Origin: an uncultured Chloroflexia bacterium
GTDB taxonomy: Bacteria > Chloroflexota > Limnocylindria > Limnocylindrales > CSP1-4
Direction of reading: 5' to 3'
Assembly (NCBI GenBank): GCA_963721015.1
Contig: CAVRHM010000006.1
Span: 914,154 to 978,153 of the forward strand
Length of the DNA stretch: 64,000 nucleotides
Numbering within the stretch: the stretch's first letter is position 1; each line of letters starts with the position of its first letter. The translations under genes were made by a program, and so were the position numbers. The notes under the pieces were generated by a model, which had not been told where the DNA came from, did not search any database, and was given only the letters and a program-made list of their open reading frames with translations. Positions 1-64,000 of the stretch are shown here, piece by piece.

Positions 1-589
1 TGCTCGGCCGGCGGGAGCAGCGTGCCGAGCACCTGCATGCCCTGGAGGAGGGCCTTGACGCTCGTGCTGTTGAGGCCCGCGACGACGGTGAACGTGTCGT
101 CCTCGGGATTCGAGGGTGATGACCGGGAACTGCGCCCCGGTGAAGCCCACGACCATGTCCACGTAGTCGCCGGTCTTGATGACCGTGCCGACGCCGGTGA
201 CCTGGTCGACTTCGACCGCCATACAGACCAGGCCGAGCGGACAGCTGATGTCCTGGACCGTGCCGGTGGACCCGAAGGTCGCGCTGGTGATCTGGGCACC
301 CTGGGTGACCGGCTGGCGGACGACCTTGCCGATGACCTGCGACGGGTCCTGGAAGGCCCCCGGGTCACGGGCGTCGACGGCAAGCGTCTGGGTCCGGACC
401 TGGCCGGCCGTGATCCGCGTCCCGAGCGGGATGTCCGCGGACGCGACGACCGTCGGAAGCTCCGTGGCGACCGCTTCGCGGATCGCCGCCGCCAGCGTCG
501 CCGCCACCCTGCAACAGGATGATGCCGACGAAGGCAAGGATGGCCAGGAAGACCCCGATAAGGAGGACCAGCCGATTAGAGCGCTTCAA
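1..589 (-). CDS. cpaB: Flp pilus assembly protein CpaB (SAF domain), 3' end outside the window, two apparent frameshifts (~500 and ~145)
   Basis: TTG start after GGGGAG. N-terminal TM helix MKRSNRLVLLIGVFLAILAFVGIILL. Shifted frame continues VVASADIPLGTRITADQV...VIGKVVRQPV...MAVEVDQVTGVGTVIKTGDYVDMV...LLQGMQVL, typical of CpaB. Lies next to the Flp pilins. Confidence 0.85.
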
Positions 590-823
590 GTTTTCACTCC
601 CCGAGGCGATGTGACAGGTGGCACCACTGTAGCACCGGCCCTACGGCGCGCGACTATACCAATGGGCTAGGACCATCTGGTAGGAAACCGAAGGATTCCA
701 CGCTCACCGCAAGGTTCTCTGCAAGGTGGGCGAATGCCCTATCCGGGGCGGTGCGCCCGGGTGGTGCGCGGGGCCCCGGATCCCGGCCGGCGACGCCAGA
801 ACCCGATCCGCGCTGGATACGGA

Positions 824-855
824 ACGACCCGCCGGACGGATGTCCGACGGGTCGT
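824..855 (-). terminator. Hairpin downstream of Flp pilin 1 (probable terminator)
   Basis: 14-bp stem ACGACCCGTCGGAC/GTCCGGCGGGTCGT (one G-U pair), 4-nt loop, weak U-tract. Confidence 0.5.
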
Positions 856-876
856 GACCGAGAAGCGGTCGGTTGG

Positions 877-1080
877 CTATTGGACGCTTTCCAGACCGCT
901 GCCGATGACGCTGAGCTTGTCGCTGACCTGCGATCCCATGAACAGGAGCGCGGCGATGGCGACGATGGCGATGAGTGCCAGGATGAGTGCGTATTCGGCG
1001 AGGCCCTGGCCGGATTCGTCATCCGAGTGCCAGTCCCTCAGGCGAAGGTAGCCGCGTACCAGAAGATCCATCGTATTCAC
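877..1080 (-). CDS. Flp family type IVb pilin 1
   Basis: GQG|LAEYALILALIAIVAI prepilin cleavage/Flp motif; SD AAGGAGG upstream. Confidence 0.92.
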   Translation of the reverse strand: MNTMDLLVRGYLRLRDWHSDDESGQGLAEYALILALIAIVAIAALLFMGSQVSDKLSVIGSGLESVQ

Positions 1081-1140
1081 CTCCTTCCTGTACGGCGATA
1101 TCGATCGTTCGGACGGAGATTCGCGCGCCCGACACCGGCA

Positions 1141-1168
1141 ACACTAGGGGCGGAAGGTCCCCCGTCAA
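1141..1168 (-). promoter_or_regulatory. Putative sigma70 promoter of pilin 1
   Basis: TTGACG-N16-TAGTGT on the minus strand. Confidence 0.45.
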
Positions 1169-1204
1169 TAGCCCGTACGGGTGGTCTGCGCGCATCGCCG
1201 CACC

Positions 1205-1248
1205 AGAAACGACGGTGACCGCCGAGCCATGCGGCCCGGCGGTCACCG
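1205..1248 (-). terminator. Intrinsic terminator after pilin 2
   Basis: Perfect 12-bp inverted repeat CGGTGACCGCCG/CGGCGGTCACCG followed by TCGTTTCT on the minus strand. Confidence 0.65.
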
Positions 1249-1266
1249 ATCAAGGTGGCGGATCGA

Positions 1267-1434
1267 CTAGATCGAGCTGCCGACGGTGCTGAGGATCGTG
1301 CTGACCTCGCCGCCCAGGAAGATCAGGGCGACGATCGCGACGATGGCGATGAGGGCGAGGATCAGCGCGTACTCCGCGAGACCCTGGCCGTCCTCGTCCC
1401 GGACCGAATTGATGAGAGCAAGAAGCTGCGTCAT
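1267..1434 (-). CDS. Flp family type IVb pilin 2 (55 aa, absent from the ORF track)
   Basis: Manual translation MTQLLALINSVRDEDGQGLAEYALILALIAIVAIVALIFLGGEVSTILSTVGSSI*; SD AAAGGAGG upstream. Confidence 0.92.
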   Translation of the reverse strand: MTQLLALINSVRDEDGQGLAEYALILALIAIVAIVALIFLGGEVSTILSTVGSSI

Positions 1435-1487
1435 GAAGTGGGTACCTCCTTTCCTCGAAAGCTCCCCGGCAGGCCGGAGGCCGGGTC

Positions 1488-1516
1488 ACGGTACGTAACC
1501 CCTCCAAGCCTGTCAA
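1488..1516 (-). promoter_or_regulatory. Putative sigma70 promoter of pilin 2
   Basis: TTGACA-N17-TACCGT on the minus strand. Confidence 0.6.
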
Positions 1517-1554
1517 CCTACCTAACCGCCCTATTCGGAACGGCCGGTGCACCG

Positions 1555-1591
1555 GGAAAACGAAAGACCGCCGGTCGGGTGACCGGCGGTC
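1555..1591 (-). terminator. Intrinsic terminator after pilin 3
   Basis: Perfect 11-bp stem GACCGCCGGTC/GACCGGCGGTC, 4-nt loop, followed by TTTCGTTTT on the minus strand. Confidence 0.75.
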
Positions 1592-1614
1592 CGCCGTTGC
1601 TGGTTGGCTTCGAC

Positions 1615-1785
1615 CTAGATCGAGCTGCCGACCGTGCTCAGGATCGTGCTGACTTCGCCACCGAGGAAGATCAGGGCGACGATCGCGACGATCGCGATGA
1701 GGGCGAGGATCAGCGCGTACTCCGCGAGACCCTGGCCGTCCTCGTCCCGACGAAGCGCGGCGAGGATGGTGTTGAACAGCGCCAT
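1615..1785 (-). CDS. Flp family type IVb pilin 3
   Basis: MALFNTILAALRRDEDGQG|LAEYALIL...; SD GGAGG upstream of ATG 1785; mature peptide identical to pilin 2. Confidence 0.92.
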   Translation of the reverse strand: MALFNTILAALRRDEDGQGLAEYALILALIAIVAIVALIFLGGEVSTILSTVGSSI

Positions 1786-1917
1786 GTGGCTGCCTCCTGG
1801 ATGAGTACTCACCCTCAGTTGAGGGCGGCGTCAATATAGGAAGCGAGCCCGCGGGCGGATACTGAGACGATGGTACCGCCACGTGCTTGGCTGCACCGGG
1901 ACCGGTCAGGGGGAGGC

Positions 1918-2106
1918 TCAGCCCCCGGTGGCCTGGTCGATGGCCTCGGCGATGGCCGCCAGGGCGTCCCCCACCGTGTCGCCGAACACGACCAGCCAGA
2001 CGATGGTCAGCACGGACGTCAGCCCCAGGATGAGGCCGTACTCCACGAGCCCCTGCCCGTGCCGGTCCAGGCGCCCGGACGGCCGTGGACGGCCGGCCAG
2101 GATCAC
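1918..2106 (-). CDS. Divergent Flp-like pilin 4
   Basis: GQG|LVEYGLILGL motif; GTG start overlaps the stop of the upstream kinase gene (GTGA). Confidence 0.75.
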   Translation of the reverse strand: MILAGRPRPSGRLDRHGQGLVEYGLILGLTSVLTIVWLVVFGDTVGDALAAIAEAIDQATGG

Positions 2107-3323
2107 GTCGCGGCGGCCTCCGGGGCCGGGTCGGGTGTCGCGGCATCGGCCAGCGGCGGCAGGTCCGCCACGAGGCGCACCTCACCGCCGTCGCTCAGCA
2201 GCTCCGCGGTGACCCCGATGGAGGTCGCTCGGGCCTGGATCTCCGTCCAGGTCGCCGGCGGCAGGGCGACGATGGAGCGCCGGACGGCCGCCTCGGCCGC
2301 TTCGCGCTCGACCTCGCGGCGTTCCTCGAGCATCGCGGCGAGGGCCGGCGGCAGGTCCGCCGCGGCCTCAGGCTCCGGGATGTCCGTGGCGCCCGCCGAC
2401 CGGACCGGATCGATGACGGCCCGCGAGGCGGCGACCCGTGCCTCCAGCTGCTCGCTCCAGTCGAGATGCAAGGTGACCACGTCGGGCGCGTCGGCGAGGT
2501 AGGCGGCCAAGGCTTCGTCGAGCATCCGGAACAGACCGCTCTCGAGCTCCATGGACAGCCGTCGGTCATTGCCCAGCGAGTCGAACTCGACCGGGACGCC
2601 CGCGCGGGTCGACCGCTCGCGCGTCGCCCGACGCAGTGTCGGGACGAGCCCCAGGTCGTCGAGGACCATGGGCCGGACGTCGAAGATGAACGACTTCGTC
2701 GCGTCCAGGGTCTGCTGGACCATGGCGATGAGGAGCCGCACTTCGCCGGCCGCCATCTCCGGATCGCGCTGGACGAGGCGCTCCACGATCTGGGCCTGGA
2801 GGACGATGTTGGTCAGGCTCTGGGCCGGCCCGTCGTGCATCGCCCGGGCGATCTCGCGGCGGAGGTCCTCCTGGGCGCCCAGGACGAGCCGTGACACCCC
2901 GGGGGAGGCGGGGTCGGCACCCGGACCTCCATCGGCGCCGGCACCGAGCGCAGCGGCGATCCGGGGGTCGATCGCACGGATGGCCTCGAGGTAGGCGGCC
3001 AGGGCGTCCCGATAGCGGGCCAGCGGCCGGCGCTTGCCCTCCAGGACCTCGACCTGGGTCTCCATCAGGGCCGCCCGCTTGGTCAGGGTCACGAGCGAGG
3101 TGGTCATGTCCAGGCGCGTGGCGGTATCGGTCTCGGGCGGGAGGGCGGCCAGCTTGTCCGCGGTCGCGCTGCGCCGACCCTCGTGGCGGACCGCCTCGGC
3201 CTTGGCCTGGGTGATGAGGAGGTCCACCTCCCCGAGCTCGGTGTCGAGCGTGACGAGGTCGTCCCCGATGCGGGTCGCCAGCGCGTCGAGGGTGGCCGGT
3301 GCGGTCGCGGAGTCGTCCGACAT
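2103..3323 (-). CDS. DegS-like cytoplasmic histidine kinase (HisKA_3) with degenerate ATPase domain
   Basis: Long N-terminal coiled coil; H-box AMHDGPAQSLTN; F-D-V-R-P-M-V-L-D-D-L-G-L; N and G boxes not recognisable. Confidence 0.8.
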   Translation of the reverse strand: MSDDSATAPATLDALATRIGDDLVTLDTELGEVDLLITQAKAEAVRHEGRRSATADKLAALPPETDTATRLDMTTSLVTLTKRAALMETQVEVLEGKRRPLARYRDALAAYLEAIRAIDPRIAAALGAGADGGPGADPASPGVSRLVLGAQEDLRREIARAMHDGPAQSLTNIVLQAQIVERLVQRDPEMAAGEVRLLIAMVQQTLDATKSFIFDVRPMVLDDLGLVPTLRRATRERSTRAGVPVEFDSLGNDRRLSMELESGLFRMLDEALAAYLADAPDVVTLHLDWSEQLEARVAASRAVIDPVRSAGATDIPEPEAAADLPPALAAMLEERREVEREAAEAAVRRSIVALPPATWTEIQARATSIGVTAELLSDGGEVRLVADLPPLADAATPDPAPEAAAT

Positions 3324-4069
3324 CAATCCTCGGGCATCCGGATCCAGCCCTGGCGCATCGCGTACACCACGGCCTGGGTCCGGTCGTTGACGGACAGCTT
3401 GCGAAGGATGGAGCTCATGTGGTTCTTGACCGTCTGCTCGCTGATCGACAGCGCGTAGGCGACCTGCTTGTTGGTCATGCCCTGGGCGATGTTGTCCAGG
3501 ATCTCGACCTCGCGCGGCGACAGCGGCGCGAAGATGGGAGCCGCCTCCTGGCCGTAGACCGCCAGCTCGCGGAACTCCTTGAGGACCCGCGAGGCGACGG
3601 CCGGCTTGGCGAAGACCTTGTCGTTGATGAGGAACTCACCAAGGGCGACCCGTCGGATGATCGTGACCAGGTCGTCCGGACCGACGTCCTTGAGGATGAA
3701 GGCGGCCGCGCCGGCCTTGATCGCATCGAACAGGGCGTCCTCGTCCTCGCTGACGGCCAGGACGATGATCCCGGCGCCGGCGACCTCGCGCTTGATGCGC
3801 TGGGTCGTCTCGATCCCGCCGGGTGACGGCAGTGACAGGTCCATGAGGACGATGTCGGGCGAGGTCTCCAGGGCCCGATCGACCGCGCTGCGCGCGTCGT
3901 CCGCCTCGCCGACCACCTCGAGGTCCGCCTCGCGCGCCAGGATGTTGGCGATGCCGACCCGGAAGAGGGCATGGTCATCCACGATGAGGATGCGGGTCGT
4001 CTCGCCTGCCCCGCGTCGATCGGGTCCGCCCCGTCGACGATCAGGGCCGCCGTATTCCATCGCGCTCAT
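3323..4069 (-). CDS. NarL/DegU-family response regulator (REC + LuxR HTH) with N-terminal YGGPDRR-GGPDRR extension
   Basis: ILIVDDH...VLMDL receiver; LSPREVEIL...GMTNKQVAYALSISEQTVKNHMSSILRKL HTH. Confidence 0.95.
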   Translation of the reverse strand: MSAMEYGGPDRRRGGPDRRGAGETTRILIVDDHALFRVGIANILAREADLEVVGEADDARSAVDRALETSPDIVLMDLSLPSPGGIETTQRIKREVAGAGIIVLAVSEDEDALFDAIKAGAAAFILKDVGPDDLVTIIRRVALGEFLINDKVFAKPAVASRVLKEFRELAVYGQEAAPIFAPLSPREVEILDNIAQGMTNKQVAYALSISEQTVKNHMSSILRKLSVNDRTQAVVYAMRQGWIRMPED

Positions 4070-4791
4070 CGGTTCTCCTCTACTCCCGTCATGGTCGTCG
4101 GGACCGCGAGTCGGATGACGGTACCGCCGTCCGGTCGTGATCGTACGTCGAGCCGACCGTGGATCAGCTCCGCTCGCTCCCGCATGAACTGCAAGCCGAA
4201 GGTCCGACGACCACGCGCGGTCGCGGCTTCGATGTCGAACCCGCGACCGTCGTCGCGGATCTCCAAGATATAAGGCCGATCATCGTCCCCGAGCTCGGTC
4301 CGCACCAGCACCTTCGTGGCGGCCGCGTGTTTCCGGACATTCTGCAGGGCTTCCTGGGTGACGCGCAGGACCACGATACGCACGTGGTCGTCCAGCTGGT
4401 CGGTGGGCGCGGTCAGGTCCGTCGCCACCTCGATGCCGGTGGCGGCACTGAAATCGGTCGCCGCGTCGCGGAGCGCCTCGTCGAGGCCCAGCTGGTCGAG
4501 GATCGATGGGCGGAGGTCGCTGATGATGTCGCGGATGGCCGTGAGCTCGCGCTCCAGCCGCTCGCGCAGGACGACCAGCTCGTCGGCGGCGGCGGCCGGG
4601 TCGGTCGCCTGCAGCCGCTCGACCAGCTCGATGCCGAAGATGGCGTTGGCCAGGGCCTGGGCCGGCCCGTCATGGATCTCCTGGGCGATGCGTGCGCGCT
4701 CCGCCTCTTGAGCCTCGGCGATGCGCTGCGTGACGTCGTCGGTCCCGGCGGGTGGAGCCTCCATCGACTTCGGAGTATAGGGGCCGGTCAT
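4066..4791 (-). CDS. Sensor-less histidine kinase (HisKA_3 + HATPase_c)
   Basis: ERARIAQEIHDGPAQ, QEALQNVRKHA, IRDDGRGF, FGLQFMRERA; ATG 4791 overlaps the upstream stop. Confidence 0.88.
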   Translation of the reverse strand: MTGPYTPKSMEAPPAGTDDVTQRIAEAQEAERARIAQEIHDGPAQALANAIFGIELVERLQATDPAAAADELVVLRERLERELTAIRDIISDLRPSILDQLGLDEALRDAATDFSAATGIEVATDLTAPTDQLDDHVRIVVLRVTQEALQNVRKHAAATKVLVRTELGDDDRPYILEIRDDGRGFDIEAATARGRRTFGLQFMRERAELIHGRLDVRSRPDGGTVIRLAVPTTMTGVEENR

Positions 4792-6444
4792 GTCGGACTC
4801 TCGGGGCAGACGATCTCGAACACGCGCGTGGCGGCCAGCGGGTCCTCGCCGTGGTCCGGGCCGCCGGGCAGCGGCGTCGTCCCCAGGTCGAGCTCGCGGA
4901 AGCAGTCGCTGCCGGGCGCCCCGGCGTCGATGTCGGCCGGCCAGTGGACGCTCATGGCGTCGGTCAGGACCAGGTAGCGGGTGCCCGGGAAGTGCTGGGC
5001 CAGGTCGACGACGTCGGCCGGCAATTCGTCGGGCAGGGCCAGGCCCGGGACGCCCTGGGTCTCGGCCAGCCAGATCGGGAAGTTGCTGATGACCGGGCCG
5101 GCGGCGGCGTCCAGCGGGTGGCCGATGGCCTCCATCCGGCGCCCCAGCTCCACGTAGTAGGCCGCCGTGCCCTGCGAGCCCGCGCCGAACGAGGGCAACA
5201 GCACGACCGTGAACAGGATGCTCCCGAAGATGCCCAGGGCGGGGCCCAGCCACGCCACCGGCCGGGTCCAGCCCTGCCGAGCCGCGAGTCGGGCGATGCC
5301 GGCGTCCAGGGCGAGGAGGGCCGACAGGACGATGAGGACCTGGACCGGGCCCGCGGCATGGAGGAACGTGCCCCACGTCGTCGCGACCGGGAACAGCAGC
5401 GTCGTCGCCAGGAAGGTCAGGAGGCCCAGCAGGACGACGGGGCGGACGGCCTGGCCGCGACCGGTCCACGGCAGGGCGAGCAGACCGATGAGCGAGATGG
5501 GCAGGCCCGGCAGCAGCAACACGGTGCCGAGGTTGTGCCACGCCCCTTCGACCCGCATCTCGAGCAGCCGGGCCGGCCCGACCGCCAGGTAGCGGGCCAG
5601 CGCTGGGCGGATCGTTCCAGGCGAAGATGTCATGACCGGTGATCGAGAACGCGTTGGTCACCGCCTGGCCGGGCAACGGGCTGCCGAAGACCGCCCAGTT
5701 GCGGGCCGCCCACGGCGCGAAGACGACCAGGGCGACGACACCGGCCAGGCCGATGAGGCGGACCCGTTCGGCCGCGGTCGTCGCCGGGATCCGCCAGGCG
5801 ACGATGATCCAGACGAGGGCCAGCCAGGCCGCCTCGTTGCGGGTCAACGCGGCCAGGCCCAGGCTCACGCCCAGGGCGATGACCCGCGGGTCGGTCAGGC
5901 GCCCGCCACGCGGGTCGGCCCGGATGCGGCTCATCAGCAGGCAGGCGACCAGCGCGAGCGCCGCGAAGGGCATCGTCGAATCGGGCAGGGCCGAGTGCAG
6001 GACGAGGGGCAGGTAGACCGCGCAGGTCAGCCCCGTGCCGATGGCCAGGGTCCGGGCGCGCTCCACGCCGAGGCCACGCTCGGCGGCGACGTCCGCGGCC
6101 AGCCGCCAGCCCAGGACCGGCACGATCGCCCCGACCAGGACGCTGGAGACCTGGGCGGCGCCGAAGGACGGCCCGAAGGCGGCCATCGCCGCGGCGGCGA
6201 GCCAGGTCGGGAGGGGCATCCAGACCTCGAAGGCCGGGCGTGGGAAGACGAGGGGCGGCGTGCTGTAGCTCCACAGGGCATCGCTGACCAGCCCACGGCC
6301 CTCGAGCAGGTTCTGGGCGACCCCGACGTAATACGCGGTGTCCTCCGGCTTGGGGAACACGATCTGGGCCGCGAAGACGATCCGGACGACGAGGGCCACG
6401 GCGAAGACCAGGAGGGCGGACAGGACCGCCTCGCGACGGCTCAC
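4788..6444 (-). CDS. ArnT/PMT-like (GT-C) glycosyltransferase, frameshift near 5610
   Basis: Multi-TM; PEDTAYYVGVAQNLLEGRG, LPDST, LTRNEA motifs; C-terminal half continues in ORF 4788..5633; paralogue of 6441..8036. Confidence 0.75.
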
Positions 6445-8036
6445 GAGCCCAGCTCCACGGGGTAGATCGCGAGCTCGACGGGCTGGCCCTCGGTCAGGAC
6501 CGGGTCGCCCAGCCAGTCGGGCCGGACCGTGCCGTCGATGATCGGCGCGACCGCCGGCACGCTCTCGTCCCGGTCGATGACGAGCCACTGGATGTCATAG
6601 GCCCGGGCGACCGCTTCGATCGTGTCCAGCGGGTCGTTGACCAGGACGACCCCGCCGCGACCGCTCCAGAAGCGGGTCCCCGAGGCATCGATGGACATGA
6701 CCCGGTCATCCGGGCCGGCGCCGGCGGCGTCGAGCGCGGCGGCCACCGTCTGGAAGCGGTCGCGACCGCCGGACCACACGCCGTGGACGAACGAGGCGCC
6801 CAACGTCGCCGTGGCGATGGCGAAGACGATGACCGCACCGCTGAACACCCGCGTCGCGGCCGTCACGTCCCAGCCGCGTCGACGGGCAGCGATCCAGGCC
6901 ACGGCGATGGCGACGCCCTCGAGGGCCAGGATGTAGGCGTGCGGCGCGAGGGCGACCGCCGAGTGGATGAACGTCCCGCCGGGCACGTGGACGGCCGACA
7001 CGATGGCCGAGAAGGCGAACAGCGCGCCGGCGTAGACGAAGTACGGCCCGAAGTCGACCGACCGCCGACGCGCCCACGCGCCGGCGATCATGAACGGCGC
7101 CAGGACGAATCCGGCGACCAGGGTCACGTAGATCATCAGCGCGGCGATGAGGCCGCCGATCCGCGATCCGAGCAGCGGGCCCAGGCCCTGGCCCAGGAGG
7201 TGCTGCAGGTCGGCCGGCGTCGTGATGCTGTTCCACTCGGCGATCTCGCGGATGAACAGGACCTTGCCGGACGTCGTCGACGGCGACAGCGAGCCGAAGA
7301 CGGCGAGCTGCCGGGCCCACCACGGCGCCATGACCAGCAGGAACAGGCCGCCGCAGGCGAGGACCGCTCGCCAGGGGATGGCCGGTGGCCGCGCGCCGTG
7401 CGACCGCCAGGCCCGCCAGCGGTCCCAGAGCACGGCCGCGCCGAGGGCGACCATGACCAGGACCCCGTCGTTGCGCGAGAGCGTGGCCAGGCCGGTCAAC
7501 AGCCCGGCCAGGGCGAACGAACCGGCCGACCCGCGGAGGCCGCGGGCGCCCATCCACAGCGCCGCGATGACCAGCGGCTGATAGATGGAGAAGTTGTCCG
7601 GTTGGGTCATGTAGACGAGGGTCAGGACCGGGATGGCGGTCAGGATCCCGGCGCCCACCGCGGTCAGCTCCTTGGCGCCGGCGTCGCGAGCGATGGCCCA
7701 GGTGATGGGCGCCGCCGTCGCCCCGATGAGCGCGAACGGCAGGGCGGACGCCCAGGAGGCGGTCCCGAACAGCCACAGGAAGGGGACCTGGACGAGCGAG
7801 GCGAGCGGCATCCAGTGGGCGTTGGACGGGATCGGCAGCACGGGATCGGCCGGGATCGCCCCACCGACCTCCGGGAAGATCCAGACGAAATCGACCGAGA
7901 ACCCCGCCCCCGATGCGAGCGCCCGCGCGACATCGACGTAATAGAAGGAATTGGGATAGGCGGGGTCCGGGAAGCGCCAGATGAGCACGACCCGAACGGC
8001 CAGGGCGAGCGCATATAGGAGCAAGGGGGTACGCAT
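6441..8036 (-). CDS. ArnT/PMT-like (GT-C) glycosyltransferase
   Basis: 531 aa multi-TM; D-P-A-Y-P-N-S-F-Y-Y-V-D-V-A-R loop, QPDN, LSRNDG, PWWARQ motifs. Confidence 0.78.
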   Translation of the reverse strand: MRTPLLLYALALAVRVVLIWRFPDPAYPNSFYYVDVARALASGAGFSVDFVWIFPEVGGAIPADPVLPIPSNAHWMPLASLVQVPFLWLFGTASWASALPFALIGATAAPITWAIARDAGAKELTAVGAGILTAIPVLTLVYMTQPDNFSIYQPLVIAALWMGARGLRGSAGSFALAGLLTGLATLSRNDGVLVMVALGAAVLWDRWRAWRSHGARPPAIPWRAVLACGGLFLLVMAPWWARQLAVFGSLSPSTTSGKVLFIREIAEWNSITTPADLQHLLGQGLGPLLGSRIGGLIAALMIYVTLVAGFVLAPFMIAGAWARRRSVDFGPYFVYAGALFAFSAIVSAVHVPGGTFIHSAVALAPHAYILALEGVAIAVAWIAARRRGWDVTAATRVFSGAVIVFAIATATLGASFVHGVWSGGRDRFQTVAAALDAAGAGPDDRVMSIDASGTRFWSGRGGVVLVNDPLDTIEAVARAYDIQWLVIDRDESVPAVAPIIDGTVRPDWLGDPVLTEGQPVELAIYPVELGS

Positions 8037-8150
8037 CGGCCGGTGCAGCGTAGCACCGGGTCCCGGGGCCGCCGACGGTACGAACGGACTACTCGGGCGG
8101 TCGTTTCCAGGTCATGCCGGGGCGGTCCGGAGGGGTCGTAGGATGCCCCC

Positions 8151-9011
8151 GTGCACCTCGTCGCCTCGGGTTCGCCCGCTCGCCGCGCCCTCCGGGATGG
8201 CGCCGTCCTCGCCGGCTTGCTGTTCGCGGCCTATCTCTTCCTGATCGTCGCGCCGGCGAGCGGGACATTCGGCTTCGATGCCTACGCCTACTGGTCGGTC
8301 GATCCGAGCGATCCGTACCAGTCGCAGGTCGGTGGACTGGCGGCGTTCAACTACTCGCCGGTCATCGCCACGGTCTTCGGCGCGTTCAAGTTCCTGCCCT
8401 GGCCGGCCTTCATCTGGCTGTGGACCGCCCTCCAGCTGGCCACCGTCGTGTGGCTCGGCGGATCGCGCTTCCTGTGGCTGCTGGCCTTCCCGCCGGTCGC
8501 CCTCGAGATCTACCACGGCAACGTCCACCTGCTCATCGCCGCGTGCATCGTCCTCGGGTTCCGGTACCCGGCGAGCTGGGCGTTCATCCTGCTGACCAAG
8601 GTCACGCCGGGCGTCGGCCTGGCCTGGTTCGCGGTCCGACGCGAGTGGCGGCCACTGGCCGTCGCCGTGGTCGTCACGACCATCCTCGTCGCCATCTCGT
8701 TCGTCCGAGAACCGGCCATCTGGTTGTCGTGGGTCGACTACCTGTCGAATGTCAGCAGCGACGCCGGCGGCCAGGCGAACCTGGCCATCCCGCTCGTCAT
8801 CCGCCTGCCGATCGCGCTGCTCGTCGTGGCCTGGGGCGCACGGACCGATCGGCGCTGGACGATCCCGATCGCGGCCACCCTTGCCCTACCGGTCCTGTGG
8901 CCGAGCGGCTTCGCCATCCTGGCGGCGTGCCTGCCGCTGGCCGGCAAGCGCGGAGTCTGGGGACGTCCGTTCCGGCGTCAGGCGCCCGAGGTGGCCCCGG
9001 TCGTCGCCTGA
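8151..9011 (+). CDS. GT87/DUF2029-family polyprenyl-P-sugar-dependent transferase
   Basis: GFDAYAYW, FNYSP, GNVH, LTKVTPG motifs. Confidence 0.8.
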   Translation: MHLVASGSPARRALRDGAVLAGLLFAAYLFLIVAPASGTFGFDAYAYWSVDPSDPYQSQVGGLAAFNYSPVIATVFGAFKFLPWPAFIWLWTALQLATVVWLGGSRFLWLLAFPPVALEIYHGNVHLLIAACIVLGFRYPASWAFILLTKVTPGVGLAWFAVRREWRPLAVAVVVTTILVAISFVREPAIWLSWVDYLSNVSSDAGGQANLAIPLVIRLPIALLVVAWGARTDRRWTIPIAATLALPVLWPSGFAILAACLPLAGKRGVWGRPFRRQAPEVAPVVA

Positions 9012-10111
9012 GCGGGCTCGGCGTCGGGTCGAGCCGCCCGGAGCCCGGGGAGCCGCGTCCCGAGGAGCATCGACCCGGTCACCAGGAGCACGCCAGCCCA
9101 CCAGCCGATCTCCGTGTAGCTGGCCATCCCGATGACCGCCAGCAGGGCGATCTCGCGGCGGACCGACAGCATCGCCGGCAGGATGAACAGGCCGGTGAAG
9201 GCGTGGACGTTCGGGGCGACGAGGAGCATGAGCAGGCCGACCCACGCCCCGGCCAGGGGACCGCGGAGCCAGAGGGTCGCGATGACGGCGGCGACGGTCA
9301 GGCCGACCACGACGATCCGGGGCAGGTAGACGAGCAGCGGCACACCGATCATGTCCCAGGTCGGATCGGCGGCCAGCGCCGCCTGCCCGAGCCAGGCGCC
9401 GTACAGGCCGATGCCCGTCAGCGGCAGGGTCACGACGAGGACCGCGACCCAGGGCAGCGCGCCCAGGATCGCCGCCCGCGGCTGGTGCCGGGCGACCAGG
9501 AGCCAGGCCAGCGCCTGGCTGATCTTCACGGCCCCCACCGTGGCCGCCGCGAAGCCGATGGCCGGGCCGGTCCGAGTCGGGTCGTCGAGGTCGCGCGCCC
9601 GGAGGCGCAGGTCATGGGCAGCCGGCGCCTCCCAGAATGCGACGGCGAACGCGGCGAACAGGACGACCTGGATGTTGCCGTTCCAGATCCCCTCGGCGAA
9701 CGGCGGCCAGGCCAGGGCGAATGGGATGAGCCACCAGGGCATCGCCAGGCGCCGGCAGGTCCATCCGGCGAAGGCCACCAGGACGACGAACCAGATGACC
9801 CGGACGAGGTCGATCGGCAGCACGGTCAGCGCCGCGGCGACCGGCAGCACGAACGGCGGGTAGAGGAACGGGGCGATCGCCTCCGGGTCGTGGAAGCCCG
9901 CGGCGACGTAGACCTCCTCGCCGGCCAGCCAGCGCTCGGCCGCCTGGAGCGGGATGAGCAGATCCAGGCCGAGCGGGAAGTTGGTGACGACCCGGGCCGC
10001 CCCGATGACCACGACGATGCCGGCGACGATGGCCAGGCCCAGCACCCAAGGGCTGGGCAGCCGCCGGGAGACGGGACGGTCCGGCGCGGGGTCGATCGTG
10101 TCGGTCACCAC
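8978..10111 (-). CDS. GT87/DUF2029-family transferase
   Basis: GLDL...AAERWLAGEEVY, FLYPP, GNIQ, VKISQ motifs; GTG start 7 nt after TAGACT. Confidence 0.75.
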   Translation of the reverse strand: MVTDTIDPAPDRPVSRRLPSPWVLGLAIVAGIVVVIGAARVVTNFPLGLDLLIPLQAAERWLAGEEVYVAAGFHDPEAIAPFLYPPFVLPVAAALTVLPIDLVRVIWFVVLVAFAGWTCRRLAMPWWLIPFALAWPPFAEGIWNGNIQVVLFAAFAVAFWEAPAAHDLRLRARDLDDPTRTGPAIGFAAATVGAVKISQALAWLLVARHQPRAAILGALPWVAVLVVTLPLTGIGLYGAWLGQAALAADPTWDMIGVPLLVYLPRIVVVGLTVAAVIATLWLRGPLAGAWVGLLMLLVAPNVHAFTGLFILPAMLSVRREIALLAVIGMASYTEIGWWAGVLLVTGSMLLGTRLPGLRAARPDAEPAQATTGATSGA

Positions 10112-10312
10112 GCCGGCGAGTCTAGCCCGCGGTCTTCGCCCCAGCCGCCCCGCCCCGGTCCTGCCCGCGGCGGGACCATCGGGTGATGCGGGCCGAGGCC
10201 GGGCGGGAGCGAGAATATGGACCACGGTTGCGTCAACGCACCGTTTTCGGCAGGCTAACGCCCGACCGGTCCGGCCCGACCACGGGCGAAGGACCGGAGG
10301 AGGAACGCATCT

Positions 10313-10516
10313 ATGGACTTCTTGCTCGCCTACATCGACCCGGGGTCGGGCAGCCTCATCATCCAGGCCGTCATCGCGACCCTCATCGCGGTCCCGTTCT
10401 TCTTCCGCACGCAGATCAGCCGCATCGTGCGGACCGTGCGGCGGCAGCCGGACCCCGAAGCGACCACCTCGACGACCTCCTCGGCCGCGCCGACGGTCGA
10501 CGACACCGCGCGCTGA
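10313..10516 (+). CDS. Small membrane peptide with AYIDPGSGS motif
   Basis: Strong SD GGAGGAGG; MDFLLAYIDPGSGSLIIQAVIATLIAVPFFFR, one TM helix, basic then Ser/Thr-rich tail. Confidence 0.8.
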   Translation: MDFLLAYIDPGSGSLIIQAVIATLIAVPFFFRTQISRIVRTVRRQPDPEATTSTTSSAAPTVDDTAR

Positions 10517-10532
10517 ACCGACCGACGACGGG

Positions 10533-11924
10533 GTGATCCAGACCGATCCCGGGTCCTTCCGCGACCCGAGCGGCTTCGTCTACCGTCGCGACGGCACCAT
10601 CTATCGCCAGGTCCAGCGCTCATTCGCATCCGATTGGGATGACCTGGCCGGCTCCGGCCTCCTGGGACGCCTGCAGGACGCCGGACAGCTCATCCGCCAC
10701 GACGTCGTCGACACCGCGACGTTCGCGGCCGATCCGTCGACCGCCCACGCGGTCCTCCGCCCGGAGCTCGTCGACTTCATCTCGTACCCGTACGAGTGGT
10801 CGTTCGGCCAGCTCCGCGATGCGGCCCTCCTGACCCTCGCCGTCCAGAAGACCGCGACCGACGCCGGCTTCACCCTCCGCGACGCGACGGCCTACAACGT
10901 CCAGTTCCACGGGGGCCGGCCCGTCCTCATCGACACCCTGTCGTTCGAACGAGCGACGCCCGGGGCGCCGTGGATCGCCTACAAGCAGTTCTGCGAGCAC
11001 TTCCTGGCGCCGCTCGCGCTGATGGCCCGGCGTGACGTCCGATGCGGGCTCATGCTCCGCGACCACATCGATGGGATCCCGCTCGACCTGGCGGCGCGGC
11101 TGCTGCCCGGCCGCTCGCGCTTCAACCTGGGGCTCGGCTCGCACATCCATGCCCATGCCCGCGCCCAGACCCGTTACGCGGATGCCGGCCAGGCCGCGGC
11201 GACCAAGGCCAAGACCCGGACGCTGAGCCCGCTCCAGCAGGCCGCGCTGCTGGACAGCCTGCAGCGGACCGTCAGCGGGCTGGCCTGGGAGCCGGCCGGC
11301 ACGGAGTGGGCGGACTACGCCGAGAACACGAGCTACAGCGACACCGCAGCCGACCAGAAGGACGCGCTCGTCGGACGGCTGCTCCGTGATGCCGGCGGCG
11401 ACGTCGTCTGGGACATGGGTGCGAACACCGGCCGGTTCAGCCGGATCGCCGCCGGCCTGGGTCGGCGGGTCGTCGCCTGGGACATCGACCCGGCCGCCAC
11501 GGAGCGCCATTACCAGCTCATCCGCCGCGACGGCACGACGAGCACGCTGCCGCTCGTCGTCGACCTCGGCAACCCCAGCCCTGGCCTGGGCTGGGCCCAC
11601 ACCGAGCGACGCTCGCTCGTCGACCGGGCGAACGCGGACACGGTCCTCGCCCTGGCCCTCATCCACCACCTGGCGATCTCGCGCAACCTGCCGCTCAACC
11701 GCCTGGCCGACTTCTTCCGGTCGCTCGGCCCGAACCTCGTCATCGAGTTCGTGCCCAAGGGCGACCCGATGGTCGAAAAGCTCCTCGCCACACGCGAGGA
11801 CATCTTCCCGGACTACACGATCGACGGCTTCCGGACCGCCTTCGGGCGGCTGTACCGGATCGACGAGGAAGCGCCCATCGAGGGCGTGACGCGCGTGCTG
11901 TTCCGGATGTCCGCGCGGACCTGA
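10533..11924 (+). CDS. NoeA-like protein: kinase-like N-terminal domain + class I SAM methyltransferase
   Basis: GSFRDPSG; LRDATAYNVQF...LIDTLSF; C-terminal VWDMGANTG, VVAWDID, LALIHHL. Confidence 0.8.
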   Translation: MIQTDPGSFRDPSGFVYRRDGTIYRQVQRSFASDWDDLAGSGLLGRLQDAGQLIRHDVVDTATFAADPSTAHAVLRPELVDFISYPYEWSFGQLRDAALLTLAVQKTATDAGFTLRDATAYNVQFHGGRPVLIDTLSFERATPGAPWIAYKQFCEHFLAPLALMARRDVRCGLMLRDHIDGIPLDLAARLLPGRSRFNLGLGSHIHAHARAQTRYADAGQAAATKAKTRTLSPLQQAALLDSLQRTVSGLAWEPAGTEWADYAENTSYSDTAADQKDALVGRLLRDAGGDVVWDMGANTGRFSRIAAGLGRRVVAWDIDPAATERHYQLIRRDGTTSTLPLVVDLGNPSPGLGWAHTERRSLVDRANADTVLALALIHHLAISRNLPLNRLADFFRSLGPNLVIEFVPKGDPMVEKLLATREDIFPDYTIDGFRTAFGRLYRIDEEAPIEGVTRVLFRMSART

Positions 11925-11928
11925 CCCC

Positions 11929-13470
11929 ATGACGGCCATCGCGGAGACCCCGGCCCCGTCGACGACACCCTGGTGGCGCGTCCCGCTCTACCCGGCGACG
12001 ATCCCGCTGGCGATCATCCTGCAGGCCTGGGCCGCGGCGGCGATCCACCCGGCCGCGATGTACCGGCCCCTCCTCCTGGCCATCGCGTTCTCGCTGCTGC
12101 TGACGCTCGCCCTGAGCCTGGTCTGCCGCAACCGCGACCTGGGCGCCCTGGCCGCCAGTGGGGCCCTCCTGGCCATCGTCGCCGCCGCGGTCCCATCGGC
12201 GGGGCTCATCGTCCTGCTCGCCGTCCTGCTCATCATCGCCTTGGGGCTCGTGCGGCGCGGCCGCCCGTGGCCGCTCGGTGCGCGGATCACCCAGGGGATG
12301 AACATCGTCGGGGCCGTGCTGCTCCTGGCCTCGGCCATCAATCTCGTCCAGACCGGTGCCCTGACCGAGGGCGTCGAGGACCTGCGCCTGGATCTCGAAG
12401 GCCGCGGTCCGATCGGTGTCGCGGCCTCCGGCAGCCCGGACATCTACCTCCTCCTGCTCGACGGCTATCCGGGCGCGGATGCCCGGGCGATGGCCCCGGA
12501 CCACCCGCCCAGCGTCCTCCGCGACGAGCTCCTCGCCCGTGGCTTCGACATGGCCGAGGACACGCACTCGAACTACCTGCAGACCACGACGACCCTGGCC
12601 TCGATGTTCCAGATGCGCCACTTGCAGGGCCTGCCGGAGCTGGCCCCGCCGTGGGGTCCGGAGCCGTCCGACTCGCGCCGCTTGCGTCGCCTCATCAACG
12701 CGGCCCCGGCGCTCGATGCCCTACGCGACGCCGGCTACACGTCGACGGCTGTCGCGTCCGGCTTCGCCGAGGTGGAGTTGCGCCGCGTGGATCGGCTCGT
12801 CGAGCCGGTCAGCCCGACCGAGTTCGAGCACAGCCTCATCCGGGGGACCGGCCTGGGCCTCCTCCTGGATGCCGTGGCGCCCGACCTCCTGCCGGAGACC
12901 CAGCGCGCCCGGATCGAGGACTCGTTCACCGCCGTCGTCGATGCCGCCGAGGCCGACGTCGCCAGCCCGCGGTTCGTCCTGGGGCACATCCCCGGACCAC
13001 ATCCACCGTGGGTCTTCGGGGCGGACGGCGAGCCGATCCGCGACGACATCTTCGCCTACTACACGGACTCGGCCCGCGACCGCGCGATCGACCGGTCCGA
13101 GGCGATGCGGCGCCACCTTGATCAGGCCGAGTATGTCGACCGGCGCGTCGTCGAGACCGTCGACCGGATCCTGGCCGCGTCAACGACGCCACCGGTCATC
13201 GTCGTCTTCTCGGACCACGGGTCGGGCACCGGCTTCGACCAGGACGCCCCCCTCGTGTCCGACCTCAAGGAGCGGACGAGCAACGTGTTGGCCGCCTACA
13301 CGCCCGGCCATCCTGGCCTCTTCGCCGAGCCGACCAGGTCCACGCCGATCGCCATCCTGCCGTCGCTGCTCGACACCTATCTCGGGATGGATGTCGCGGT
13401 CCCCGATCCGTCCGTGTGGGCCTGGCAAGGCGAGCTGCTCGATTTCGTCCCGGTCGACGTCGATGACTGA
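11929..13470 (+). CDS. Membrane-anchored alkaline-phosphatase/sulfatase-superfamily protein (LtaS/EptA-like) 1
   Basis: About 5 TM helices, then DIYLLLLDGY, SNYLQTT, HIPGPHPP, VVFSDHG. Confidence 0.75.
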   Translation: MTAIAETPAPSTTPWWRVPLYPATIPLAIILQAWAAAAIHPAAMYRPLLLAIAFSLLLTLALSLVCRNRDLGALAASGALLAIVAAAVPSAGLIVLLAVLLIIALGLVRRGRPWPLGARITQGMNIVGAVLLLASAINLVQTGALTEGVEDLRLDLEGRGPIGVAASGSPDIYLLLLDGYPGADARAMAPDHPPSVLRDELLARGFDMAEDTHSNYLQTTTTLASMFQMRHLQGLPELAPPWGPEPSDSRRLRRLINAAPALDALRDAGYTSTAVASGFAEVELRRVDRLVEPVSPTEFEHSLIRGTGLGLLLDAVAPDLLPETQRARIEDSFTAVVDAAEADVASPRFVLGHIPGPHPPWVFGADGEPIRDDIFAYYTDSARDRAIDRSEAMRRHLDQAEYVDRRVVETVDRILAASTTPPVIVVFSDHGSGTGFDQDAPLVSDLKERTSNVLAAYTPGHPGLFAEPTRSTPIAILPSLLDTYLGMDVAVPDPSVWAWQGELLDFVPVDVDD

Positions 13471-15041
13471 GACCACGTCGATGCCGCCGCCCATCGATCC
13501 GCCGTCGGCCGCCGACGCGCCGTCGACCAAGGGCGGCTGGCGACGCTGGACCATCCCCCTCTATCCGCTGGTCTTCCCCATCGCGCTCGTCGTCCTGGCC
13601 TGGTCGGCGGCGAACATCCACGTCGCCATCCTGGCGCGCCCGTTGGTCATCAGCATCGCCATCGGCCTGGTGGTCATCGCCGTCTGCACGGCGCTGGCCG
13701 GGAACCGCGACCTGGGCGGCATCCTGGCGTCGGTCGTGCTGCTGACGCTCATCGCCACCGACCCGCGGGCCGTCGTCCTGCTCGCCATCCTCGACGGTGC
13801 TGGTCGCGATCGTCATCCTCACGCGGCGTGGTCGAGTCTCGCGTCCGCTCCAGATCGCCGCCAAGGTCATGCGCGGCGTCGCGATCGTCCTGGCCATCGC
13901 GTTGACCATCAAGCTCATCAGCGACGGCGTCCCCGCCAACGCCATCGGCGAGGTCCAGGCCGACCTGGCCGGGCATCCGAAGGGGGCCGCGGTCGCTGAG
14001 GCCCCGGACGTCGTCGTCCTGCTCCTGGACGCCTTCCCGGGTGATCGGGCGATGGCCATGGCCGGCGGGGACAGCGCGCCGTTCATCAGCGAGCTGGAAG
14101 CCCGCGGCTTCGACGTGCAGCGGGACAGCCATTCCAACTATCTGTATACCGGCCTGACGATCGGATCGATGCTCGGCATGGAGCACATCCACGAGTCGGC
14201 CGCGCTCGACCCGCCCTGGGACATGGCCGTCGACGATGCCCGGCGTCTGCGGGGTGTCATCAACGACGGTGCGGCCTTGAAAAGCCTGGCCGCCGCGGGC
14301 TACGACCTCGTCTCGGTCGGGTCCGGATTCGACCACGCGGAGGTGCGTCGGGTGGACACCTTCGTCACGCCCTGGCAGCCGTCCGAGTTCGAGGTCGCGT
14401 ACCTCCGGCTCATCGCCGTCGGCGACCTCATCGACCTCGTCGCCCCGGATCTCCTGTCCGGGTTGCACCGGCAGCGGATCCTGGACACGCTCGATGCGAC
14501 GCGTGCCCAGGCGACGGCCCCGCATGACCGGCCGCGCTTCGTCTATGGCCACGTGCCGGCGCCCCACTCGCCGTGGGTCTTCGACGAGCACGGTGGCGCT
14601 CGGCAGGCGCGATTGACGACCTTCTACTCGGATGACCCGGGTGACCTCCAGACCGACAAGGCGACGGCGTTCGCTCGGTCACGGGAGCAGGCGGTCTACG
14701 TGTTCGGCCTGGCCATGGACACGGTCGATCGGATCATCGCGGACGCGCCACGGCCGACGATCGTGGTCGTCATGTCCGACCACGGCACGGGCGTCGGCCT
14801 CGACCCGCAGGATGCCAAGTCGACGGACCTCATCGAGCGCTTCAGCAACCTCATGGCCGTCCGGACCCCGGATGGCCGCGACCTCGTCGGCGATCGGCTC
14901 ACCCCGGTCAACGTCTTCCCGCGGATCCTGACCGAGTACGTCGGGATGCCGACGCCCGAGCACGACGATGGCACCTACGCTTGGGACGGCGCGTACCTCA
15001 ACACCGTCCCCGTCCAACCGGTCCCGGAATGGGTGCCCTAA
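13463..15041 (+). CDS. Sulfatase-superfamily membrane protein 2, frameshift near 13790
   Basis: N-terminal TMs in one frame (from 13463), catalytic part in ORF 13797..15041: VVVLLLDAF, SNYLYT, HVPAPHSP, VMSDHG. Confidence 0.72.
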
Positions 15042-16558
15042 GGTCACGGATCGCGATCTACCCGATCGCGTTCGCGCTCGGGTTCGTCGTCCTGCTCGTC
15101 GTCGTCTCCGGCGTCAGCCCGTTCGCGGCCGCTCGAACGCTGGTCGTCACCGCCGCCATCGCGACGGCCCTCGTCATCCTGGGCACGGTGCTCCTCGGCG
15201 ACAAGGACCGAGGCGGGGTCTTCGGGGCGCTGGCGATCCTGGCGGTGATGGGCGGCGACATCCGACTGACCATCGTCATCCTCATCGCCTTCGTGCTCCT
15301 CCTCCTGGAGCGCTACGCCATCCCGGCCGACCGTCAGACGATCCGCTGGTCGAAGATCGGGCTGATCGCGAGCCGCCTCGTCGTCATCCTCCTGCTGGCC
15401 ATCGGGATCCAGGCGATCCAGCTCGGCGCCCCGGCCTGGGCCTGGCGGGCCGTCACCCATGAGACCGCCCTGCAGCCTGGGCCCTCGCCGGTGCTCGATC
15501 CATCCGACCCGGACATCTACGTGGTGCTCCTCGACGGGCACACCCGGCTCGACGTCGGCGCGGACCTGCTCGGCATCGATCCGGCGCCCCTCCGCGACGG
15601 GCTAGGGCAACGCGGCTTCACCATCGCCGATCGAAGCCGCAGCAACTACACGCTGACCGCCGAGACCCTGACCTCCATGCTCGAGCAGGACCATCTCATG
15701 GACATCCCGCGGATGGCGGGTCTCGTCGCCGGTACCGAGAGCCTGCCCGCCGGGGCGGTCGTCCGGGATGTCGTCAACGACAACGTGACCCTTGAGATGC
15801 TCAGATCGCGCGGCTATGAGATCGAAGCCTCATCGTCCGGCTTCGAGGAGGTCTCCATCCGCGAAGCGGACCGGTTCATCGACCCGGGCCAGATCAACGA
15901 ATTCGAGATCGGGATGCTCCGGCGGAGCGTCCTGGGCGAGGTCCTGTCCGCCGTCGCTCCCGACGCCGCGAGCGCGCAGCAACGTGACCGCATCCGCGGC
16001 GTCCTCGACGTCCTGGCCTCGGCGCCAGCGCGAGCGACCGACCGCCCGACGTTCCACTTCGCGCACGTCCCCAGCCCGCACGCGCCGTGGGTCTTCCGGG
16101 CCGATGGCTCGCCACGCACGGTCGCCGACCTCGAGGCGTTCTATGCGGAGACGTCCGGCCCCACGAAGCTCGACCACGACGAGCTCGTCGCCGGTTTCAA
16201 GGACCAGGTCGTCGACATCGATCGCCGGTTGCTGGAGACACTCGACCGCCTCGATGCCGGGATCGCGGAGCGCGGGCGACCGGCCGTGACGATCGTGTTC
16301 AGCGATCACGGCTCGTGGATCGGCGCGCAGGAGGGCGACATCCGGCTGCGCTTCAAGAACCTGCTGGCCGTCCGCGGCACGGACGTGGACGTCGATGTCG
16401 ACCCGGACGCCACGCTGGTGAACGTCATGCCCACCCTGTTCGGCCAGCTGTTCGGAACGGCGGTCCAGCCCCGGGCCGACACGACCTACCGATACGACGC
16501 TCGCGACGTGTTCGATCTCGTACGAGTGGATGACCCCGACGCCCGGTCCAGCCCGTAG
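15029..16558 (+). CDS. Sulfatase-superfamily membrane protein 3
   Basis: DIYVVLLDGH, SNYTLT, HVPSPHAP, VFSDHG; paralogue of the two preceding genes. Confidence 0.75.
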   Translation: MGALRSRIAIYPIAFALGFVVLLVVVSGVSPFAAARTLVVTAAIATALVILGTVLLGDKDRGGVFGALAILAVMGGDIRLTIVILIAFVLLLLERYAIPADRQTIRWSKIGLIASRLVVILLLAIGIQAIQLGAPAWAWRAVTHETALQPGPSPVLDPSDPDIYVVLLDGHTRLDVGADLLGIDPAPLRDGLGQRGFTIADRSRSNYTLTAETLTSMLEQDHLMDIPRMAGLVAGTESLPAGAVVRDVVNDNVTLEMLRSRGYEIEASSSGFEEVSIREADRFIDPGQINEFEIGMLRRSVLGEVLSAVAPDAASAQQRDRIRGVLDVLASAPARATDRPTFHFAHVPSPHAPWVFRADGSPRTVADLEAFYAETSGPTKLDHDELVAGFKDQVVDIDRRLLETLDRLDAGIAERGRPAVTIVFSDHGSWIGAQEGDIRLRFKNLLAVRGTDVDVDVDPDATLVNVMPTLFGQLFGTAVQPRADTTYRYDARDVFDLVRVDDPDARSSP

Positions 16559-16568
16559 ACTGCCGCCC

Positions 16569-17369
16569 ATGTCCGAGAGCCCGTTGCTCACGCTCGTGTT
16601 GCCGGCCTACAACGAATCCGAGCGGATCGGACCCGCCCTGGACGAGCTCCTTGGCTACCTGCGCCGGCGTGGCGACAGCGCTCGTGATGGGGCTCCGGGA
16701 TCCGGCCGACTGCCGGACCGGATCGAGATCCTCGTCGTCGACGACGGCAGCACGGACGGCACGGCGGACCTCGTCGAGGCCCACGCGGCCACGACCGCCA
16801 TCGACGGGATCGGCCTCCACGTGCTGCGGGTCCCGCACGGCGGCAAGGGCGCCGCGGTCCGGGCCGGGATGCTGGCCGCGGCCGGCGACCTCGTCGTGTT
16901 CACCGATGCCGACATGGCGACGCCGCCCGACCAGATCCCGCTGCTGGTGGAGGCGCTGGATGGCCACGACGTCGCCCTCGGCTCGCGGATCCAGCCGGAT
17001 GGTTCGGATATGCGGGCCACCCAGCCCGGCTATCGCCGGCTCCTGGGCAAGACGTTCCACCTGCTCGCGTCCTTGTGGGTCGTGGGTCCCGTCCAGGACA
17101 CGCAGTGCGGGTTCAAGGGCTTCAGCCGCGAGGCCGCCCAGGACCTGTTCTCCCGACAGCAGGTCACGAGCATCGTCTTCGACGTCGAGCTGATCTACCT
17201 GGCGCGACGTCGCGGCTATCGCCTGGCCATCGTGCCGATCCGCTGGTACGACAAGCGCGGCTCCCGGATGCGCGCCTCGCCCGGGCTCGCCCTGCGGGTC
17301 GCCTGGGACCTGTTCCGGATCCCGCTCCGGCATCGCGGCGCACGGCGGAGCGCGACGGAGCGCGGGTGA
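16569..17369 (+). CDS. Polyprenyl-phosphate glycosyltransferase (GT2, Alg5/Dpm1-like)
   Basis: VLPAYNE, VDDGSTDGT, GKGAAVRAG, FTDAD, DTQCGFKGF, FDVELIY. Confidence 0.9.
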   Translation: MSESPLLTLVLPAYNESERIGPALDELLGYLRRRGDSARDGAPGSGRLPDRIEILVVDDGSTDGTADLVEAHAATTAIDGIGLHVLRVPHGGKGAAVRAGMLAAAGDLVVFTDADMATPPDQIPLLVEALDGHDVALGSRIQPDGSDMRATQPGYRRLLGKTFHLLASLWVVGPVQDTQCGFKGFSREAAQDLFSRQQVTSIVFDVELIYLARRRGYRLAIVPIRWYDKRGSRMRASPGLALRVAWDLFRIPLRHRGARRSATERG

Positions 17370-18469
17370 TGGACGGCAGCGCGATCGCCCGTCTCGGGCG
17401 GACGGCCCTGCCGATCGTCGCGATCCTCGTCTTCGGCGGCAGCCTCGCGGCGACGCTGGCGGCCGCGGGCGACACGCTCGGCTACGACTTCCTGGCCTAC
17501 CACGCCGCCGCGGCCCGGCTCCTGGACGGGGCGCCGCTGTACGACATGTCGTACACCCAGACCGGCGGCTTCGGGCTGTTCTACTACCCGCCGACGTTCG
17601 CGCCGCTCATCCTGCCGCTAGGCCTCCTCGCCCCGCCCACCGCGACCTGGGTTTGGATCGCCATCTCCGTCGCCGCCTTCCTGGTCGGTGTCGCGTGCCT
17701 GCCCGTGTCGCGACCGGTCCGCTGGTGGATCGTGCTCCTGGCCGGGGCGTCGTTCCCGTTCGTCTACGCGGTCAAGCTCGGCCAGGTCGGCCCAGTGCTG
17801 TTCCTGTGCTTCGCCGTGGGCTGGCGATGGCTGGACGACCCGGTCCGGCTGGGCGTCAGCGGCGCCCTGGGCGCCGCCATCAAGCTCCAGCCCGGCCTCG
17901 TTCTCGTGTGGGCCGCCCTGACCGGCCGGTGGCGCGCGGTGGCGGTCGGGGCCGTCACCCTGGCCGTGCTCGGCGTGGCCGCCCTGCTCCTGGCCGGCGT
18001 GGGTGCCTGGGCGGACTTCCTGACCCTCCTGCGGACCGTCAGCGACCCGATCACGACCGAGCACAACTTCACCCCTGGGTCGATCGCCTATCAGCTCGGC
18101 GTCCCGACGGGCGCGGCCGCGGCCATCCAGCTCGCCAGCACGGTCGCGGTCGTCGTCGCGCTGGTCATCGCCGTCCGGCGCGCGACGGACGAGGCCTCGT
18201 ACCTCGTCGCGGTCGTCGCCAGCCAGCTCGTCTCGCCGATCGTCTGGGACCACTACGCGGTCGTGCTGCTCCTGCCGGTGGCCTACCTCCTGGCGGCCGG
18301 CCGCTGGTGGGCGCTGGCCATCCCGCTGGCCACCGCGTGGCCGTTGGTCGGGGTCACGCCCGCCTGGCTCTACCCGGTCCTCTTCTGGATCGCCCTCGTG
18401 GCGACTCTCAGCGTCGGCTGGCGGGCGCACCGGTCGACCGGGGTGGCGACGGCCGCGGGGACGGCGTGA
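17369..18469 (+). CDS. GT87/DUF2029-family transferase
   Basis: GYDFLAY, FYYPP, GQV, IKLQP, WDHY motifs. Confidence 0.82.
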   Translation: MDGSAIARLGRTALPIVAILVFGGSLAATLAAAGDTLGYDFLAYHAAAARLLDGAPLYDMSYTQTGGFGLFYYPPTFAPLILPLGLLAPPTATWVWIAISVAAFLVGVACLPVSRPVRWWIVLLAGASFPFVYAVKLGQVGPVLFLCFAVGWRWLDDPVRLGVSGALGAAIKLQPGLVLVWAALTGRWRAVAVGAVTLAVLGVAALLLAGVGAWADFLTLLRTVSDPITTEHNFTPGSIAYQLGVPTGAAAAIQLASTVAVVVALVIAVRRATDEASYLVAVVASQLVSPIVWDHYAVVLLLPVAYLLAAGRWWALAIPLATAWPLVGVTPAWLYPVLFWIALVATLSVGWRAHRSTGVATAAGTA

Positions 18470-19671
18470 CCGACCCTGATGGCGGTGTGGCCCCACGGGT
18501 CGAGCGGGACACCTGGCTCGGGCTGGGCGTCGTCGCCGTCGCGGCGGTGCTCTACTGGCTGGCGGCCAAGGACTTCGACGCACTCCGCGGCGACTTCTTC
18601 TACCTCGCCGACGCCTTCCTCCACGGTCGGACCTGGCTGGAGGCCAGGCCCGGTCCCAACGACGTCATCCTCATCGACGGTCGCTCATACGTCCCGTTCG
18701 CGCCGTTCCCGGCGGTCGCGCTCATGCCCCTGGTGGCCCTCATCGGGCCCCTCGGGGCGGACCAGATCGAGTCCGGGGTCAACGCCCTGCTGGCCGCTGC
18801 CGGCGTCGGCCTGTGCTGGTGGCTGCTCCGCCGGATCGGGGTCACGTCCGTCGTCGACCGGCTGTGGCTCGTCGTCCTGTACGGCTTCTCGACCCAGATC
18901 CTGTGGGTCACGACCCGCGGCGGGGTGTGGCACACCGGCCACCTCGTGGCCAGCATCCTGACCTTCGCGGCGCTCATCGAGCTGTGGGGCCGCCGCCGGG
19001 CGATCCTCGTCGGCCTGCTGGCCGGCGCCGCCTTCCTGACCCGCGCGCCGCTGGCCTTCGCCGTGCCCTTCTACGCGCTGCTGCTGGAGCCCGGGCGACC
19101 GACCCTTCGCGACCTGCCGTGGCGGCGCTGGATCTGGCTGGCCGTCGGCGTGGCCCCGGCCATCGTCGCGTTCTTCGCCTACAACCAGCTCCGCTTCGGG
19201 ACGCCACTGGAGTCCGGCTACGCGCTGGCGACGCTGCCACCGTTCCTCGAGGCCCAGCGCGAACGCGGTCTGTTCGCCCTCGCCCACATCCCGATGAACC
19301 TCGACTATCTCCTCGTCCACCTGCCCGCGCCGACGGGCACGTTCCCGTTCTTCCAGCCCGACGGGCTCGGCATGTCCGTGCTGCTGACCAGCCCGGGACT
19401 CCTGTTCGCGGTCCGGGCGGACTGGCGCCAGCCGCGGGCGTGGTGGCTGGCCGGGGCCACGATCGCCGTCCTCATCCCGACGCTCCTGTACTACGGCGGT
19501 GGCTGGCTGCAGTACGGCTATCGCTACTTCCTCGACTCCGTCCCGTTCGTCATGGCCCTGTGCGGGATGGCCGCCGTCCACCGTGGCGGCGTGTCCTGGC
19601 CGTGGCGGGCGGCCATCGCCTTCGGGACCGTGGTGATGGCCTTCGGCGTGTACTTCGCCTACAACCTCTAG
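18466..19671 (+). CDS. GT-C-fold membrane protein (putative glycosyltransferase)
   Basis: LADAFLHGR, YVPFAPFP, FLTR, YNQLRFG, QYGYRYFLD; paralogue of 50779..52092. Confidence 0.6.
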   Translation: MTDPDGGVAPRVERDTWLGLGVVAVAAVLYWLAAKDFDALRGDFFYLADAFLHGRTWLEARPGPNDVILIDGRSYVPFAPFPAVALMPLVALIGPLGADQIESGVNALLAAAGVGLCWWLLRRIGVTSVVDRLWLVVLYGFSTQILWVTTRGGVWHTGHLVASILTFAALIELWGRRRAILVGLLAGAAFLTRAPLAFAVPFYALLLEPGRPTLRDLPWRRWIWLAVGVAPAIVAFFAYNQLRFGTPLESGYALATLPPFLEAQRERGLFALAHIPMNLDYLLVHLPAPTGTFPFFQPDGLGMSVLLTSPGLLFAVRADWRQPRAWWLAGATIAVLIPTLLYYGGGWLQYGYRYFLDSVPFVMALCGMAAVHRGGVSWPWRAAIAFGTVVMAFGVYFAYNL

Positions 19672-19682
19672 CATCCGCAGAC

Positions 19683-21961
19683 GTGCGTACCTTCCTCGTC
19701 CTTGCCATCTTCGTCCTGTCCGGGGCAGCCGGGCTCGTCTACGAGATCGTCTGGTCGCGCCAGCTGGTCCTCGTCTTCGGCAACACGACCCAGGCCGTCG
19801 CGGCCATCCTGACCGGGTTCTTCGGCGGGATGGCCATCGGGGCCGTGGTCGGCGGCCGCCTGGCCGACCGGGTCCGCTCGCCGCTCCGGATGTATGCCGT
19901 GCTGGAGCTGGTCCTCGTCGTCGTCGTCCTCGTCACACCGGTCACCTTCGGGCTCATCCTGGAGGCCTATCGCGGCCTCTACCCGTCGGTCGAGGGCACC
20001 GCGTGGCTGCCCATCGGACGGCTCGTCCTGGCCGTCCTGGCGCTGGCCCCGGCGACGATCCTCATGGGCGCCACCTTCCCGAGCCTGATGCGCCACCTGA
20101 CGACGACGGGTACGCTCAGCCGGTCGTTCGGCCGGCTGTATGCCGCCAACACGGTCGGAGCGATCGTCGGGACGCTGGCGGCCGGCCTCGTCCTCATCGA
20201 GCTGCTGGGCCTGACCGGCGCCCTCGTCGTCGGTGCGACGTGCTCGGCGATCGCCGGTCTGGCAGCCCTGGGCCTGGACCGGCGACGGCCGGCTGACGCC
20301 GCGCCGGGACCGGTCGACGCCAGCGCCGCCGCCACGACGCCGCCGCCAGCGATCGACGCCGCCGACGCCGACACCGCGCCGACCACCGACCGGTCCCGGG
20401 TCGGCCTGGCCCTCGTCATCGCCTTCGTCTCCGGGTTCACGTCGCTCGGCTACCAGGTCACCTGGACCCGGCTGCTGGCGTCCGGCACCGGCAACACGAC
20501 CTACGTCTTCACGGTCATCCTCGCGACGTTCCTGACCGGCATCGCCCTCGGCGCCTGCTGTTCAACGTCATCGGGCCGCGCATCCGGCACCCGATCCGGG
20601 TCCTGTCGGCGGCCCAGGCACTCGTCGCCGCCCTGGCCATCATCGGCCTCGTGACGGTCCTGGGGCAGCCGGAGGAGCTCGTGCCGGGGCAGCCGCTGGA
20701 GACGCTGCGGACGCTGTTCAGCTCGGTCATCCTCGTCGTCCTGCCGGTCACCATCGTCCTGGGCGTCGCCTTCCCGGCGGCGTCGGCCCTCCTGCGCGAC
20801 CGCGCCAGCGAGGCGGGCACCGAATCGGGGGGCCTCCTGGCCGTCAACACGACCGGCGCCATCCTGGCCAGCCTGGCCATCCCGTTCGTCCTCATGCCCG
20901 CGCTCGGCTCGCCGGCGATCATCGTCGTCCTGGCGGTCATCAACGGGCTGCTCGCCATCGGCCTCGCGATGGTCGCCGTGCCACGCTCCCGGACGCTCGC
21001 CCTCGTCGGCGCGGCCGTCGTCGTGGCCATCGTCGTCGTCGCCATCCGCCCCGGCGCCGTCGTCCAGCCCAACGAGGCGTTCATCGCGTCACGCAACGGG
21101 ACCCTGTTCGACTCGACCGAGGACGAGATCGCGTCCGTGCAGGCCGGCCAGATCCGCTCGACGCCGGAGCTGTGGGTGGCCGGCACCTCGATGACCCTGC
21201 TGACGGTCGACGCCAAGCTCATGCCCATCCTGCCGCTCATCGCCCGGCCGGAGGCCGATCGCGCCCTGGTCGTGGCCTTCGGGATGGGCACCGCCTTCCG
21301 ATCCGCGCTCATCGCCGGGCTGGAGACCGACGTCGTCGAGCTCGTGCCGTCCGTGCCCGACATGTTCGGGTTCTACTACCCGGATGCGGCCGACGTCCTG
21401 GCCGATCCGGCGGGCCGCGTCGTCGTGGCCGATGGCCGCAACCACCTGGAGCTGACCGACGAGCGCTTCGACATCATCATCACCGACCCACCGCCGCCCA
21501 TCGAGAGCTCGGGTGCCTCGGTCATCTCGTCGCTCGAGTACTACGAGGCCGGCCGCGACCACCTGACCGAGGGCGGGATCATGATGCAGTGGCTGCCGTA
21601 CGGCGCGCCGCTCGAGGACCTGCAGGAGCACGTGCGGACGTTCGCGGCGGTCTTCCCCGAGGTGAGCGTCATCCGCGGGGCGGGCGGGTACGGCGCCTAC
21701 ATGCTCGGCTCGGACGCGCCGATCACCATCGACGACGACGCGATCCGGGCGGTCCTGGAGCGCCCCGGCGTCCTCGACGACATCTCGTCCGCCTACGACT
21801 CGCCGGCCGACACCGTCGAGGGCTGGGTCCAGACCATCGCCGACCTCCGCTGGCTCGACGGCGACGGCGTCGCGGCCTTCGCCCATGACGGCCCGCTCAT
21901 CACCGACGACCGCCCCCGGCCCGAGTACTTCCTGCTCCGGCGGCTGACAGCCGGCAGCTAG
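19683..21961 (+). CDS. Fused MFS-like/spermidine synthase-like protein, frameshift near 20555
   Basis: FVLSGAAGLVYEIVWSRQL, LYAANTVGA, second repeat FTSLGYQVTWTRLL; C-terminal AFGMG, VELVP, ADGRNHL, FDIIITDPP. Confidence 0.82.
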
Positions 21962-22041
21962 CGGGCCCCGCCGACGGGGGCGTCCCGCCAGCCGGTTGCC
22001 GTCGCAACCATCTCCGGCCATCCGGTGCTATCCTCGCGGCG

Positions 22042-23220
22042 ATGACCGCCCCCGCCCTCGACACGGAGCCTGCCTGTCCAGGTCTCGCCGAGGCGCTCGA
22101 CTCCCTGACCCCACCACCGCCCGGCCGGCTGCGCGCCGAGCGGCGCGCGTTCGATGCCATCCCACGCCAGACCTGGGACGCGCTCGCCCAGCGCCAGCCG
22201 TGGGCCACGCCGTTCTCCGCCTGGGCGTTCCACCGGGCGTGGTGGGACGCGTACGCGGCCAACGCGCACGAGGAGACGCTCGTCGTCCTGGACGGCGACG
22301 ACCGGATCGTGGCCATCGCGCCGTTCATGCATCGCCACGAGGTCGAGCCGATCGACGCACTGACCCACACGACGATGCGCCACCAGCGCGATCGCCTGAC
22401 GCCCGTGAACCCGGCCGCCAAGGCCGTCTTCTTCGGGGCGTCCTACCACGCCGACTACGCCACCCTCCTGGCCGATCCCGACGACATGCCGGCGGTGGCC
22501 GAGGCGATCGTCGCCTACTTCGCCGGCCCGGACTGCGGTGACTGGGACGTCGTCGACCTGCGTCGCCTGCGCTGCGGCGACCCGGCCGCCGATGCCCTGA
22601 CCGAGGCGTTCGAGACGCACCGGGTCGAGCACGGCTGGACGCTCGACGTCGAGCGCGAGGATGTCTGCCCGGTCGTGACCTTCCCCGAAGGCATCGACCT
22701 GGACGGCTATCTCGCGACGCTCGGCAAGAAGGAGCGCCACGAGATCCGGCGCAAGGTCCGGCGAGCCGAGGCGGTCGGCGAGATCCGCCTGGAGCACGCG
22801 ACCGACCCGATCGCCGAGCTCGAGGCGTTCATCGACCTCCACCAGAAGCGCTGGGGGGCCGACGGCCTGTTCCCGCCGACGCCGGGCGGGGCGCAGAGCC
22901 GGGTCCTCTTCCGGCGCCTGTTCGAGCTGTTCGGGGCGGACGGCCCGCTGCAGCTGTGCTTCCTGTCGGTCGGCGGCCGGCGGATCGCGGCCGGCATCCA
23001 CTTCGAGACGTCGGACAGCGTCCTCTACTACAACGCCGGGGTCGACCCGGACGCGCGCGACCTGTCGCCGGGCGTGCTCATGGTCTACGGCTACGTCGCG
23101 GGTGCCCTGGCGGCCGGCAAGCGCCGGATGGACTTCCTGCGCGGCGACGAGTCGTACAAGTACGAGTGGGGCGCGGTGGACGAGCCCATCCAGCGCGTGC
23201 TCCTCGGACGAACCGTCTGA
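22042..23220 (+). CDS. GNAT-family acetyltransferase (CelD/BcsL type)
   Basis: PFSAWAFHRAWW, DYATLL, KERHEIRRKVRR, YYNAG...SPG, DFLRGDESYKYEW. Confidence 0.85.
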   Translation: MTAPALDTEPACPGLAEALDSLTPPPPGRLRAERRAFDAIPRQTWDALAQRQPWATPFSAWAFHRAWWDAYAANAHEETLVVLDGDDRIVAIAPFMHRHEVEPIDALTHTTMRHQRDRLTPVNPAAKAVFFGASYHADYATLLADPDDMPAVAEAIVAYFAGPDCGDWDVVDLRRLRCGDPAADALTEAFETHRVEHGWTLDVEREDVCPVVTFPEGIDLDGYLATLGKKERHEIRRKVRRAEAVGEIRLEHATDPIAELEAFIDLHQKRWGADGLFPPTPGGAQSRVLFRRLFELFGADGPLQLCFLSVGGRRIAAGIHFETSDSVLYYNAGVDPDARDLSPGVLMVYGYVAGALAAGKRRMDFLRGDESYKYEWGAVDEPIQRVLLGRTV

Positions 23221-23221
23221 C

Positions 23222-24427
23222 ATGAGTGCCCCAGGCCCGTTCGATCCCTGCCTCGACACGATCGAGCGCCCGTCCCTGGCCGGCGGCCGGCGGATCCGGG
23301 TCGTCCAGCTCCTCGCCACGGGCTCGAACGGCGGCGCCCAGGAGCATCTCTATTCGCTGGTCACCCGGATGGACCACGAGCGCTACGACGTGTCCATCGT
23401 GTCGCTGTCGCCGGGCAGCGCGGTCCGCAAGCTGGAGCGAGCCGGCTTCCCCGTCCTCGTCATCGACGAGCCGGATGACGCCATCGCCGTCGGGGCCCTG
23501 GCGGCCTACCTCTCGGAGATCCGGGCGGACGTCGTCCACAACCACATGTTCCGGGCGGAGACGGTCGGGACCCGGGCGACCATCGCCCTGGCCGAGATCG
23601 GCCAGCGCCGGCCGTACGTCGTGTCGACCGTCCACTCGAGCCGCATCCGCTCGGAGGCGGACCGCCAGCACCTGCGCGACCTGACGCCGCACATGGACCA
23701 GCTCATCGCCGTGTCCCGGGCGATCGAGCACAAGCTCGTCGACGAGGAACGGGTCCAGGCGCCGGTCCGGCTCATCTACAACGGCGTGGACCTGTCCCGC
23801 TACGACGACCAGGAAGCGTGCTGCACGCTGCCCGAGGAGTACGGGATGGAGCCCGGCTCGCAGATCGTCGGCGTCGTCGCCCGGCTGGAGCCGGAGAAGG
23901 GCCATCCGACGCTGCTCGAGGCCTGGCCCCTCGTCCTGCGCTCCGTGCCGAACGCCTACCTGCTCATCGTCGGCGAGGGCTCGCGGCGCGAGGCCCTCGA
24001 GGCCCAGGCTCGGGAGCTGCGCATCGCGCACCGCGTCGTGTTCACCGGCCGTCGCGACGACGTCCCGGCCGTGACGGCCGCGCTCGACGTCGCCGTCCTG
24101 CCCTCGTACCGCGAGGCCCAGGGCCTGTCCGTCCTCGAGGCCATGGCCCTGTCCCGGCCGGTCGTGGCGTCCAACGTCGGCGGCATCCCGGAGATGATCA
24201 CGGACGGCCGGACGGGCCTCCTCGTGCCGCCCCACGACGCCGCAGCGTTGGCCGGCGCGATCAGCCGACTCCTGCTCGACCACCCGTATGCCGACACGAT
24301 CGGTCGGGCCGGTCACGACATGGTCCATGACCGGTTCTGCGTCGAGCTCATGGTCAGCGCCATCCAGACGATCTACGACGAGGGCGCCCGAAGCGTGCGC
24401 CTCTCGGAGGTCGCCGCCGCGGTCTAA
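23222..24427 (+). CDS. Glycosyltransferase family 4 (GT-B)
   Basis: GGAQEH, IAVS, LIYNGVD, ARLEPEKG, PSYREAQGLSVLEAMA, VGGIPE. Confidence 0.9.
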   Translation: MSAPGPFDPCLDTIERPSLAGGRRIRVVQLLATGSNGGAQEHLYSLVTRMDHERYDVSIVSLSPGSAVRKLERAGFPVLVIDEPDDAIAVGALAAYLSEIRADVVHNHMFRAETVGTRATIALAEIGQRRPYVVSTVHSSRIRSEADRQHLRDLTPHMDQLIAVSRAIEHKLVDEERVQAPVRLIYNGVDLSRYDDQEACCTLPEEYGMEPGSQIVGVVARLEPEKGHPTLLEAWPLVLRSVPNAYLLIVGEGSRREALEAQARELRIAHRVVFTGRRDDVPAVTAALDVAVLPSYREAQGLSVLEAMALSRPVVASNVGGIPEMITDGRTGLLVPPHDAAALAGAISRLLLDHPYADTIGRAGHDMVHDRFCVELMVSAIQTIYDEGARSVRLSEVAAAV

Positions 24428-24481
24428 CGATCCGGCGGCCCTCAGTGGGCCCCGGGGCTCCCAGCGGGTAGGACCATCGGG

Positions 24482-25969
24482 ATGGTGCCGCCACGCACCG
24501 CGCCCGCTAGCATGCCGGTCGTGTCGCGGTCACAGCTCTGGACGTTCCTGGCCATCGCCCTGCCGGTCTTGGCCGCGCTGCTCGCCAGCCTGCCCAGCGT
24601 CGACCTGACCTACCACCTGCGGGCTGGCGCCGAGATCCTCGAGACCGGGGCCATCCCGAACGCCGACACGTGGACGTTCACCGCGCTCGGGATGCCCTGG
24701 ATCGACCAGCAATGGGGCGCCCAGCTCGTGCTCGCCAGCGTCGAGCGCGTCGGCGGGTGGACCGGCCTCGTCCTCCTGCGTGCGGCACTCGTCGGCTGGA
24801 TCGTCACCTGCCTGTTCGTCATCGCCCGGCGCTCGCTGGACCCGCGCTCCGCGTCGCTCCTGACCCTGGCCGCGTTCGTCGTCGCCGTCGTCACCCTCGC
24901 CCTCCGGCCACAGCTCTTCGGGATGGCCGCCTTCGCGACCGTCCTCCTCCTGGTCGCGCGCCGCCGCGAGCATCCGACGATGCTCTGGCTCGTCCCGGTC
25001 ATCACGCTCGTCTGGGCCAACCTCCACGGCAGCTTCTTCCTGGGCCCGGTCGTGCTCGGGCTGGCCTGGCTCCAGGACGTCCACGACGGCGTCCCGGCGC
25101 CGCATCGGACCCTGCTCGTCGGGATCGTCAGCGCCGTCGCCGCGTGCCTCACGCCGTTCGGACCGGCGGTCTGGGTCTACGCCATCGGCCTGTCCGTGGA
25201 TCCGCTCGTCACCACCCGGATCACCGAGTGGCAGCCCACCTCGTTGCGCGACGTGCCGGGGATCGCCTTCTTCGTGTCCGCCCTCGCCGTCGCCGCCGTG
25301 CTCGCCCGACGTGGCCGGCCGACCGACTGGCCGACGCTCCTGTGGTTCGCCGTGTTCTTCCTCATCGGGACCTACGCGATCCGAGGCCTGGCCTGGTGGC
25401 CGCTGGCGGTCGTGCCGGCCCTGGCGCCGATCCTGGCGTCGCTCCGGGCGCCCCGTCCGGCGACCGACGCGGTCGACGCCGCGCCTCCGCCGGAACCGGC
25501 CGGCCTCCGTCGCCTCAACGCGCTGGTCGCGGTCGTGCTCGGTCTGGCCATCGTCGCCCTGCTGCCGGTGTGGCGCCCGGTCGATCCCGGCCTGGATGCG
25601 CCGGCCGGCGTCGTCGGCAACGCCCCGCCTGGCATCACCGCCGCCCTGCGGACGATCGCCGGGCCCGACGATCGCCTGTTCAACCCGCAGCCGTGGGGCT
25701 CGTGGTTCAGCTACGCCCTGCCGGACCTGCCCATCGCCATCGATTCGCGGATCGAGCTGTACCCGGCGGAGGTGTGGGACCGGTACCAGGCCGTCAGCGC
25801 GGGGGTGGACGGCTGGGCCGAGCAACTCGACGATTGGGGGGTGACCCTGGTCGTCATCGGCGAGGGCCAGGGCCGCGCGTTGCTGGATCGACTGCTGGCC
25901 GCCGGCTGGACCGAGGCCCACGCGGACGACGATGGCTGGATCCTTCGGACCCCGGAGGCAACGACATGA
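24482..25969 (+). CDS. Multi-TM membrane protein, probable GT-C fold
   Basis: DLTYHLRAGAEIL, QQWG, LRPQLF, WANLHGSF, ITEWQP motifs; C-terminal FNPQPWGSWF...IDSRIELY domain. Confidence 0.6.
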   Translation: MVPPRTAPASMPVVSRSQLWTFLAIALPVLAALLASLPSVDLTYHLRAGAEILETGAIPNADTWTFTALGMPWIDQQWGAQLVLASVERVGGWTGLVLLRAALVGWIVTCLFVIARRSLDPRSASLLTLAAFVVAVVTLALRPQLFGMAAFATVLLLVARRREHPTMLWLVPVITLVWANLHGSFFLGPVVLGLAWLQDVHDGVPAPHRTLLVGIVSAVAACLTPFGPAVWVYAIGLSVDPLVTTRITEWQPTSLRDVPGIAFFVSALAVAAVLARRGRPTDWPTLLWFAVFFLIGTYAIRGLAWWPLAVVPALAPILASLRAPRPATDAVDAAPPPEPAGLRRLNALVAVVLGLAIVALLPVWRPVDPGLDAPAGVVGNAPPGITAALRTIAGPDDRLFNPQPWGSWFSYALPDLPIAIDSRIELYPAEVWDRYQAVSAGVDGWAEQLDDWGVTLVVIGEGQGRALLDRLLAAGWTEAHADDDGWILRTPEATT

Positions 25970-26850
25970 CCCTGGCCGACGCCTGGGCTCGATGGCGAGC
26001 ACCGATCCGGCTGGCCCTGTCCATCGTCGGCGTCCTCGCCGTGCCCTACATCATGTGGGTCAATCGCGATCGCGCGACGTTCCTCGGCTTCGATGCCTAC
26101 GCCTACTGGTCGATGGACTTCGACGACCTGTACGGCATCGTGTACATGCAGCTCGGGTCGTTCCGCTACACGCCGGCCTTCGCCCAGGCCTTCGCCTGGG
26201 TCTCCCTCCTGCCGTGGGAGGTCTACCTGGGGCTGCTGATCGCCGGGATGCTGGCGATGCTCGTGTGGTGGGGCCGCAGCTGGGCCCTCGCGCTCATCGC
26301 CTTCCCGCCGGTCGCCCTGGTCCTGTACCACGGCAACATCGACATGTACGTCGCGGCCGCGATGGTCATCGGCATGCGCTTCGCGCCCGCCTGGGCGTTC
26401 GTCTTCCTGAGCAAGGTCACGCCCGGCCTGGCCATCCTGTGGTTCGTGGGGCGCCGAGACTGGCGGTCGTTCTCACTGGCCGTCGTGGCGACGGCCGTGA
26501 TCATGGGCGTCTCGTTCGTGGCCGCTCCGCACCTGTGGGTGGAGTGGTTCCAGACGATGCGCGAGAGCCTGTCGTTCGTGCCGCCGCGGCCCTATCCCAT
26601 CGACATCCCGTTCCTGCTCCGCGCGCCGATCGCGGCCGTGATCGCGCTCTGGGGCGGGGCCACGAATCGCTCCTGGACCATCCCGATCGCGGGTGTCCTG
26701 GCGTTGCCCGTGGTCTGGGTGCCCGGCCTGTCGATGCTCGTCGCGATCCTGCCCCTGTGGCGCCGCGACCGCGCCGTGGGCAGCCAGGCCGTCCCGGCCG
26801 CCTTCACGCGACCCCTCGGCACCGTCAGCGGCGAGCCGACGGCCGGCTGA
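25966..26850 (+). CDS. GT87/DUF2029-family transferase
   Basis: GFDAYAYW, FRYTP, GNID, LSKVTPG; close paralogue of 8151..9011. Confidence 0.8.
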   Translation: MTLADAWARWRAPIRLALSIVGVLAVPYIMWVNRDRATFLGFDAYAYWSMDFDDLYGIVYMQLGSFRYTPAFAQAFAWVSLLPWEVYLGLLIAGMLAMLVWWGRSWALALIAFPPVALVLYHGNIDMYVAAAMVIGMRFAPAWAFVFLSKVTPGLAILWFVGRRDWRSFSLAVVATAVIMGVSFVAAPHLWVEWFQTMRESLSFVPPRPYPIDIPFLLRAPIAAVIALWGGATNRSWTIPIAGVLALPVVWVPGLSMLVAILPLWRRDRAVGSQAVPAAFTRPLGTVSGEPTAG

Positions 26851-27888
26851 TCAGGCCGATCCCGGCCGGGAGGGCAGGGTCCCCGCAGCGGGCGCCGCGT
26901 CCGGCTCGTCGGAGCGCGACGCGGACGGCGCCGGATCCGACGCGTCAGCCGACTGCAGCGGCCAGATCGCCGGCGCCAGCGCCGTCAGCAGGATCGAGAA
27001 CCAGTTGATGTTGATGACCGGCGAGCCGAGCAGCATCGTGACGATGCACACGGACCACGCGAGGCCCGGCCTGGCCCGCACGAGCCAGACCGTCACGAGA
27101 CCGACGACGAGGGCGACCGTCGGGAGCATGGTCGCGACCTGGTCGGCGACGCCCACGTAGCGGGCCATCCCGGCGAGGCTCAGGTTGCTCGTCCCGGTCG
27201 AGGCGGTCTGCCGGACGATGCCCAGGTACTCGAAATGGGGGGCCAGGCCGGCCCCCAGCACGCTGACGACGGCGATGACGACGCCGGCCAGGACGAAGCC
27301 CCGGATGCCGTCCCACCGCCGTTGGGTGATGAGCCACCAGGCGAGGACCATCGGGGTCAGCTTCAGGGCCGTCATCCCCGCGATGAGGGCGCCGGCCGGC
27401 GCGTCGCGGCCGCGGCTCAGGAGATACCACGAGCCGACGAGGCCGGCCACGAGCAGCGCGTTGAGGTTGCCGACGCCGATCTCGTACACGAGCGGGATGG
27501 TCAGGACGATGACCGCCAGGCCCACGAGGATCGGCCGGTGCCGGAGCATGACCAGGATCGTCCCGACGATGGCCACGATGCAGGCGATCCACCACAGGTA
27601 GACGCCGCTCTCCGAGGGCAGGGCGGCCAGGGGTCGGAAGAGGACGGCGATCGGCGGCGGCGACAGGAGCGGCACGGTCCAGAACGGGGGTTGCAGGACC
27701 ACGGGTCGGTCGCCGGGCGACAGCGCGTACAGGAGGTGGCCGTCGTTGAGCCGCTCGCCGGCCGCGAGGTACGTGAAGGCGTCACCCGGGACCAGGCCAC
27801 GCGAGAAGTACGCGATCTGGACGGCGATCACCAGGCCGAACGCCAGGGCCGGGACGACGACGCGCAGGAGACGTTGGCCGCGATCCAT
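26851..27888 (-). CDS. GT87/DUF2029-family transferase
   Basis: GDAFTY...AGERL, LSPP, GNLN, LKLTP motifs. Confidence 0.75.
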   Translation of the reverse strand: MDRGQRLLRVVVPALAFGLVIAVQIAYFSRGLVPGDAFTYLAAGERLNDGHLLYALSPGDRPVVLQPPFWTVPLLSPPPIAVLFRPLAALPSESGVYLWWIACIVAIVGTILVMLRHRPILVGLAVIVLTIPLVYEIGVGNLNALLVAGLVGSWYLLSRGRDAPAGALIAGMTALKLTPMVLAWWLITQRRWDGIRGFVLAGVVIAVVSVLGAGLAPHFEYLGIVRQTASTGTSNLSLAGMARYVGVADQVATMLPTVALVVGLVTVWLVRARPGLAWSVCIVTMLLGSPVININWFSILLTALAPAIWPLQSADASDPAPSASRSDEPDAAPAAGTLPSRPGSA

Positions 27889-27982
27889 CGGCGAGATGCT
27901 ACGCGGAGTGACGCGAGCGGGCGTCAGTACTATGTGGTGGTTGCGTCCTGGCACCACCGGCCAGCACGATCGTCACCACCCG

Positions 27983-28741
27983 ATGGATCTCGAGATGCCG
28001 CCTTCGACTCCCGCCTCGACCGCGCCGGGCGTTCCGCTCGTGGCTGTCATCATCCCGGCCCTGAACGAGGCCGGGAAGGTCGGGCGCGTCCTCGACAAGA
28101 TCCCGACCGACGGACGGTTCGAGGCGATCGTCGTCGACGACGGCTCCACGGACCGAACGAGTGCCGAAGCCCATGAGCACGGGGCCGCGGTCGTCATCCG
28201 GCACGAGCAGCGTGGCGGGGTCGGGGCGGCCATCCGCGACGGCTGGAAGGCCGGCATCGAGCGCCAGCGACCGTACCTCGCCCTCATCTCCGGTGACGAC
28301 CAGCACGAGCCGAGCGAGCTCTCGGCCGCCCTGGACGCCCTCCTCGCGGCCGACGCCGACTACCTGCAGGGGTCGCGCTGGATGCCCGGCGGCCAGGTCA
28401 TCGGCGCATCGGGCGGACGGGCCCATGGCACGCGACTCTATTCGGCGGCCTTCAGCCTCCTGGTCTGGCGGCGCGTGACCGACGCGACGAACGGATTCCG
28501 GATCTTCCGCAGCGAGCTCCTGTCGGACGCAAAGGTCAACCTGGACCAGCGCTGGCTGGACAGCTACGACCTGGAGCCGTACGTCCTGTACCGGGCCATC
28601 ACTCGCCAGTACCGGGTCATCGAGTTCCCGGTGACGGTCCGCTACCACCGCAACGAGAGCTACACGAAGATGCGCGGGCTGAAGGACTGGTGGCGGCTGT
28701 TCCGCCCGGCCCTGCTGCTGCGGACGGGGGTCAAGCGCTGA
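27983..28741 (+). CDS. GT2 glycosyltransferase (polyprenol-P-sugar synthase-like)
   Basis: IIPALNE, VDDGSTD, GVGAAIRDG, SGDDQH, QGSR, TDATNGFR. Confidence 0.85.
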   Translation: MDLEMPPSTPASTAPGVPLVAVIIPALNEAGKVGRVLDKIPTDGRFEAIVVDDGSTDRTSAEAHEHGAAVVIRHEQRGGVGAAIRDGWKAGIERQRPYLALISGDDQHEPSELSAALDALLAADADYLQGSRWMPGGQVIGASGGRAHGTRLYSAAFSLLVWRRVTDATNGFRIFRSELLSDAKVNLDQRWLDSYDLEPYVLYRAITRQYRVIEFPVTVRYHRNESYTKMRGLKDWWRLFRPALLLRTGVKR

Positions 28742-29739
28742 TGATGGATCGCTCGAACCTGGACCGGGCCTTCGGCGCTCGCCGCATCCTCGTCACGGGT
28801 GGGGCCGGCTTCGTCGGCTCGGCCGTGACCCGTCGGCTGGTCGACGCCGGGGCGCGGGTGACCGTCCTCGACGATCTCTTCACCGGCAAGGCCGACGCGG
28901 TGCCGACCGGCGCGCAGCTGGTCGAGGGCTCGGTCACGGACGCGCAGCTGGTCAGTGACCTCGTCGCCGATCACAGCCTCGTCCTGCACCTGGCCGCGCG
29001 GAACATCATCGCCTCGACGGCCAACCCCCTCGACGACTTCGCCACCAACATCGGTGGCACCCTCAACGTCCTCCTGGCGGCCAAGGCGTCCAAGGTGGAC
29101 CGGGTCGTCTACAGCTCGTCCGCCTCGGTCTACGGCAACCCGCGATCGGTGCCGATCAACGAGGACGATGGGCTCTGGACCCTCTCGCCCTATGCCGCCA
29201 GCAAGCTCGGCGGCGAGAACTACTGCACGGCGTTCTACGAGAGCTACGGCGTGCGCGTCGCGACCGTCCGCTACTCCAACGTCTATGGTCCCGGCCAACG
29301 CCCGGACAACCCCTATTGCGGCGTCGTCTCGAAGTTCCTCGTCGAAGCGCACGCGGGTCGCCCGATCTCGGTCCATGGCGACGGCGAGCAGACCCGCGAC
29401 TACACGTTCATCGACGATGCGGTCGATGCGACCCTCCTGGCCGCCGTCCATCCTCGGGCGGAAGGCGAGATCTTCAACGTCGGGACCGGCATCGAGGTGT
29501 CGGTCAACCACCTGGCGGCGAGCATCGGCGCCGCGCTCGACGTCCCGATCGACATCCAGCACATCGACCGGCGCGACATCGACAACATCCGCCGCCGCGT
29601 CGTCAACATCGAGAAGATCCGGCGGATGCTCCGCTGGACCCCGCAATGGACCCTGGAGCGCGGGCTGACCGAGACCGCGGACTGGTACCGGGCGTCGTCG
29701 TTCGCGAAGGCGGCGATGACGGATCGCCAGCGGGCCTAG
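28741..29739 (+). CDS. NAD-dependent nucleotide-sugar epimerase/dehydratase
   Basis: TGGAGFVGS, YSSSASVYG, YAASK, RYSNVYGP, QTRDYT. Confidence 0.9.
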   Translation: MMDRSNLDRAFGARRILVTGGAGFVGSAVTRRLVDAGARVTVLDDLFTGKADAVPTGAQLVEGSVTDAQLVSDLVADHSLVLHLAARNIIASTANPLDDFATNIGGTLNVLLAAKASKVDRVVYSSSASVYGNPRSVPINEDDGLWTLSPYAASKLGGENYCTAFYESYGVRVATVRYSNVYGPGQRPDNPYCGVVSKFLVEAHAGRPISVHGDGEQTRDYTFIDDAVDATLLAAVHPRAEGEIFNVGTGIEVSVNHLAASIGAALDVPIDIQHIDRRDIDNIRRRVVNIEKIRRMLRWTPQWTLERGLTETADWYRASSFAKAAMTDRQRA

Positions 29740-30809
29740 ACCCGGCGGGTCACCCAGTAGCGTTCGGCGGCGCCCTCGATGGTGCCCGCCTCGGCCAGCG
29801 TCCGGCCGTACGCCCGGACGGCGCCGCCCATCGCCTTGGCATCGTCGAACAGGCGGTCCAGCTGGCTCTCGTACAGGCTGATGCCGGTGATCTTGCGCTC
29901 GAGCTGGTCGGTCACGTCCGCGTAGGTCGGGAACAGGCTGATGTCGGCGGGCAGGCCGGCCAGCGCGGCCGGGCCCAGCTGATCGAGGTGCCGGAACTCC
30001 TCCCAGTAGGCGTACGGGAAGTCCTCGTAGAAGACGACCGTGCCCGCGTACTCCGGCCCGGGCATGACCCACTGGCGGGCCTCGGCCAGGAGCCCGATGC
30101 CGACCTCGCGGCAGAGCTGGTGGTCGACGTGGCCGCCGACGCCCAGCGGCAGGTAGACCTTCTGCGGCTCGAGCCGGGCGATCTCCTGGCGGAGGAGCTC
30201 GTACGGGACGGCGTCGTCGGCTCGGGGTGGCCCCAGGAGCTCGGCGTCGCCCTGGTAGCCGCGGAAGACCGCATCCGGCAGGTCCAGGAAGACGATGGCG
30301 GCTTCGGCGAAGTAGGCGAACCGCTCGTCCTCGATGCGCCGCCGGGCCATGAGGTCGCCGCCTGCGGCGGCGTCCATGACCTCATCGGTCAGGACCGCGC
30401 CCTGGGTCGAGAGATCGTCGATGACCGGCTGGCCGGCCAGCAATTCGTTGCGGATGCTGGCCCGTCGGTACCACGACGAGCGCTGCCAGAACCGCTTGGC
30501 CGCGGCGTCGGCATCGGTCTGGGTCGCCTCCAGCGCGTCGTCGCTGGCCGCCCACGAGGCCACGGCCGCGGCCGCGGGGTAGTCGGCCTCGATGGCCGAT
30601 CGATTGAACGCCTCGGTCGCCGGCCAGAGCGCCTTGCTGCCGAAACCCAAGGCCTCGCGCTGGTACGAGCTCAGGTCCGTCGAGTCCCCGTTGCCGGAGT
30701 AGACGGTGATGATCGCCACGGCCTGGCCGAGCTCCCGGAGGCTGGCGATGAGGCCGCCGCAGGAGAGGGCGACGTCGTCCGGATGGGGCGCGACGAAGAC
30801 GTGGGTCAT
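29736..30809 (-). CDS. PIG-L/LmbE-family de-N-acetylase with a large insertion
   Basis: VAPHPDDVALSCGG, RRIED, PLGVGGHVDH, FYEDFPY, YESQ. Confidence 0.85.
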   Translation of the reverse strand: MTHVFVAPHPDDVALSCGGLIASLRELGQAVAIITVYSGNGDSTDLSSYQREALGFGSKALWPATEAFNRSAIEADYPAAAAVASWAASDDALEATQTDADAAAKRFWQRSSWYRRASIRNELLAGQPVIDDLSTQGAVLTDEVMDAAAGGDLMARRRIEDERFAYFAEAAIVFLDLPDAVFRGYQGDAELLGPPRADDAVPYELLRQEIARLEPQKVYLPLGVGGHVDHQLCREVGIGLLAEARQWVMPGPEYAGTVVFYEDFPYAYWEEFRHLDQLGPAALAGLPADISLFPTYADVTDQLERKITGISLYESQLDRLFDDAKAMGGAVRAYGRTLAEAGTIEGAAERYWVTRRV

Positions 30810-30841
30810 GGCCGGCCGAGTATACCGAGCGAGACGGTGGC

Positions 30842-31495
30842 TCAGGCCGGGAAGCCGCCCGGGCCGACGAGGGGCACGAACACGCACGCGCCGTGGGGCG
30901 TCTCGTGCCAGTCGTTGCCGTGCCGGACGACGAGCATGAGCGTCTGGAGGTCGCGTGAGCCGACGGGGATGACCAGGCGGCCACCCTCGCCCAGCTGGTC
31001 GCGGAGCTCGATGGGGATGGCCGGTGCGGCGGCGGTGACGATGATCCCGTCCCACGGCGCCCCGGCGGGATCGCCCAGGCTCCCGTCGGCGACCTTGATC
31101 GTGACCCGGTCCGCGAGGCCCATATCGGCGATCCGCCGCCGGGCGGCGTCGGCCAGCTCCGGATGGCGCTCCAGGCTCGTCACCCGGGCCCCGAGCCAGC
31201 CCAGGATCGCGGCCTGGTAGCCGGACCCGGTGCCGAGCTCCAGGACGCGTTCGCCCGGTCGCGGGGCGAGGAGCTCGGTCATCCGGGCGACCATGTACGG
31301 CTGGCTGATCGTCTGGCCGGCCGGGATGGGCACGGCCTCATCGGCGAAGGCGCGACGGCGGAACTGGTCGGGGATGAACCGCTCCCGCGGGACGGTCGAC
31401 ATCGCGTCGAGGATCCGCGGATCGGCGATGCCGCGCGAGCGCAGCTGCTGCTCGACCATCCGCCCGCGATCCCGGGCGTCCTGCTCCGCGCCCAT
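30842..31495 (-). CDS. pcm: Protein-L-isoaspartate O-methyltransferase
   Basis: VPRERF, GQTISQPYMVA, LELGTGSGYQAA, WDGIIVTAA, GRLVIPVG. Confidence 0.93.
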   Translation of the reverse strand: MGAEQDARDRGRMVEQQLRSRGIADPRILDAMSTVPRERFIPDQFRRRAFADEAVPIPAGQTISQPYMVARMTELLAPRPGERVLELGTGSGYQAAILGWLGARVTSLERHPELADAARRRIADMGLADRVTIKVADGSLGDPAGAPWDGIIVTAAAPAIPIELRDQLGEGGRLVIPVGSRDLQTLMLVVRHGNDWHETPHGACVFVPLVGPGGFPA

Positions 31496-31513
31496 GCGCG
31501 GAGGATAGTCCCG

Positions 31514-32143
31514 CTAGGGGCTCGTCGACGCCGATGCGGACGGCTCGATCGACGCCGACGCGGAGGGCGCCACCGAAGCGGGGGCGGACGCCGACGGTGC
31601 GACCGACGCCGGCGCCGATGCCGACGGTTCGATCGAGGCCGAGGCGGCCGGTTCGTCGGACGCGATCGGCGACGCCGACGCCTCTACTGACGGCTGCGCG
31701 GTCGGCGTCCCGCTGACGATGCCGCCCTTGCCCAGGAACACGCCGTTCAGGAGGATGAGCGCGAAGACCGCGACGGCGGCGATGACATACCACTGGGACC
31801 ACGGTTCCTTGACGTGGACCGCGATCTCGGACGGGCTGGGCGCGCGCGGGGCGGTGCCGGTCTTGCGGGCGGTCCCGGCCGCGGCCGCGCCGGCGGTCGC
31901 CGCGGTCGCCGGGGCGAGCTCGTCGCTTTCGGCGAGGTCGTCCTCCTCGTCCTCATCCGAGGCCTCGAGGTCCTCGTCGCCGTCGGCGTCGTCGAGGTCG
32001 TCGTCGTCGGACGCCGGCTCCAGGTCGGCGTCGACCGAGGGCTCGGGCTCGGGTTCGAGCGCGGCGTCATCGGCCGCGTCGGCCGTCGGCTCCTCCGGAT
32101 CGGGCGCGTTGGGATCCGGGGCGCCCTCGGGTCGGTCGGTCAT
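31514..32143 (-). CDS. Single-pass membrane protein: acidic cytoplasmic N-terminus, Ser/Ala/Pro-repeat C-terminal tail
   Basis: D/E-rich N-terminus; TM WYVIAAVAVFALILLNGVFL; (PSASAPASVA)2-type repeats. Confidence 0.7.
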   Translation of the reverse strand: MTDRPEGAPDPNAPDPEEPTADAADDAALEPEPEPSVDADLEPASDDDDLDDADGDEDLEASDEDEEDDLAESDELAPATAATAGAAAAGTARKTGTAPRAPSPSEIAVHVKEPWSQWYVIAAVAVFALILLNGVFLGKGGIVSGTPTAQPSVEASASPIASDEPAASASIEPSASAPASVAPSASAPASVAPSASASIEPSASASTSP

Positions 32144-33627
32144 CCGTTCGTCGTCACTCCTGGCGCGCGGCGCGGGCCATCACTCGGGCGCCGCTGCGCG
32201 GGCGACAGTGTACCCGGCACCCCGATGCCCCGGTACGCGACGCCGTCAGGCCACGTCCTCGAGGTCAGGCTGTTTCGCCCGTCGAGGACCATCCGGAGGT
32301 CCGGGAACCACGCTGGATCCAGGTCATCGCGGAAGGCCGGGTCGTCGGTCTGGGTGACGATCGCCTGGATGCCCCGCGACGTCGTGCCCCACGGCCACGC
32401 CTCGGCGCCCAGGGCCTCGACCTCCGCGGTAGCAAGCAGGGCGTCGTGGGCGACGACCCGCGCCCCGGCATCACGCAGCGCGCCGATGAGCGGCAGGGCG
32501 CGAGAGTAGGCCAGCTCATGAACGCCGTGCCGGTAGGTCAGCCCGAGGACGGCGATCCCCATCCCGTCCAGGGGACCCAGGACGTCCCCAAGGGCCGTCA
32601 TCGCGACCTCGACCTGGCCGTCGTTGACGGACCGGGCGAGGCGGACCAGCTCGAGCTCCGGCGCTCGCTCCAGCAGGAAGTGGGGATACACCGGGATGCA
32701 GTGCCCGCCCACCCCGAGCCCGGGCTGGTGGATATGCGAGTAGGGCTGGCTGTTGGCCGCGTCGATGACCTCGGTCAGGTCCACGCCGATGCGGTCCGCG
32801 TAGCGGGCGAACTCGTTGGCCAGGGCGATGTTCACGTCGCGGTAGGTCGTGTCGGCGAGCTTCGCGAACTCGGCGGCCTCGCTCGATGACATCTGGACGA
32901 TCTCGGCGTCCAGGACCCCGTCGTAGAACGCGGCCGCCCGGGCGCCGGACACCGCGCCCACCCCGCCGACGAGCTTCGGATACGTGGCCAGGTTGCGCAG
33001 CGCGGCGCCGCTGAACAGGCGTTCCGGCGAGAACGCCACGAGGAGCCCGGCGTCGCCGTCCACTTCGACGCGCAGGCCGGTGGCCGCCTCCAGCCGTGGC
33101 GCGTAGTGGTCGCGCGTGTCCCCGACCGGGAGCGTGGTCTCGAAGATGACCAGCGTGCCGGCCCGCAGTCCCGGGGCCATCGCGTCGACGGCGGCATCCA
33201 TCGCGCGGCGATCCGGGTGCGAGGCGTCGTCCAGGATGATGGGCACGATCAGGACGACGACATCGGCCTCGGCGGCCGCCTCCGACGCGGCCAGGGTCGC
33301 GCGCAGGCGCCCATCGGCACTGGCGGCGCTGACCGCCTCGGCCAGGCCGGGCTCGCCCGCCACGTGCGAGCGCCCGGCGTTGATGCCCTCGACGACCCGC
33401 GCATCGATGTCGACGGCGATGACCCGCCAGCCGTGCGAGGCGAACTGGACGGCGAGGGGCAGGCCCATCTTGCCGGCGCCGACGACGGCGACGGTCCCGG
33501 CCGTGCCGGGCTCGCCGCGCCACGGGCGGACCGACCGCGCCGCCGCGTGGCGACACGGGTTGGGCGTTCCGGCGATGGCGGCGCCGAGGAGGCTGGCCGT
33601 CGTGCTCGGCCGCGACCGGACCGTCAC
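32140..33627 (-). CDS. UDP-N-acetylhexosamine 6-dehydrogenase (WbpA/WecC-like)
   Basis: VGAGKMG, ETT, FSPER, AEFAKL...RDVNIALANE, PGLGVGGHCIPVYP. Confidence 0.88.
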   Translation of the reverse strand: MTVRSRPSTTASLLGAAIAGTPNPCRHAAARSVRPWRGEPGTAGTVAVVGAGKMGLPLAVQFASHGWRVIAVDIDARVVEGINAGRSHVAGEPGLAEAVSAASADGRLRATLAASEAAAEADVVVLIVPIILDDASHPDRRAMDAAVDAMAPGLRAGTLVIFETTLPVGDTRDHYAPRLEAATGLRVEVDGDAGLLVAFSPERLFSGAALRNLATYPKLVGGVGAVSGARAAAFYDGVLDAEIVQMSSSEAAEFAKLADTTYRDVNIALANEFARYADRIGVDLTEVIDAANSQPYSHIHQPGLGVGGHCIPVYPHFLLERAPELELVRLARSVNDGQVEVAMTALGDVLGPLDGMGIAVLGLTYRHGVHELAYSRALPLIGALRDAGARVVAHDALLATAEVEALGAEAWPWGTTSRGIQAIVTQTDDPAFRDDLDPAWFPDLRMVLDGRNSLTSRTWPDGVAYRGIGVPGTLSPAQRRPSDGPRRAPGVTTNG

Positions 33628-34661
33628 GAGACCGGCAGGCGGTCGATGACGACCGGTGCGCCGTCGCGCGCGGAGCGGATGAGGGCGTCGGCCAGGACGA
33701 CGGCCCAGCGGCCGTCCTCCGCGGCGACGATCGGTCGTCGACCGGTGCGGATGACGTCGAGGAAGGACTCCAGCTCGGCCCGCAGCGGCTCACCACCGGA
33801 CACCGGGAGGTCCACGGTCTCGCCGGTGAACGTCGGGGCGTAGCCCGCGATGAGGTCCGGGTCGGTCAGGTCGGTCCCGCGGGTGAAGGTCAGGCGCTGG
33901 GTCAGGTAGTCGAGCTCGAACATGCCCTCCTCGCCGAGCACGGTCAGGGTGCGTCGCTTGGTCGGCGTCAGCCAGTCCACGTCGAGCATGGCCACCGACC
34001 CGGACGGGAAGCGCATGAGGCCGAACAGCAGGTCTTCGTGCTCCTGGTGGACCCGCTGGGCCGTCTCCGCCGTGACGCTGACCGGGCGCTCGGCGGCGAC
34101 CCAGCACAGGATGTCGACATCGTGGGTGGCCAGGTCGATGGTCACCCCCACATCACGGATCCGGGCCGGCAACGGGCCGCCGCGACGACTCGTGCTGGCG
34201 TAGACCGTCGACAGCCAGCCGGCATCCAGCAGCCGGCCCAGCTCGAGCACCGCCGGGTTGAAGCGCTCGACGTGGCCGACCTGGACCGGCACCCCGGTCG
34301 CCTCGGCGGCGTCGACGATGCGGTCGGCCTCGTCGGGCGTCGCGGCCAACGGCTTCTCGACGAGGACCGCGACGCCGCGCTCGATGGCGGCCAGGGCGAG
34401 GCTCAGGTGGGTCATCGTCGGTGAGGCGATGATCACCGCATCCAGGTCCGCCTCGCCAAGCAGGGCGAGCGGCTCGGCGTACGGTTGGGCGGCGGTGTCC
34501 GCCGCCTCGAGGGCGTCGGGCAGCGGATCCGAGATCGCGACCACGTCGACACCGGGCAGGTCGGTCAGGACGCGCAGGTGGTTGCGGCCCATCGCCCCGA
34601 GGCCGATGAGCCCGACCCGCGCGTCGCGCGAGCCGATCGGCTGCCAGCGACCCGCGGTCAT
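33624..34661 (-). CDS. Gfo/Idh/MocA oxidoreductase (WbpB-like sugar 3-dehydrogenase)
   Basis: IGLGAMG, VEKPLA, VGHVERFNPA, DLATHD. Confidence 0.85.
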   Translation of the reverse strand: MTAGRWQPIGSRDARVGLIGLGAMGRNHLRVLTDLPGVDVVAISDPLPDALEAADTAAQPYAEPLALLGEADLDAVIIASPTMTHLSLALAAIERGVAVLVEKPLAATPDEADRIVDAAEATGVPVQVGHVERFNPAVLELGRLLDAGWLSTVYASTSRRGGPLPARIRDVGVTIDLATHDVDILCWVAAERPVSVTAETAQRVHQEHEDLLFGLMRFPSGSVAMLDVDWLTPTKRRTLTVLGEEGMFELDYLTQRLTFTRGTDLTDPDLIAGYAPTFTGETVDLPVSGGEPLRAELESFLDVIRTGRRPIVAAEDGRWAVVLADALIRSARDGAPVVIDRLPVS

Positions 34662-35750
34662 CGCCCGACCACCGCGGTGACGGCGGCCCGCAGCGCCCCG
34701 ACGACGACGTCCTGCTCGTCGTCGCGGAGGCCCGGGAACATCGGCAGGGACAGGGTCGTCGCGGCCACATCGTCCGTCACGGGCAGCGACGCGCTGATGC
34801 CGAGCGCCGTCACGTACGGCTGGCGATGGACCGGGATGGGGTAGTAGATGCCCGTCGCGACGCCCGCGCCGGCGAGCTCGGCGACGATGCGATCCCGGTC
34901 CGGCCCGACCGTGACCGTGTACTGGTGGAAGACGTGGGTCCGGTCCGGCGGGACGAGGGGACGCCCGATGGGCAGGTCGGCCAGGGCTGCGTCATAGCGG
35001 GCGGCCAGCTCCCGGCGCCGCGCGGTGTTGCGCTCCAGCTTGTCGAGCTGGACGAGCCCGATCGCGGCCGCGAGGTCGGTGAGGCGGAAGTTGTAACCCA
35101 GCATGTCGTGGCGGTAGCGCTCGTGCATCCCCTGGTTCCGGTAGAGCCGGAGCCAGTCGGCGAGGTCGTCGTCGTCGGTCGTGATGAGCCCACCCTCGCC
35201 CGTGGTCAGGTTCTTCGTCCCGTACAGGCTGAAGACCCCGTGGCCGAAGCTACCCACGTGCCGCTCGCGATACGTGGCCCCGTGGGCCTGGCAGGCGTCC
35301 TCGATGATGGCCAGGCCGTGGCGCCGGGCGATGTCACCGACCGCGTCCATGTCGACCGGCAGGCCGAACAGGTGGACCGGGGCGATGGCCCGCGTCCGCG
35401 GGGTGACGGCCACCTCGATCCGGTCCGGATCCATGAGGTAGGTCGCCCGATCGATGTCGACGAAGACGGGCTGCGCCCCGGTCGACAGGATCGCGCTGAC
35501 CGTCGCGTTGAAGGTGTGGCCGACCGTGATGACCTCGTCGCCCGGGCCCAGGCCCAGCCCGGCAGCGACGCACATCAGGCCGACGCGTGCCGTTGCTGAC
35601 CGCGATCGCGTGCCGCGTCCCGATGAAGGCCGCCCAGCGCGTCTCCAGCTCGGCGACCCGTGGCCCGGCCGCGAGCATCCCGCTGCGCAGGACCTCGCTG
35701 ACCGCGGCGATCTCCTCGTCCCCGATGTCCGGACGCGCGACCGGGATCAT
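34658..35750 (-). CDS. DegT/DnrJ/StrS aminotransferase (WbpE-like), frameshift near 35585
   Basis: MIPVARP...GPRVAELE..AIAVSNGT, then VHLFG, IEDACQAHGA, FSLYGTKNLTTGEGG, GYNFRL. Confidence 0.88.
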
Positions 35751-36394
35751 GACGCCAGGACGACGCGATCGGCGTCGATGTCGAAGCGCCGTCCACAGGC
35801 GGCGCAATCGAGGACCCGGTCGGTGGCATAGCGTTCGTGGTCGGCCGGGGCCGGGATGCCGTCCGCCGTCCGCAGGCGTTGACCGCACACGCAGACCCAG
35901 CCGATCGTCCGGGCGGGATTGCCGGCCACCAGCGCGTGCGCCGGGACGGGATGGGTCACGACGGCGCCCGCCCCCACGGTCGCGTACGGCCCGATATCGC
36001 AGCCGGCGATGACGATCGCGCCCGCCCCGATCGAGCATCCGTCGTGGAGCGTCGTCGCGGTCAGCGTCCACTCGCCGGCCTGGGCCAACTCGCCGTCGGC
36101 GTTCGTGGCGCGTGGATAGCGGTCGTTGGTGAGGATGGCGCCCGGTCCGATGAACACCCCATCGCCGACCGTCACGCCGTGGTAGACGAGGGCACCGTTC
36201 TGGATCTTGACCCGCGACCCGATGGCGACGTCCGTATCGATGAAGGCGTCGCGCCCGATGATCGAGTCGGCCCCGATCCGCGCCCCCGTCCGGACCTGCG
36301 CCCGATGCCAGATGGCCGTCCCGGCCCCGATATCGACGTCGGGCTCCAGGTCGGCCGTCGGGTGGACGCGCGCGGCGGGGTCGATCGAGGACAT
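35747..36394 (-). CDS. Hexapeptide-repeat N-acetyltransferase (WbpD-like) with C-terminal CxC...CxxC
   Basis: IWH..QVR..A.IG, KIQNGA..Y.GV, FIGP..ILTND.YPR, ALVAGNPAR.IGWVC.CG. Confidence 0.88.
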   Translation of the reverse strand: MSSIDPAARVHPTADLEPDVDIGAGTAIWHRAQVRTGARIGADSIIGRDAFIDTDVAIGSRVKIQNGALVYHGVTVGDGVFIGPGAILTNDRYPRATNADGELAQAGEWTLTATTLHDGCSIGAGAIVIAGCDIGPYATVGAGAVVTHPVPAHALVAGNPARTIGWVCVCGQRLRTADGIPAPADHERYATDRVLDCAACGRRFDIDADRVVLAS

Positions 36395-36482
36395 CGCGCG
36401 GCGAGTATAGGCGTCGACCCTCACGCGGCGAGACGGGTCGAAGGGCTAGCCGGTCGGCGACGGAAGGGCTATGGCGGGCGGC

Positions 36483-38626
36483 TCACTTGGCGTCCCGGAT
36501 GGCCGGCACGAGGAAGCCGGCCAGGCCGGCGACCACACTGACCAGCCCGAACGTCGCCAGGACGAACTGGACGCCGATGAGCTCGGCCAACACGCCGCCG
36601 ACGGCCATGGCGATGGCCATCGACCCGAAGACGAGCCAGAACCGGAAGCCGACGACCCGGCCCATCAGGGCGGCCGGGGTCCGTTCCTGGAAGAGGGCCT
36701 GGCTGGGGATGACGAACATCATGTTGGCGATCCCCGACCCGAAGGCGATCCCGATGGCCACGCCCAGGTTGCCGGTCAGCGCCAGGGCGGCCACGGCGAC
36801 CCCCCATGCCGCGTAGCCGACGCTGATCATCCGGCCCTTGGCCAGGCGCGCGCCGACGAGGCCGATGACGAAGCCGCCCAGCAGGTTGCCGGCGCTGGTC
36901 GCGCCCTCCAGGAAGCCGTAGGCGGCCACGGCCTGGGACCGCCCGTACACGACGGCCGCGTAGGTCGGCATGAGCGCCGTGATCGCGCCGACGCTGAGCT
37001 GGGCCACGGACGCCTGGATGGTGTTCGCCCACAGCGTCAATTCGCTGCGCAGGAAGGTGTAGCCGGCGCGCAGCTCGGCGACGAAGCCCTGGCCGGCGCC
37101 CGTCTCGACCTCGGCGTCTTCGGCGGCGTCTTCGGCGGTCGCCGCGCGGACGACCATCGTGCTCAGCAGGAGGGCCGACCCGATGTAGGTCGCCGCATCC
37201 AGCCAGAACGCGACGGGCAGGGCGCTGCCCAGGGCCGCGACGAACAGGGCTGCCAGCGGGAAGCCGACGACGTCGGCCAGGGTCTCGCCCACCCACAGGG
37301 CGGAGTTGGCGGTCACGAGCTCGTCCTTGTCGACGAGCTGGGGCAGGATCGCCACCCGGGCCGGCCGGAAGAAGATCGAGATGGAGGTCATGACGAACAC
37401 GAGCGGGTAGACGAACAGCGGGTTGGTCACGAGGGCGATCGGGACGATCAGGACGACCGCCGCGCGCAGGAGGTCGCTGACGATGAGGACCTCACGCCGG
37501 TCCCAGCGGTCGACCAGGGTGCCCGCGATGGGGCTGACGATGAGGTTCGGGACGAACGCGGCCACGAACACGAACGCCGAGGCGATCGGCGAGCCGGTCA
37601 CGATGAGGACGGCGGTCGCCAGGGCGACCTGATGGATGCGGTCGCCGAACAGCGAGATGAGCTGGCCGGCCCACAGCGCCGTGAACGAGCCGTTGAGGGC
37701 CAGGCGGACGTACGGGTGGCGGCGGACCCGCTCCACCGCCTCCGTGGATGGCCGCGGGAGGGCGATGACCGGCGCGCCGGGGGCCGACGACGCGCAGTCG
37801 GCACGCCGGCCGCCTCGAACGCCGCGGCGATCGTCGCATCGTCGAGCCGGCCGGCCGCCGACGGTGCCGGGAGCGGCGCGAGGGCCGGCGACTTGATGAG
37901 CGGTCCCTGCGATCCGAGCATCACCGGCCGCTGCAGGCCGGCGGCAGGGTTCAGGGCCGGGGCGAGGCCGGTCTCGGCCTGGATGCCCGTGCCACCATCC
38001 GGGCGCGGCAGTCGGGTCGAGCTGGCCAGGCCAACGAGCCGGCGCCGGATGGCCTCCTCCTCGTGGGCCTCCAGGACGGTCGGGATGCGGACGACGCTGG
38101 CGAACAGGAAGAACCCGAGGCCCAGGGACAGGAACACATCGCCCAGCGATGCCACGTTGTTGAACGGCGGGACGGGGATGGGGATGACGTCGCCGAAGAT
38201 CAGGCCACGCAGCAGGAAGTCCGCCGCGTCGGCGTCCTCCACGACGACGTGGAGGTTGGAGATGACCTGCGACGGGTCGTAGCCTGCCGCGACCAGCGCC
38301 GGCTCCCAGATCGGCATGTAGCCGCCGTTGAGGAGGATGACGACGGCGTTGAGCAGGATGCCGACGAACGCGAGGCCCAGGCCCGGGTAGCCGCGGTTGA
38401 CCCACAGCCCCACCAGCAGCAGCCCGAAGCTGGCGGCCAGGAGCGGGACGCGGAGCACGTCCGCGATCGGGAGGCCGGCATCGAGCAGCGCCTCCGTCCC
38501 GAACCGGATGATGACGGCCGCGAACAGGAGCGGGACGAGGCGGAGCTGGATGGCGCCGAGGTTCACGAGCCGGCCGCCCGCGAGCAGGCCGAGCACGAGG
38601 CCGAGGATGATGCCGGCGATCAACAC
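36483..38626 (-). CDS. DUF5317-like membrane domain fused to an MFS transporter (one frameshift at ~37810)
   Basis: ORF 37598..38626: GLLAGG, LLNAVVILLNGGYMP, FGDVIP, SLGDVF. ORF 36483..38405: LWAGQLISLFGDRIH, GTLVDRWDRR, LMGRV. No start codon or SD seen at the MFS junction. Confidence 0.72.
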
Positions 38627-38756
38627 GGGCGAAGCCTGGGGGTTCGGCGCTCCGTCACCGCGACATCATGCTGGAGCGCGAACGTCGCCGTCCGCTCGGG
38701 GACCCGAGGGCGGGACGGGAGAGGGAACGCGGGGCCGCGGTCGGGCGGCCGGGCGC

Positions 38757-40203
38757 TCAGGCCTGTTCGGGCGCCGCCGCGGTCGCCGACGCGGTGGCCG
38801 GCAGGGCGGGCACGGCCGGGATCGTCGTGGCCGTCGGGCTCGGGTCGGGCGCTCCGCCGGTCATCCGCGCAGCGGCCTGGCCGATGAGCGGGATGGGCCG
38901 CGGCTGGACGGTCCGGCCGGGGTCGGCCACGCCCTCGACGTGGTGGGTCCGGACGAACGCATCGACGACGACCGGGTCGAACTGGATGCCGGCGAACTTG
39001 CGCAGCTCGGCGAGGGCCTGCTCGGCGGTCAACGGGGTCATCCGGTACGGGCGGGCCGCCGTCATCGCCTCGAAGGCGTCCGCGACGTGGAGGATGCGCG
39101 CGAGCTTCGGGGATCTCGTCGCCGATGAGGCGGTCCGGGTAGCCCGAGCCGTTGTACCACTCGTGGTGGTGGCGGATGATCGGCAGCTCGGGCGCCAACT
39201 TCGTGACCGGGGCGATGATCTCCGCGCCCAGGACCGGGTGCGCGTTCATGATCATCCGCTCCTCGCGGTTGAGGCGCTCCTGCTTGAGCAGGACGTTGTC
39301 CGGTACGCCGATCTTGCCGACGTCGTGGAGCAGACCGCCCCACTCGAGCGCTTCCACCTCGGCGTCGTTGACGTGCATGACTTGCCCGATGTCGACCGCG
39401 ATCTCCTTGACCCGGACGCTGTGCATCGCCGTGAACGGATCGCGCTTGTCCACCGCCTCGGCCAGCGCGCCGATCGTCTGGGTGAACATCTCGCGCATCT
39501 CGACGAAGCGCCGGTATGCCATCCGCGTCGAGTACAGCGGGATGGCAAACAGAGCGGTTGCCCACCACTGCACGACGTAGATCACGGACATCAACCACGC
39601 TAGCGGCGCGAGGGCAAAGACGCCGCCCATGATTCCTCGGATGTCGCCGATGAACACGTCTCGGGGCGATTGGCCGGTTCGCAGCCCGATTGCGGTGGAA
39701 ACGAGCGCCAAGTTGCCCACGATGAAGATCACGGCTGCGGCCATTGCCGACGCGAAGTCAGACGCAACACCCGGAAGGTACTCAAGCCATACGTGGCGGG
39801 TCACACCGGCAACGACCGCGGGTAGAACCAGTGCCGCGTGGTTGGCAAGAGTTCCATACCAGGGGACCTTTCCCCTGATCTCGCGAAGCTCCGTGGTGCC
39901 GATTAGTGCGACCCAGCCCGCGACGGCAGGCCCACCGAGGAACATCGAGCCCATGATCGGAGCGATCGCGACAGCCTGTTGTGTGCCTCGGGGCAACTGA
40001 ACAGGGAACGCCGAACTCACGAGTGTGAGCCCGATCCAATAGGCAACCCCCAGGGATGTCGCCACGCCCGCTGGGAGTGTGCGGGCCCCGTCGAGCTGGA
40101 TCGCGATAGCTGCAGACGGTTCAAAGAGAATTGTCGAGGCCATTAGCGCCAAGGCGCCAATGGCCACGACCGCGATGATGTACAGCTTCAATGAGACCGG
40201 CAT
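38757..40203 (-). CDS. Membrane-bound HD-GYP domain protein (putative c-di-GMP phosphodiesterase), frameshift near 39105
   Basis: About 6-7 N-terminal TM helices; DKRDPFTAMHSVRV, LLHDVGKIG, HHEWYNGSGYP, ILHVADAFEAMTAARPYR, QFDP. Confidence 0.9.
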
Positions 40204-40276
40204 TGCTGCCTCGTACGACCCAATCCCCGCTTCACTCTAACCCGTTGTCAGACGGCGCGGTAATGGGACATCCGTA

Positions 40277-40366
40277 CTAGAAGCCTCTAAGCGAAGCCCC
40301 CCCAGCGAGTGCGATCATCGCCACGCTAGAAAGCGTGATTGCGATACGCATAAGTTTGGCCTTCAT
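40277..40366 (-). CDS. 29-aa signal-peptide-like precursor MKAKLMRIAITLSSVAMIALAGGASLRGF
   Basis: Basic n-region, hydrophobic h-region, LAGG then a short tail; first gene under the riboswitch. Confidence 0.7.
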   Translation of the reverse strand: MKAKLMRIAITLSSVAMIALAGGASLRGF

Positions 40367-40450
40367 CGTGGTAGCTCGACTACCAGGCCTTGGCGGACTC
40401 GGGTGCCACGCTCGTTCCTCCTTCGCGGCCTCCGTGCTCCGAAAAGCACG

Positions 40451-40480
40451 AAAACCGACCAGACTCATGGTCGGTCGGTT
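40451..40480 (-). terminator. Intrinsic terminator (riboswitch expression platform)
   Basis: Minus strand AACCGACCGACC-ATGAGTCT-GGTCGGTTTT; the stem uses the 3' end of the aptamer. Confidence 0.7.
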
Positions 40481-40565
40481 GCACTACTTGCTCCGCCTCA
40501 CCCTAAGTGCCCATTTCAGGTGAGGCATCGGCGCGTCCGAGCGTCTTGACGTTGCTTCCTAGTAC
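40470..40565 (-). ncRNA. c-di-GMP-II riboswitch aptamer
   Basis: Minus strand GGAAGC...GCCTCACC-TGAAATGGGCACTTAG-GGTGAGGC-GGAGCAAGTAGTGCAACCGACC. This matches the class-II landmarks GGAAAC / AAAU-GGGCACUU / GAG-UAGUAGUGCAACCGACC, including GGGCAC-GTGC pseudoknot complementarity. Lies upstream of an HD-GYP gene. Confidence 0.8.
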
Positions 40566-40587
40566 TGGGGTACTAGCAAGTGGCCGG

Positions 40588-40617
40588 ACTTTACGGATGC
40601 CGGAGTAGTACGGTCAA
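40588..40617 (-). promoter_or_regulatory. Putative promoter of the riboswitch-peptide operon
   Basis: TTGACC-N18-TAAAGT just upstream of the aptamer. Confidence 0.5.
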
Positions 40618-40636
40618 TACGGCACCTTACCTATCC

Positions 40637-43600
40637 CTACAGGGATTCGAGGGGGATTGGCTCTGTGCCGAGCTCGTCGCGAACGTAATTGGCATAGTGT
40701 CCGTACTGTTCGGCGGCAGCCGCGTGAGCTCCCGTCGCTCGGTACAGGCGAAGCAGCGCAACCTCGACCTGCTCAGCATCCGGATCCACTTCTAGGGTGC
40801 GTCGGGCAAGCGCAATCGCGCGATCGTAGTGACCGGATCCGAAGTCAGCCCTGACCGCGCGTTCCAGGATCTCGAGGTAGGCGGCATGGAGACCGTCGCG
40901 GTACGCACTCGACCACTCTTCGTACTCGAAGTCCATCGCGAAGCGGCCACGATACAAATCCGCCAGAGAGGCTATGTCGGTTGGGCTCGAATGGGCCGTG
41001 ATCTGGCGGATGAAGACTCGGCACTGGATCGACCTGCTTGTCACCAACTCCGGATCCAACCACACGACGTCACCGTCGTGATGAACGTATCCCGGTGACA
41101 AATCCTCCGCAAAGTCTTCCTCAAATACGCGGCGGAGGAAGTAGATGGTCTGGTTAAGCGAGTTGACAGCGACATCCGGATCCTGTTCAGGCCAAAGAGC
41201 ATCGAGGACTTGGTCTCGGGTCGCGGAGGAATTCGGTCGCGTCAGGAGGAAGCAAAGTAATGCTAAGACTTTGCGCCGAATCGAGGACCCTGCGACCTCT
41301 GAGTCTCCGATCCGGATGGCCGTTCGGCCCTGGTCTTCCACGAAGACTCGATCTGCAAGCCGGCGTGCGAGAGTTCGGCCAAGCATGGCCACGTAGCGCC
41401 GCCGCTTGACTCCTCGGGCGAACTGCCGAAGGAGGGCGATGTCGGCCTTTTCGCCGATCTCCTCGAGCATCTCGGCGGCTCGGAGGCGCTCGGCTCTGGG
41501 TTCTTGCACCAGCTTCCGCAGCACGGCGCGCCAGCGGTCTGGATGAAGGCGCGCCGCCCGCAGGGCCACATCTACGGCTTCATGTGTCAGGTCGTCGAGA
41601 CGATCGGCGACAAGGTCTGCGACCGCTGTGATGTGCCATAAGTGGTCATGTCCGATGACTACCAGGGATCGCGAAGCGGCTTCAGGGCTGGTGGCAAGTG
41701 CCTGAAGGATCTCGCCGATGCGCCTGTTCGCATAGAGGCCCGATCCAGTCGCGGACTGCTGAGCTTGAGTGAGGATCCCACGACTGTGGCCCGCGTCAGT
41801 GAACAGGTCGCATTGGGCGACAAGCAAGTCTCGACTCGACGCGATGCCGACCATCGTCGCGACACCTTCGGGGTATTGCCTGAGAATGGCGCGAGCCTCA
41901 GTTGGGCGGCCATCGCGAAGCGCCATGCGTGCGGCGGTCACCACCCATAGCCGACGTTCCGCAACCGACTGGGTCGACAGGTCGCCGACGCGTTCAAAGA
42001 GCTGAAGCGCTGTATCGGGGTTGCCCCATCCATCGAACGCTTCCGCGGCTTCGAGGAGAACGTCGTTCTCGAGAGCGCCGCCGCCGCTCAAGAGGCCGTC
42101 GAGGAGCGCCAAGGCCTCCGAGAGTCGACCGAGTCGTGCCAGGACGGATATGAGGAGCGCCGTGGCTGCGTTCCGTTCGAGCTTGGACGACGTGTCGCCG
42201 AACGCTTCCAATGCCTCTCCAACCTCGCGCTCAGCATCGGCAAGTCGGTCCTGTTGGACCGAGATCGTGGCGAGGTTGTACATCGAGACACCAAAGTGAT
42301 GGACCTGCGCATCTCGCTGGTCCTTGGCCATCGATCGGAGCAGTCGGATTAGGGACTCGATGTCGGCAGCTGTCTCGAGTCGGAGGAGCGCAGCGGAGGC
42401 TCTCGCGATCGATCGCAGGTTGGGGTCGGAAGTCGTCGACTCAAGGTGGTCGGCCAGTACGAGTGCCCGCTCCCCGTATCCATAGTTGAAGCTGACAGCG
42501 AGCAGATTCAGCATCGCGTGGTCGCGTTCCACAGGGCCAGCGGAGGCGGAGTCCAGCACCGCCTGGGCTGCGGCCGTTGCTGCTTCGAAGTCGCCCTCCT
42601 GGTAGTCGATCCGCCCTTTGATGAGTTGTGAGCCAGGCGGCATGATTTCGCTTGGGGCGTCGACGACGAAGGCTGCGGCGAGCGAATACTGGGCGTTGCC
42701 CATGATGGTCGGGACCGCGTCGTTGATGACGTCCAGCATGGTCTGGAGGTCGTGGGCCTCGCGATAGTGGTGGGCCGCGACGCGCCAGTCGGTCGAGGCT
42801 GCGGCCGCGCCGGCCCGACGGTGGAGATCGTCGACGTCAGCATCCCCATCCGCGGATCGGAGGCGGGCCTCGAGGAACTCGCGGACGAGCGGGTGATAGC
42901 GAAGATGGGTCCGCGGCCCGCCGGACACTCGACTCAACAACGTCAATCGCTCGGCGTCGATCGTCAGCCGGGCGACCTCCGGTCCCGGTTCGTCGCTGAC
43001 CACCTCGGCCATCTCCGGCGTAACGATCTGAAGGACCGACGTGGTCATGAGGAAGCGCTGGAGGTCCTCGGGCAGGTCGCCGACGACCTCCTCGGCGAGA
43101 TAGTCGTAGAGGTCACTGTCCGCGCCGCTCAGGTCGCGCACGAATTGGCGGATCTCCCTGGGCGTGCGATTGCGCAGGGCGGCCTGGACGAGCTGCAAAG
43201 AGGCGATCCACCCCTCCGTCCGGACGGCTAGATCGCGCAGGATGTCCGGCTCGATGGACCGGCCGTAGGTCTCGGTGAACAGCAGGGCCGTTTCGCTCGC
43301 GTCGAACCGGAGGTCATCCGTGCCGACCTCGGCGACCTCGCCGACCGCGCGAAGGCGCCCCAGCGGTATCGTCGGCGCGCGACGGCTGGCGAATGCGATC
43401 GTCAACCGCTCTGGCGCTCGAGCCACCAACTCCCGAGCGACGTAACGCGCGTCCGGTGCGTCGTCGACGAGGTGGAAGTCGTCGAAGATCAGGAGGGCGC
43501 CACCCTCTACCATCGCCGACAGTTCGCGGACGAACGTCTCGACGACAGCGTCTCGGGTCGGCCCGCCGACGCCGATCTCGGCTAGAAGGGAGGCCGTCGT

Positions 43601-44080
43601 CGGCGCGAAGCCCGGCTCATGCTCCCGGCCGGCGGCGACAAGGTGGTGGAGGATCGAGGTCCAGTCGCGATCGTCCGCATCCAGTCGATACCAGAGGGTC
43701 CGGACGCGGGTCCGACGCGAGAAGTCGGCGAGCAACGTCGTCTTGCCGAAGCCAGCGTCAGCGATGAGCAGGATGACCCGATGGTGGAGCTTGGCGGCCA
43801 GCCAATCGAGCAGTCGTGGTCGCGCCAGCGTCTCGTCACGGAGCGCGGGCGGCTGGACCTTCGCGAGCTGGACGGGGAATCCGACGACCTCGTCGCGCAG
43901 GGGTCCACCTCTTCCAAGCGGGACCACGCCAGACGCCGGGCCCATGCCGACGTCGGCTGGCGAGCGACTCACCGACGCCCGGGCTGACGCCAGCTGTCCG
44001 AGCGGCGCGAACGATACCGAGCGCTCCGGAGGAGCGTCAACGGAGGCATCCAGGACTGTGCGTTCCCGCATCTTCGACAT
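40637..44080 (-). CDS. MalT-like STAND ATPase-TPR regulator with C-terminal SARP (winged helix + BTAD)
   Basis: ADAGFGKTT Walker A, LIFDDFH Walker B, TEGWIASLQL, YHPLVREFL; C-terminal RRKVLALLCFLL...DQVLDALWPE, LYRGRF, VDPDAE...LLRLY. Confidence 0.88.
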   Translation of the reverse strand: MSKMRERTVLDASVDAPPERSVSFAPLGQLASARASVSRSPADVGMGPASGVVPLGRGGPLRDEVVGFPVQLAKVQPPALRDETLARPRLLDWLAAKLHHRVILLIADAGFGKTTLLADFSRRTRVRTLWYRLDADDRDWTSILHHLVAAGREHEPGFAPTTASLLAEIGVGGPTRDAVVETFVRELSAMVEGGALLIFDDFHLVDDAPDARYVARELVARAPERLTIAFASRRAPTIPLGRLRAVGEVAEVGTDDLRFDASETALLFTETYGRSIEPDILRDLAVRTEGWIASLQLVQAALRNRTPREIRQFVRDLSGADSDLYDYLAEEVVGDLPEDLQRFLMTTSVLQIVTPEMAEVVSDEPGPEVARLTIDAERLTLLSRVSGGPRTHLRYHPLVREFLEARLRSADGDADVDDLHRRAGAAAASTDWRVAAHHYREAHDLQTMLDVINDAVPTIMGNAQYSLAAAFVVDAPSEIMPPGSQLIKGRIDYQEGDFEAATAAAQAVLDSASAGPVERDHAMLNLLAVSFNYGYGERALVLADHLESTTSDPNLRSIARASAALLRLETAADIESLIRLLRSMAKDQRDAQVHHFGVSMYNLATISVQQDRLADAEREVGEALEAFGDTSSKLERNAATALLISVLARLGRLSEALALLDGLLSGGGALENDVLLEAAEAFDGWGNPDTALQLFERVGDLSTQSVAERRLWVVTAARMALRDGRPTEARAILRQYPEGVATMVGIASSRDLLVAQCDLFTDAGHSRGILTQAQQSATGSGLYANRRIGEILQALATSPEAASRSLVVIGHDHLWHITAVADLVADRLDDLTHEAVDVALRAARLHPDRWRAVLRKLVQEPRAERLRAAEMLEEIGEKADIALLRQFARGVKRRRYVAMLGRTLARRLADRVFVEDQGRTAIRIGDSEVAGSSIRRKVLALLCFLLTRPNSSATRDQVLDALWPEQDPDVAVNSLNQTIYFLRRVFEEDFAEDLSPGYVHHDGDVVWLDPELVTSRSIQCRVFIRQITAHSSPTDIASLADLYRGRFAMDFEYEEWSSAYRDGLHAAYLEILERAVRADFGSGHYDRAIALARRTLEVDPDAEQVEVALLRLYRATGAHAAAAEQYGHYANYVRDELGTEPIPLESL

Positions 44081-44142
44081 GGTGCTTGGAAGCGCTCAAC
44101 GCGCGGTTATCTGCAGCGCGCCGTGCCTGACCGGTCGCCGCC

Positions 44143-44346
44143 CTAGCCCTCGTATTCGAAGCCGATCTTGACTTCGACCCGGTACTCGACGATCTCGCCG
44201 TCCTCGACCCGGGCGCTCGACTTCACGACCTCGACCGTCTGGATGTTGCGGACCGTCTTGGACGCCGTGGCGACGGCCTGGCGGGCGGCGTCGCTCCACG
44301 AGCGCGGACTCGTGCCGACCATCTCGCGGATGATGATGACGCCCAC
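44143..44346 (-). CDS. Dodecin-family protein
   Basis: EMVGTSPRSWSDAARQAV..ASKTVRNI....V...VEDGEIVEYRV..KIGF. Confidence 0.88.
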   Translation of the reverse strand: MGVIIIREMVGTSPRSWSDAARQAVATASKTVRNIQTVEVVKSSARVEDGEIVEYRVEVKIGFEYEG

Positions 44347-44448
44347 GACCGCACCTCCAGAAGGACCGCTCGGCGACCGGCCGCCATCATGCCAGAGGCC
44401 GGTCCGTCGCCGGGCCGGCCTCGAGTTCGCGCGGTAGAAGTCGCGTGG

Positions 44449-44760
44449 TCAGGCGTGCGCGGGCGTGGACTCCTCCAACGTGCCGGCGCGGACCTTGTCG
44501 AAGCAGGAGCTGCAGTAGACCGGTCGGTCGTTGCGCGGCGCGAACGGCACGACGGCCTGGCCCCCGCAGGCGCCGCAGATCGCGGCATGGAACTCGCGCG
44601 GGCCCTCACCCGATCGAGCCCGCTTGGCGGCCGCTCGACACGACGGGCATCGCTGCGGGTCGTTCGTGAGGCCTTTGCTGGCGTAGAAGGCCTGCTCCCC
44701 AGCCGAGAAGATGAACTCCTCGGAGCAGTCCCGGCAAGGCAGCGTTCGGTCCTGGTACAC
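44449..44760 (-). CDS. Zinc-ribbon / CxxC-x17-CxxC domain protein
   Basis: GTG after GGAGAGG; DRTLPCRDC.EEF.FSAGEQAFY..KG..N.P.RCP.CR and CGACG....VPF.P...RPVYCSSCF. Confidence 0.88.
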   Translation of the reverse strand: MYQDRTLPCRDCSEEFIFSAGEQAFYASKGLTNDPQRCPSCRAAAKRARSGEGPREFHAAICGACGGQAVVPFAPRNDRPVYCSSCFDKVRAGTLEESTPAHA

Positions 44761-45102
44761 CCTCTCCAGACCCTCCAATGCTCGGACGCCATGACGGTCG
44801 GAGTCGCCGGGCACACATAGCGCAGGGGCCGGTGAGCCGGTCGCGTCTGGAACGGGGCGCGCGCCCGGGTCGGTCCGGGTCGTGCCCAGGACTCTTAGCG
44901 GAGACGATACGCGCGGCGTCAAGGGGTTCTGGGGCCTCGTCCCGGTGCCGGATACGGGTCGGATATGCGACCCTCGCCGCGGTGCCGAGTGAGCACGGGT
45001 CGAACGGAGGGATCGATGGCCATGACGGGGGTGGTGCGCGAGGGCACCGACGGACCACGAGGCGGGCCGGAACCGGTGGCGGGGACGCCGCGTCCGGCGG
45101 CC

Positions 45103-46020
45103 ATGTCACATCACCGACGCCGTTCCCTCAGCCTGCTCGCCACGCCCGTGCTCGTGCTCGCGGTCGCGGCCTGTTCCACGTCCGGCGGCGCGTCGCCGGC
45201 GGCCAGCACCGACACCTCGGGGCCCTCGACCGCGCCGTCCGGAGCCCCCACCAGCTCGGGCGCCATCGAGCATCCGACCGGCGCGACCGACGTCATCCTT
45301 CGCTACGAGGAGGGCGGCGGGTTCGTCATGCCGGCGTTCACGGCCAGCCAGATCCCGCACTTCACCCTGTACGGCGACGGCACGATCGTCTATCGCGATC
45401 CGGCTGCGGAGCTGCCGCCGGCCCAGGGCTCGGTGTTCGTCATGAACCCGGCCCGGACGGCCACGCTGACCGAGGACCAGATCCAGGAGCTGCTCGCTTT
45501 CGCGCTCGGGGAAGGCGGCCTCGCCGCGGCCCGGCCGGAATACCTCAATCAGATGATCGCGGACGCCTCGACGGCGATCTTCACGATCGACGCCGGCGGG
45601 CTCCAGAAGATGGTCTCCGTGTACGCGCTCGGCCTCGAGATGGAGAACGATCCGGACGGGCCGGCCCGCCTGGCCTTCAAGCGGCTCGCCGAGCGGCTCG
45701 TCGGGCTCGAGGGCGGCGGGGTCATCACCGGGGCCGACTACACGCCCGAGGGCTATCGGGTGACCCTGCTCGAGTCGCCCGGTGCCGTGGCGCCGGATGT
45801 CCGGGCCTGGCCGTGGGCGGACGTCGCGGTCACCGACTTCGTCCCGTCCGTCGATCCGAACGGCCCACAGTTCCCGCACCTGACGATGACGTCGGAGCAG
45901 CTCGACCAGCTCGACATCACCGACTACGAGGGCGGCTTCCAGGGCCTGCTCATCACCGGCCCCGACGGCAAGACCTACACGCTCGCGGCGCGGCCGATCC
46001 TTCCGGGTGAGTCTGGATGA
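45103..46020 (+). CDS. Lipoprotein of unknown function
   Basis: Lipobox AVAAC; Ser/Thr/Pro-rich linker; FTLYGDG.IVY motif. Confidence 0.7.
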   Translation: MSHHRRRSLSLLATPVLVLAVAACSTSGGASPAASTDTSGPSTAPSGAPTSSGAIEHPTGATDVILRYEEGGGFVMPAFTASQIPHFTLYGDGTIVYRDPAAELPPAQGSVFVMNPARTATLTEDQIQELLAFALGEGGLAAARPEYLNQMIADASTAIFTIDAGGLQKMVSVYALGLEMENDPDGPARLAFKRLAERLVGLEGGGVITGADYTPEGYRVTLLESPGAVAPDVRAWPWADVAVTDFVPSVDPNGPQFPHLTMTSEQLDQLDITDYEGGFQGLLITGPDGKTYTLAARPILPGESG

Positions 46021-46128
46021 CCGGATCTCGCGCCGGAGGGAGGCCCTCGCCGTGCCAGGTGCGGCCCCGGGATCGGTCTCCTCGCTAGTCTTTGGGCAAG
46101 ACCCGCAGGGTCAGGAGGACGCTGAGGC

Positions 46129-46539
46129 ATGACCGAACGCGACGATTTCCTAGCCTGGGTCAAGTCCGCGCTCTACGACGCAGAACGCGCCCTGCATGAC
46201 GGCGACGCGGCGCCACGTAGGGCGCTGTGGTCCCGCAGCGAGCCCGTCAGCGTCCTGGGAGCGATGCGCAACGCCATCGGCCAGCAGGAACTCGACGAGC
46301 TCTTCACTGCCCTTGGACGGAGCTTCTCCGACTGCACCTCGTATCGGTTCGAGGTCGAGGCATACGACGTGGTGGGCGACATGGCGTACACCGCCGGGTT
46401 CGAGCACACGTCGGCGTCGATCGACGGCCAACCCCGGAGCTACATCCTCCGGGCCACCCAGGTGTATCGCCGCGAGGGCGGCGATTGGAAGGTTGCACAT
46501 CGGCATGCCGACACGGTGACCCGTGATGCCCCTCCCTAG
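46129..46539 (+). CDS. SnoaL/NTF2-like (DUF4440-type) protein
   Basis: SD AGGAGG; GDMAY, RATQVYRREGGDWKVAHRHAD. Confidence 0.82.
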   Translation: MTERDDFLAWVKSALYDAERALHDGDAAPRRALWSRSEPVSVLGAMRNAIGQQELDELFTALGRSFSDCTSYRFEVEAYDVVGDMAYTAGFEHTSASIDGQPRSYILRATQVYRREGGDWKVAHRHADTVTRDAPP

Positions 46540-46647
46540 CAGGCTCGTGGCTTGCCGCGGACGGACAGTGACTACTGGTCGGCCGGTTAGACGTGGATCG
46601 CGATGATGCGGGCACGGGATCGGATGCCGGCAGGGAGCGCGTAAGCC

Positions 46648-46998
46648 GTGGATCGCCGGTCCGTCCTGCGCGGGGTGCTGTTGGCGCTCGCCGCGTTCGG
46701 TGCCGTCGGCTGCGTGCCCATCAACGAGGCCGTCACGGGCCGCGATCTGGACTGTCGGAATGCGTCCGAAGACGTATGTCTACGCGCCGCCGACTTCGGG
46801 TGGTCCCTTATCGGAATGGAAGCCGAGGCCCAGCTGGTCGAGCCGATCACGACCGTCATCGTGACGTCGGTGGATTGCAAGGTGGTGCCGGCCCCTCGGG
46901 CCTCCCGCTGCTGGGATGTCGCCTTCGAAACTGACGGGGGATCTGGCATGAGCACGTTCGTTCAGGAACTCTCCGGCGGCGCGTTCGCTGCACCCTGA
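46648..46998 (+). CDS. Small Cys-containing putative lipoprotein
   Basis: MDRRSVLRG..LALAAFGAVGC lipobox; four further Cys residues. Confidence 0.55.
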   Translation: MDRRSVLRGVLLALAAFGAVGCVPINEAVTGRDLDCRNASEDVCLRAADFGWSLIGMEAEAQLVEPITTVIVTSVDCKVVPAPRASRCWDVAFETDGGSGMSTFVQELSGGAFAAP

Positions 46999-47301
46999 GA
47001 CGGGACAGGCCGCCCTCCGCGTGGCGTGGAGGACGGCCTGGTTCCTGGGTAAGGCCCCGTCCCCCACATCGCCGTAGGTGATGTCTCTTCGGGACCCTAT
47101 CAGCAACAACGAACCAGGTCGGTTGTCGTTACGCCCTCACCGTCACAAGGGCGCGCGCCCCAAAGCCCGCAGTGGTTCGGCTCCATGCCCGCTCCGCAGA
47201 TAGCCGTCGGCGTGGCGGGCCGAGTTGTTGGCGCGGTACCGTCGGGTCGGCTACGCCGCCCGCAAGGCTCCGCGTCCGATGGGCCGAGTCGTAGTAGCGA
47301 C

Positions 47302-48651
47302 CTAGCCAGCCTCCGCGTACCGGTCCGCTGCGTAGGAGACGAACCGGGTCTGGCGCTTCTTGAACCAGAGCTGGACCTCGCCGGTGGGACCGTTGCGGTG
47401 CTTGGCCAGCTTGAGGTTGATGATCTCGCCGTCGGTGTCCTGGTCGTCCTGACCGCGCTCCTTGTCGCGCCACAGGAACATGACCAGGTCCGCGTCCTGC
47501 TCGATGGCCCCGGACTCGCGGAGGTCGGACAGGCGCGGTTCCTTGGACTCGCGCATCTCCGGCTGGCGTGACAGCTGCGACAGGGCGATGACCGGGACGG
47601 ACAGCTCGCGCGCGAGGGCCTTGAGCCCGCGCGAGATCTCGCTGACCTCCTGGACGCGGTTGGCGTCGCGGTTGGTCGTGGTCGCCTGCATGAGCTGCAG
47701 GTAGTCGACGACGACGAGGTCCAGCCCCGCCTCGGCCTGCAGCCGGCGGGCCTTGGTCCGGAGCTCCATGGCCGAGATGTTGGGCGTGTCGTCGATGTAC
47801 ATCGGCGCCTCGGACAGCGAGTTCATCGCCGGCGCGATGCGGGCGAAGTCGAGCTCTTCGAGGAAGCCCGTGCGGAGCCGCTGCGAATCGATGTTGGCGA
47901 CGCTGGACAGCAGGCGCAGGACGAGCTGCTCCTTGCTCATCTCCAGGCTGAACACGCCGACGCTCTTGCGCTCGCGCACGGCCGCATGCTCCGCGATGTT
48001 CAGGGCGAAGCTCGTCTTGCCGACCGACGGCCGGGCCGCGACGATGACCAGGTCGCTGGGCTGGAGGCCGGTCGTCAGCGAGTCGAGGTCCTGGAAGCCG
48101 GTCCGGACGCCGCTGATCTCACCGCGGTGAGCGTGCAGGTAGTCGAGCCGGTCGTAGGCCTCGTGGAGCAGCGCCTTGAGTTGGCTGAACCCGGCGTCGA
48201 CGCGCTTCTGCGAGACCGCGAACAGCTCGGACTCGGCGCGGTCGATGGCTTCCTGGATCTCCGCCGGGTCCTCGTAGCCGATGCCGGCGATCCGCCCGGC
48301 CGCGCCGATGAGATTGCGCAGGACCGCCTTGCGCTCGACGATCCGGGCGTACTGCGCGGCATGGACCGCGGTCGGCGTCTCGTTGGACAGGCTGCTCAGG
48401 TAGGCCCGACCGCCGATGGCCTCGAGCTCCTCGCTCCGCTCCAGGGCCTCGGCGACCGTGACGATGTCGATCGGCTCGCGACGCTCGAACAGGTCGAGCA
48501 TGGCGGCGTAGATGAGCTCGTTGGCCTTGCGGTAGAAGTCGGCCGGCCGCAGGAACTCGGCGACCTCGACGATGGCATCGCGGTCGATGAGCACGGCGCC
48601 GAGCACGGACTGCTCGGCCTCCAGACTTTGCGGCGGCAGACGATCGATCAC
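47302..48651 (-). CDS. dnaB: Replicative DNA helicase
   Basis: PPQSLEAEQSVLG, AARPSVGKT, FSLEMS, DYLQLM, ALSQLSR, LRESGAIEQDAD, KHRNGP. Confidence 0.98.
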   Translation of the reverse strand: MIDRLPPQSLEAEQSVLGAVLIDRDAIVEVAEFLRPADFYRKANELIYAAMLDLFERREPIDIVTVAEALERSEELEAIGGRAYLSSLSNETPTAVHAAQYARIVERKAVLRNLIGAAGRIAGIGYEDPAEIQEAIDRAESELFAVSQKRVDAGFSQLKALLHEAYDRLDYLHAHRGEISGVRTGFQDLDSLTTGLQPSDLVIVAARPSVGKTSFALNIAEHAAVRERKSVGVFSLEMSKEQLVLRLLSSVANIDSQRLRTGFLEELDFARIAPAMNSLSEAPMYIDDTPNISAMELRTKARRLQAEAGLDLVVVDYLQLMQATTTNRDANRVQEVSEISRGLKALARELSVPVIALSQLSRQPEMRESKEPRLSDLRESGAIEQDADLVMFLWRDKERGQDDQDTDGEIINLKLAKHRNGPTGEVQLWFKKRQTRFVSYAADRYAEAG

Positions 48652-48974
48652 GGCGGGGTAGGACTCCAGCGGTCGGATGGGGCGGCCATTGTCCCGGCGA
48701 GGGTCGTCCGTCCGGTCAACGAAGGCCGGTCAGCCGCCGCGGGCCGGTCCACGGAATCCCACCCAGTGTGGGCGCCATGTGGACGACTTCGTGGATATCC
48801 CCAGTGCCGGCCCGGCGATCGCGGGCCATTCGACGACGGTCGTTGAACCGAGAATCAGGTCGCTGGTCGGTCGAGGCCAAGGCGCCGGGGAGCAGGTGAG
48901 CGAGCGCACCCGGGGTGCGTGAGCGAGCCCGCGGACCCGGCAACGCGGGCATCGGCCGCTCCAGCGACCTGCTG

Positions 48975-49625
48975 CTAATCCAGTTTCCGGATGACGCCGA
49001 TGAGCTTCCCCTGGATGCGCACATCGTCATAGAACTGCGGCGGGTAGGCCTCGTTGGCGGGCTGGAGTCGGATCTTGTCCTTCTCCTTGAAGAACCGCTT
49101 GAGGGTGACCGCGTTCTCCTCCACCTGGGCGACGACGATGTCGCCGTTGCGGGCGGTGGTCTGGGGGCGGATCAGGACGAAGTCGCCGTCCGCGATGTGC
49201 GCCTCGATCATCGAGTCGCCGCGGACCTTGAGGACATAGGCGTCACCGCTCGGCGCGAGCATGTCCGGGACGGACATGCTCTCCGAGGCGTCCTGATAGG
49301 CCTCGATGGGCCCACCGGCGGCGATCTCGCCGATGATCGGCACGACCCGCGAGTCCGCGGTCGTGGCCTGCGGGACGAGCTCGCTGGACAGCCCGAGGCG
49401 GATGGCCGCGGTGGGCGTCAGGCGGATGGCCCGGGACTGGGCGGCGCCGCGCTCCAGGTAGCCCTCGCGCTCGAGGATCTGGAGGTGGTGGTGGACGGCG
49501 GATGTGGAGGCCAGCCCGACCGCGTGGGCGATCTCCCGGACCGACGGCGGATAGCCGCGCGCGCGCAGGGTCGCGGCGATGAAGTCCAGGATCTTGAGCT
49601 TGCGTTCGGCGTCGTGCTTCGTCAC
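48975..49625 (-). CDS. lexA: SOS repressor LexA
   Basis: GYPPSVREIAHAVGLASTSAV, IAAGGP, VRGDSM, AVTLKRF. Confidence 0.97.
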   Translation of the reverse strand: MTKHDAERKLKILDFIAATLRARGYPPSVREIAHAVGLASTSAVHHHLQILEREGYLERGAAQSRAIRLTPTAAIRLGLSSELVPQATTADSRVVPIIGEIAAGGPIEAYQDASESMSVPDMLAPSGDAYVLKVRGDSMIEAHIADGDFVLIRPQTTARNGDIVVAQVEENAVTLKRFFKEKDKIRLQPANEAYPPQFYDDVRIQGKLIGVIRKLD

Positions 49626-49643
49626 TCGCGCCTCCTTGGCCCC

Positions 49644-49671
49644 ATCATACCGAACGGACGTTCGATGTCAA
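49644..49671 (-). promoter_or_regulatory. lexA promoter with LexA (SOS) box in the spacer
   Basis: TTGACA-N16-TATGAT; CGAAC-GGAC-GTTCG at 49651-49664. Confidence 0.9.
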
Positions 49672-49767
49672 GGCATGGCCGCCGCGCGGGCCGGATCGGC
49701 GCTGACGGCCGCGCACGAAGGGCGCTGGTAGACTGCCCGTCCCACCGCACGAGGAGGAACTGGGTCG

Positions 49768-50292
49768 ATGGCGCGTACGAGCGCGAACGGCAAGACGCGC
49801 CGAGCCCGATCGCTCTCCGGCGCCAGCCTCGGCCGGATGCTGTCCCTGATGGCCTTCCTGCCGGTCGCCAGCCGGATCCCCGACTACGCCCGATTGGTGA
49901 CCGCGCTCGTCCTCGACGAGCGGATGCCCAAGGACCGCAAGGTGCTCCTCGGAGCCGCGGCCGGCTACCTCGTCATCGGGCGGGACATCGTCCCGGATGA
50001 CCTGCCGATCATCGGCGGGCTGGATGACCTGGTCGTCGTCATCCTGGCGGTCGACCTGTTCCTCGACGGCGTGCCTCGCGAGCTCCTCGACGAGAAGCTC
50101 ATCGAGCTCGATATCGACCGCGCGGCGTTCGACCGCGACGTCGCCCAGATCCGGCGCTTGACGCCGGGACCGGTCCGTCGGACCATCCGGCGGGTCCCCG
50201 TGCTGATCAACAACGCCGGGGAAGCCATCAGCCAACTCGGTCTGGGCCCCCGACTCCGGGCCTGGATCAACAGGGAGGATCCCATCACTTGA
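49768..50292 (+). CDS. YkvA/DUF1232-family protein
   Basis: GYLV...DIVPDDLPIIGGLDDLVV motif; SD GAGGAGG. Confidence 0.8.
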   Translation: MARTSANGKTRRARSLSGASLGRMLSLMAFLPVASRIPDYARLVTALVLDERMPKDRKVLLGAAAGYLVIGRDIVPDDLPIIGGLDDLVVVILAVDLFLDGVPRELLDEKLIELDIDRAAFDRDVAQIRRLTPGPVRRTIRRVPVLINNAGEAISQLGLGPRLRAWINREDPIT

Positions 50293-50735
50293 AGGTCATC
50301 CTGACCAAGGACGTCGCCAAGCTCGGCAAGAGCGGCGAGATGAAGCAGGTCGCCGACGGCTACGCCACGAACTTCCTCATCCCCCAGCAGCTGGCCGTGC
50401 CGGCCGCCGGCGGTGCCTATCGCGCCTGGCAGCACGACATCGCCAGCCGCGAGGAGAAGCGCGAAAAGGAGCGGGCGGACGCCGAGATCGCCGCGACCCG
50501 GATCGCCTCGACGACCCTGACCATGGGCGTCAAGGTCGGCGACGGCGGCAAGCTTTACGGCTCGATCACCTCGAAGGACATCGCCGATGCGCTGGCCCGC
50601 CGGGGCATCGAGATCGACCGCCACAAGATCGACCTCGAGGAGCCGCTCAAGACGCTAGGCACCTACAAGGTCGCCATCAAGGTCGCCAGCGGCATGACGT
50701 CGGAAGTCACGATCATCGTCGAGCCCAAGGGCTAG
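50289..50735 (+). CDS. rplI: 50S ribosomal protein L9
   Basis: MKVILTKDVAKLGKSGE...VADGYATNFLIP, KLYGSITSKDI, LKTLG. Confidence 0.97.
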   Translation: MKVILTKDVAKLGKSGEMKQVADGYATNFLIPQQLAVPAAGGAYRAWQHDIASREEKREKERADAEIAATRIASTTLTMGVKVGDGGKLYGSITSKDIADALARRGIEIDRHKIDLEEPLKTLGTYKVAIKVASGMTSEVTIIVEPKG

Positions 50736-50778
50736 ACGCCCGACGCTCGGAAACGCCGATGGCGGCGTTGTCGCCTGC

Positions 50779-52092
50779 TCAGAACGAGATGAAGTCGATC
50801 GAGATCGCCCAGATCGCGTAGGCGCAGATGGCGATGGACGCGATCGACGCGATGAGCGCCAGCCTCGACATCCCGCGTTCGAACACGGTCGCCAGGATGA
50901 CGAACAGGAAGACCTGCACGTCCAGGCTGAAGCGGTAGCCGAACTGGGCGAGCCCGACGTTGCCGTGGGTGATGATCGGGATGCTCACGAGGGCGATGGC
51001 CACGACCGAGGCCAGCACGCGCGGATCCTGCAGCCGCGCCCGGACGATCCAGACCAGGACCGGCGTGGTCAGGAACAGCGCCAGGCCGTACCAGTTGGGC
51101 TGGAGGAACGGCGGGTCGTCGACGTAGTTCCACGACTGCAGGAAGATCGCGTAGATGTGGCGCGGGATGTACTCGATGGCGAAGATCCCGTGCTTGATGT
51201 AGATCGGGTCTTCGAGGACGCCCGGGATGAGCGTGTAGCCCTGGTCCATGAGCGAGCCCCAGCGGGCCAGGTTGTAGGCGAAGTACAGCCCGACCGGGAC
51301 GGCCATCCCGAGCCCGAACAGGACCGTCCGCCGGATCGCCAGGACCCGGTCCTCGGGGATCCGGATCGGCCAGCCGATGCCCAGCACGAGCATCCACACG
51401 CCGACGCACGCCAGCGCGACCGGCAGGCGCGAGATCGCGGCCAGGCCCAGGAACAGGCCGACGACGAGCGGCCACCGGCGGTCGATGGCCAGGAGCACCG
51501 CGGCGACGCTGAACAGGACCGCGCAGACGTGGCCCAGGTACCAGGCCGATCCGGTCTCGGCGACGTACCACAGGACCGTCCCGAAGGCGAAGACCAGGGT
51601 CAGGACGAGGCGCCGCCGCAGGTCGAGGGCGAACCGCCCGAACAGCAGCCAGACCAGCCCGACGGATACGGCCGCGAACAGGCACGACGCCAGCTGCTGG
51701 GGGAACTCGCTGCCGAAGACGGCCACGAACGGGAGCAGCATGAGCGCCGGCACCGGCGGGTAGACGACGTACCAGCCGCCACCGCCCGGCACGAGCTCGT
51801 TGAGCCACGACGGGGCCTCGGTGAGGTACAGCCGACCCTGGAGGAAGGCGTCGGCCAGGCGGACGAAGTAGTCGAACGCGCTCGGCTCGCGCTCGGCCGT
51901 GACCAGGTAGATGGCAAAGGCGAGAGCGATGATGAGAACGGTCCCGACCGAGTCGGGCCGTCGCGCGACATAGCGGACCAGCTCCGATCCGGCTCCGCCC
52001 GCGGGCGCCGGCCGGCGGGCGCCGGCCGTCGGCAGCCCGGGGGCGCTCGGGCGAGGACCGGGGTCGGGCCGGGGGTCGGTGCGCTCCGCCAT
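50779..52092 (-). CDS. GT-C-fold membrane protein (putative glycosyltransferase)
   Basis: LADAFLQGR, YVVYPP, AAISR, YNLARWG, QFGYRFSLD; paralogue of 18466..19671. Confidence 0.6.
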   Translation of the reverse strand: MAERTDPRPDPGPRPSAPGLPTAGARRPAPAGGAGSELVRYVARRPDSVGTVLIIALAFAIYLVTAEREPSAFDYFVRLADAFLQGRLYLTEAPSWLNELVPGGGGWYVVYPPVPALMLLPFVAVFGSEFPQQLASCLFAAVSVGLVWLLFGRFALDLRRRLVLTLVFAFGTVLWYVAETGSAWYLGHVCAVLFSVAAVLLAIDRRWPLVVGLFLGLAAISRLPVALACVGVWMLVLGIGWPIRIPEDRVLAIRRTVLFGLGMAVPVGLYFAYNLARWGSLMDQGYTLIPGVLEDPIYIKHGIFAIEYIPRHIYAIFLQSWNYVDDPPFLQPNWYGLALFLTTPVLVWIVRARLQDPRVLASVVAIALVSIPIITHGNVGLAQFGYRFSLDVQVFLFVILATVFERGMSRLALIASIASIAICAYAIWAISIDFISF

Positions 52093-52166
52093 CGGTCGCG
52101 ACGATACACTCTGGCCCGCTCGCCGGTCCCGGCGGTGGGCGTTGGAATCGTCGTGGTGGAGGTCCG

Positions 52167-53378
52167 ATGTCCGCCGTCACCCGGGCGCTGGAACGGCTCC
52201 CGCCGGGGCTGCTCGATGCGATCGTCCTGTTCCTCATCCTTCGGGTCGCCCTGGGACTGGTCGCGCTCTTCGCCTGGTGGGGCGGCGGCCTGCCTGGGCC
52301 GTGCCACTTCGAGCTCGCCCGCAACGGCTGGCTGACCATCCCGCCGCTGGCCGACAGTGGCGCCGAGTTCCCGCTGGTCGGGGTCTGGCAGCGCTGGGAC
52401 GCGTGCTGGTACTCGAAGATCGCGGCCTTCGGCTACGAGGCCGGGGAGATCAGCGTCAACTTCTGGCCGCTCTTCCCGCTGGCCATGGCCAGCGTCGCCC
52501 GGGCGGTCGGCGGGTCGCTGGCCTTCGGCGGCCTGATCGTGTCCGGGATCGCCTACGTCGCCGCGATGACCGGCCTGTACCGCCTCGTCGCTCGCGACCT
52601 GGAGCCGGACACGGCGCGGCGGACCGTCCTCCTCCTGTCGATCTTCCCGAGCGCGTTCTTCCTGTTCGCCCCGTTCACCGAGTCGCTCTTCCTGGCCCTG
52701 GCGGTCTGGGCGTTGGTCGGCGCCCGGGAACGGCGCTGGTGGCTGGCCGGCCTGCTCGGCCTGCTGGCCGGCCTGACCCGCATCCAGGGCGTGTTCCTCG
52801 TCCTGCCCATCGGCTGGGAGGCGCTGGCCGCGGGTGGCCTGGCGGCCTGGCGACCGTGGCGTGAGCTGCGCCTCCCGCCGATCGCCTGGCGTCCGGTCGT
52901 GGCCGGGTCGATCGCCGCGCTGGGGCCGGCCGTCGGGTTCGTCGGCTTCCTCGTCTACTCGGGGGTCTCCGTCGGGCAGACGCCGCTCGACACCCAGGAC
53001 GCGTGGGGCGGCAAGCAGTTCTTCCCGCCGTGGGAGGTCGTGGCCGCGGCCTGGCAGTGGACCATCGACCAGACCGATCCGCTGCAGGGCCTGAACCTGG
53101 TCCTGCTGCTCCTGTTCGGGGTGTTGTTGCTGGTCGGGCTCAAGCGCCTGCCGCTGGCGTATTCGCTCTACGCGCTGCCGCAGTTCGTGCTCCTGGCGAC
53201 GCGTATCCAGCCGACCCCGCTGACCTCGACCAATCGCTACCTGCTGGTCATCTTCCCGGCCTTCGTCGTCCTGGCCCTCATCCCGTGGCCGCGGGTCCGG
53301 CTCGCCTGGGCCATCACGTCGACGCTGTTCTTGGCCGTCCTCCTCCAGGCGTTCCTGGCCGGAGACTACGTGGCGTAG
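52167..53378 (+). CDS. PIG-V/GT76-like mannosyltransferase
   Basis: RWDACWY..IA..GY, NFWPLFP, FP.AFFL..P.TESLF, LTRIQG, S..RYL motifs. Confidence 0.8.
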   Translation: MSAVTRALERLPPGLLDAIVLFLILRVALGLVALFAWWGGGLPGPCHFELARNGWLTIPPLADSGAEFPLVGVWQRWDACWYSKIAAFGYEAGEISVNFWPLFPLAMASVARAVGGSLAFGGLIVSGIAYVAAMTGLYRLVARDLEPDTARRTVLLLSIFPSAFFLFAPFTESLFLALAVWALVGARERRWWLAGLLGLLAGLTRIQGVFLVLPIGWEALAAGGLAAWRPWRELRLPPIAWRPVVAGSIAALGPAVGFVGFLVYSGVSVGQTPLDTQDAWGGKQFFPPWEVVAAAWQWTIDQTDPLQGLNLVLLLLFGVLLLVGLKRLPLAYSLYALPQFVLLATRIQPTPLTSTNRYLLVIFPAFVVLALIPWPRVRLAWAITSTLFLAVLLQAFLAGDYVA

Positions 53379-53379
53379 G

Positions 53380-54699
53380 GTGGGCGCGATGGTCGAGCGG
53401 ACGATCCTGCACGTCGACCTCGACGCGTTCTTCGCCGCCGTCGAGCAGCGCGACCGGCCGGAGCTCCGCGGGCGACCGGTCATCGTCGGCGGGGAGCCCG
53501 GCGGCCGAGGCGTCGTCTCGGCCGCGAGCTACGAGGCGCGCCAGTTCGGGGTCCACTCCGCGATGTCCCTGCGTGAGGCCCAGCGCCGCTGTCCCGACGG
53601 CGTGTTCGTGCCGGTCGACGGCCATCGCTACCAGCAGGCCTCGCGCGACGTCATGGAGGTCCTGCGCCGGTTCACCCCGCAGGTCGAGCCGATCTCGATC
53701 GACGAGGCCTTCCTGGACGTGACCGGATCCATGGCCCTGTTCGGCGACGGCGAGGCCATCGGGCGGGCGATCAAGTCGGCGGTTCGCGACGAGGTCCACC
53801 TGACCGTGTCGGTCGGCGTCGCCCGGACCAAGCTCGTGGCCAAGATCGCGTCCGACCTGCGCAAGCCGGACGGCCTGGTCGTCGTGCCGCCGGGCGAGGA
53901 GGCGGCCTTCCTCGCGCCCCTCCCCATCTCCCGGCTATGGGGCGTCGGCGACAAGACCGCGACCGTGCTCGCCGACTACGGCGTCCGGACCATCGGCGAC
54001 CTGGCGGCGCTGCCGCCCGATGTCGTCATCCGCCGATTCGGCAAGCACGGGGCGTCGCTCGTCGAACGCGCCCGCGGGATCGATGCCGATCCCGTCCACC
54101 AGGGCGAGCCGGCGAAGTCGGTCGGCCACGAGCACACGTTCGACGTCGACACGAGCGACCCGGAGGTCATCGAGCGGACGCTCCTGGCCCTGTCCGACGG
54201 GGTCGCCGGTCGCCTGCGCTCGGCCGACGTCCGGGCATCGACCATCGCCGTCAAGATCCGGGACTCGTCGTTCCGGACCATCACCCGCCAGCGCACGCTC
54301 GACGAGCCGACCGACCTGACCGAGCCGATCTATCGGGTCGCCCTAGCGCTCGCCCGGCCCGAAGTCCGCGGGATCCGGGTCCGGCTGCTGGGCGTCAGCG
54401 CCTCCCATCTCGGCGAGCGTGAGCAGCTCGGGATGTTCGCGACCGAGGATCCGCGTCGGCGAGCCGCGATCGAGGCCGCCGATTCGGTCCGGCGACGATT
54501 CGGGTCGCAGGCCATCACCCGGGCCCGGCTGGTCCGTTCGCGCTTGCCCGCACCGTTCGAGCGCGATCCACGCAACCCGCTCGATCAGCGGGCACGCGGC
54601 GTCCTGGATGCCCCGGCGACGACGCCCGCGGCAGCTGCGGACGGTCGTGACAGCCTAGGTGACACGGACCTCGACGACATTCCCCCCGACGACGCTTGA
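53380..54699 (+). CDS. dinB: DNA polymerase IV
   Basis: LHVDLDAFFAAVEQ, SAASYEARQFG, SIDEAFLD, AKIASDLRKPDG, KSVGHEHTF. Confidence 0.96.
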   Translation: MGAMVERTILHVDLDAFFAAVEQRDRPELRGRPVIVGGEPGGRGVVSAASYEARQFGVHSAMSLREAQRRCPDGVFVPVDGHRYQQASRDVMEVLRRFTPQVEPISIDEAFLDVTGSMALFGDGEAIGRAIKSAVRDEVHLTVSVGVARTKLVAKIASDLRKPDGLVVVPPGEEAAFLAPLPISRLWGVGDKTATVLADYGVRTIGDLAALPPDVVIRRFGKHGASLVERARGIDADPVHQGEPAKSVGHEHTFDVDTSDPEVIERTLLALSDGVAGRLRSADVRASTIAVKIRDSSFRTITRQRTLDEPTDLTEPIYRVALALARPEVRGIRVRLLGVSASHLGEREQLGMFATEDPRRRAAIEAADSVRRRFGSQAITRARLVRSRLPAPFERDPRNPLDQRARGVLDAPATTPAAAADGRDSLGDTDLDDIPPDDA

Positions 54700-54746
54700 C
54701 ATCGAACACTTGTTCGGTCTACGGTGACGTCATCGAACAGATGTTC
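54696..54746 (+). promoter_or_regulatory. SOS promoter with two LexA boxes
   Basis: TTGACA (54696)-N18-TACGGT; CGAAC-ACTT-GTTCG (54703-54716) and GAAC-AGAT-GTTC (54735-54746). Confidence 0.9.
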
Positions 54747-54799
54747 TGTCGGCCGAGGTGCCCCGGGCGACGCCGAAGAGACCTTCGAGGAGGCCTGTC

Positions 54800-55060
54800 G
54801 TGGCATTCACCCGTGTCGAGCCGGTCCAGGTCCAAGTCCGGACGGATTGGTTCAGCGGTCGTCCCCGGGAGATCACCTGGGGCGACGAACGACTACCCAT
54901 CACCCACCTGTCCGCCGTTCGCGAGGAAGCGGCCGCCTACCCGGTCATCACCGGGCCGCGCACGCTCTTCGAGGTGGAGACGCCGCGCGCCCGCCTCGCC
55001 CTGACCTACCAGCATCGCTCCCGCCGTTGGACGGTCACGGCCCTAGATCGAGCGGCCTAA
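54800..55060 (+). CDS. Small SOS-regulated protein resembling DUF6504 / ImuB C-terminal domain
   Basis: SD GGAGG + GTG; G.P..ITWG, FEVET, L.Y....RRW.V..LD pattern; LexA boxes upstream. Confidence 0.7.
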   Translation: MAFTRVEPVQVQVRTDWFSGRPREITWGDERLPITHLSAVREEAAAYPVITGPRTLFEVETPRARLALTYQHRSRRWTVTALDRAA

Positions 55061-55162
55061 CAACGACGACGGATCCACATTCGACGACGCCGCTGGGCGA
55101 ACAAGCCAGCGGTGGCGTCCTCAGTCGGCGGCGTGCCCTCCCTCAGCCGCTGACAGCCGTTG

Positions 55163-55204
55163 GGAGAGGGGCAAGGAGCGCCGGTACCGCTCCTGCCCCT
55201 CTCC
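55163..55204. repeat. 17-bp inverted repeat (hairpin) in intergenic region
   Basis: GGAGAGGGGC(A)AGGAGCG / CGCTCCTGCCCCTCTCC with a 7-nt loop. Confidence 0.7.
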
Positions 55205-55275
55205 GACGCGGCACCCGTACCGCATCGTGGTCGTGGCCGGCCCCCGGCTGAGCGGGCGGTCCTACAATCGCGGCG

Positions 55276-55953
55276 ATGCATGACGAACCTGCCGACGCGG
55301 ACCCCTTCCGCGATCTGACCCTCGAAGCGTTCACGACGCGACTCGCCTCCGCGGAGCCGGTCCCGGGTGGCGGCAGTGCCTCGGCCGTGGCGGCGGCCCT
55401 TGGAGCCAGCCTGGTGACGATGGTCGCCTCCCTGTCGACCGGCCGACCCAAGTTCGCCGCGCACGAGGACCTGCTCGCCTGGGCGATCACGACCGGTGAG
55501 GGCCTGCGGACCCGGTTGCTGGAGCTCGCCGACGACGACGCGGCGGCCTACGCCGGATTCGCGGCCGCGCTCAAGCTGCCCAGGGAATCGGACGAGCAGA
55601 TCGCGCTGCGCAAGGTCGCTCTGCAGCGTGCGGCCCGCCAGGCCGCCGACATCCCCCTCGCCATCGTCGAAGCGTGCCTGGACCTCGCCGGCGTAGCGGA
55701 GGCGCTTGCCGGACGCAGCAACGTGAACGCGTCCAGCGATCTGAACGTCGCCTCGCTGCTGGCCGCGGCCGCGGCCCACGGCGCCGCGGCGAATGTGATG
55801 ATCAACCTGCCTTCGGTCGGCGACCCGGGGTACGAAGGCGAGATGACCGGACGCGTCTCCGAGCTCCTGCGCGACGTCGACGATCTCACGGCCTCCACGC
55901 GCGTGGTCGTGGGCGGCGGCGAGGCCCGCGAACCGGCTGTCCCGCAGGCGTGA
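55276..55953 (+). CDS. Formiminotetrahydrofolate cyclodeaminase (FTCD C-terminal) family
   Basis: [15 protein letters not shown]...L, DDAAAY, VP, SN.NA.SD, NV.INL. Confidence 0.88.
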
Positions 55954-56861
55954 CGGTGACCGCCGGCCCGGCTCGCCTCCTGGAAGGCGGCCCCATCGCC
56001 AGCGAGATCCGCGCCGCCGTCGCCGAGGACGTCGCGTCGTTCACCGCCCGGGAGGGTCGCGCCCCCGGCCTCGCGGTCGTCATCATCGGGAAGGACGCCC
56101 CGTCGACCGTCTACCTCGAGCAGATCCTGCGCGGCTGCGCCAAGGTCGGCATCGATGCCCGCTTTGCCGAGCTCGAGGGGGAGGCCACGGAGGCCGCGGT
56201 CGTCGAGCGCATCCGCGAGCTGAATGCCGACCCGGGCGTCGACGGGGTCATCGTCCAGATGCCGCTCCCGCCGACGATCCGCCTGCGCTCGGTCATCGAT
56301 GCGATCGACCCGGCCAAGGACATCGACGGCATCCATCCGCTCAACGCCGGCCTCCTCCGGCTCGGCTACGACGGGTTCCTGCCGGCCACGGCGCACGCGG
56401 CGGTCGAGATCCTGCGCCGCTCCGCGATCGAGATCGCCGGGCGGGACGCGGTGGTCATCGGCCGCTCGGCCGTCGTCGGGATGCCGGCGGCCTTCCTCCT
56501 CGTCAAGGAGGACGCGACGGTGACCGTCTGCCACTCGCGGACCCGCGACCTCGCGACGCATGTCGCTCGAGCGGACATCGTGGTCATCGCGGCCGGGAAG
56601 CCCGGCCTGGTGACCGGGGCGATGCTCAAGCCCGGCGCCGTCGTCGTCGACGTCGGCATCAATGTCGTCGAGGGCAAGCTGGTCGGAGACGTGGACTTCG
56701 CGACCGCCCGCGAGGTGGCCTCGGCCATCACGCCCGTGCCCGGCGGGGTCGGGCCATTGACCAATGCGCTGTTGCTTACCCACCTCATCCGCGCGGCCGA
56801 GCGCCAGGCCGAACGCCGCTCGACGCGCGCGGCCCAACCCGAGCCCGTCCGGGCCCGTTGA
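55950..56861 (+). CDS. folD: Bifunctional methylene-THF dehydrogenase/cyclohydrolase
   Basis: [54 protein letters not shown]. Confidence 0.95.
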
Positions 56862-56892
56862 CCCACCGGGCGGCCCCGCCCACAGGAGACCG

Positions 56893-58599
56893 ATGAGCTT
56901 CCCGTCCGACCTCGATATCGCCCGTTCCGTCACCCCGCGACCCATCGTCGACATCGCCGCCGAGCTGGGCATCCGCGATGACGAGCTGGAGCTCTACGGC
57001 CCGACCAAGGCCAAGGTCACCCTGGAGGCCATCACCCGGCTCGAGGCCGAGCGGCCACGGGGCAAGTACGTCGTCGTCACCGCGATCACCCCGACGCCCC
57101 TCGGCGAAGGCAAGTCGACGACGACGGTCGGCCTGGCCCAGGGCCTCAACAAGATCGGCAAACGCGCCTCGGTCAACATCCGTCAGCCGTCGCTCGGGCC
57201 GGTCTTCGGGATCAAGGGCGGCGCCGCGGGCGGCGGCTACAGCCAGGTCATCCCGATGGAGGACTTCAACCTCCACCTGACCGGCGACGTCCATGCCATC
57301 GGCGCGGCCCATAACCTCGCGGGGGCGTTCATCGACAACAGCCTCCACCACAAGAACCCGCTGGGTATCGACCCGCATGGGATCCTCTGGCCGCGGGTCG
57401 TCGACATCAGCGACCGGGCGCTGCGCAACGTGATCATCGGCCTGGGTGGCCGCGAGGATGGTGTCCCGCGCCAGACCCAGTTCGTCATCACCGTCGGCTC
57501 CGAGGTCATGGCGGTCCTGGCCCTGGCCACCGACCTGTTCGACCTGCGGTCCCGGCTCGGGCGGATCGTCCTGGCCACCCGCCCGGATGGCAGCGCCGTC
57601 ACCGCCGACGACCTGGGCGTCGCCGGCGCGATGACCGTCCTGCTCCGCGACGCCATCAAGCCGAACCTCCTCCAGACCCTGGAGGGCGGGCCGGCCTTCG
57701 TCCACGCCGGACCCTTCGCCAACATCGCCCACGGCAACAACTCGATCATCGCTGACCGGCTGGCGCTCCACACCAACGACATCGTGTGCACAGAGGCCGG
57801 CTTCGGGGCCGACATGGGCGCCGAGAAGTTCTTCGACATCAAGTGCCGGGCATCCGGCCTGAAGCCGGACGCGGCCGTCGTGGTGGCCACGGTCCGCGCC
57901 CTCAAGATGCACGGCGGCGTGGGCAAGATCGTGGCCGGCAAGCCGCTCGACCCGGCCCTCCTCGAAGAGAACGTCGAGGCCGTCCGGACCGGGGCCGGGA
58001 ACCTGGCCAAGCACATCGAGATCGTCCGCCAGTACGGGATCCCTGCGGTCGTGGCCATCAACTCGTTCCCGACGGACACGCCGGCCGAGGTCGAGGCCAT
58101 CCGCGAGGTCGCCCTCGCGGCCGGCGCGAGCGACGCCGTCCTCGCCACGCACTTCGTCGATGGCGGCGACGGCGCGACGGAGCTGGCGGGAGCGGTCTGG
58201 GCCGCGACCGAGGACCCGAGCCGCGACTTCCGGCTGCTGTATCCCGACGAAGCGCCGCTGGGCGAGAAGATCGAGACGATCGTCACCCGGATCTATGGCG
58301 CGGACGGGTTCGACCTGACGCCGGCGGCCAAGAAGCAGCTCAAGCAGTACGAGGATCTGGGCTATGGCCACCTGCCCGTGTGCATGGCCAAGACCCAGTA
58401 CTCCCTGAGCCACGACGCCAACCTCAAGGGCCGCCCGTCCGGCTTCACGGTCCCGATCCGCGAGATCCGCCTGTCGGCCGGGGCCGGGTTCATCACCCCG
58501 ATCTGCGGGGACATGCGGACGATGCCAGGCCTGCCGTCCAAGCCGGGTGGCGAGAACATCGACATCGACGCCGACGGGAACGTCGTCGGCCTGTTCTAG
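56893..58599 (+). CDS. fhs: Formate--tetrahydrofolate ligase
   Basis: TAITPTPLGEGKSTT, RQPSLGP.FGIKGGAAGGGYSQ, HAGPFANIAHG, EAGFGADMG, MAKTQYS, MPGLP. Confidence 0.97.
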   Translation: MSFPSDLDIARSVTPRPIVDIAAELGIRDDELELYGPTKAKVTLEAITRLEAERPRGKYVVVTAITPTPLGEGKSTTTVGLAQGLNKIGKRASVNIRQPSLGPVFGIKGGAAGGGYSQVIPMEDFNLHLTGDVHAIGAAHNLAGAFIDNSLHHKNPLGIDPHGILWPRVVDISDRALRNVIIGLGGREDGVPRQTQFVITVGSEVMAVLALATDLFDLRSRLGRIVLATRPDGSAVTADDLGVAGAMTVLLRDAIKPNLLQTLEGGPAFVHAGPFANIAHGNNSIIADRLALHTNDIVCTEAGFGADMGAEKFFDIKCRASGLKPDAAVVVATVRALKMHGGVGKIVAGKPLDPALLEENVEAVRTGAGNLAKHIEIVRQYGIPAVVAINSFPTDTPAEVEAIREVALAAGASDAVLATHFVDGGDGATELAGAVWAATEDPSRDFRLLYPDEAPLGEKIETIVTRIYGADGFDLTPAAKKQLKQYEDLGYGHLPVCMAKTQYSLSHDANLKGRPSGFTVPIREIRLSAGAGFITPICGDMRTMPGLPSKPGGENIDIDADGNVVGLF

Positions 58600-58605
58600 C
58601 GACCC

Positions 58606-59208
58606 TCAGCGCTCGCCGGGGGTGCGCCGACGCCAGATCCCCACGAAGCCGGCGACGAGACCGACCGCGAACAGACCCACGAGGACCACCGGCAGGAGCG
58701 CCATGACGGTCGCTGTCGGGTCGTCCGTCGGCGGCGTCGTCGGCTCCGCCGATGGCGGCGCGCTCGCGACGGCCTGCGGCGCCCCGAGCGTCGCCACCGC
58801 CTTGGCCAGGACGGCCTGACCCTCCGGCGTCCCCAGGTCGGCCACCACGGAGCACAGGTTCAGGGCGAGCCGGCCGGACTCCGCCGTATACGGCATGAAC
58901 AGGTACTCGCGGCCGGCCGGCGGTGCCGACATCCCACACATGCTGGACTCGCCGCCCTCGACCTGGACGATGACCACGTCCATGGGCGTCGCCGGGCCGG
59001 GGAACCAGCCGGTCACGCTGACCGGCAACGCGTCACCGACCGCCGGCCCGGCCTCGCCCGTGAAGGCGATCGTGGCCGGATCCTCGGCCGCCATCGTGAT
59101 GATGTCCTCCGGAGCCACGCACGAGCAGGCGACGGTGATCCGGGGGACGGCCAGCTGGACCGTGGCCGAGACGGCGAGTGCCAGGAGCAGGACGGCGAGG
59201 CGGCGCAT
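58606..59208 (-). CDS. Exported, C-terminally anchored protein with TIMP/NTR-like CSC N-terminus
   Basis: Signal peptide ending TVA|CSCV; later C-G and NLCS; Pro/Thr linker, TM helix and RRR tail. Confidence 0.65.
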   Translation of the reverse strand: MRRLAVLLLALAVSATVQLAVPRITVACSCVAPEDIITMAAEDPATIAFTGEAGPAVGDALPVSVTGWFPGPATPMDVVIVQVEGGESSMCGMSAPPAGREYLFMPYTAESGRLALNLCSVVADLGTPEGQAVLAKAVATLGAPQAVASAPPSAEPTTPPTDDPTATVMALLPVVLVGLFAVGLVAGFVGIWRRRTPGER

Positions 59209-59274
59209 GCCAGCGAGACGGGCGCCCGGCCCGAGTTGTTGCGTTCCGTCGCGGTCGGATCGGGGCCGGGCGCG

Positions 59275-59496
59275 TCAGCCCGGTGCCGGCATCGTGGCGA
59301 TGACGAACGCGACGGTCACGACGAGGCCGAGGGCCACACCCAGCAGGCCGGCACCCCAGGCCATGACGTCGATCGGGCCAAGGGCGGCCTCCCCGTGCGC
59401 GTGATCGTCATGCCCGTGGTCGTCGCCGTGATCGCCGGTCACGTGGTGCGCGACCGCGCCATCGTGGCCGGGAGTGTCGCTGTCGTGGATCGTCAT
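59275..59496 (-). CDS. Small His/Asp-rich single-TM protein
   Basis: SD GGAGG; MTIHDSDTPGHDGAVAHHVTGDHGDDHGHDDHAHG followed by a TM helix. Confidence 0.7.
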   Translation of the reverse strand: MTIHDSDTPGHDGAVAHHVTGDHGDDHGHDDHAHGEAALGPIDVMAWGAGLLGVALGLVVTVAFVIATMPAPG

Positions 59497-59565
59497 CTCG
59501 TCGCGGTTCCTCCGTCGGCATCGTCGCATAGCGCTCCGGCCGGCGCACGCCCATAGACTCCGGAG

Positions 59566-60882
59566 ATGGCGACGCCCAGCTCCCACCCGGCCGGCCTGGT
59601 CGATGGCTCCCTCATCGCGAGCCTGCGCGCCCTCGACCGCGACGGCCGGCGGCTGTTCGCCATGCGCCTCGCCCGGATGTTCGCGTACGGGTCGATCGCC
59701 GTCGTCCTTGTCCTGTACCTCGCGGAAGCCGGCCTCGACGCGCTGGCCATCGGGATCCTGCTGACCCTGACCCTGGTCGGCGACGCGGTCATCTCGCTCG
59801 TGCTGACGACCCACGCCGACCGGATCGGGCGTCGCCGGGTCCTGGCCCTCGGCGGGCTGCTGATGGTCATCGGCGGCGTGATCTTCGCCACGACCGACCT
59901 GCTGCCGTTCCTCCTCCTGGCCGGGATCATCGGGGTCATCTCCCCGACCGGCAGCGAGGTCGGCCCGTTCCTGGCGGTCGAGCAGGCGGCCCTCAGCCAG
60001 GTGACGGCGGACCGGCGGCGGACCGCGGTCTTCGCCTGGTACAACGTCGCCGGCTACCTGGCCGTGGCGGTCGGCTCACTCGCCGCCGGGCTCGTCAGCC
60101 AGGCGTTGCTGGCGTCGGGCGCCAGCCCGCTGGACGCCTACCGGGCCGTCGTCGTCGGCTACGCGGCCATCGGTCTCGCGCTCGTCGCGATCGCCTGGAC
60201 GCTCGGCCCCGGTATCGAGGTCGTCGCAGCGCCGGACGATGGCCTCCGCCGCCGGCTCGGTCTCGGGCGCTCCCGGTCCATCGTCGCCCGGCTGTCCGCG
60301 CTGTTCGCCCTCGATGCCTTCGGCGGCGGGTTCATCCCGCAGAGCCTCATCGCCTACTGGTTGCACCTCGCGTTCGGCGTCGAGCCGGCCGGCCTCGGGG
60401 CGATCTTCTTCGTGACCAACGTGCTGGCTGCGGTCTCCGCCCTGTCGGCCGCCCGGATCGCGGCGCGCATCGGGCTCATCCGGACGATGGTCTTCACCCA
60501 CCTGCCGTCGAACGTCCTGCTCATCCTGCTGCCGTTCATGCCGACCCTGCCGCTGGCCGTCGTGACGCTCCTGGCCCGGTCCTTGCTCAGCCAGATGGAC
60601 GTGCCGACCCGGCAGTCCTACGTCATGGCCGTGGTCGATCCGGACGAACGCTCGGCCGCCGCCGGCGTGACCGGCATCGCCCGGACCTTCGGGTCCGCCG
60701 TGTCGCCGTCGCTGTCGAGCGTGCTCATGGCGAGTGCCGGCTACGTCGCCGCGCCGTTCGTGCTGGCGGGCGGCCTGAAGATCGTCTACGACCTGTTGCT
60801 CTACCGCGACTTCCGGAGCGTCCGCCCGCCGGAGGAGCAGCCGACGGTCACGGTGTCGCCCGAGCGGCCCGCCGGGGCTTGA
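59566..60882 (+). CDS. MFS transporter
   Basis: 12-TM pattern; ADRIGRRR, EVGPFLAVEQA, SQMDVPTRQSY. Confidence 0.88.
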   Translation: MATPSSHPAGLVDGSLIASLRALDRDGRRLFAMRLARMFAYGSIAVVLVLYLAEAGLDALAIGILLTLTLVGDAVISLVLTTHADRIGRRRVLALGGLLMVIGGVIFATTDLLPFLLLAGIIGVISPTGSEVGPFLAVEQAALSQVTADRRRTAVFAWYNVAGYLAVAVGSLAAGLVSQALLASGASPLDAYRAVVVGYAAIGLALVAIAWTLGPGIEVVAAPDDGLRRRLGLGRSRSIVARLSALFALDAFGGGFIPQSLIAYWLHLAFGVEPAGLGAIFFVTNVLAAVSALSAARIAARIGLIRTMVFTHLPSNVLLILLPFMPTLPLAVVTLLARSLLSQMDVPTRQSYVMAVVDPDERSAAAGVTGIARTFGSAVSPSLSSVLMASAGYVAAPFVLAGGLKIVYDLLLYRDFRSVRPPEEQPTVTVSPERPAGA

Positions 60883-61510
60883 TGATGCGCAGCCAGATCC
60901 AGGCCAGGACGATGACGACGAGGACGGCCACGATCGCGTACTCGAAGCGCTTGAGCCACGCGCCGACGTCCTCCCAGTTCGCGCCGAGCTGGACGCCGAC
61001 GAACACGAGGAAGGCCGTCCACGGCAGCGACCCGAGGAACGAGAACACCGTGAACCGCACGAGGTTCATGTGGCCGATCCCGGCGCCGAACGACACCAGC
61101 GAGCGGATGACCGGGATCATCCGGCCGAAGAAGCTGGCGGCCTCGCCGTGCTTGGCGAAGAACGCGTCGGCCTTGTCGAGGTCCTGCGCCGTCACGCCGA
61201 TGTAGCGGCCCCAGCGTTCGAGGATGGGCCGCCCGCCCCACCACCCGATGGCGTAGGCGATGAGCGCGCCGACCGTCGCGCCCAGCGTGCCCGCCAGCAC
61301 GGTCAGCCAGAAATCCCAGGGCTGGCCGGTGATCGGCTCGAGCGCCGTGCCCTCGCCGACGAGGAAGCCCGCGAACGGGAGGACCAGCTCGGATGGGATG
61401 GGGATGACGACGCTCTCGATGGCCACCCACAGGGCGACGCCGAGGTAGCCGACCGCTTCGTAGATCTGGGTGACCAGGTCGCGGACCGGCCCGTTCAGGA
61501 AGTCGAACAC
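60848..61510 (-). CDS. DedA-family membrane protein
   Basis: ES..IPIPSELVLPFAG, GA...Y.IG..GG, FFGRMIP.IR, GANW. Confidence 0.92.
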   Translation of the reverse strand: MFDFLNGPVRDLVTQIYEAVGYLGVALWVAIESVVIPIPSELVLPFAGFLVGEGTALEPITGQPWDFWLTVLAGTLGATVGALIAYAIGWWGGRPILERWGRYIGVTAQDLDKADAFFAKHGEAASFFGRMIPVIRSLVSFGAGIGHMNLVRFTVFSFLGSLPWTAFLVFVGVQLGANWEDVGAWLKRFEYAIVAVLVVIVLAWIWLRIIKPRRAARATP

Positions 61511-61542
61511 GGCCGGGAGTCTAGCCGACTATCCTCGGGACC

Positions 61543-63201
61543 GTGACCGAGCCGAACGTCCCGCATCGCGACCCGGACCTCGCGGCGCGACGCCGGGCCC
61601 GAGGCCCCGGCGACGCGGACCCGGTCATCCTCACCGGCGCGGACCTGACGGTCGACGATGTCGAGGCGGTCGCCCGGCACGGCGCGCCCGTGGCGCTCGA
61701 CATCCACGCGCGCGAGCGGATGCAGGAAGCGCGTGACGTCATCGAGTCCCTAGTCGCGGAGGGCGCCGTCGTCTACGGCGTGACGACCGGGTTCGGCGAT
61801 CTCGCGTCGACCTCCATCGAGCCGTCGCAGACCGGCCGACTCCAGGAGAACCTCCTGATGAGCCACGCGGCGGGCGTCGGTCCGACGTTCCCGCGCGAGG
61901 TCGTCCGGGCGATGCTCCTGCTCCGGGCGAACACGCTGGCCCTCGGCCACAGCGGGTGCCGGCCCGAGATCGTCGACCGGCTGCTCGATCTCCTGCGGCT
62001 GGGCGTGCACCCGGTCGTGCCCGAGCAGGGGAGCGTCGGGGCGTCCGGCGACCTGGCCCCGCTCGCCCACCTCGCCCTGCCGCTCATCGGGCGTGGCCAG
62101 GCCGAGCTCCACGGCCAGGTGGTCCCGGGCCTCATGGCTCTCCGCGAAGTCGGGCTGGAGCCGCTGACCCTGGGACCCAAGGAGGGCCTGGCCCTGCTCA
62201 ACGGGACCCAGATGATGACCGCCCTGGCGGCCCTCTTCCTGGCCGATGCGGATCGCCTGACCCGCACGGCGAGCGTCGCCGCCGCGCTGTCGGTCGAGGC
62301 CCTGCTGGGCACGGATGTCGCCTTCGCGGCGGCCTACCAGCTCGCTCGCCCGCACCCGGGCCAGATCGCCGTGGCCGCCGAGCTCCGCCACCTCCTGCGC
62401 GACAGCGGCCTCCAGGCGTCCCACCACGGGCATGACCACAAGGTCCAGGACCCGTACTCGCTGCGCTGCGTGCCCCAGGTCCACGGGGCCGTCCGCGACA
62501 CCCTTGACCATCTCCGCCGGGTCCTGGACATCGAGCTCAACTCGGCCACGGACAACCCGCTGGTCTTCCCGGGCGGGGGCGTCGCCGATGTCGGGACGAT
62601 CGCCACGGGCGGCGGCCGGGTCATCAGCGGCGGCAACTTCCACGGTGAGCCGATCGCCCTGGCCATGGATGTCGCCAAGCTGGCCGTCGCCGAGCTCGGC
62701 TCGATCAGCGAGCGGCGCACCGCGCTCCTCGTCGACCCGCGCCTGAACGGCGGGTTGCCGCCGTTCCTGGCGGCCGCCTCCGGCGTCGAGTCGGGGATGA
62801 TGATCTACCAGTACACGGCCGCGGCCCTGGTCTCGGAGCACAAGGTCCTCGCCCATCCGGCGACCGCCAATTCCATCCCGACGTCGGCCAACCAGGAGGA
62901 CCACGTCTCGATGGGCTCGATCGCCGCCCGTCATGCCCGGACGGTCCTCGAGGGCGTCGAGCGGATCCTCGCCATCGAGCTGGTCGTCGCCGCCCAGGCG
63001 CTCGACCTCCGGCTGACGGCGATGGCCGGCGAGGACGGCGGCGAGCCCGCGCCACGACCCGGCGCGGGCGTCGCCGAGGCCCATGACCGGATCCGGGCCG
63101 TGGTCGCCCACCTTGACCGCGATCGCGAACCCGGGCCGGACCTGGCCGCGGCCACCACGCTCGTCCACGCGGGCACGCTCGCGGAGTTGGCCGGACCCTG
63201 A
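61543..63201 (+). CDS. hutH: Histidine ammonia-lyase
   Basis: VYGVTTGFG, GSVGASGDL (MIO-forming ASG), KEGLALLNGTQ, VQDPYSLRC.PQVHG, GGNFHG, NQEDHVSMG. Confidence 0.95.
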   Translation: MTEPNVPHRDPDLAARRRARGPGDADPVILTGADLTVDDVEAVARHGAPVALDIHARERMQEARDVIESLVAEGAVVYGVTTGFGDLASTSIEPSQTGRLQENLLMSHAAGVGPTFPREVVRAMLLLRANTLALGHSGCRPEIVDRLLDLLRLGVHPVVPEQGSVGASGDLAPLAHLALPLIGRGQAELHGQVVPGLMALREVGLEPLTLGPKEGLALLNGTQMMTALAALFLADADRLTRTASVAAALSVEALLGTDVAFAAAYQLARPHPGQIAVAAELRHLLRDSGLQASHHGHDHKVQDPYSLRCVPQVHGAVRDTLDHLRRVLDIELNSATDNPLVFPGGGVADVGTIATGGGRVISGGNFHGEPIALAMDVAKLAVAELGSISERRTALLVDPRLNGGLPPFLAAASGVESGMMIYQYTAAALVSEHKVLAHPATANSIPTSANQEDHVSMGSIAARHARTVLEGVERILAIELVVAAQALDLRLTAMAGEDGGEPAPRPGAGVAEAHDRIRAVVAHLDRDREPGPDLAAATTLVHAGTLAELAGP

Positions 63202-63247
63202 GCATCGTCCGGCGGCCGCCAGGCGGCAAGGCGCCCGCGACGGAACG

Positions 63248-63853
63248 CTACGGCGCGCGCCCCCGATAGCCGACCCGCTCGAGGGCCGCGTCGATCTCCT
63301 GCCGATAGGGCAGGCCCTCGCGGCGCTGGACCAGCCACTCGAGGTAGCCGGGGTCGACCCGGGCGATCTCTCCGATCGACCAGCCGATGTGCCGCCCGAA
63401 GCGCAGGACGCTGCCCGATGGCCGTCCGGGCGGTGGCCCGGCGCCGCCAGTGCCATCCCGAGCCGCTTGCCACTGGGGCCGGTCACGCTGGCCGGCGTCG
63501 GCCGCCGGGGCCGTGCGCGGTGGGGGCGACCCGGTAGCCGAGGGCCGGCGCGCGCTGGTCCGGCGCGGGGCCGGCGCGGCATCGGCGGGCGCCGCAGGTC
63601 CGGCGGACCAACCGTCCTCGCTGGCGAACTCGAGGCGCCGCTTGGCGGTCCGGATGGCATCGAACGCGGCATTGATCCGGATCATCATCGGCGTGGCGCG
63701 CTCACCCGCGAGGTCCGGGTGGTAGCGGCGCGCGAGATCCCGGTAGGCCGCCGCGATGGTCGCGTCGGTGGCCTGCCTCGAGACCCCCAGGATCACGTAC
63801 GGATCGTCGTCCCCAGCCGTCGTCCTGCCCTCACGTCGTCGGACGGACATCAT
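63248..63853 (-). CDS. J-domain protein with C-terminal FG..GW...DPGYLEWL domain
   Basis: DPY.ILGV......I..AYR.LA..YHPD....M..IN.AF; C-terminal LRFGRHIGWSIGEIARVDPGYLEWL. Confidence 0.85.
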   Translation of the reverse strand: MMSVRRREGRTTAGDDDPYVILGVSRQATDATIAAAYRDLARRYHPDLAGERATPMMIRINAAFDAIRTAKRRLEFASEDGWSAGPAAPADAAPAPRRTSARRPSATGSPPPRTAPAADAGQRDRPQWQAARDGTGGAGPPPGRPSGSVLRFGRHIGWSIGEIARVDPGYLEWLVQRREGLPYRQEIDAALERVGYRGRAP

Positions 63854-63899
63854 CGGCCACGGAGACCCGCCACGTCACGCCCGGGCTAGACTCCGGCCG

Positions 63900-64000
63900 A
63901 TGGCCAGCCTCGCTCGGATCAGCATCTTCGACGTCACCGACCTCGACGCCTTCGGCCGGATCCCGCCCTGCGCGGACCCCGGCTTCGACCATCGGACGTG
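63900..64000 (+). CDS. 5' fragment of an uncharacterised gene
   Basis: TAGACT + 7 nt + ATG; MASLARISIFDVTDLDAFGRIPPCADP... open to the window edge. Confidence 0.45.
   Translation, partial: MASLARISIFDVTDLDAFGRIPPCADPGFDHRT

Follow-up and report, generated by a model that had tools for sequence, protein, structure and literature searches.

At the left end of the window (the whole stretch of DNA analysed, 64,000 nucleotides of contig CAVRHM010000006.1 from an uncultured Chloroflexia bacterium of the class Limnocylindria), the reverse strand carries a chain of co-directional, overlapping genes in which a NarL-type response regulator is followed by a pseudo-kinase and four flp pilin genes (Table 1). 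Two GT-C transferase genes and the gene of a sensor-less histidine kinase lie upstream of the regulator. In the other direction the operon runs on through cpaB and, past the left edge of the window, through genes for a receiver-fused Rec-ParA (CpaE/TadZ-like) ATPase, CpaF/TadA, TadB and TadC; the regulator therefore stands upstream of both the pilin and the assembly genes of a complete tad locus. The ATGA overlap indicates that the kinase is translationally coupled to the regulator, and the regulator is proposed, from the arrangement of the genes, to be co-transcribed with the kinase, the pseudo-kinase and the flp pilin genes.

Table 1. Features of the regulator locus and the adjoining pilus genes, with the riboswitch found further along the window (positions are those of the window).
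Feature	Position	Strand	Basis and remarks
cpaB, start (SAF + RcpC)	1..537	-	
Flp/Fap pilin gene	877-1080	-	Pfam Flp_Fap, under curated cut-off; one of four in tandem
Flp/Fap pilin gene	1267-1434	-	as above
Flp/Fap pilin gene	1615-1812	-	as above
Flp/Fap pilin gene	1918-2106	-	as above
Pseudo-kinase, 407 aa	2103..3326	-	HisKA_3 only, no ATPase domain detected; conserved downstream neighbour
NarL-type response regulator, 248 aa	3323..4069	-	complete ORF
GerE/LuxR-type helix-turn-helix DNA-binding domain, residues 182-237	3359..3526	-	Pfam PF00196, E = 1.4e-22
Receiver domain, residues 27-139	3653..3991	-	Pfam PF00072, E = 5.9e-24
Entire N-terminal tail, residues 1-24	3998..4069	-	predicted disordered (AlphaFold2); contains conserved E23 (RRxxGE)
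Tail residues 1-19, MSAMEYGGPDRRRGGPDRR	4013..4069	-	ORF translation; core Y6-R19
Shine-Dalgarno GAGGAG	4075..4080	-	5 nt 5' of ATG 4069; within the kinase gene, at its 3' end
Sensor-less cytoplasmic histidine kinase, 241 aa	4066..4791	-	HisKA_3 + HATPase_c; ATGA overlap; conserved upstream neighbour
c-di-GMP-II riboswitch	40464-40547		the only one in the genome

The regulator is present as a single-copy orthologue in 126 of the 141 genomes of its own Limnocylindria family, including 75 of 78 high-quality genomes. Across 40 fetched loci, a sample chosen on purpose to over-represent genomes lacking the exact tail pattern described below, the order kinase, regulator, pseudo-kinase, flp was kept wherever the contig was long enough; 33 of these relatives have between one and four flp copies after the pseudo-kinase, the fetched contig ending earlier or the locus being atypical in the other seven. 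Full-length orthologues of the regulator share 75–92% aa identity within the family, as against 45–69% for either kinase. The most likely role of the regulator is transcriptional control of the Flp/Tad pilus locus. A system with a similar role is PprA-PprB, in which PprB has a LuxR-type HTH and is encoded by a gene adjoining flp-tad; to our knowledge PprB has no Arg-rich tail and has not been reported to bind c-di-GMP. PprA-PprB of Pseudomonas aeruginosa is described as a two-component system controlling type IVb pili (10.1101/639112; see also PMC3510237). Both loci place a response regulator and a kinase beside flp-tad, with presumed activation of pilin transcription, but the likeness is one of role between unrelated phyla and the window locus pairs its regulator with a HisKA_3 kinase and a HisKA_3 pseudo-kinase.

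A sequence-only reading of the window had described an Arg-rich motif at the N-terminus of a NarL-type transcription factor, ahead of the receiver and upstream of the pilin genes, and the present analysis agrees with it on each of these points. It had also named the start codon and the conservation of the motif beside flp genes as checks: the start does precede the motif, which is kept among orthologues next to flp genes. Specifically, the ORF begins MSAMEYGGPDRRRGGPDRRGAGETTRILIVDDH, its ATG at 4069 shares ATGA with the stop of the kinase gene 5' of it, and beyond the motif the first in-frame start is a GTG, at V31, within strand beta1. Given the good Shine-Dalgarno sequence, the ATGA overlap and the lack of a usable later start, the tail must be translated. 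The receiver residues D31, D32, D77 and K127 are invariant among homologues and align with the catalytic residues of VraR and NarL, which indicates that the phospho-acceptor pocket is intact and that the protein is an orthodox, phosphorylatable regulator of the NarL/FixJ type. In the same alignment the Thr/Ser switch position at the end of strand beta4 (Thr in VraR, Ser in NarL) is occupied by an invariant Ala (A105). A Pfam search gave no PilZ domain (PF07238) in the regulator.

The closest solved structures are those of VraR and NarL (7ve6, 4gvp, 1a04; E ~1e-37), whose receiver and HTH align over their full length with the window regulator, although the latter has an additional stretch of some 13 invariant residues in its linker. 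Solved NarL-type regulators align only from query residue 20–27 onwards (23–26 for VraR, NarL and DevR), leaving the tail with no structural counterpart. In the AlphaFold2 model, pLDDT is about 30 over residues 1–20, strand beta1 of the receiver begins at residue 25 and a normal receiver fold follows the tail; residues 1–24 are thus predicted to be intrinsically disordered.

Composition, conservation and decay of the N-terminal tail

The tail core, Y6-R19, is a compact tandem of Y-G-G-P-D-R-R followed by R-G-G-P-D-R-R. It packs five Arg together with Gly/Pro into 9 residues and includes one RGG triplet, and conserved acids (D/E10, D17 and an acid at +3/+4 after the second RR) bring its net charge down to about +2. 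The two repeats are encoded by unlike codons in the window protein, and a recent DNA duplication is therefore not indicated. In a six-frame translation of the whole genome (3.39 Mb, 71.6% GC), GP[DE][RK]R matched 371 times, [YF]xGP[DE][RK]R only four times, three of these in junk frames, and a tandem of GP[DE][RK]R within 12 residues only twice, in the regulator tail and in a 62-aa junk frame. The tail is the sole genuine [YF]xGP[DE][RK]R of the genome. Readings of the tail as a Tat signal, an AT-hook (whose core RGRP is not matched) or a PilZ RxxxR motif were ruled out by inspection of the sequence.

The core GP[ED]RRRGGPDRR was invariant among the 120 closest database homologues listed (89–96% identity, from Candidatus Limnocylindria metagenomes), with residues 1–5 and 20–24 varying on either side. 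When GP[DE]RRRGGPDRR was back-translated to a DNA pattern, it matched 70 of the 401 class genomes, every one of them from the regulator's own family and with one copy (68 genomes) or two (2 genomes); a reversed control pattern had no match in the 401 genomes. With its aromatic residue, the core [YF]xGP[DE]RRRGGPDRR is retained in most genera of the family: Y or F occupies the first aromatic position in 69 of 70 tail variants, the GGP linker is invariant across variants, and D10/E10 and D17 are, in the homologue alignments, as invariant as the arginines. Among the 120 loci listed when 185,579 species genomes were searched for the compact tandem, about 110 are this regulator. The listed occurrences outside the Chloroflexota, in Actinoplanes, Frankia, Brevundimonas, Polyangiaceae, Acidimicrobiaceae and Solirubrobacteraceae, proved to be junk reading frames.

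At the DNA level, the invariant tail positions use every synonymous codon of Gly, Pro, Arg and Asp (129 distinct nucleotide versions). This free synonymous usage places the selection on the peptide and not on the RNA, and an RNA-level cause of the conservation was ruled out by the freely variable third codon positions. On these comparisons, the tail is under strong purifying selection.

The 40 fetched loci further showed how the tail varies. Its canonical form can be written [YF]xG[P/Q/V/A/S][DE]RRRGGPDRR; some tails have an altered second half (GGQDRR, GNSDRR, TMPDRR, SAPDRR), others are decayed (YAGPERRRPGPGGR, YSGPERRRRLGEER, ETAERRRGAVADR, RPERRRSGGQRDED, SGERRRGERR), and in one genus the tail is wholly lost, the [DE]RRR unit being the last part to vanish. 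On a Maximum Likelihood tree of concatenated operon proteins, the tandem is found in every major clade and the decayed forms require five changes, at least three of which are forced by well-supported branches. The tree thus indicates a tail that the ancestor of the family already had and that decayed independently at least three times. A 60%-identical homologue (P0128) with the partial motif RDPRGRAPDRR was set aside as evidence on the age of the tail because its gene context is unrelated. Gene order is also kept in loci with a decayed tail, and the lineages concerned still hold 3–14 GGDEF genes. An element that is ancestral and yet repeatedly dispensable fits an accessory input better than a core structural part. 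In a low-power comparison of 29 intact with 11 degenerate sequences, neither the regulator body nor the kinase or pseudo-kinase offered a column that co-varied with tail state. GGDEF gene number bore no clean relation to tail state among 24 genomes: the tail-less genome had the fewest (3), and the other degenerate lineages had 7–14.

Comparison with the Cle arginine-rich region and with c-di-GMP-binding regulators

In the Cle proteins described by Nesper et al., a tandem [Y/F]XGP[D/E][R/K]R motif, with an Arg on its N-terminal side and an Asp on its C-terminal side, sits C-terminal to CheY-like receivers that are almost all alphaproteobacterial, and activation does not need the conserved switch residues (PMC5677366). 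The CleD peptide AYVGPDRRRFNSADYKGPRKRKAD was resolved by NMR in complex with an intercalated c-di-GMP dimer (Hee et al., PMC7382256). In that complex Y150 serves as a platform, hydrogen bonds join D154, R155 and R156 to Gua1 and Gua3, Gua4 has Y163 stacked on it, and R169 and D172, both within a helical turn, make contacts to Gua2 and Gua4; the R169-xx-D172 turn is described as required, 11 residues separate the DRR and [R/K]RxxD elements, and the apo form of the arginine-rich region (ARR) is disordered (PMC7382256). In the minimal CleD peptide, Y163A costs 25-fold and G165A 43-fold, and R169A abolishes binding (PMC7382256).

The sequence-only reading had called the tail a Cle-type tandem, and its account of the published motif was correct; the first unit of the tail bears the description out and the remainder departs from it. 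The stretch Y6-G-G-P-D-R-R-R equals CleD Y150-V-G-P-D-R-R-R at seven of eight positions, differing only at X, so that the first unit holds every residue of the first contact element (D154, R155 and R156, with Y150). The pattern xGP[DE][RK]R also describes the second unit, G-P-D-R-R, after which comes a conserved acid, and both peptides are short, Arg-rich and placed beside a receiver, disorder being predicted by the model in the case of the window tail. By contrast, the tail is N-terminal to its receiver where the Cle region is C-terminal, and it belongs to a NarL-type DNA-binding regulator of the Chloroflexota whereas the Cle proteins are stand-alone, CheY-like, active on the flagellar motor and mostly from Alphaproteobacteria. 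The repeat period is 7 and not 13, and the gap from R12 to R18 is five residues (R13-D17) against 11 in CleD. The position of CleD Y163 is taken by an invariant Arg, leaving no second aromatic residue, and the acid after the second RR stands at +4 in the window protein (RRGAGE) instead of +3. Among 129 orthologue sequences the +3 form, RRxx[DE], accounts for 45% and RRxxG[ED] for most of the others, an acid at +3 or +4 being present in all 70 close tail variants. Finally, the predicted helix alpha4 of the regulator (residues 110–118, EDALFDAIK) has no Arg, unlike that of the Cle proteins, where an Arg is conserved (R113 in CleD).

A Cle-type tandem of canonical spacing was found in none of 301 Chloroflexota genomes, nor in the regulator's own genome. 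Together with the different placement, regulator class and phylum, this means that any likeness to Cle would be convergent; by these comparisons the regulator is not a member of the Cle family and is at most a compact convergent analogue. The seven-residue match to CleD can, taken by itself, mislead. In the CheY fold the N-terminus at beta1 and the C-terminus at alpha5 emerge on one face, and an N-terminal tail would therefore lie near the point where the Cle ARR is attached and near the linker to the DNA-binding domain. As an ancillary parallel, the invariant Ala at the switch position of the regulator may be set against the dispensable switch residues of the Cle proteins. Literature searches on an N-terminal ARR, on CleD in connection with NarL and on Limnocylindria pili found no papers.

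NarL/LuxR-type regulators that bind c-di-GMP include VpsT of Vibrio cholerae and DevR of Mycobacterium smegmatis, the latter reported to sense it via the C-terminal domain (PMC12564702). Both share the receiver and LuxR-type HTH architecture of the window regulator, with c-di-GMP acting directly on this class, and the solved structure of DevR (3c3w, E = 5.8e-30) is one of the nearest, but neither has an N-terminal tail and both use other sites. VpsT uses the receiver motif W[F/L/M][T/S]R for c-di-GMP. That motif was ruled out by sequence in the window regulator, whose sole Trp, W242, lies in GWIRM in the C-terminal tail of the protein.

Candidate functions of the tail

The genome has about 13–15 GGDEF genes, one HD_5/HD-GYP-like gene and a single c-di-GMP-II riboswitch, and GGDEF genes were present in all 24 relatives tested, with 3–16 each. 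PilZ (PF07238) was not found in the whole genome or in 11 of 12 relatives. With c-di-GMP machinery at hand and PilZ absent, non-canonical protein receptors are to be expected. The sequence-only reading had gone further and suggested that the regulator might be the output of the HD-GYP circuit at 38–40 kb. The riboswitch/HD-GYP operon does lie on the regulator's contig, 15–90 kb away, in 10 of 12 relatives; this proximity is regional synteny and no evidence of a functional link, and the suggested tie to that circuit is speculative.

That the tail binds c-di-GMP is the best single hypothesis, and a tentative one whose chances we put at somewhat less than even. The tail would then be a compact analogue of the Cle ARR that evolved on its own, and in which two [DE]-R-R units could read guanine bases, with Arg on the Hoogsteen edge and Asp/Glu on N1/N2, and Y6 could provide a stacking platform for the ligand. 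Since the acids of the tail are as invariant as its arginines, base-specific recognition appears favoured over plain polyanion binding. The c-di-GMP would probably be bound as an intercalated dimer, possibly shared by two regulator molecules, and binding would fold the tail. Once folded beside the face of the receiver that carries its N- and C-termini, the tail might bias dimerisation or release of the DNA-binding domain, so that pilin expression would integrate kinase input and c-di-GMP level. In its full form, the proposal is that the 14-residue Y-x-G-P-[DE]-RRR-GGP-D-RR is a natural minimal c-di-GMP module independent of Cle, making the regulator a two-input switch (phosphorylation and c-di-GMP) of the Tad pilus and a principal c-di-GMP protein receptor in a family with many GGDEF enzymes and no PilZ; this is possible, but rather less likely than not. 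Against the c-di-GMP reading stand the five-residue spacing, the missing Y163 loop, the acid at +4 and the lack of an alpha4 Arg, as well as the decay of the tail in lineages that retain both operon and GGDEF genes and the lack of a co-varying column.

If the tail does bind c-di-GMP, the principle of the ARR as a linear, graftable peptide would reach past CheY-like motor regulators and past the Proteobacteria, and an N-terminal and much shorter ARR would be seen to work, which bears on the design of c-di-GMP-sequestering peptides. The regulator would be the first candidate c-di-GMP protein effector in Limnocylindria, whose members have 3–16 GGDEF genes each and essentially no PilZ, and a phosphorylatable transcription factor would tie c-di-GMP to expression of the Tad pilus. 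The Limnocylindria are an abundant uncultured lineage of soil and freshwater, and the family of this regulator is itself widespread in those habitats. If there is no c-di-GMP binding, the tail would stand as a strongly selected and unexplained feature of the most conserved regulator of this pilus operon.

A somewhat unlikely alternative is that the tail is a protein–protein or intramolecular regulatory peptide, which would make the regulator specific for its partners or auto-inhibited and would involve no nucleotide. Its candidate acidic surfaces, which share this degree of doubt, would be those of the sensor-less kinase, the pseudo-kinase, the receiver-fused CpaE/TadZ protein or the regulator's own domains. 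Two unusual HisKA_3 proteins flank the regulator in every relative and the tad operon encodes a third receiver protein, offering such partners; the predicted disorder of the tail is like that of many docking motifs, and its geometry departs from the Cle ARR. The conservation of the regulator (75–92%), far above that of the kinases (45–69%), likewise suggests many interaction constraints. However, no column of the kinase, pseudo-kinase or regulator body co-varied with the tail in the low-power test, the operon partners are unchanged where the tail has decayed, and the residue-for-residue match to CleD Y150-R157 is left unexplained by docking.

Transcription factors with N-terminal arms are known, and the tail could also be a nucleic-acid-binding arm, contacting the DNA minor groove or acting in an RGG-like manner on RNA or a G-quadruplex, and aiding the affinity or specificity of the LuxR-type HTH. 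The density of Arg and Gly/Pro (five Arg in 9 residues, with one RGG) and the attachment to a DNA-binding regulator are in keeping with such an arm. We nevertheless regard it as improbable, given that acids at three positions that vary little or not at all (D/E10, D17 and the +3/+4 E/D) and a net charge of only about +2 are atypical of DNA arms, that the tail is borne on the receiver and not on the HTH domain, and that the AT-hook core RGRP is not matched.

Binding of another guanine nucleotide, such as (p)ppGpp, GTP, pGpG or a mixed cyclic dinucleotide, would suit the paired Asp/Glu-Arg-Arg units, which from the CleD contacts are apt for general guanine recognition, and the shorter spacing might fit a ligand smaller than an intercalated c-di-GMP dimer. 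This is quite improbable: the motif has no known precedent for other nucleotides, c-di-GMP machinery is plentiful in these genomes, and the CleD-derived peptide is, according to its authors, highly specific for c-di-GMP (PMC7382256). Lastly, Arg/Gly/Pro/Asp-rich peptides are common at 71.6% GC, as the 371 six-frame matches to GP[DE][RK]R illustrate, and the tail is lost in some lineages, but a functionless low-complexity by-product of high GC is scarcely credible for a tandem that is unique in its genome and keeps 12–14 residues strictly invariant in most genera despite saturating synonymous change and varying flanks.

Conservation and receiver features of the regulator

Within the window's own Limnocylindria family, the NarL-type response regulator was far more conserved (75–92% identity) than the adjacent kinase (45–63%) and pseudo-kinase (45–69%), as compared over window 2103–4791 and the 40 loci fetched from relatives (L013–L052). 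The 407-aa protein encoded downstream of the regulator, the pseudo-kinase, was found to contain HisKA_3, and an ATPase domain was not detected in it.

Alignments to VraR and NarL, the closest solved structures, placed an Ala (A105) at the receiver switch position of the regulator, where receivers have a conserved Thr/Ser residue (Thr in VraR and Ser in NarL). This Ala is invariant across the orthologue group, whose members keep D31, D32, D77 and K127. In the regulator, the signal may be propagated atypically after phosphorylation. The receiver-HTH linker (KPAVASRVLKEFRELAVYGQEAAPIFAPLSPRE), nearly all positions of which are invariant, also exceeds those of VraR and NarL by ~13 residues, with AlphaFold2 predicting an extra helix at residues 156–171 followed by a low-confidence stretch.

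Coordinates of the regulator features, c-di-GMP elements, tad genes and homologue discussed in the text.
Feature	Location	Strand	Remark
Receiver-HTH linker of regulator	window 3527–3640	(-)	residues about 144–181
A105 of regulator	window 3755–3757	(-)	receiver switch position
HD_5/HD-GYP-like gene	window 38620–40203	(-)	
c-di-GMP-II riboswitch	window 40464–40547	(-)	65.6 bits
Rest of tad operon	own genome C6, about 905000–913100		about 10 kb left of window
P0128, NarL-type homologue	L173 5001–5753		60% identical

c-di-GMP machinery in the family

PilZ domains were found neither in the window's own genome nor in 11 of 12 family genomes, yet the PilZ-less family genomes still carry 3–16 GGDEF genes together with c-di-GMP-II riboswitches. 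In the window, the HD_5/HD-GYP-like gene lies downstream of such a riboswitch, and the strongest riboswitch shares a contig with the regulator in 10 of 12 relatives, at a distance of 15–90 kb. One relative's genome (G403) gave 14 riboswitch-like matches, the majority under the family cut-off.

The tad operon and its reading frames

To the left of the window, the tad genes run in the order CpaE/TadZ-like ParA/MinD ATPase, CpaF/TadA, TadB and TadC. In the CpaE/TadZ-like protein the ATPase is joined to a complete receiver domain (PF00072, E = 1e-28), which makes this fusion a possible second phosphorylation target of the two HisKA_3 proteins.

The cpaB frame seems to change near window position 100 (region about 90–140), one frame giving Arg/Pro-rich junk there and another continuing as plausible CpaB sequence (DDTFTVVAGLNSTSVKALLQGMQVLG). 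In the own genome, tadC, just left of the window, is seemingly split into one ORF of 209 aa and another of 176 aa. The cpaB and tadC breaks are either assembly errors in this metagenome-assembled genome or true frameshifts.

Homologues in unusual contexts

The Arg-rich N-terminus of P0128 is partial (RDPRGRAPDRR), and its gene is surrounded in L173 by many small unannotated genes, with kinase and flp genes absent from this neighbourhood. A contig labelled Gemmatimonadales (L060) ends in a near-identical copy of the Limnocylindria regulator, tail included; this is probably the result of misbinning and not of gene transfer.

Follow-up and report, generated by a model that had tools for sequence, protein, structure and literature searches.

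What does a c-di-GMP-II riboswitch control in a soil Chloroflexota bacterium of the class Limnocylindria, and what are the two very short ORFs that lie behind it? We analyzed a 64,000-nucleotide stretch of DNA (the window) in which a sequence-only reading had described five co-oriented elements: a TPR-rich regulator, an aptamer with a terminator, a 29-aa ORF, a membrane HD-GYP gene and a DUF5317-like domain joined to an MFS transporter. All five were found, on the minus strand, using Pfam, NCBIfam, Rfam and ORF reading. Our best explanation as a whole, which we hold tentatively and rate a little short of even, is an operon under the control of a c-di-GMP-II riboswitch, with its own promoter just 3′ of the gene for a MalT-like STAND-TPR-BTAD regulator. 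Its four products are a 9-aa peptide (ORF-A), a 29-aa peptide (ORF-B), a MASE9-sensor/HD-GYP phosphodiesterase and DUF5317-MFS. Since 43 Limnocylindria loci keep the leader in full together with both mini-ORFs, a chance origin of this layout is excluded.

The upstream regulator and promoter

The regulator (40637..44080, minus strand; 1147 aa) consists of a MalT-like STAND NTPase at the N terminus, a TPR-like middle and a C-terminal OmpR-type winged helix-turn-helix (wHTH) with BTAD. Pfam matches to Trans_reg_C (31.2 bits; cut-off 26.2) and BTAD (50.5 bits; cut-off 22.1), both C-terminal, give it the wHTH plus BTAD combination of SARP/BTAD regulators and, together with matches to AAA_16 and TPR, agree with its earlier description as a TPR-rich, SARP-like protein. 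The NCBIfam MalT model matched in part (residues 73-455), at 177 bits, far under its cut-off of 537. The protein shares an NTPase and a helical-repeat sensor with MalT, and the Trans_reg_C plus BTAD DNA-binding end with SARP/AfsR. AfsR carries its DNA-binding part at the N terminus; here this part comes last, in the order NTPase-TPR-wHTH-BTAD. Orthologues lie directly upstream in loci L037, L038 and L040 and in most of the 43 loci, and a TPR-BTAD regulator occupies the same upstream position in two other Chloroflexota families.

The interval that follows the regulator gene (40588..40636, minus strand) contains a nearly invariant box, GGATAGGTAAGGTGCCGTA, and then a sigma-70-like promoter, with -35 TTGACC (40617-40612), an 18-nt spacer and -10 TAAAGT (40593-40588). 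A promoter scan returned one site, against 0.2 expected. The box, a putative activator site, and both promoter hexamers are kept in the 43 loci.

The riboswitch and the leader

The aptamer (40464..40547, minus strand) scored 65.6 bits (E 2e-12) over the full Rfam model RF01786 (positions 1-84 of 84), for which membership takes a score at or above the gathering score of 53.5 bits over the full model. It is the sole RF01786 aptamer of the genome. All 10 genus loci for which upstream DNA was available have an aptamer in this position, as do L143 and L144; the orthologues scored 57.9-67 bits, and the sequence is conserved across the 43 loci. The c-di-GMP-II class was first described in Clostridia, and our literature search found no paper linking it with Chloroflexi.

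Three further structures are predicted in the leader. Upstream of the aptamer is an 18-nt palindrome, CTAGTAC-CCCA-GTACTAG (40559..40576, minus strand), whose stem letters are fixed and whose loop is free among the 43 loci, with hardly any compensatory change. A terminator-like stem, AACCGACCGACC...GGUCGGUU with UUUU behind it (40451..40480, minus strand), takes its 5′ arm from the 3′ strand of the aptamer. This stem (-17.5 kcal/mol alone) forms in the ligand-free minimum-free-energy fold, and stem and aptamer are mutually exclusive in the computed pairing. Because they share this strand, bound c-di-GMP should permit read-through, making the riboswitch, as modeled, an ON switch. The terminator proposed earlier is recognizable as such a stem, but it has only four U, for which reason a consensus terminator scan of the leader did not call it. 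The short U-tract means that control could act at another level. A second stem-loop, UUCGUGCUU-UUCG-GAGCACGGA (40431..40452, minus strand), takes in the U-tract; it is predicted at this position in nearly all 43 loci, with differences between stem letters that look compensatory.

The locus resembles known c-di-GMP-II operons in its full-length aptamer, mutually exclusive terminator-like stem and c-di-GMP-related target gene. It departs from them in its Limnocylindria host, in having two micropeptides as its first products, in its MASE9-HD-GYP enzyme, and in the short U-tract with a second conserved stem-loop after it. High c-di-GMP would induce its own phosphodiesterase, giving negative feedback.

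Two conserved mini-ORFs

The aptamer had been placed directly before the 29-aa ORF. It does precede it, but a second conserved mini-ORF, missed in the sequence-only reading, intervenes. ORF-A has a Shine-Dalgarno sequence AAGGAGG (40423-40417, minus strand) and runs for 9 codons from GTG at 40409 to TAG at 40380, encoding (M)APESAKAW. It is intact in 37 of 43 loci, with the consensus M-x-P-E-x(2-3)-K-G-W. Five loci, from several lineages, carry in-frame expansions by whole units of 21-27 nt; the expanded units, up to four of them, end in KGW or KGF.

ORF-B (40277..40366, minus strand; MKAKLMRIAITLSSVAMIALAGGASLRGF) would be a single-TM micropeptide. A set of 35 different sequences of 29 codons gave entropies of 0.79, 0.44 and 1.44 for the first, second and third codon positions, and the tail GGASLRGF showed 2641 synonymous versus 301 non-synonymous codon differences. 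We read this as a clear coding signature. Selection at the amino-acid level reaches beyond the last codons to take in the hydrophobic core and all of GGASLRGF, and the L-A-G-G-A motif, whose conservation had been in question, is invariant or nearly so in the 35 intact sequences. The tail is nearly invariant over approximately 40 species, while DUF5317 falls to 52-70% identity.

A MASE9-like domain on an HD-GYP phosphodiesterase

The next gene (38757..40203, minus strand) encodes a multi-TM, MASE9-like sensor and an HD-GYP c-di-GMP phosphodiesterase, with Pfam matches to HD_5 and HD. HD_5 (PF13487; cut-off 27.2 bits) matched at 80.4 bits (profile positions 3-125) and, in the next frame, at 37.7 bits (126-170); the gene contains the motifs HDVGK and HHEWYNGSGYP, which place it in the HD-GYP family. 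The membrane HD-GYP gene described earlier is therefore present with its multi-TM, HD_5 and HD parts, but its frame is broken here, which had been overlooked. Intact orthologues have 470-472 aa.

The N-terminal membrane domain scored under the Pfam cut-off for MASE9 (PF20972), at 17.6 versus 24.3 bits (E 0.0038), and matched profile positions 122-192 only. BLASTP aligned it to the N terminus of the MASE9-HD-GYP protein of locus L145 with 34% identity over 154 aa (E 2e-14); this reference protein bears a precomputed Pfam MASE9 match. From the sub-threshold score and this one pairwise match, the domain appears to be a diverged MASE9 sensor, an identity that the earlier reading had missed. The same fusion of an N-terminal multi-TM domain to HD-GYP is described for T. 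maritima TM1467 and S. venezuelae HdgA (Galperin and Chou, bioRxiv 10.1101/2021.11.05.467447), and a stretch GKVPW-G-L-N-A is common to these known MASE9-HD-GYP proteins and the sensor domain here. Unlike them, the domain here scores below Pfam's MASE9 cut-off. In its passages on MASE9, the paper that defines the domain argues for intramembrane binding of a ligand that is not known, and names no ligand, adjoining micropeptide or DUF5317 partner (bioRxiv 10.1101/2021.11.05.467447).

DUF5317 fused to an MFS transporter

The last gene (36483..38626, minus strand) encodes DUF5317 (38626 to ~38100) and an MFS_3/DHA3-type transporter (~37772 to 36483), with a variable linker between them. DUF5317 (PF17248) matched at 84.6 bits (cut-off 25) over profile positions 2-150 of 151. 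The transporter exceeded the Pfam cut-offs for MFS_1 (92.8 bits) and MFS_3 (80.8 bits), while NCBIfam TIGR00900 matched at 190.7 bits, under its own cut-off of 319.6. At least 12 genomes of the genus and over 120 protein clusters have the two parts joined, as had been proposed, in a single ORF of 650-745 aa, but they occupy separate frames in the window. From the relatives, the fusion is real.

Distant DUF5317 members share invariant N77, N93, N100, G102, M104, P105, D146, S160, G162 and D163. Judged from the helix prediction and from the N-in transporter to which it is fused, DUF5317 would have D146, S160, G162, D163 and the N100-G-G-x-M-P stretch at the outer face of the membrane. The AF2 model is confident (pLDDT 90.8). 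In a Foldseek search of the PDB it matched no solved fold (14 matches, best E 3.1), and the DUF5317 profile had no match among all PDB sequences at E up to 10. We also considered a likeness to LspA (signal peptidase II, Peptidase_A8) and rejected it, as LspA was absent from the 14 Foldseek matches.

Linkage of the components in other lineages

Outside Limnocylindria, at least 24 of approximately 41 DUF5317 loci have an HD-GYP or MASE9 neighbor: HD_5 lies within 2.5 kb in at least 20, and MASE9 is adjacent in 4 more. Some DUF5317 genes, several of the approximately 41 among them, have neither a MASE9 nor an HD-GYP neighbor. Matches to DUF5317 and MASE9 also fall in the same 2 of 14 control genomes.

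The absence of a conserved small ORF near such pairs in other genomes had been set beforehand as grounds for giving up the proposed circuit. We checked for one and found small ORFs. In a 13-window scan, a hydrophobic, single-TM ORF of 24-47 aa lay beside the pair in 10 of 11 loci of other Chloroflexota classes, all but one with a visible Shine-Dalgarno sequence. Such an ORF is likewise present at three metagenomic loci, one of them labeled Firmicutes; in the Firmicutes-labeled MAG, MASE9-HD-GYP is followed by DUF5317. At one locus, a 34-aa peptide is followed by a MASE9-GAF-histidine kinase and then DUF5317. A small TM-peptide ORF also adjoins a DUF5317 paralogue of this genome, while 3% of random windows of the genome contain a comparable ORF. 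The other lineages with the peptide-MASE9-DUF5317 core lack ORF-A and the fused MFS, both of which are seen in Limnocylindria only.

These observations establish the gene content and its conservation, the coding nature of both mini-ORFs, and a core of micropeptide, MASE9 sensor and DUF5317 that crosses lineages. The genetic linkage of the elements as an evolutionary module is well supported. Their shared occurrence in distant bacteria points to an undescribed signaling module, and a literature search found no published account of a peptide/MASE9/DUF5317 module.

A micropeptide that may act on the MASE9 domain

In the explanation we favor, the micropeptide would insert in the membrane N-in, C-out and act there on the MASE9 domain, as its ligand or as a regulatory subunit, tuning HD-GYP activity or, in other lineages, kinase activity. 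DUF5317 would handle the conserved peptide tail, through maturation, turnover or presentation. ORF-A and the fused MFS would form a lineage-specific, possibly export-related branch. Two features count against a subunit: the unit expansions of ORF-A resemble a multi-copy secreted precursor more than an accessory to a membrane subunit, and the fusion to an MFS transporter points to the export of some product.

MgrB-PhoQ, SafA-PhoQ, AcrZ-AcrB and KdpF are examples of small membrane proteins that tune membrane sensors or transporters; regulators of this kind are translated products of less than 50 aa that have a single TM segment and bind a partner. ORF-B has the coding signature and TM-like core expected of such regulators, and it resembles them as a strongly conserved, single-TM product of approximately 30 aa encoded beside a membrane sensor. 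Unlike MgrB-type regulators, its candidate partner is a MASE9 domain on a phosphodiesterase or kinase, DUF5317 travels along as a third component, and a riboswitch controls the gene, next to which lies a twin ORF.

Alternatives to a membrane subunit

The circuit could instead use a secreted peptide, in the manner of agr or RRNPP systems, which we consider possible but doubtful. DUF5317 would cut ORF-B after GG or GGA and the fused MFS would export ASLRGF or SLRGF, perhaps with ORF-A units; the product would be sensed outside by MASE9 or, after re-import, by the regulator TPRs, and c-di-GMP would close the loop through the riboswitch. ORF-B fits this in that no more than 5-8 residues come after a signal-peptide-like stretch whose -1 and -3 positions hold small residues, and its L12-S13...M17...L20-x-G22-G23 resembles a double-glycine leader. 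The invariant Asp, Asn and Ser of DUF5317 on the predicted outer face, its fusion in Limnocylindria to an exporter-type MFS, and the expansion of ORF-A by KGW/KGF-ending units, as in multi-copy precursors, would also fit.

The layout also recalls RRNPP systems (Rap/Phr, NprR/NprX, PlcR/PapR, AimR/AimP), in which a cytoplasmic TPR receptor gene lies beside a small secreted pro-peptide and the signal is its C-terminal part. Here too a peptide gene with a signal-peptide-like N terminus and a short C-terminal tail comes directly after a TPR regulator gene, an arrangement that recurs in the two other families, and AimP-type products also end in xRGx. Unlike in RRNPP systems, the regulator is a STAND NTPase of 1147 aa with C-terminal wHTH and BTAD, a riboswitch intervenes, and the phylum is not Firmicutes. 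As in agr (AgrD precursor, AgrB membrane peptidase, AgrC membrane sensor), one operon combines a gene for a small precursor with those for a membrane sensor and for a polytopic membrane protein that has conserved polar residues, but the locus differs in a predicted output of c-di-GMP hydrolysis and a tail invariant between species. We rejected membership in agr, which requires an AgrB peptidase, an AgrD precursor with Cys or Ser for cyclization and an AgrC histidine kinase: Pfam and NCBIfam found no AgrB, AgrD or AgrC domain in any operon product, and ORF-B has no Cys for a thiolactone. Peptidase-containing ABC transporters (PCATs) export double-glycine-leader peptides; the likeness is a Gly-Gly before a short C-terminal part and a possibly hydrolytic membrane domain fused N-terminally to an exporter. 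Unlike in PCAT systems, the transporter is MFS rather than ABC, DUF5317 stands in place of a C39 peptidase, a hydrophobic TM-like segment takes the role of the "leader", and the fusion is limited to one class.

Several points argue against secretion. The near-invariant tail is unlike the diversifying signals of agr and RRNPP, and a fixed partner would fit it better. ORF-A has no export signal, DUF5317 has no likeness to a known peptidase in fold or sequence, and the other lineages keep the peptide-MASE9-DUF5317 core without the MFS fusion or ORF-A. MASE9 outer loops are described, in the passages on the domain, as short and poorly conserved, and binding is argued to occur within the membrane (bioRxiv 10.1101/2021.11.05.467447).

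It is quite unlikely, in our judgment, that the mini-ORFs only set expression of the downstream phosphodiesterase, by translational coupling or by ribosome pausing at [KR]-G-[WF]-stop, with functionless products and DUF5317-MFS as an unrelated, co-transcribed transporter. They do sit in a structured leader behind a riboswitch, and both finish in three similar residues and a stop. The Shine-Dalgarno sequence of ORF-A is strong and ORF-B starts 10-25 nt past the ORF-A stop, mostly without its own, which suggests coupling. However, the HD-GYP gene has a GAGG of its own and starts approximately 75 nt past the end of ORF-B, and the amino-acid-level selection noted above covers core and tail. In other classes and phyla, ORF-B-like peptides join MASE9/DUF5317 with no riboswitch present and with the genes in a different order, and such an ORF is found even downstream of the DUF5317 paralogue. 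Force-sensing arrest (SecM, MifM) does not fit, since a peptide of 29 residues is too short for its TM segment to have emerged when the ribosome stands at the stop codon.

The frame breaks in the window are single-base changes. In the HD-GYP gene, a C-run (39112-39109) is longer by a single C than in three relatives, which splits the HD_5 match between two frames at profile position 125/126, and alignment of the DUF5317/MFS linker places a one-base frame change at ~37860-37780. Because relatives carry intact genes, both indels are probably assembly errors of the long-read type. The close relatives are few-contig "MFD" MAGs. That the operon is instead decaying, with both frameshifts real and the phosphodiesterase and fusion pseudogenes here, is improbable even with two independent breaks inside 3.7 kb, as each is a single-base indel, strong domain matches persist on both sides of each in their own frames, related few-contig, long-read-style MAGs break the same operon at other positions, and this assembly, although in 8 contigs, has an estimated completeness of only 77% and other split genes, including several encoding GGDEF proteins.

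What the module would mean

A bolder proposal goes beyond the explanation we favor, and we regard it as speculative and rather unlikely. Micropeptide, DUF5317 and MASE9 would form a widespread membrane device in which DUF5317 is a juxtamembrane, Asp-dependent peptidase of new fold that matures a ribosomal peptide of approximately 30 aa, and either the product or the TM stub is the MASE9 ligand; the Limnocylindria version would be riboswitch-gated, with an MFS exporter and ORF-A as a multi-unit precursor. If this were true, MASE9 sensors would gain their long-sought ligand, driving c-di-GMP hydrolysis or histidine-kinase signaling, and the Limnocylindria device would be a true secreted-peptide system tied to a second messenger.

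Results

Domain and Rfam matches placed every element named by the sequence-only reading where that reading had put it, so its observation of a regulator, riboswitch, 29-codon ORF, HD-GYP gene, DUF5317 domain and MFS transporter was correct in substance and coordinates. All of these features lie on the minus strand, in a region of 61-72% G+C. The 1147-aa regulator (44080-40637), which has a MalT-like NTPase N-terminus, TPR matches and C-terminal Trans_reg_C and BTAD domains, is followed by a complete c-di-GMP-II aptamer (40547-40464; 65.6 bits against a gathering score of 53.5). Downstream are the 29-codon ORF (ORF-B, 40366-40277), a multi-TM protein with HD and HD_5 matches (from 40203), DUF5317 (from 38626) and the MFS transporter (ending at 36483). 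No Rfam family other than c-di-GMP-II exceeded its gathering score anywhere in the 64 kb, and the aptamer is single copy in the 3.39-Mb, 8-contig genome. G+C falls to 61% between 40001 and 42000, compared to about 72% around it; this stretch includes the 3′ portion of the regulator gene together with the leader and mini-ORFs. The ORF-B codons CTT, AGA, TCT and GCA are unusual for this genome.

Two frame breaks interrupt the operon. The joining of DUF5317 to the MFS transporter, as originally described, holds in same-genus genomes, where the two form a single open frame of 650-745 aa (for example, the 675-aa ORF of locus L022), but in the window they lie in different frames, with the change located in the variable linker. 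Chains containing PF17248, PF05977 and PF07690 together occur in more than 120 protein clusters. In the HD-GYP gene, the HD_5 match is broken between profile positions 125 and 126, its two parts lying in successive frames, and the C-run at 39112-39109 has one extra C compared to three relatives. Since these relatives are single-frame without the extra C, we discarded programmed frameshifting; intact orthologues of 470-472 aa are known. The assembly has few contigs (8), yet its estimated completeness is only 77%, and GGDEF domains are split between frames elsewhere in it (C7:302597-303066, C7:328646-328968 and C6:620565-621030, among others), which points to a high indel error rate. Related few-contig MAGs carry the same operon broken at other positions, and the closest public relatives are 'MFD' MAGs. 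From these observations, we infer that both breaks are most probably assembly indels. True degeneration of this copy, which would also produce such breaks, is improbable given the same evidence.

The leader, which is alignable over its entire length across 43 Limnocylindria loci, contains several elements besides the aptamer and stem recognized by the sequence-only reading. From the regulator stop codon, the order is a box, a promoter, a palindrome, the aptamer, a stem with four U, a second stem-loop, and a Shine-Dalgarno sequence with a 9-codon mini-ORF (ORF-A), followed by ORF-B. The box (GGATAGGTAAGGTGCCGTA, 40636-40618, minus strand) directly follows the stop codon, abuts the −35 hexamer and is nearly invariant in the 43 loci; it may be a binding site for the BTAD regulator. 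A promoter scan identified a sigma-70-like promoter (TTGACC-18-TAAAGT, minus strand). Between its −10 box and the aptamer is an 18-nt palindrome (CTAGTAC-N4-GTACTAG, 40576-40559, minus strand). Because its stem letters are kept in the 43 loci, its loop is free and compensatory change is almost absent, the palindrome resembles a protein operator more than it does an RNA helix. At about 40283-40274, a further copy of the half-site CTAGTAC spans the ORF-B stop codon.

The 5′ arm of the stem 3′ of the aptamer is the aptamer 3′ strand itself. This stem, followed by four U, is present in the ligand-free fold. The terminator proposed at this position was not called by a consensus terminator scan. Nearly all 43 loci are predicted to form a second stem-loop, whose stem letters differ between them. 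The pairing logic fits an ON switch, in which control may be by termination or at another level. At locus L024 (G022:C15), a short-read MAG, an N run at about 5000-5100 replaces the mini-ORFs and the HD-GYP start. As this run represents a scaffold gap or masked sequence, L024 is uninformative on the peptides.

An intact ORF-B with its motif is present in 37 of the 43 loci; in 35 its length is exactly 29 codons, and these 35 are all distinct as DNA. Entropy at codon positions 1, 2 and 3 is 0.79, 0.44 and 1.44, and pairwise comparison of the last eight codons yielded 2641 synonymous and 301 non-synonymous differences. In these Limnocylindria loci, A19, G22-G-A-S25 and G28-F29 never vary and A21 hardly does, bearing out the conservation of L-A-[GA]-G-A that had been anticipated. 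ORF-A, (M)APESAKAW (40409-40380), lies behind a strong Shine-Dalgarno sequence, is also intact in 37 of 43 loci, and has the consensus M-x-P-E-x(2-3)-K-G-W. Five loci carry longer versions built of in-frame whole units, each ending in KGW or KGF: four units in L072, three in L076 and two each in L066, L034 and L061. Both mini-ORFs share the ending [KR]-G-[WF]-stop. Codon-level conservation of ORF-B, together with in-frame conservation and unit expansion of ORF-A, argues that both are protein-coding. We rejected ORF-B as a lipoprotein signal peptide, as it lacks Cys, and as a force-sensing arrest peptide on the basis of its length. Neither ORF-A nor the DUF5317-MFS fusion occurs outside the class Limnocylindria.

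In a phylum-wide sample, DUF5317 was present in 47 of 151 Chloroflexota genomes, with the MFS fusion found only in Limnocylindria. Of about 41 DUF5317 loci outside this class, at least 20 had HD_5 within 2.5 kb, usually on the strand of DUF5317 and with either gene first; the chance expectation, a rough estimate from roughly six HD_5 genes per genome, is about 1%. At four further loci, a protein with the MASE9 membrane sensor domain but without HD_5 adjoins DUF5317. Among 14 control genomes, DUF5317 and MASE9 match in the same two, Thermus thermophilus and Thermotoga maritima. Beyond the phylum sample, metagenomic loci include a Firmicutes-labelled MAG with MASE9-HD-GYP, a second HD-GYP and then DUF5317; a 31-aa gene followed by MASE9-HD-GYP and DUF5317; and a 34-aa gene followed by a MASE9-GAF-histidine kinase and DUF5317. 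One metagenomic DUF5317 gene had no MASE9 or HD-GYP neighbour.

Hydrophobic ORFs of 24-47 aa were found at the expected place in 12 of 13 windows beside DUF5317/HD-GYP-type pairs, nearly all with Shine-Dalgarno sequences. Ten of these 12 come from the 11 loci outside Limnocylindria; thus, the conserved small ORF expected near such pairs in other genomes was recovered. The same scan matched 9 of 300 random windows of the genome under study, a rate to be read with the variation in base composition between genomes. Example peptides are MKVKLVRIAVVLMGLVALGLASGADIQVGW and MKWLVVRILAALSFVLGLLMAVGAGQKWF; that of the Firmicutes-labelled MAG is MARLVKVLLVLLAILLAGGANLQWG. At L129 (G110:C28, 4250-5000, minus strand), a 31-aa peptide gene (MKWATLKMKVIYGLMVIASLVMAAGADSRWA) is present as an identical tandem pair, each copy with its own Shine-Dalgarno sequence; a riboswitch of the c-di-GMP-II-GAG variant (40.9 bits; gathering score 40) precedes the pair, and HD-GYP and DUF5317 follow it. 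Since the trio recurs outside Limnocylindria, these comparisons argue that the conserved core is micropeptide, DUF5317 and MASE9 sensor, with riboswitch, ORF-A, MFS fusion and regulator as lineage-specific additions.

A large TPR-BTAD regulator lies directly upstream in two other families. In L133, L134 and L135 (G145, G100 and G082), a TPR-BTAD gene is followed by a terminator-like hairpin, two copies of the direct repeat TTTTGAAGCCTG, a 47-aa TM-peptide ORF, DUF5317 and HD-GYP. This repeat pair, in another Chloroflexota family, looks like a candidate SARP-type binding site.

The N-terminus of the HD-GYP protein matched Pfam MASE9 below threshold (E 0.0038) and was 34% identical over 154 residues (E 2e-14) to that of the MASE9-HD-GYP protein in the Firmicutes-labelled MAG. 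In its passages on MASE9, the paper defining the domain reports no ligand and argues for intramembrane binding (bioRxiv 10.1101/2021.11.05.467447). Elsewhere in the genome, the N-terminal membrane part of a GGDEF diguanylate cyclase (C2:193898-195340) is a paralogue of the MASE9-like domain (37% identity over 128 aa), so the same sensor type may drive both c-di-GMP synthesis and breakdown. The 900 nt flanking this gene on each side contained no small TM ORF.

DUF5317 comprises about 7,000 representative clusters, mostly stand-alone proteins of about 190 aa, with long fusions in the minority. An alignment extending to distant members (26% identity) kept N77, G89, N93, N100, G102, M104, P105, D146, S160, G162, D163 and G169. 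An AlphaFold2 model (pLDDT 90.8) has five helices and a four-strand region. Because DUF5317 is fused to the MFS N-terminus, the strand region and both Asp residues would face outward. A sequence-profile search of PDB chains returned no relative, and Foldseek comparison of the model with the PDB gave nothing meaningful (best E 3.1). We therefore dropped membership in both the LspA-like and the GxGD-type (presenilin/prepilin-peptidase) families. DUF5317 is without mention in the literature searched, an assigned function or a solved relative.

A scan of genome contigs with a single DUF5317 protein reached only Limnocylindrales-type relatives. The genome under study has a second, stand-alone DUF5317 gene (C6:265601-266412), and about 135 nt after it is a similar micropeptide ORF (...VVMLLSALASSSLVLMAGRRWN), with the C-terminus ...LVLMAGRRWN. 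Upstream of this DUF5317 gene, at 1.8 kb, is a GGDEF-EAL gene; since an oppositely oriented dioxygenase-like gene separates the two, they do not form an operon.

Discussion

Genome comparison establishes which parts make up this operon and that they are conserved, that both mini-ORFs are coding, and that peptide, MASE9 and DUF5317 are linked. A model that we favour tentatively, as somewhat short of an even chance when taken whole, is that c-di-GMP opens the switch and thereby induces its own phosphodiesterase, while the 29-aa peptide, embedded in the membrane, would serve the MASE9 domain as ligand or subunit. DUF5317 would act on or present the conserved outer tail of the peptide, and ORF-A and the MFS transporter would form an export-related branch in Limnocylindria.

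The secreted signal envisaged by the sequence-only reading would account for the MFS fusion, the ORF-A unit expansions and the regulator-then-peptide layout. As it fits poorly with the near-invariant tail, with a DUF5317 devoid of any peptidase likeness and with the absence of the exporter from most lineages, we consider it unlikely. That the mini-ORFs serve purely as leader peptides, a role in keeping with their position behind the riboswitch, is still harder to credit, since the peptide also occurs where no riboswitch is present and where the genes are ordered differently.

Our literature searches turned up no published account of the module, of DUF5317 or of any MASE9 partner; those on c-di-GMP-II with HD-GYP, HD-GYP with small membrane proteins, and c-di-GMP-II in Chloroflexi likewise found no description. 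The system is compact (about 4 kb), making reconstruction in a laboratory host feasible. A conserved 9-aa ORF that grows in whole units is unusual in its own right. The MASE9 membrane sensor domain, widespread on c-di-GMP enzymes and kinases, has no known ligand, and consistent linkage to a conserved micropeptide of about 30 aa offers MASE9 and DUF5317, each an orphan, a concrete and testable partner. If this partnership is true, second-messenger control would gain a peptide layer, and the system would exemplify a riboswitch gating micropeptide genes.

Follow-up and report, generated by a model that had tools for sequence, protein, structure and literature searches.

Several described systems come close to the locus reported here. 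The signal peptidase LspA (MEROPS A8, PF01252; 5DIR, 6RYO, 6RYP), a small polytopic membrane protein with four membrane helices and a β-cradle between helices 1 and 2 (PMC6952399), carries two conserved aspartates, 17–19 residues apart, at the outer membrane surface; the first sits in a β-hairpin strand and the second, with a conserved Asn before it, within the opening turn of the final helix. Its presumed substrate is a helix of the signal-peptide type that ends in small residues, with a lipobox that terminates in a diacylglyceryl-modified Cys. In peptidase-containing exporters and pheromone processors (C39-ABC transporters/PCATs, AgrB-AgrD, and LspA plus Eep and PptAB in the case of the enterococcal pheromones), a small precursor gene adjoins that of a membrane processing protein joined physically or genetically to an exporter, and the short peptide, which differs between lineages, comes after a conserved junction of the cleavage type. 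MgrB-PhoQ, SafA-PhoQ and AcrZ-AcrB pair a roughly 30-residue membrane peptide with a membrane sensor or transporter, and the MASE9-HD-GYP proteins, among them T. maritima TM1467 and S. venezuelae HdgA, carry a MASE9 sensor that is thought to bind a ligand inside the membrane (Galperin and Chou, 10.1101/2021.11.05.467447).

Features of each of these recur in one operon within a 64,000-nucleotide stretch of DNA from an uncultured Chloroflexia bacterium, hereafter the window, where a DUF5317 gene is accompanied by a micropeptide gene, a membrane HD-GYP protein and an MFS transporter (Table 1). The DUF5317 frame runs from a GTG start at 38626 to 38066 on the minus strand, and its product is a member of Pfam DUF5317, matched over residues 26–174 at 84.6 bits, above the gathering score of 25 (E 9.5e-24). 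We favour, at a probability of about 0.38, the reading that DUF5317 is a new-fold aspartyl peptidase, analogous and not homologous to LspA, which would cut the junction of the micropeptide.

Table 1. Features of the DUF5317 operon and its surroundings, in positions of the window.
Feature	Position	Strand	Description
MFS_3 / MFS_1 exporter-type transporter	36483..37732	(-)	PF07690 E 2.7e-26, PF05977 E 9.9e-23
Low-complexity linker DUF5317-MFS, predicted cytoplasmic	37733..38065	(-)	holds frame break between about 37760 and 37886
DUF5317 domain, residues 1-187	38066..38626	(-)	PF17248; five predicted membrane helices and a β-rich insert, predicted to face outward, between helices 4 and 5
Asp163 (S-x-G-D)	38138..38140	(-)	third residue of last predicted membrane helix (161-179)
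Asp146 (GDVIPIP)	38189..38191	(-)	first residue of predicted hairpin strand 1 (146-150)
NGGYMPIW motif, residues 100-107	38306..38329	(-)	predicted outer end of helix 4
Membrane HD-GYP phosphodiesterase, weak MASE9-like N-terminal sensor	38757..40203	(-)	HD_5 E 1.7e-22
29-codon micropeptide gene MKAKLMRIAITLSSVAMIALAGGASLRGF	40277..40366	(-)	positive start, 13-residue hydrophobic core, junction AGGA, tail SLRGF
c-di-GMP-II riboswitch aptamer, head of operon	40464..40547	(-)	RF01786, 65.6 bits vs gathering score 53.5, E 2.8e-13, full length
Promoter-like site TTGACC-18-TAAAGT	40588..40617	(-)	consensus scan only
STAND-type regulator (AAA_16, TPR, Trans_reg_C, BTAD), upstream	40637..44080	(-)	Pfam

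An earlier note on this DNA had taken DUF5317 for an LspA-like protease, citing the motifs VGILLN, NGGYMP, FGDVIP and SLGDVFLSLG and two aspartates 17 residues apart. All four motifs are present in the translated gene, in the order VGILLN(93)AVVILLN(100)GGYMPIW, FGD(146)VIPIP and SLGD(163)VFLSLG, D146 and D163 do lie 17 residues apart, and the LspA motifs had been given correctly, the family of this genome's own LspA having invariant GGAxGNxxDR, VxD122 and NVAD140. The kinship itself did not hold up. PF01252 has one match in this genome, to the canonical LspA encoded on contig 2, and leaves the DUF5317 gene of the window unmatched; hhalign of DUF5317 against LspA reaches a probability of 14–15%, aligned through N-terminal DUF5317 residues 7–82 and not through the claimed motifs; and the DUF5317 model does not have the fold of peptidase family A8, on which the earlier note had staked its reading beforehand. 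Foldseek returned no LspA chain for it at E ≤ 10, whereas the model of the genome's own LspA, as positive control, matched 5DIR, 6RYO and 6RYP with E-values of 5e-12 to 3e-11 and TM-scores of 0.68–0.87. Judged from the sequences, the motif resemblance by itself is at chance level. That DUF5317 might be a highly diverged A8 homologue, freed from the requirement for a lipidated Cys, we regard as very improbable: a suboptimal hhalign alignment does pair D146 with D122 and D163 with D140, together with the hairpin-helix element (probability 0.8%, E 0.068), and the two dyads are spaced alike (17 residues vs 18 in the LspA of this genome), but DUF5317 has five predicted helices with its β insert between the fourth and fifth, against four helices and a cradle after helix 1 in LspA, and nothing in it corresponds to the Asp and Lys of LspA helix 1 or the Asn and Gly of the cradle, which are among the 14 residues conserved in LspA. 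Rejecting this kinship keeps a tempting but wrong annotation of DUF5317 from spreading. A role of DUF5317 as a substitute for LspA was likewise rejected, canonical LspA being present in this genome and in 31/31 sampled Chloroflexota genomes.

The likeness that stands is local. In the AlphaFold2 model of DUF5317 (pLDDT 92.1, pTM 0.85), which has helices at residues 2–15, 31–49, 53–76, 83–99 and 161–179 and strands at 104–107, 126–129, 146–150 and 157–160, the first Asp opens a hairpin strand and the second is third in the final helix; the LspA model places D122 within strand 120–128 and D140 third in helix 138–155, and in both proteins a conserved Asn precedes the second Asp. This architecture counts for the peptidase reading, as do the couplings I150–A159 and I143/L142–L161, which agree with the modelled hairpin and helix contacts. 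The insert (residues 100–160) holds seven acidic residues and one basic, and the predicted cytoplasmic loops are basic; this charge distribution, together with a C-terminus leading into an MFS domain with a cytoplasmic N-terminus, would place the insert on the outer face, a location that speaks for a peptidase as well. The spatial adjacency of the two aspartates, on which the earlier reading also depended, very probably exists: the hairpin 146–150/157–160 running into helix 161–179, the couplings, the charge distribution and the topology of the fusion suggest that D146 and D163 adjoin at the outer membrane face, much as the LspA pair does.

As modelled, the DUF5317 fold is without any solved structural relative. 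Foldseek found no neighbour of the model in the PDB, a PDB sequence search with the single DUF5317 protein gave no match, and hmmscan of seven DUF5317 proteins gave no match at E ≤ 10 to any peptidase family in Pfam (A8, A22, A24, U4); this want of likeness to peptidase families by Pfam, PDB profile search and Foldseek counts against the peptidase reading. The sole PDB match of the family profile, carbamate kinase (E 0.54), is a chance match on NGGG. An intramembrane aspartyl peptidase of the GxGD type (A22 presenilin/SPP, A24 prepilin peptidase) was rejected since the motif here is S-x-G-D and the first Asp is predicted to lie in an extramembrane strand, and Foldseek found no match to such structures.

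Conservation within the family is far above chance. Both aspartates, whose invariance the earlier note had proposed as a check, are retained at about 99% among 386 family sequences in an identity range of 25–70%, D146 as Asp in 320/323 unique sequences and D163 in 305/306, which counts for the peptidase reading. Further residues are strongly conserved: S160 in 306/307 and G162 in 306/306 unique sequences, N100 in 349/363, G102 in 357/362, and M104 and P105 each in 356/361, with S160, G162, N93, G102, M104 and P105 each at 98% or more. An invariant acidic pair at the membrane interface also fits non-catalytic binding of a cation, a lipid or a peptide, however, and the further conserved charged residues R41, E45 and R59 inside the helices point to binding or transport; both count against the peptidase. 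Almost as likely as cleavage is that DUF5317 serves as a non-catalytic membrane partner, which binds the uncut micropeptide by its helix and x-Gly-Ala junction and signals to a MASE9-type sensor, gates the fused MFS transporter, or both. By analogy with MgrB or AcrZ and their partners, the Asp pair would then hold the peptide tail or a cation; a basic residue (R/K) conserved in the tail could pair with the aspartates, and DUF5317, as described above, resembles no peptidase. Set against such a partner, the near-total invariance, across phyla, of the two Asp, the Ser-x-Gly-Asp and the Asn would be more expected of a catalytic site than of one that binds a tail varying by lineage.

The micropeptide gene lies about 1.6 kb upstream of DUF5317, a position it keeps in at least 60 of 80 Limnocylindria loci, where the end AGGASL[RKQN]GF is nearly invariant. 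The product of ORF 40366..40277 (…IALAGGASLRGF) bears out the Cys-less L-A-G-G that had been claimed for the precursor, and as a candidate substrate it differs from those of LspA in that, having no Cys, it would not be lipid-modified. It appears to be built like a signal peptide, with the N-terminus predicted inside and the tail outside. Among distant Chloroflexota loci with DUF5317, 19 of 20 have a micropeptide, including four loci without a nearby HD-GYP gene, and across Chloroflexota x-Gly-Ala invariably closes the helix, with tails that vary between lineages. Of 80 unique peptides, all have Ala at −1, 79 have Gly at −2, and none has Cys at the junction; the motif was defined after the peptides had been seen, which weighs against the peptidase reading, whereas the constant company of peptide and DUF5317, the conservation of the junction and a strand control, in which the motif occurs in 18/31 candidate micro-ORFs on the DUF5317 strand vs 0/17 on the opposite strand, weigh for it. 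The universal junction somewhat strengthens the earlier proposal of an aspartic peptidase cutting the neighbouring Cys-less peptide. Two identical tandem peptide genes at one locus also count for the peptidase reading; they suggest a consumed product and so tell against the non-cutting partner too, as does the 13-residue hydrophobic core with small residues after it, which suggests a signal peptide that can be cleaved rather than a stable anchor of 20 residues.

Since the x-Gly-Ala junction obeys the −3/−1 small-residue rule, type I signal peptidase might do the cutting, or nothing might, and DUF5317 would be otherwise active on the outer face, where it might assist the MFS transporter in handling lipids or ions, or serve as receptor of the released tail. 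We hold this to be unlikely. Type I signal peptidase is blocked by Pro at +1, which is present in 6/19 peptides and argues against that enzyme in those lineages as it argues for the peptidase reading; the invariant Gly at −2 is not required by it; and two loci (L166, L169) keep peptide and DUF5317 linked though HD-GYP and MFS are both absent. In its favour, the second DUF5317 copy of the genome has no recognisable peptide gene beside it, which also counts against DUF5317 as a peptidase, and in a look through the whole genome for further partner peptides only that of the window was convincing; the recurrent association with MFS_3, described next, favours it too.

Within this class, the MFS_3 exporter part is normally C-terminal in the same protein as DUF5317 (e.g., P0128, P0139, P0151 and P0214), and unbroken DUF5317-MFS frames of 612–753 aa are found across the class. 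In the window, sequence comparison indicates that DUF5317 is the N-terminal module of such a fusion, split in this assembly by one indel: in tblastn, intact same-genus fusions (685 and 740 aa) change frame within the linker. The earlier note had overlooked this fusion. MFS_3 is fused to or adjoins DUF5317 in two different gene orders, and this recurrence counts for the peptidase reading, although a tail already outside needs no exporter, so that the fusion is not neatly explained by it. LspA differs in this respect, DUF5317 being fused to MFS while the genome keeps its canonical LspA separate. The peptidase-containing exporters and pheromone processors differ further: the DUF5317 module, new in fold, would rely on Asp where they use Cys/His or zinc; an MFS takes the place of their ABC transporter; their soluble double-glycine leader has its counterpart here in a hydrophobic signal-like helix; and processing and signalling by the DUF5317 system are putative.

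The remaining genes tie the locus to c-di-GMP. The HD-GYP frame of the window is broken at about 39106–39110, as mapped against a same-genus orthologue, and its MASE9 match (E 0.004) is below the Pfam cut-off. An HD-GYP gene lies near DUF5317 in 16/20 distant loci, histidine kinases do so in L167 and L168, and in the distant locus L085 a true MASE9-HD-GYP gene overlaps DUF5317 and is translationally coupled to it; a STAND-type regulator directly precedes peptide and DUF5317 also in L001, L002, L166 and L169. Sensors of such differing output, and a MASE9 domain thought to take its ligand within the membrane, favour a non-cutting partner of the micropeptide. In MgrB-PhoQ, SafA-PhoQ and AcrZ-AcrB, by contrast, there is no dedicated third protein such as DUF5317, and the peptides have no conserved signal-peptidase-like junction; the description of the MASE9-HD-GYP proteins mentions neither DUF5317 nor a micropeptide (10.1101/2021.11.05.467447).

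Under the peptidase reading, N93, N100-G-G-x-M-P, D146 and S160-x-G-D163 would form a pocket on the outer face, into which the 29-residue micropeptide from the same transcript would insert its outer end. The two aspartates would cut at x-Gly-Ala, where the peptide helix ends, with no need for a lipidated Cys. A short tail, SLRGF or ASLRGF at this locus, would thus be set free outside the cell, and the hydrophobic stub left behind would be removed or exported by the fused MFS exporter. The c-di-GMP-II riboswitch would switch the operon, and the MASE9-like sensor of the membrane HD-GYP protein would probably sense the peptide or what is made from it.

A literature search found no paper that mentions DUF5317. 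Its constant pairing with signal-peptide-like micro-genes and c-di-GMP membrane sensors suggests a candidate ligand or partner for MASE9, a possible new family of membrane peptidases, and a peptide layer over second-messenger control. A wider proposal, which we consider rather doubtful, would make DUF5317 the founder of a group of new-fold juxtamembrane aspartyl endopeptidases that reached an LspA-like dyad independently and mature widespread, unannotated micropeptides with a Gly-Ala junction. The ligands still missing for MASE9-type c-di-GMP enzymes and kinases would then be the tails, particular to each lineage, or the hydrophobic stubs, and at the present locus the system would stand under c-di-GMP riboswitch control and be coupled to an MFS exporter. 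The family comprises 1961 cluster representatives at E ≤ 0.001; DUF5317 is present in 92/301 sampled Chloroflexota genomes, and is found also in Thermus thermophilus and Thermotoga maritima.

DUF5317, an uncharacterised membrane domain with a new fold, is part of a conserved module of micropeptide and c-di-GMP components and is a good experimental target. The family is large, with 1961 matches at E≤0.001 when 1.84 billion cluster representatives were scanned in full with HMMER, and the term 'DUF5317' was absent from the papers of the literature searched. Of 301 Chloroflexota genomes, 92 carry PF17248, and only two of the genomes sampled from the window's class lack it. It is also present in two control genomes, those of Thermus thermophilus and Thermotoga maritima, which offer tractable or well-studied hosts for testing the family.

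The earlier note proposed that DUF5317 is an aspartic protease akin to LspA, the lipoprotein signal peptidase II of peptidase family A8, and that it cuts a neighbouring Cys-less peptide. The motif strings behind this proposal (VGILLN93...N100GGYMPIW, FGD146VIP and SLGD163VFLSLG) are all found in the window frame, with D146 and D163 17 residues apart. Across 29 relatives at 43-71% identity, N100, G102, M104, P105 and W107 are invariant and both aspartates nearly so, the exceptions being visibly frameshifted sequences, and in ten members at 24-31% identity N93, N100, G102, M104, P105, F137, D146, S160, G162 and D163 are all invariant. Pooling proteins and loci gave 386 unique sequences; D146 is kept in 320/323, D163 in 305/306, S160 in 306/307 and G162 in 306/306. 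This genome has a second, stand-alone copy of 176 aa that also keeps both aspartates (locus L147, 6602-7132; contig 6, 265679-266098); no partner micropeptide was recognised near it, and it adjoins a DinB_2 gene, with a membrane GAF-GGDEF-EAL protein encoded about 1.8 kb away.

An AlphaFold2 model built from a 50-sequence alignment is confident (pLDDT 92.1, pTM 0.85) and predicts helices at residues 2-15, 31-49, 53-76 and 83-99, an insert containing strands 104-107, 126-129, 146-150 and 157-160, and a final helix at 161-179. In this model D146 opens the first strand of a hairpin whose second strand passes without a break into the last helix, which has D163 as its third residue. Mean-field coupling analysis, with an effective number of sequences (Meff) of 194, supports this arrangement by recovering I150-A159, I143-L161, L142-L161 and several pairs between helices 4 and 5. 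In the insert 7 residues are acidic and 1 is basic, basic character marks loops 16-30 and 77-82, and the C-terminus leads by way of a linker rich in Arg into an MFS transporter with a cytoplasmic N-terminus. From these features we infer that the N-terminus lies outside and that the insert presents both aspartates at the outer face.

LspA has four helices, a β-cradle after helix 1 and a catalytic dyad near the outer surface; it carries 14 conserved residues and cleaves a Gly-Cys* bond in a lipidated substrate (PMC6952399). The kinship claimed with it was not borne out. In this genome PF01252, the LspA family, has a single match, a canonical LspA on contig 2 (1.9e-36); each of the 31 Chloroflexota genomes sampled has one or two, and DUF5317 is never among the matches. 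Nor did hmmscan (E≤10) assign any of seven diverse DUF5317 proteins to a peptidase family. Profile-profile comparison with two independent LspA alignments gave a probability of 14-15% (E about 0.002), the best alignment pairing DUF5317 residues 7-82 (GLLAGGrLvNL) with the GGAxGNxxDR helix of LspA rather than the claimed motifs. With Foldseek, the DUF5317 model found only five irrelevant matches in the PDB (E≥7.5), while the genome's own LspA, modelled as a positive control (pLDDT 78), returned 5DIR (E 4.7e-12) together with 6RYO/6RYP (E about 2.5e-11), at TM-scores of 0.68-0.87. DUF5317 was accordingly rejected as an A8 member on profile, fold, conserved residues and substrate alike, and true homology is highly improbable. 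What the two share is a local element: the modelled LspA has D122 within strand 120-128 of its hairpin (120-128/131-136) and D140 as residue three of its final helix (138-155), just as DUF5317 has one aspartate in a hairpin strand and another third in its last helix. With hhalign, D146 is matched to D122 and D163 to D140 only in a suboptimal alignment of 0.8% probability (E 0.068); the resemblance is an analogy at chance-level statistics, compatible with convergence and no evidence of descent. Of the original interpretation, the two-aspartate site and the peptide partnership stand, without the kinship.

The small upstream ORF of that interpretation is present, with the translation MKAKLMRIAITLSSVAMIALAGGASLRGF. 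With phmmer, such a micropeptide is detected in at least 60 of 80 Limnocylindria loci, about 1.6 kb upstream of DUF5317 and on its strand, the hydrophobic core being freely variable and the end, AGGASL[R/K/Q/N]GF, almost fixed. In 20 distant Chloroflexota DUF5317 loci, we found a same-strand HD-GYP gene within 2 kb in 16, separate genes in the order HD-GYP, MFS_3, DUF5317 in 5, and a signal-peptide-like same-strand micro-ORF in 19. Two loci without HD-GYP (L166 and L169) have the order regulator, peptide, DUF5317; in two others (L167 and L168) the micropeptide immediately precedes a membrane histidine kinase and DUF5317 lies at a distance of about 1.6 kb, and since the kinase here replaces HD-GYP, the module uses different signalling outputs. 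Another distant genome (locus L157) carries two identical tandem micropeptide genes (MKWATLKMKVIYGLMVIASLVMAAGADSRWA; 1806-1901 and 1962-2057) upstream of HD-GYP and DUF5317. Tails differ by lineage (…AGGANITV, …AAGADLKWH, …GAGAPEDGGG.., …AAGAEGKWV), and the helix ends in x-Gly-Ala, with Ala at position -1 in 80/80 and Gly at -2 in 79/80 unique peptides. By a junction motif defined post hoc from peptides already examined, 18/31 candidates on the DUF5317 strand score against 0/17 on the opposite strand, and 17 candidates in the 6.8 Mb genome, only the window's being convincing.

Direct interaction between DUF5317 and the micropeptide is the most economical reading, because the invariant outward pocket and the invariant peptide junction match in topology and because their linkage persists in different gene orders and lineages. 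We tentatively favour a putative cleavage, by a peptidase analogous to LspA but unrelated by descent (probability about 0.38), given the short hydrophobic core of 13 residues, the enzyme-like invariance of DUF5317, its LspA-like local geometry, its fusion to an exporter and the Pro found at +1 of the junction in 6/19 non-Limnocylindria peptides. Pro at this position is not accepted by type I signal peptidase. Almost as likely as cleavage is a non-catalytic role, in which DUF5317 would bind the peptide and act with the MASE9-type sensor or the MFS. It is rather unlikely that DUF5317 has some other role while type I signal peptidase does any cutting.

Many family representatives are proteins of 600-750 aa in which a linker joins DUF5317 to a complete MFS. 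In the window's class PF17248 mostly lies within open frames of 612-753 aa, and in same-genus genomes frames of 685 and 740 aa are intact, so the break in the window's linker splits what is one gene in related genomes into DUF5317 and MFS parts, probably through a long-read assembly indel. In HD-GYP, the C-terminal 110 residues continue in a frame ending at 38757, and a same-genus orthologue (locus L148, 391-1851) is unbroken. Assembly indels are likely for these breaks, as the relatives are long-read soil metagenome-assembled genomes of Limnocylindria.

Features of the DUF5317 operon and its surroundings in the window
Feature	Position	Strand	Details
STAND/TPR/BTAD regulator	upstream of operon		
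Promoter-like site	40617..40588	minus	
c-di-GMP-II riboswitch	40547..40464	minus	full-length; RF01786, 65.6 bits, E 2.8e-13
Hairpin and U-rich stretch	about 40439-40480	minus	from sequence; shares bases with the aptamer closing (3') stem
Micropeptide gene	40366..40277	minus	29 codons
HD-GYP frame break	about 39106-39110	minus	single switch, at about 39108; beside C4 run
DUF5317 domain	GTG start 38626	minus	first 187 residues of frame; PF17248, E 9.5e-24, residues 26-174
DUF5317-MFS linker frame switch	about 37760-37886	minus	single switch

The operon runs from the promoter-like site through riboswitch, micropeptide, HD-GYP and DUF5317 to MFS_3. The overlap of the hairpin and U-rich stretch with the aptamer's 3' stem suggests, at the sequence level, that the riboswitch may be an ON switch, and a c-di-GMP riboswitch heading an operon with a c-di-GMP-degrading HD-GYP suggests a feedback loop. 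The MASE9 match of the operon's membrane HD-GYP is sub-threshold; a true MASE9-HD-GYP gene on a low-GC contig (locus L085, 788-2624) overlaps the start of a DUF5317 gene by 11 nt (translational coupling), with a 46-codon ORF 3' of DUF5317.

Follow-up and report, generated by a model that had tools for sequence, protein, structure and literature searches.

A DUF5317-linker-MFS gene split by a likely assembly indel in a c-di-GMP-II riboswitch operon of Limnocylindria

In a 64,000-nucleotide stretch of an uncultured Chloroflexia genome (the window), two frames of the minus strand lie within 36483-38626, a DUF5317 frame first and then an MFS frame that continues to 36483. Judged against its homologues, this region is one DUF5317-linker-MFS gene and not two. 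We consider it likely that it encodes a single membrane protein of about 714 amino acids, divided by a probable error of assembly, which would serve as the transport arm of an operon under a c-di-GMP-II riboswitch. It may be mentioned that an uninterrupted ORF with both domains is absent from the assembled window sequence, and that the gene looks split because one base is missing where the frame breaks. The original prediction was of a DUF5317-MFS fusion masked by a single indel, with a product of roughly 710 aa; the homologues are consistently one ORF, and the conceptual product after joining of the frames has 714 aa. The features of the gene and of its operon are collected in Table 1.

Table 1. 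Features of the DUF5317-linker-MFS gene and its upstream region, in window coordinates.
Feature	Position	Strand	Basis or remark
Promoter-like site	40617-40588	-	Promoter scan
c-di-GMP-II riboswitch aptamer, head of the operon	40464..40547	-	Rfam RF01786, 65.6 bits (gathering score 53.5)
Gene of a 29-aa hydrophobic peptide (MKAKLMRIAITLSSVAMIALAGGASLRGF)	40277..40366	-	Lies 3′ of the riboswitch and 5′ of the HD-GYP gene
Membrane HD-GYP gene, 5′ of DUF5317-MFS	38757..40203	-	Pfam HD_5 and HD; tblastn in two frames
DUF5317-linker-MFS gene, whole	36483..38626	-	Two frames joining at about 37800; homologues are single ORFs of 650-750 aa
ORF of the DUF5317 frame	37598..38626	-	342 aa, GTG start at 38626
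DUF5317 domain (Pfam PF17248)	38105..38551	-	Pfam E = 9.5e-24, ORF residues 26-174
ORF of the MFS frame	36483..38405	-	MFS_1 and MFS_3 matches from about residue 239
Ala/Pro/Arg-rich linker, about 115 residues	37737..38086	-	Homologue alignments; predicted disordered
Frame break	37791..37801 (about)	-	GC3 switch, tblastn frame change, alignment to homologues P0001 and P0009
Spurious tail of the 342-aa ORF	37598..37798	-	Out-of-frame reading of the MFS start; ends at the first stop in the DUF5317 frame
In-frame GTG, sole possible start of a stand-alone MFS	37734..37736	-	GGAGG 2 nt upstream
MFS domain, 12 helices, MFS_3/DHA3-like (TIGR00900-like)	36510..37691	-	Pfam matches

The switch from one frame to the other, expected near 37810 (37790-37830), is seen both in the base composition and in the alignments. 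Third-position GC (GC3) of the DUF5317 frame is 0.88-0.94 down to about 37805 and then about 0.75, and that of the MFS frame climbs to 0.94-1.00 from about 37800; the coding character of the first frame is thus gone at about 37800, where the second takes over. With an intact homologue as the tblastn query, residues 22-275 were mapped to 38563..37802 and residues 206-724 to the other frame, at 37982..36486. Jointly the two frames cover residues 22-724 of the Limnocylindria protein P0001 (724 aa; locus L054) in collinear order, linker included. At the junction the closest intact homologue reads '..AAFDASGVSIPGATSSAPTITLPRPS..', where the first frame of the window has '..AAFEAAGVP' and the second 'SSAPGAPVIALPRPS..'. 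The break was placed according to the residues at which the window frames match this closest intact homologue, and it is given as a range instead of an exact base because the linker varies there. The shift corresponds to one missing base or to two extra bases. The continuation of the 342-aa ORF beyond the break (translated as 'RRPPARRSSPSRGHPRRRW..') is without a homologue, and GC3 drops in its frame. No long homopolymer is present at the site, which speaks against an assembly error.

A search of relatives for single proteins with both domains was successful. At least 10 genomes of the same genus carry a single ORF of 654-740 aa with both domains, and among the best 80 species-level loci 76 are intact (44 in short-read and 32 in long-read assemblies). 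Homologues occurring consistently as two separate genes were found neither within the genus nor within the class. In a sample of 150 genomes of the phylum, long open frames were confined to the family and class to which the window belongs. The segment of DUF5317 plus linker matches 713 database proteins; of the 120 of these that were listed, nearly all combine PF17248 with PF05977/PF07690 in about 700-730 aa. Going by these loci, fusion is how the gene normally occurs throughout the class Limnocylindria (Chloroflexota). Proteins of this architecture have already been deposited in public databases with non-specific names, those of the Limnocylindria fusions being 'MFS transporter' and 'DHA3 family macrolide efflux protein-like MFS transporter'. 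These proteins (e.g. P0001, from GCA_051306295.1, of DUF5317-MFS_3 type) match the window in domain order, length and linker motifs, and their DUF5317 plus linker is up to 70% identical to the window copy. They also share the operon, with riboswitch, peptide genes, HD-GYP gene and fusion, from which the window copy differs by the one-base frame break.

The missing base very likely reflects an indel that was left uncorrected in a metagenome assembly built from long reads only, and not a property of the organism. Comparison of the source assembly (8 contigs, 77% completeness) with the orthologous ORFs of short-read relatives gives about 0.48 frame changes per coding kb, against 0.06 per coding kb in the reverse control; at this rate about one break is to be expected in a gene of 2.1 kb. 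The adjacent HD-GYP and DegT genes are split too, the HD-GYP gene having its own frame change at about 39106-39110. Within the genus, 9 of 13 few-contig assemblies have a broken orthologue, as opposed to 0 of 8 many-contig assemblies (Fisher p = 0.005), with breaks at differing places and often several per orthologue, so that the breaks among relatives track assembly type and not phylogeny. The relatives with few contigs are MFD MAGs built from Nanopore reads alone and polished by one round of Medaka (PMC12313526). No second copy of the population turned up when JGI metagenome contigs were scanned for exact matches to two 26-nt anchors flanking the break.

That the frameshift is real in the population, either as a very young pseudogene or as a gene with two products (DUF5317 with a nonsense tail, and an MFS protein from the GTG at 37736), appears unlikely to us. 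The break is, after all, present in the assembled sequence, an in-frame GTG with a GGAGG lies nearby, and a split form could function since separate DUF5317 and MFS gene pairs exist in other lineages. Against this, the gene has a single lesion in 2.1 kb, with 181 of the 181 residues that are invariant among 31 fusion homologues kept in the window copy, the assembly background by itself already predicts one break, and the neighbouring genes are broken as well. The claim that no start codon or ribosome-binding site is evident for the MFS part stands only in part: the GTG and the GGAGG do exist, but at 2 nt they stand closer together than a usual ribosome-binding site would require, and the codons 5′ of the GTG (IALPRPSTEA) are kept as coding sequence in the fused homologues and would be lost from a protein started there. 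The GTG is therefore probably not used as a start, and a stand-alone MFS protein from this position was rejected on account of the conserved upstream codons. Programmed -1 ribosomal frameshifting or transcriptional slippage, joining both frames in vivo, would fit the geometry, as the two long open frames are offset by a -1 shift. We nevertheless rejected it as extremely improbable, as in the relatives a single frame spans the junction with no shift, the breaks of other assemblies lie at different positions so that no shift site is conserved, and no slippery heptamer or homopolymer is apparent at the break.

Having taken the two frames as one gene, we examined its parts. The DUF5317 profile match scores 84.6 bits against a cut-off of 25 and spans profile positions 2-150 of 151; a whole-genome profile search returned the same domain (87 bits) at contig positions 952258-952704. 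The AlphaFold model of the domain (pLDDT 92.5) has five transmembrane helices, of which the fourth and fifth are separated by a small subdomain of four strands, and would put the N-terminus outside the cell and the C-terminus inside. The family motifs N..N.G.MP, D(V/I)IP.P and NV.S.GD are all found in the window copy. Among 29 diverse homologues N93, N100, G102 and M104 are invariant, and P105, D146 and P149 nearly so (≥90%). On the model, a conserved polar cluster made of N93, N100, G102-M104-P105, D146 and the Asp of NVASLGD would lie on the outer face. Public data hold about 2,000 clusters of DUF5317 at 50% identity, and no paper in the library searched names it.

The linker carries the short conserved motifs ETGLxPAL, ALxRPxxLG, SPALAPLP and IxLPRPSxE, which align with those of the fused homologues. 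In the model of a full-length homologue (pTM 0.71) pLDDT is below 50 over residues 202-288, within the linker, and the arrangement of the two domains is not confidently predicted. The same model matched only generic MFS folds in the PDB (probability 1.00, target-normalised TM-scores of about 0.6-0.86), and no PDB sequence matched the MFS half at E ≤ 0.001. Both MFS_1 (E = 2.7e-26, 92.8 bits) and MFS_3 (E = 9.9e-23, 80.8 bits) exceed their Pfam cut-offs in this half, while TIGR00900 gives 192.5 bits, under its cut-off of 319.6. By these profile scores the MFS half is related to DHA3 but is not assignable to the TIGR00900 subfamily. The DHA3 drug:H+ antiporters (TIGR00900; Mef(A), Tet(V), Tap) and EntS match the C-terminal half of the window protein, with its 12-helix MFS fold; the scores are, however, far under the Mef, Tet and EntS cut-offs, and because they fall under these curated cut-offs no substrate can be transferred from the DHA3 relatives. 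We know of no N-terminal DUF5317 domain on any of these antiporters or on EntS. A precedent for the joining of the same broad MFS subgroup to a module acting on the transported molecule is the LplT-Aas type (NCBIfam PRK08633/PRK06814), a fusion of an MFS lysophospholipid transporter with an acyltransferase. Against the transporter part of these profiles the window's MFS half gives E values of 1e-9 to 8e-21, with scores again far under the cut-offs. In LplT-Aas, moreover, the MFS part is N-terminal and its partner is a soluble enzyme, whereas the partner in the window is an N-terminal five-helix membrane domain.

The DUF5317-MFS gene is the last in its operon, after the riboswitch, tiny peptide genes and a MASE9-HD-GYP gene, and this upstream arrangement is common to the window and to the fusion-bearing relatives. 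The c-di-GMP-II riboswitch is shared with two loci of relatives (L054 and L056) and the 29-aa peptide is kept in four (L054, L056, L025 and L029). A peptide resembling it is also present in a distant low-GC contig (L058), ahead of MASE9-HD-GYP and DUF5317. A search with a strict regular expression in 20 other Chloroflexota DUF5317 loci gave no match, which is weak negative evidence because of the strictness of the expression. The label MASE9 for the upstream HD-GYP gene is taken from the gene calls of relatives; this gene is of the same type as the MASE9-HD-GYP phosphodiesterases of the T. maritima TM1467 kind. HD-GYP lies directly 5′ in every fusion locus examined. For stand-alone DUF5317 loci of other Chloroflexota, an HD-GYP gene was found within 3 kb in 12 of 20 cases. 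Separate genes are ordered HD-GYP, MFS, DUF5317 in three loci of other lineages, and in one locus separate DUF5317 and MFS genes overlap by ATGA. Some stand-alone DUF5317 paralogues have neither HD-GYP nor MFS alongside, and DUF5317 is therefore not tied to the HD-GYP/MFS module in every case. It is nonetheless a recurrent downstream neighbour of MASE9-HD-GYP, the distant low-GC contig included. The paper describing the MASE9-HD-GYP proteins (Galperin and Chou, bioRxiv 10.1101/2021.11.05.467447) makes no mention of DUF5317 or of an MFS partner, and the MASE9-HD-GYP/DUF5317 pairing is an observation of the present analysis.

From the architecture and the neighbourhood a function may be proposed. 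The product would consist of an N-terminal five-helix DUF5317 domain and a 12-helix DHA3-like MFS transporter, connected in the cytoplasm through a flexible linker of about 115 residues. The c-di-GMP-II riboswitch would switch an operon of tiny peptides, a MASE9-HD-GYP c-di-GMP phosphodiesterase and DUF5317-MFS, with the last as the transport arm. The MFS half would probably act as a proton antiporter that exports a small and probably hydrophobic substrate, and the DUF5317 half may be a partner domain to the HD-GYP protein and to the transporter, working with both.

A processing role was originally proposed for the DUF5317 half, by analogy with the peptidase-containing ABC transporters (PCATs). 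Spelled out for this operon, a membrane-embedded peptidase would process a precursor, for example the 29-aa peptide, and the fused MFS would export the product. We consider this improbable. Several observations agree with it, namely the conserved signal-peptide-like gene of 29 aa in the same operon, the look-alike peptide before MASE9-HD-GYP and DUF5317 in the distant low-GC contig, the invariant Asn and Asp of DUF5317 that the predicted topology places near the outer membrane face, and a fusion and exporter neighbourhood that suit a logic of processing followed by export. The searches, however, did not bear the idea out. Pfam and NCBIfam gave no family match beyond DUF5317 itself and no peptidase match. 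The DUF5317 profile had no genuine match among PDB sequences (a spurious cytochrome c' appeared at E = 0.025), and Foldseek with the DUF5317 model against the PDB gave nothing better than E = 3. An hhalign comparison with signal peptidase II (LspA, Peptidase_A8) reached 7.7% probability, for an alignment of 16 columns in a non-catalytic segment. The peptide motif was also missed in the 20 other Chloroflexota loci by the strict expression used, and many DUF5317 genes are without an adjoining transporter. PCATs and LspA share with the window protein only the idea of a processing module plus exporter and a superficial GGxxxNL motif. The likeness to LspA was rejected, as the motif is in a loop that is predicted to be cytoplasmic and the residue facing the catalytic Asp is not conserved; the helix count differs, the topology appears to be different, and the comparisons of sequence, profile and fold gave no similarity. 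A normal LspA is encoded elsewhere in the source genome. A further idea, which we regard as doubtful, is that DUF5317 is a new membrane-embedded enzyme acting on a peptide or lipid at the outer face; with the hydrophobic peptide, MASE9-HD-GYP and, in Limnocylindria, the fused MFS, it would form a self-contained, c-di-GMP-gated signalling circuit, whereby the fusion makes and exports a signal sensed by MASE9 within the membrane.

For annotation, reading the region as one DUF5317-linker-MFS gene means that both ORFs should become a single gene. If about one artificial frameshift per 2 kb is assumed, other 'pseudogenes' and indel-hidden 'fusions' in the source genome need the same check. Guilt by association, through the fusion and through the split or reordered neighbourhoods, links the uncharacterised DUF5317 to a DHA3-like exporter and to MASE9-HD-GYP, and this linkage offers a concrete experimental entry point for both DUF5317 and MASE9.

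The genes of interest lie on the minus strand of the window, and the DUF5317 domain is found in a 342-aa ORF (see table) in which an Ala/Pro/Arg-rich stretch follows directly C-terminal to the domain and the final ~65 residues ('RRPPARRSSPSRGHPRRRW...') look like nonsense. GC3 in this frame is 0.88-0.94 down to ~37805 and then drops to ~0.75, and that of the MFS frame climbs to 0.94-1.00 from ~37800. The original observation that one frame degrades where another becomes sensible is borne out and well placed. On tblastn, residues 22-275 of an intact 724-aa homologue (GCA_051306295.1) map to frame 38563..37802 and residues 206-724 to the other frame, 37982..36486. The junction reads 'AAFDASGVSIPGATSSAPTITLPRPS' in the nearest intact homologues but 'AAFEAAGVP' (frame 1) and 'SSAPGAPVIALPRPS' (frame 2) in the window, which brackets the lesion to ~37791-37801. 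Minus-strand codon starts pass from coordinate class 1 to class 2 (mod 3) across it; therefore, either one base is missing or two are extra. The conceptual joined product is 714 aa long, and the window copy keeps 181 of the 181 columns invariant in 31 fusion homologues; but for this single lesion, the gene is in perfect condition. The note saw no evident start codon or Shine-Dalgarno sequence for the MFS part, and on this detail the sequence differs. An in-frame GTG does exist (37734-37736, minus strand) with GGAGG sited 2 nt upstream, although a ribosome-binding site would normally need a wider spacing. The IALPRPSTEA codons just 5′ of this GTG are conserved coding sequence in homologues.

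Features of the DUF5317-MFS locus and of the second DUF5317 gene of the same genome (window positions unless a contig is named)
Feature	Position	Strand	Details
c-di-GMP-II riboswitch	40464-40547		65.6 bits
29-aa hydrophobic peptide	40277-40366	-	MKAKLMRIAITLSSVAMIALAGGASLRGF; conserved in relatives
HD-GYP gene, split	38757-40203	-	break ~39106-39110; homologue residues 1-343 and 342-429 in different frames
DUF5317 ORF	37598..38626	-	342 aa, GTG start 38626; Pfam DUF5317 at residues 26-174, E 9.5e-24
MFS frame	38405 to 36483 (open)	-	MFS_1 and MFS_3 matches from ~residue 239 on
DegT/DnrJ/EryC1-type aminotransferase gene, split	34658-36071	-	break near 35590; '..AIAVSNGT' then '..GLMCVAAGLGLGPGDEV..' in another frame
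Second DUF5317 paralogue, stand-alone	G000:C6:264179-267598 (locus L016)		176 aa

A search of related genomes for single proteins with both domains gave DUF5317, linker and MFS as one ORF in 10 translated loci (L012, L020, L022-L025 and L027-L030), and in a whole-genome DUF5317 search of 40 relatives, many genomes of the same genus had the orthologous copy within an open frame 654-745 aa long. When only the DUF5317 and linker part was used as query against long proteins, 713 matches were obtained; of the best 120, almost every one combines PF17248 with PF05977/PF07690 in ~700-730 aa, and they are named 'MFS transporter' or 'DHA3 family macrolide efflux protein-like MFS transporter' in the database. 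Among species-representative genomes, all diagnostic motifs fall within one ORF in 76 of the best 80 loci (44 from short-read and 32 from long-read assemblies), labelled Chloroflexota or Limnocylindria save for a few loose submitter labels. Among 150 genomes sampled from the phylum, no group outside the window's family and class had open frames in the 636-753 aa range, and all other classes had stand-alone DUF5317 genes of 186-267 aa. These single ORFs in relatives, database proteins and the phylum sample bear out the predicted fusion, and indicate that it is real and characteristic of the class.

The genome holding the window consists of only 8 contigs (3.39 Mb), and yet its completeness is estimated at 77%. 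Comparing ORFs of short-read relatives with it gave 28 frame changes (~0.48 per coding kb) over 19.5 k aligned residues, against 0.06 per kb in the reverse comparison used as control; about one break is therefore expected in a 2.1-kb gene. The two nearest checked genes, those for HD-GYP and the DegT-type aminotransferase, are also split, the HD-GYP break (one extra base or two missing) being opposite in direction to that of DUF5317-MFS. Within the genus, assemblies of ≤20 contigs have a broken orthologue in 9 of 13 cases, as opposed to 0 of 8 for those with ≥100 contigs (Fisher p = 0.005). Record titles identify the few-contig relatives as Microflora Danica long-read MAGs, which are Nanopore-only assemblies with one Medaka polishing round, and whose authors examined Nanopore-associated errors in lower-coverage MAGs (PMC12313526). 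We hold the split to be very probably an assembly artefact. A real recent mutation shifting the frame is an unlikely explanation, though not a negligible one. When metagenome contigs were scanned for exact patterns, this population was not met a second time. Programmed frameshifting is hardly credible, and the breaks in few-contig assemblies occur at differing positions, often several per gene. Two assemblies (L055 and L056) encode an identical 728-aa fusion protein and yet have different neighbours split (a MalT/BTAD regulator and HD-GYP), as would be expected if indel errors fell at random in them. Throughout the genome holding the window, genes that look split or pseudogenised need checking.

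The MFS half is DHA3-like (TIGR00900, 192 bits, under the cut-off of that model) with a standard MFS fold, and matches Mef, Tet(V), Tap, EntS and the transporter part of LplT-Aas fusions more weakly. In a full-length homologue model (pTM 0.71) two folded domains are seen with linker residues 202-288 at pLDDT <50, and no inter-domain docking is predicted confidently. The linker (37737-38086, minus strand) is predicted to be disordered, yet has class-wide short motifs (ETGLxPAL, ALxRPxxLG, SPALAPLP, IxLPRPSxE) that may serve in docking or regulation. A confident model of the DUF5317 half (pLDDT 92.5, pTM 0.84), built from the window's sequence and 28 homologues, has five long helices, the fourth and fifth being separated by a four-strand subdomain. 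By the positive-inside rule, and because the MFS must start in the cytoplasm, we infer that its N-terminus is outside and its C-terminus inside; the outer face would then carry the strand subdomain together with conserved N93, N100, G102-M104-P105, D146 and NVASLGD. No structural relative was found among solved structures (best Foldseek E = 3, TM-score ≤0.33), nor a sequence relative in PDB or an NCBIfam model for the family. Signal peptidase II (LspA) was considered as a relative and rejected: the profile comparison with Chloroflexota LspA reached 7.7% probability over 16 columns, these columns lie in a loop that is probably cytoplasmic, and the residue facing the catalytic Asp of LspA is not conserved. 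As this comparison fails and the genome has an ordinary LspA gene, the processing role first proposed for DUF5317 lacks support, also with no solved-structure match, and a peptide-processing circuit is an attractive reading of low probability.

DUF5317-MFS is the final gene of a unit made up of a promoter-like site, the riboswitch, tiny peptide genes (that of the 29-aa peptide among them) and the gene for a membrane HD-GYP phosphodiesterase, which in relatives bears the label MASE9-HD-GYP; relatives share this layout. A second tiny ORF, ending ..GGTSVAPESAKAW, is also kept in two of these (L054 and L056). On a distant low-GC contig (L058) the peptide, MASE9-HD-GYP and a stand-alone DUF5317 gene follow in a row and overlap, the peptide (632-709, plus strand; MKKVIYVIASLAAVILAAGANLSWY) being a look-alike of the 29-aa one in the window. 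In other Chloroflexota an HD-GYP gene is present within 3 kb in 12 of 20 stand-alone DUF5317 loci, 1 of the 20 having a riboswitch of the c-di-GMP-II clan; well beyond the class, DUF5317 genes recur beside HD-GYP genes. Three loci of one Chloroflexota family (L153, L156 and L158) have separate genes in the order HD-GYP, MFS_3, DUF5317, and in another (L141) the stop and start codons of a 188-aa DUF5317 gene and a 482-aa MFS_3 gene overlap as ATGA, a split that needs confirmation since the assembly has 'contig_' names and is probably long-read. That the genes are fused in one lineage and adjacent in others argues for joint action of the DUF5317, MFS and HD-GYP proteins. Near the second DUF5317 paralogue no HD-GYP or MFS gene was found within 1.5 kb, and no link to c-di-GMP signalling was seen in the adjoining ORFs.

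The operon would be switched on by high c-di-GMP with feedback supplied by the HD-GYP enzyme, and DUF5317-MFS would be the membrane transporter of a molecule that is small and probably hydrophobic. The DUF5317 domain may either act on this molecule or couple the transporter to the MASE9 sensor, for which ligand binding within the membrane has been proposed in a paper that makes no mention of DUF5317 (bioRxiv 10.1101/2021.11.05.467447). We found no discussion of the DUF5317-MFS architecture in the literature searched. The window feature is an assembly-broken member of an architecture already present in public databases, in hundreds, under generic names, and what remains useful here is that DUF5317, DHA3-like MFS and MASE9-HD-GYP form a three-way association.
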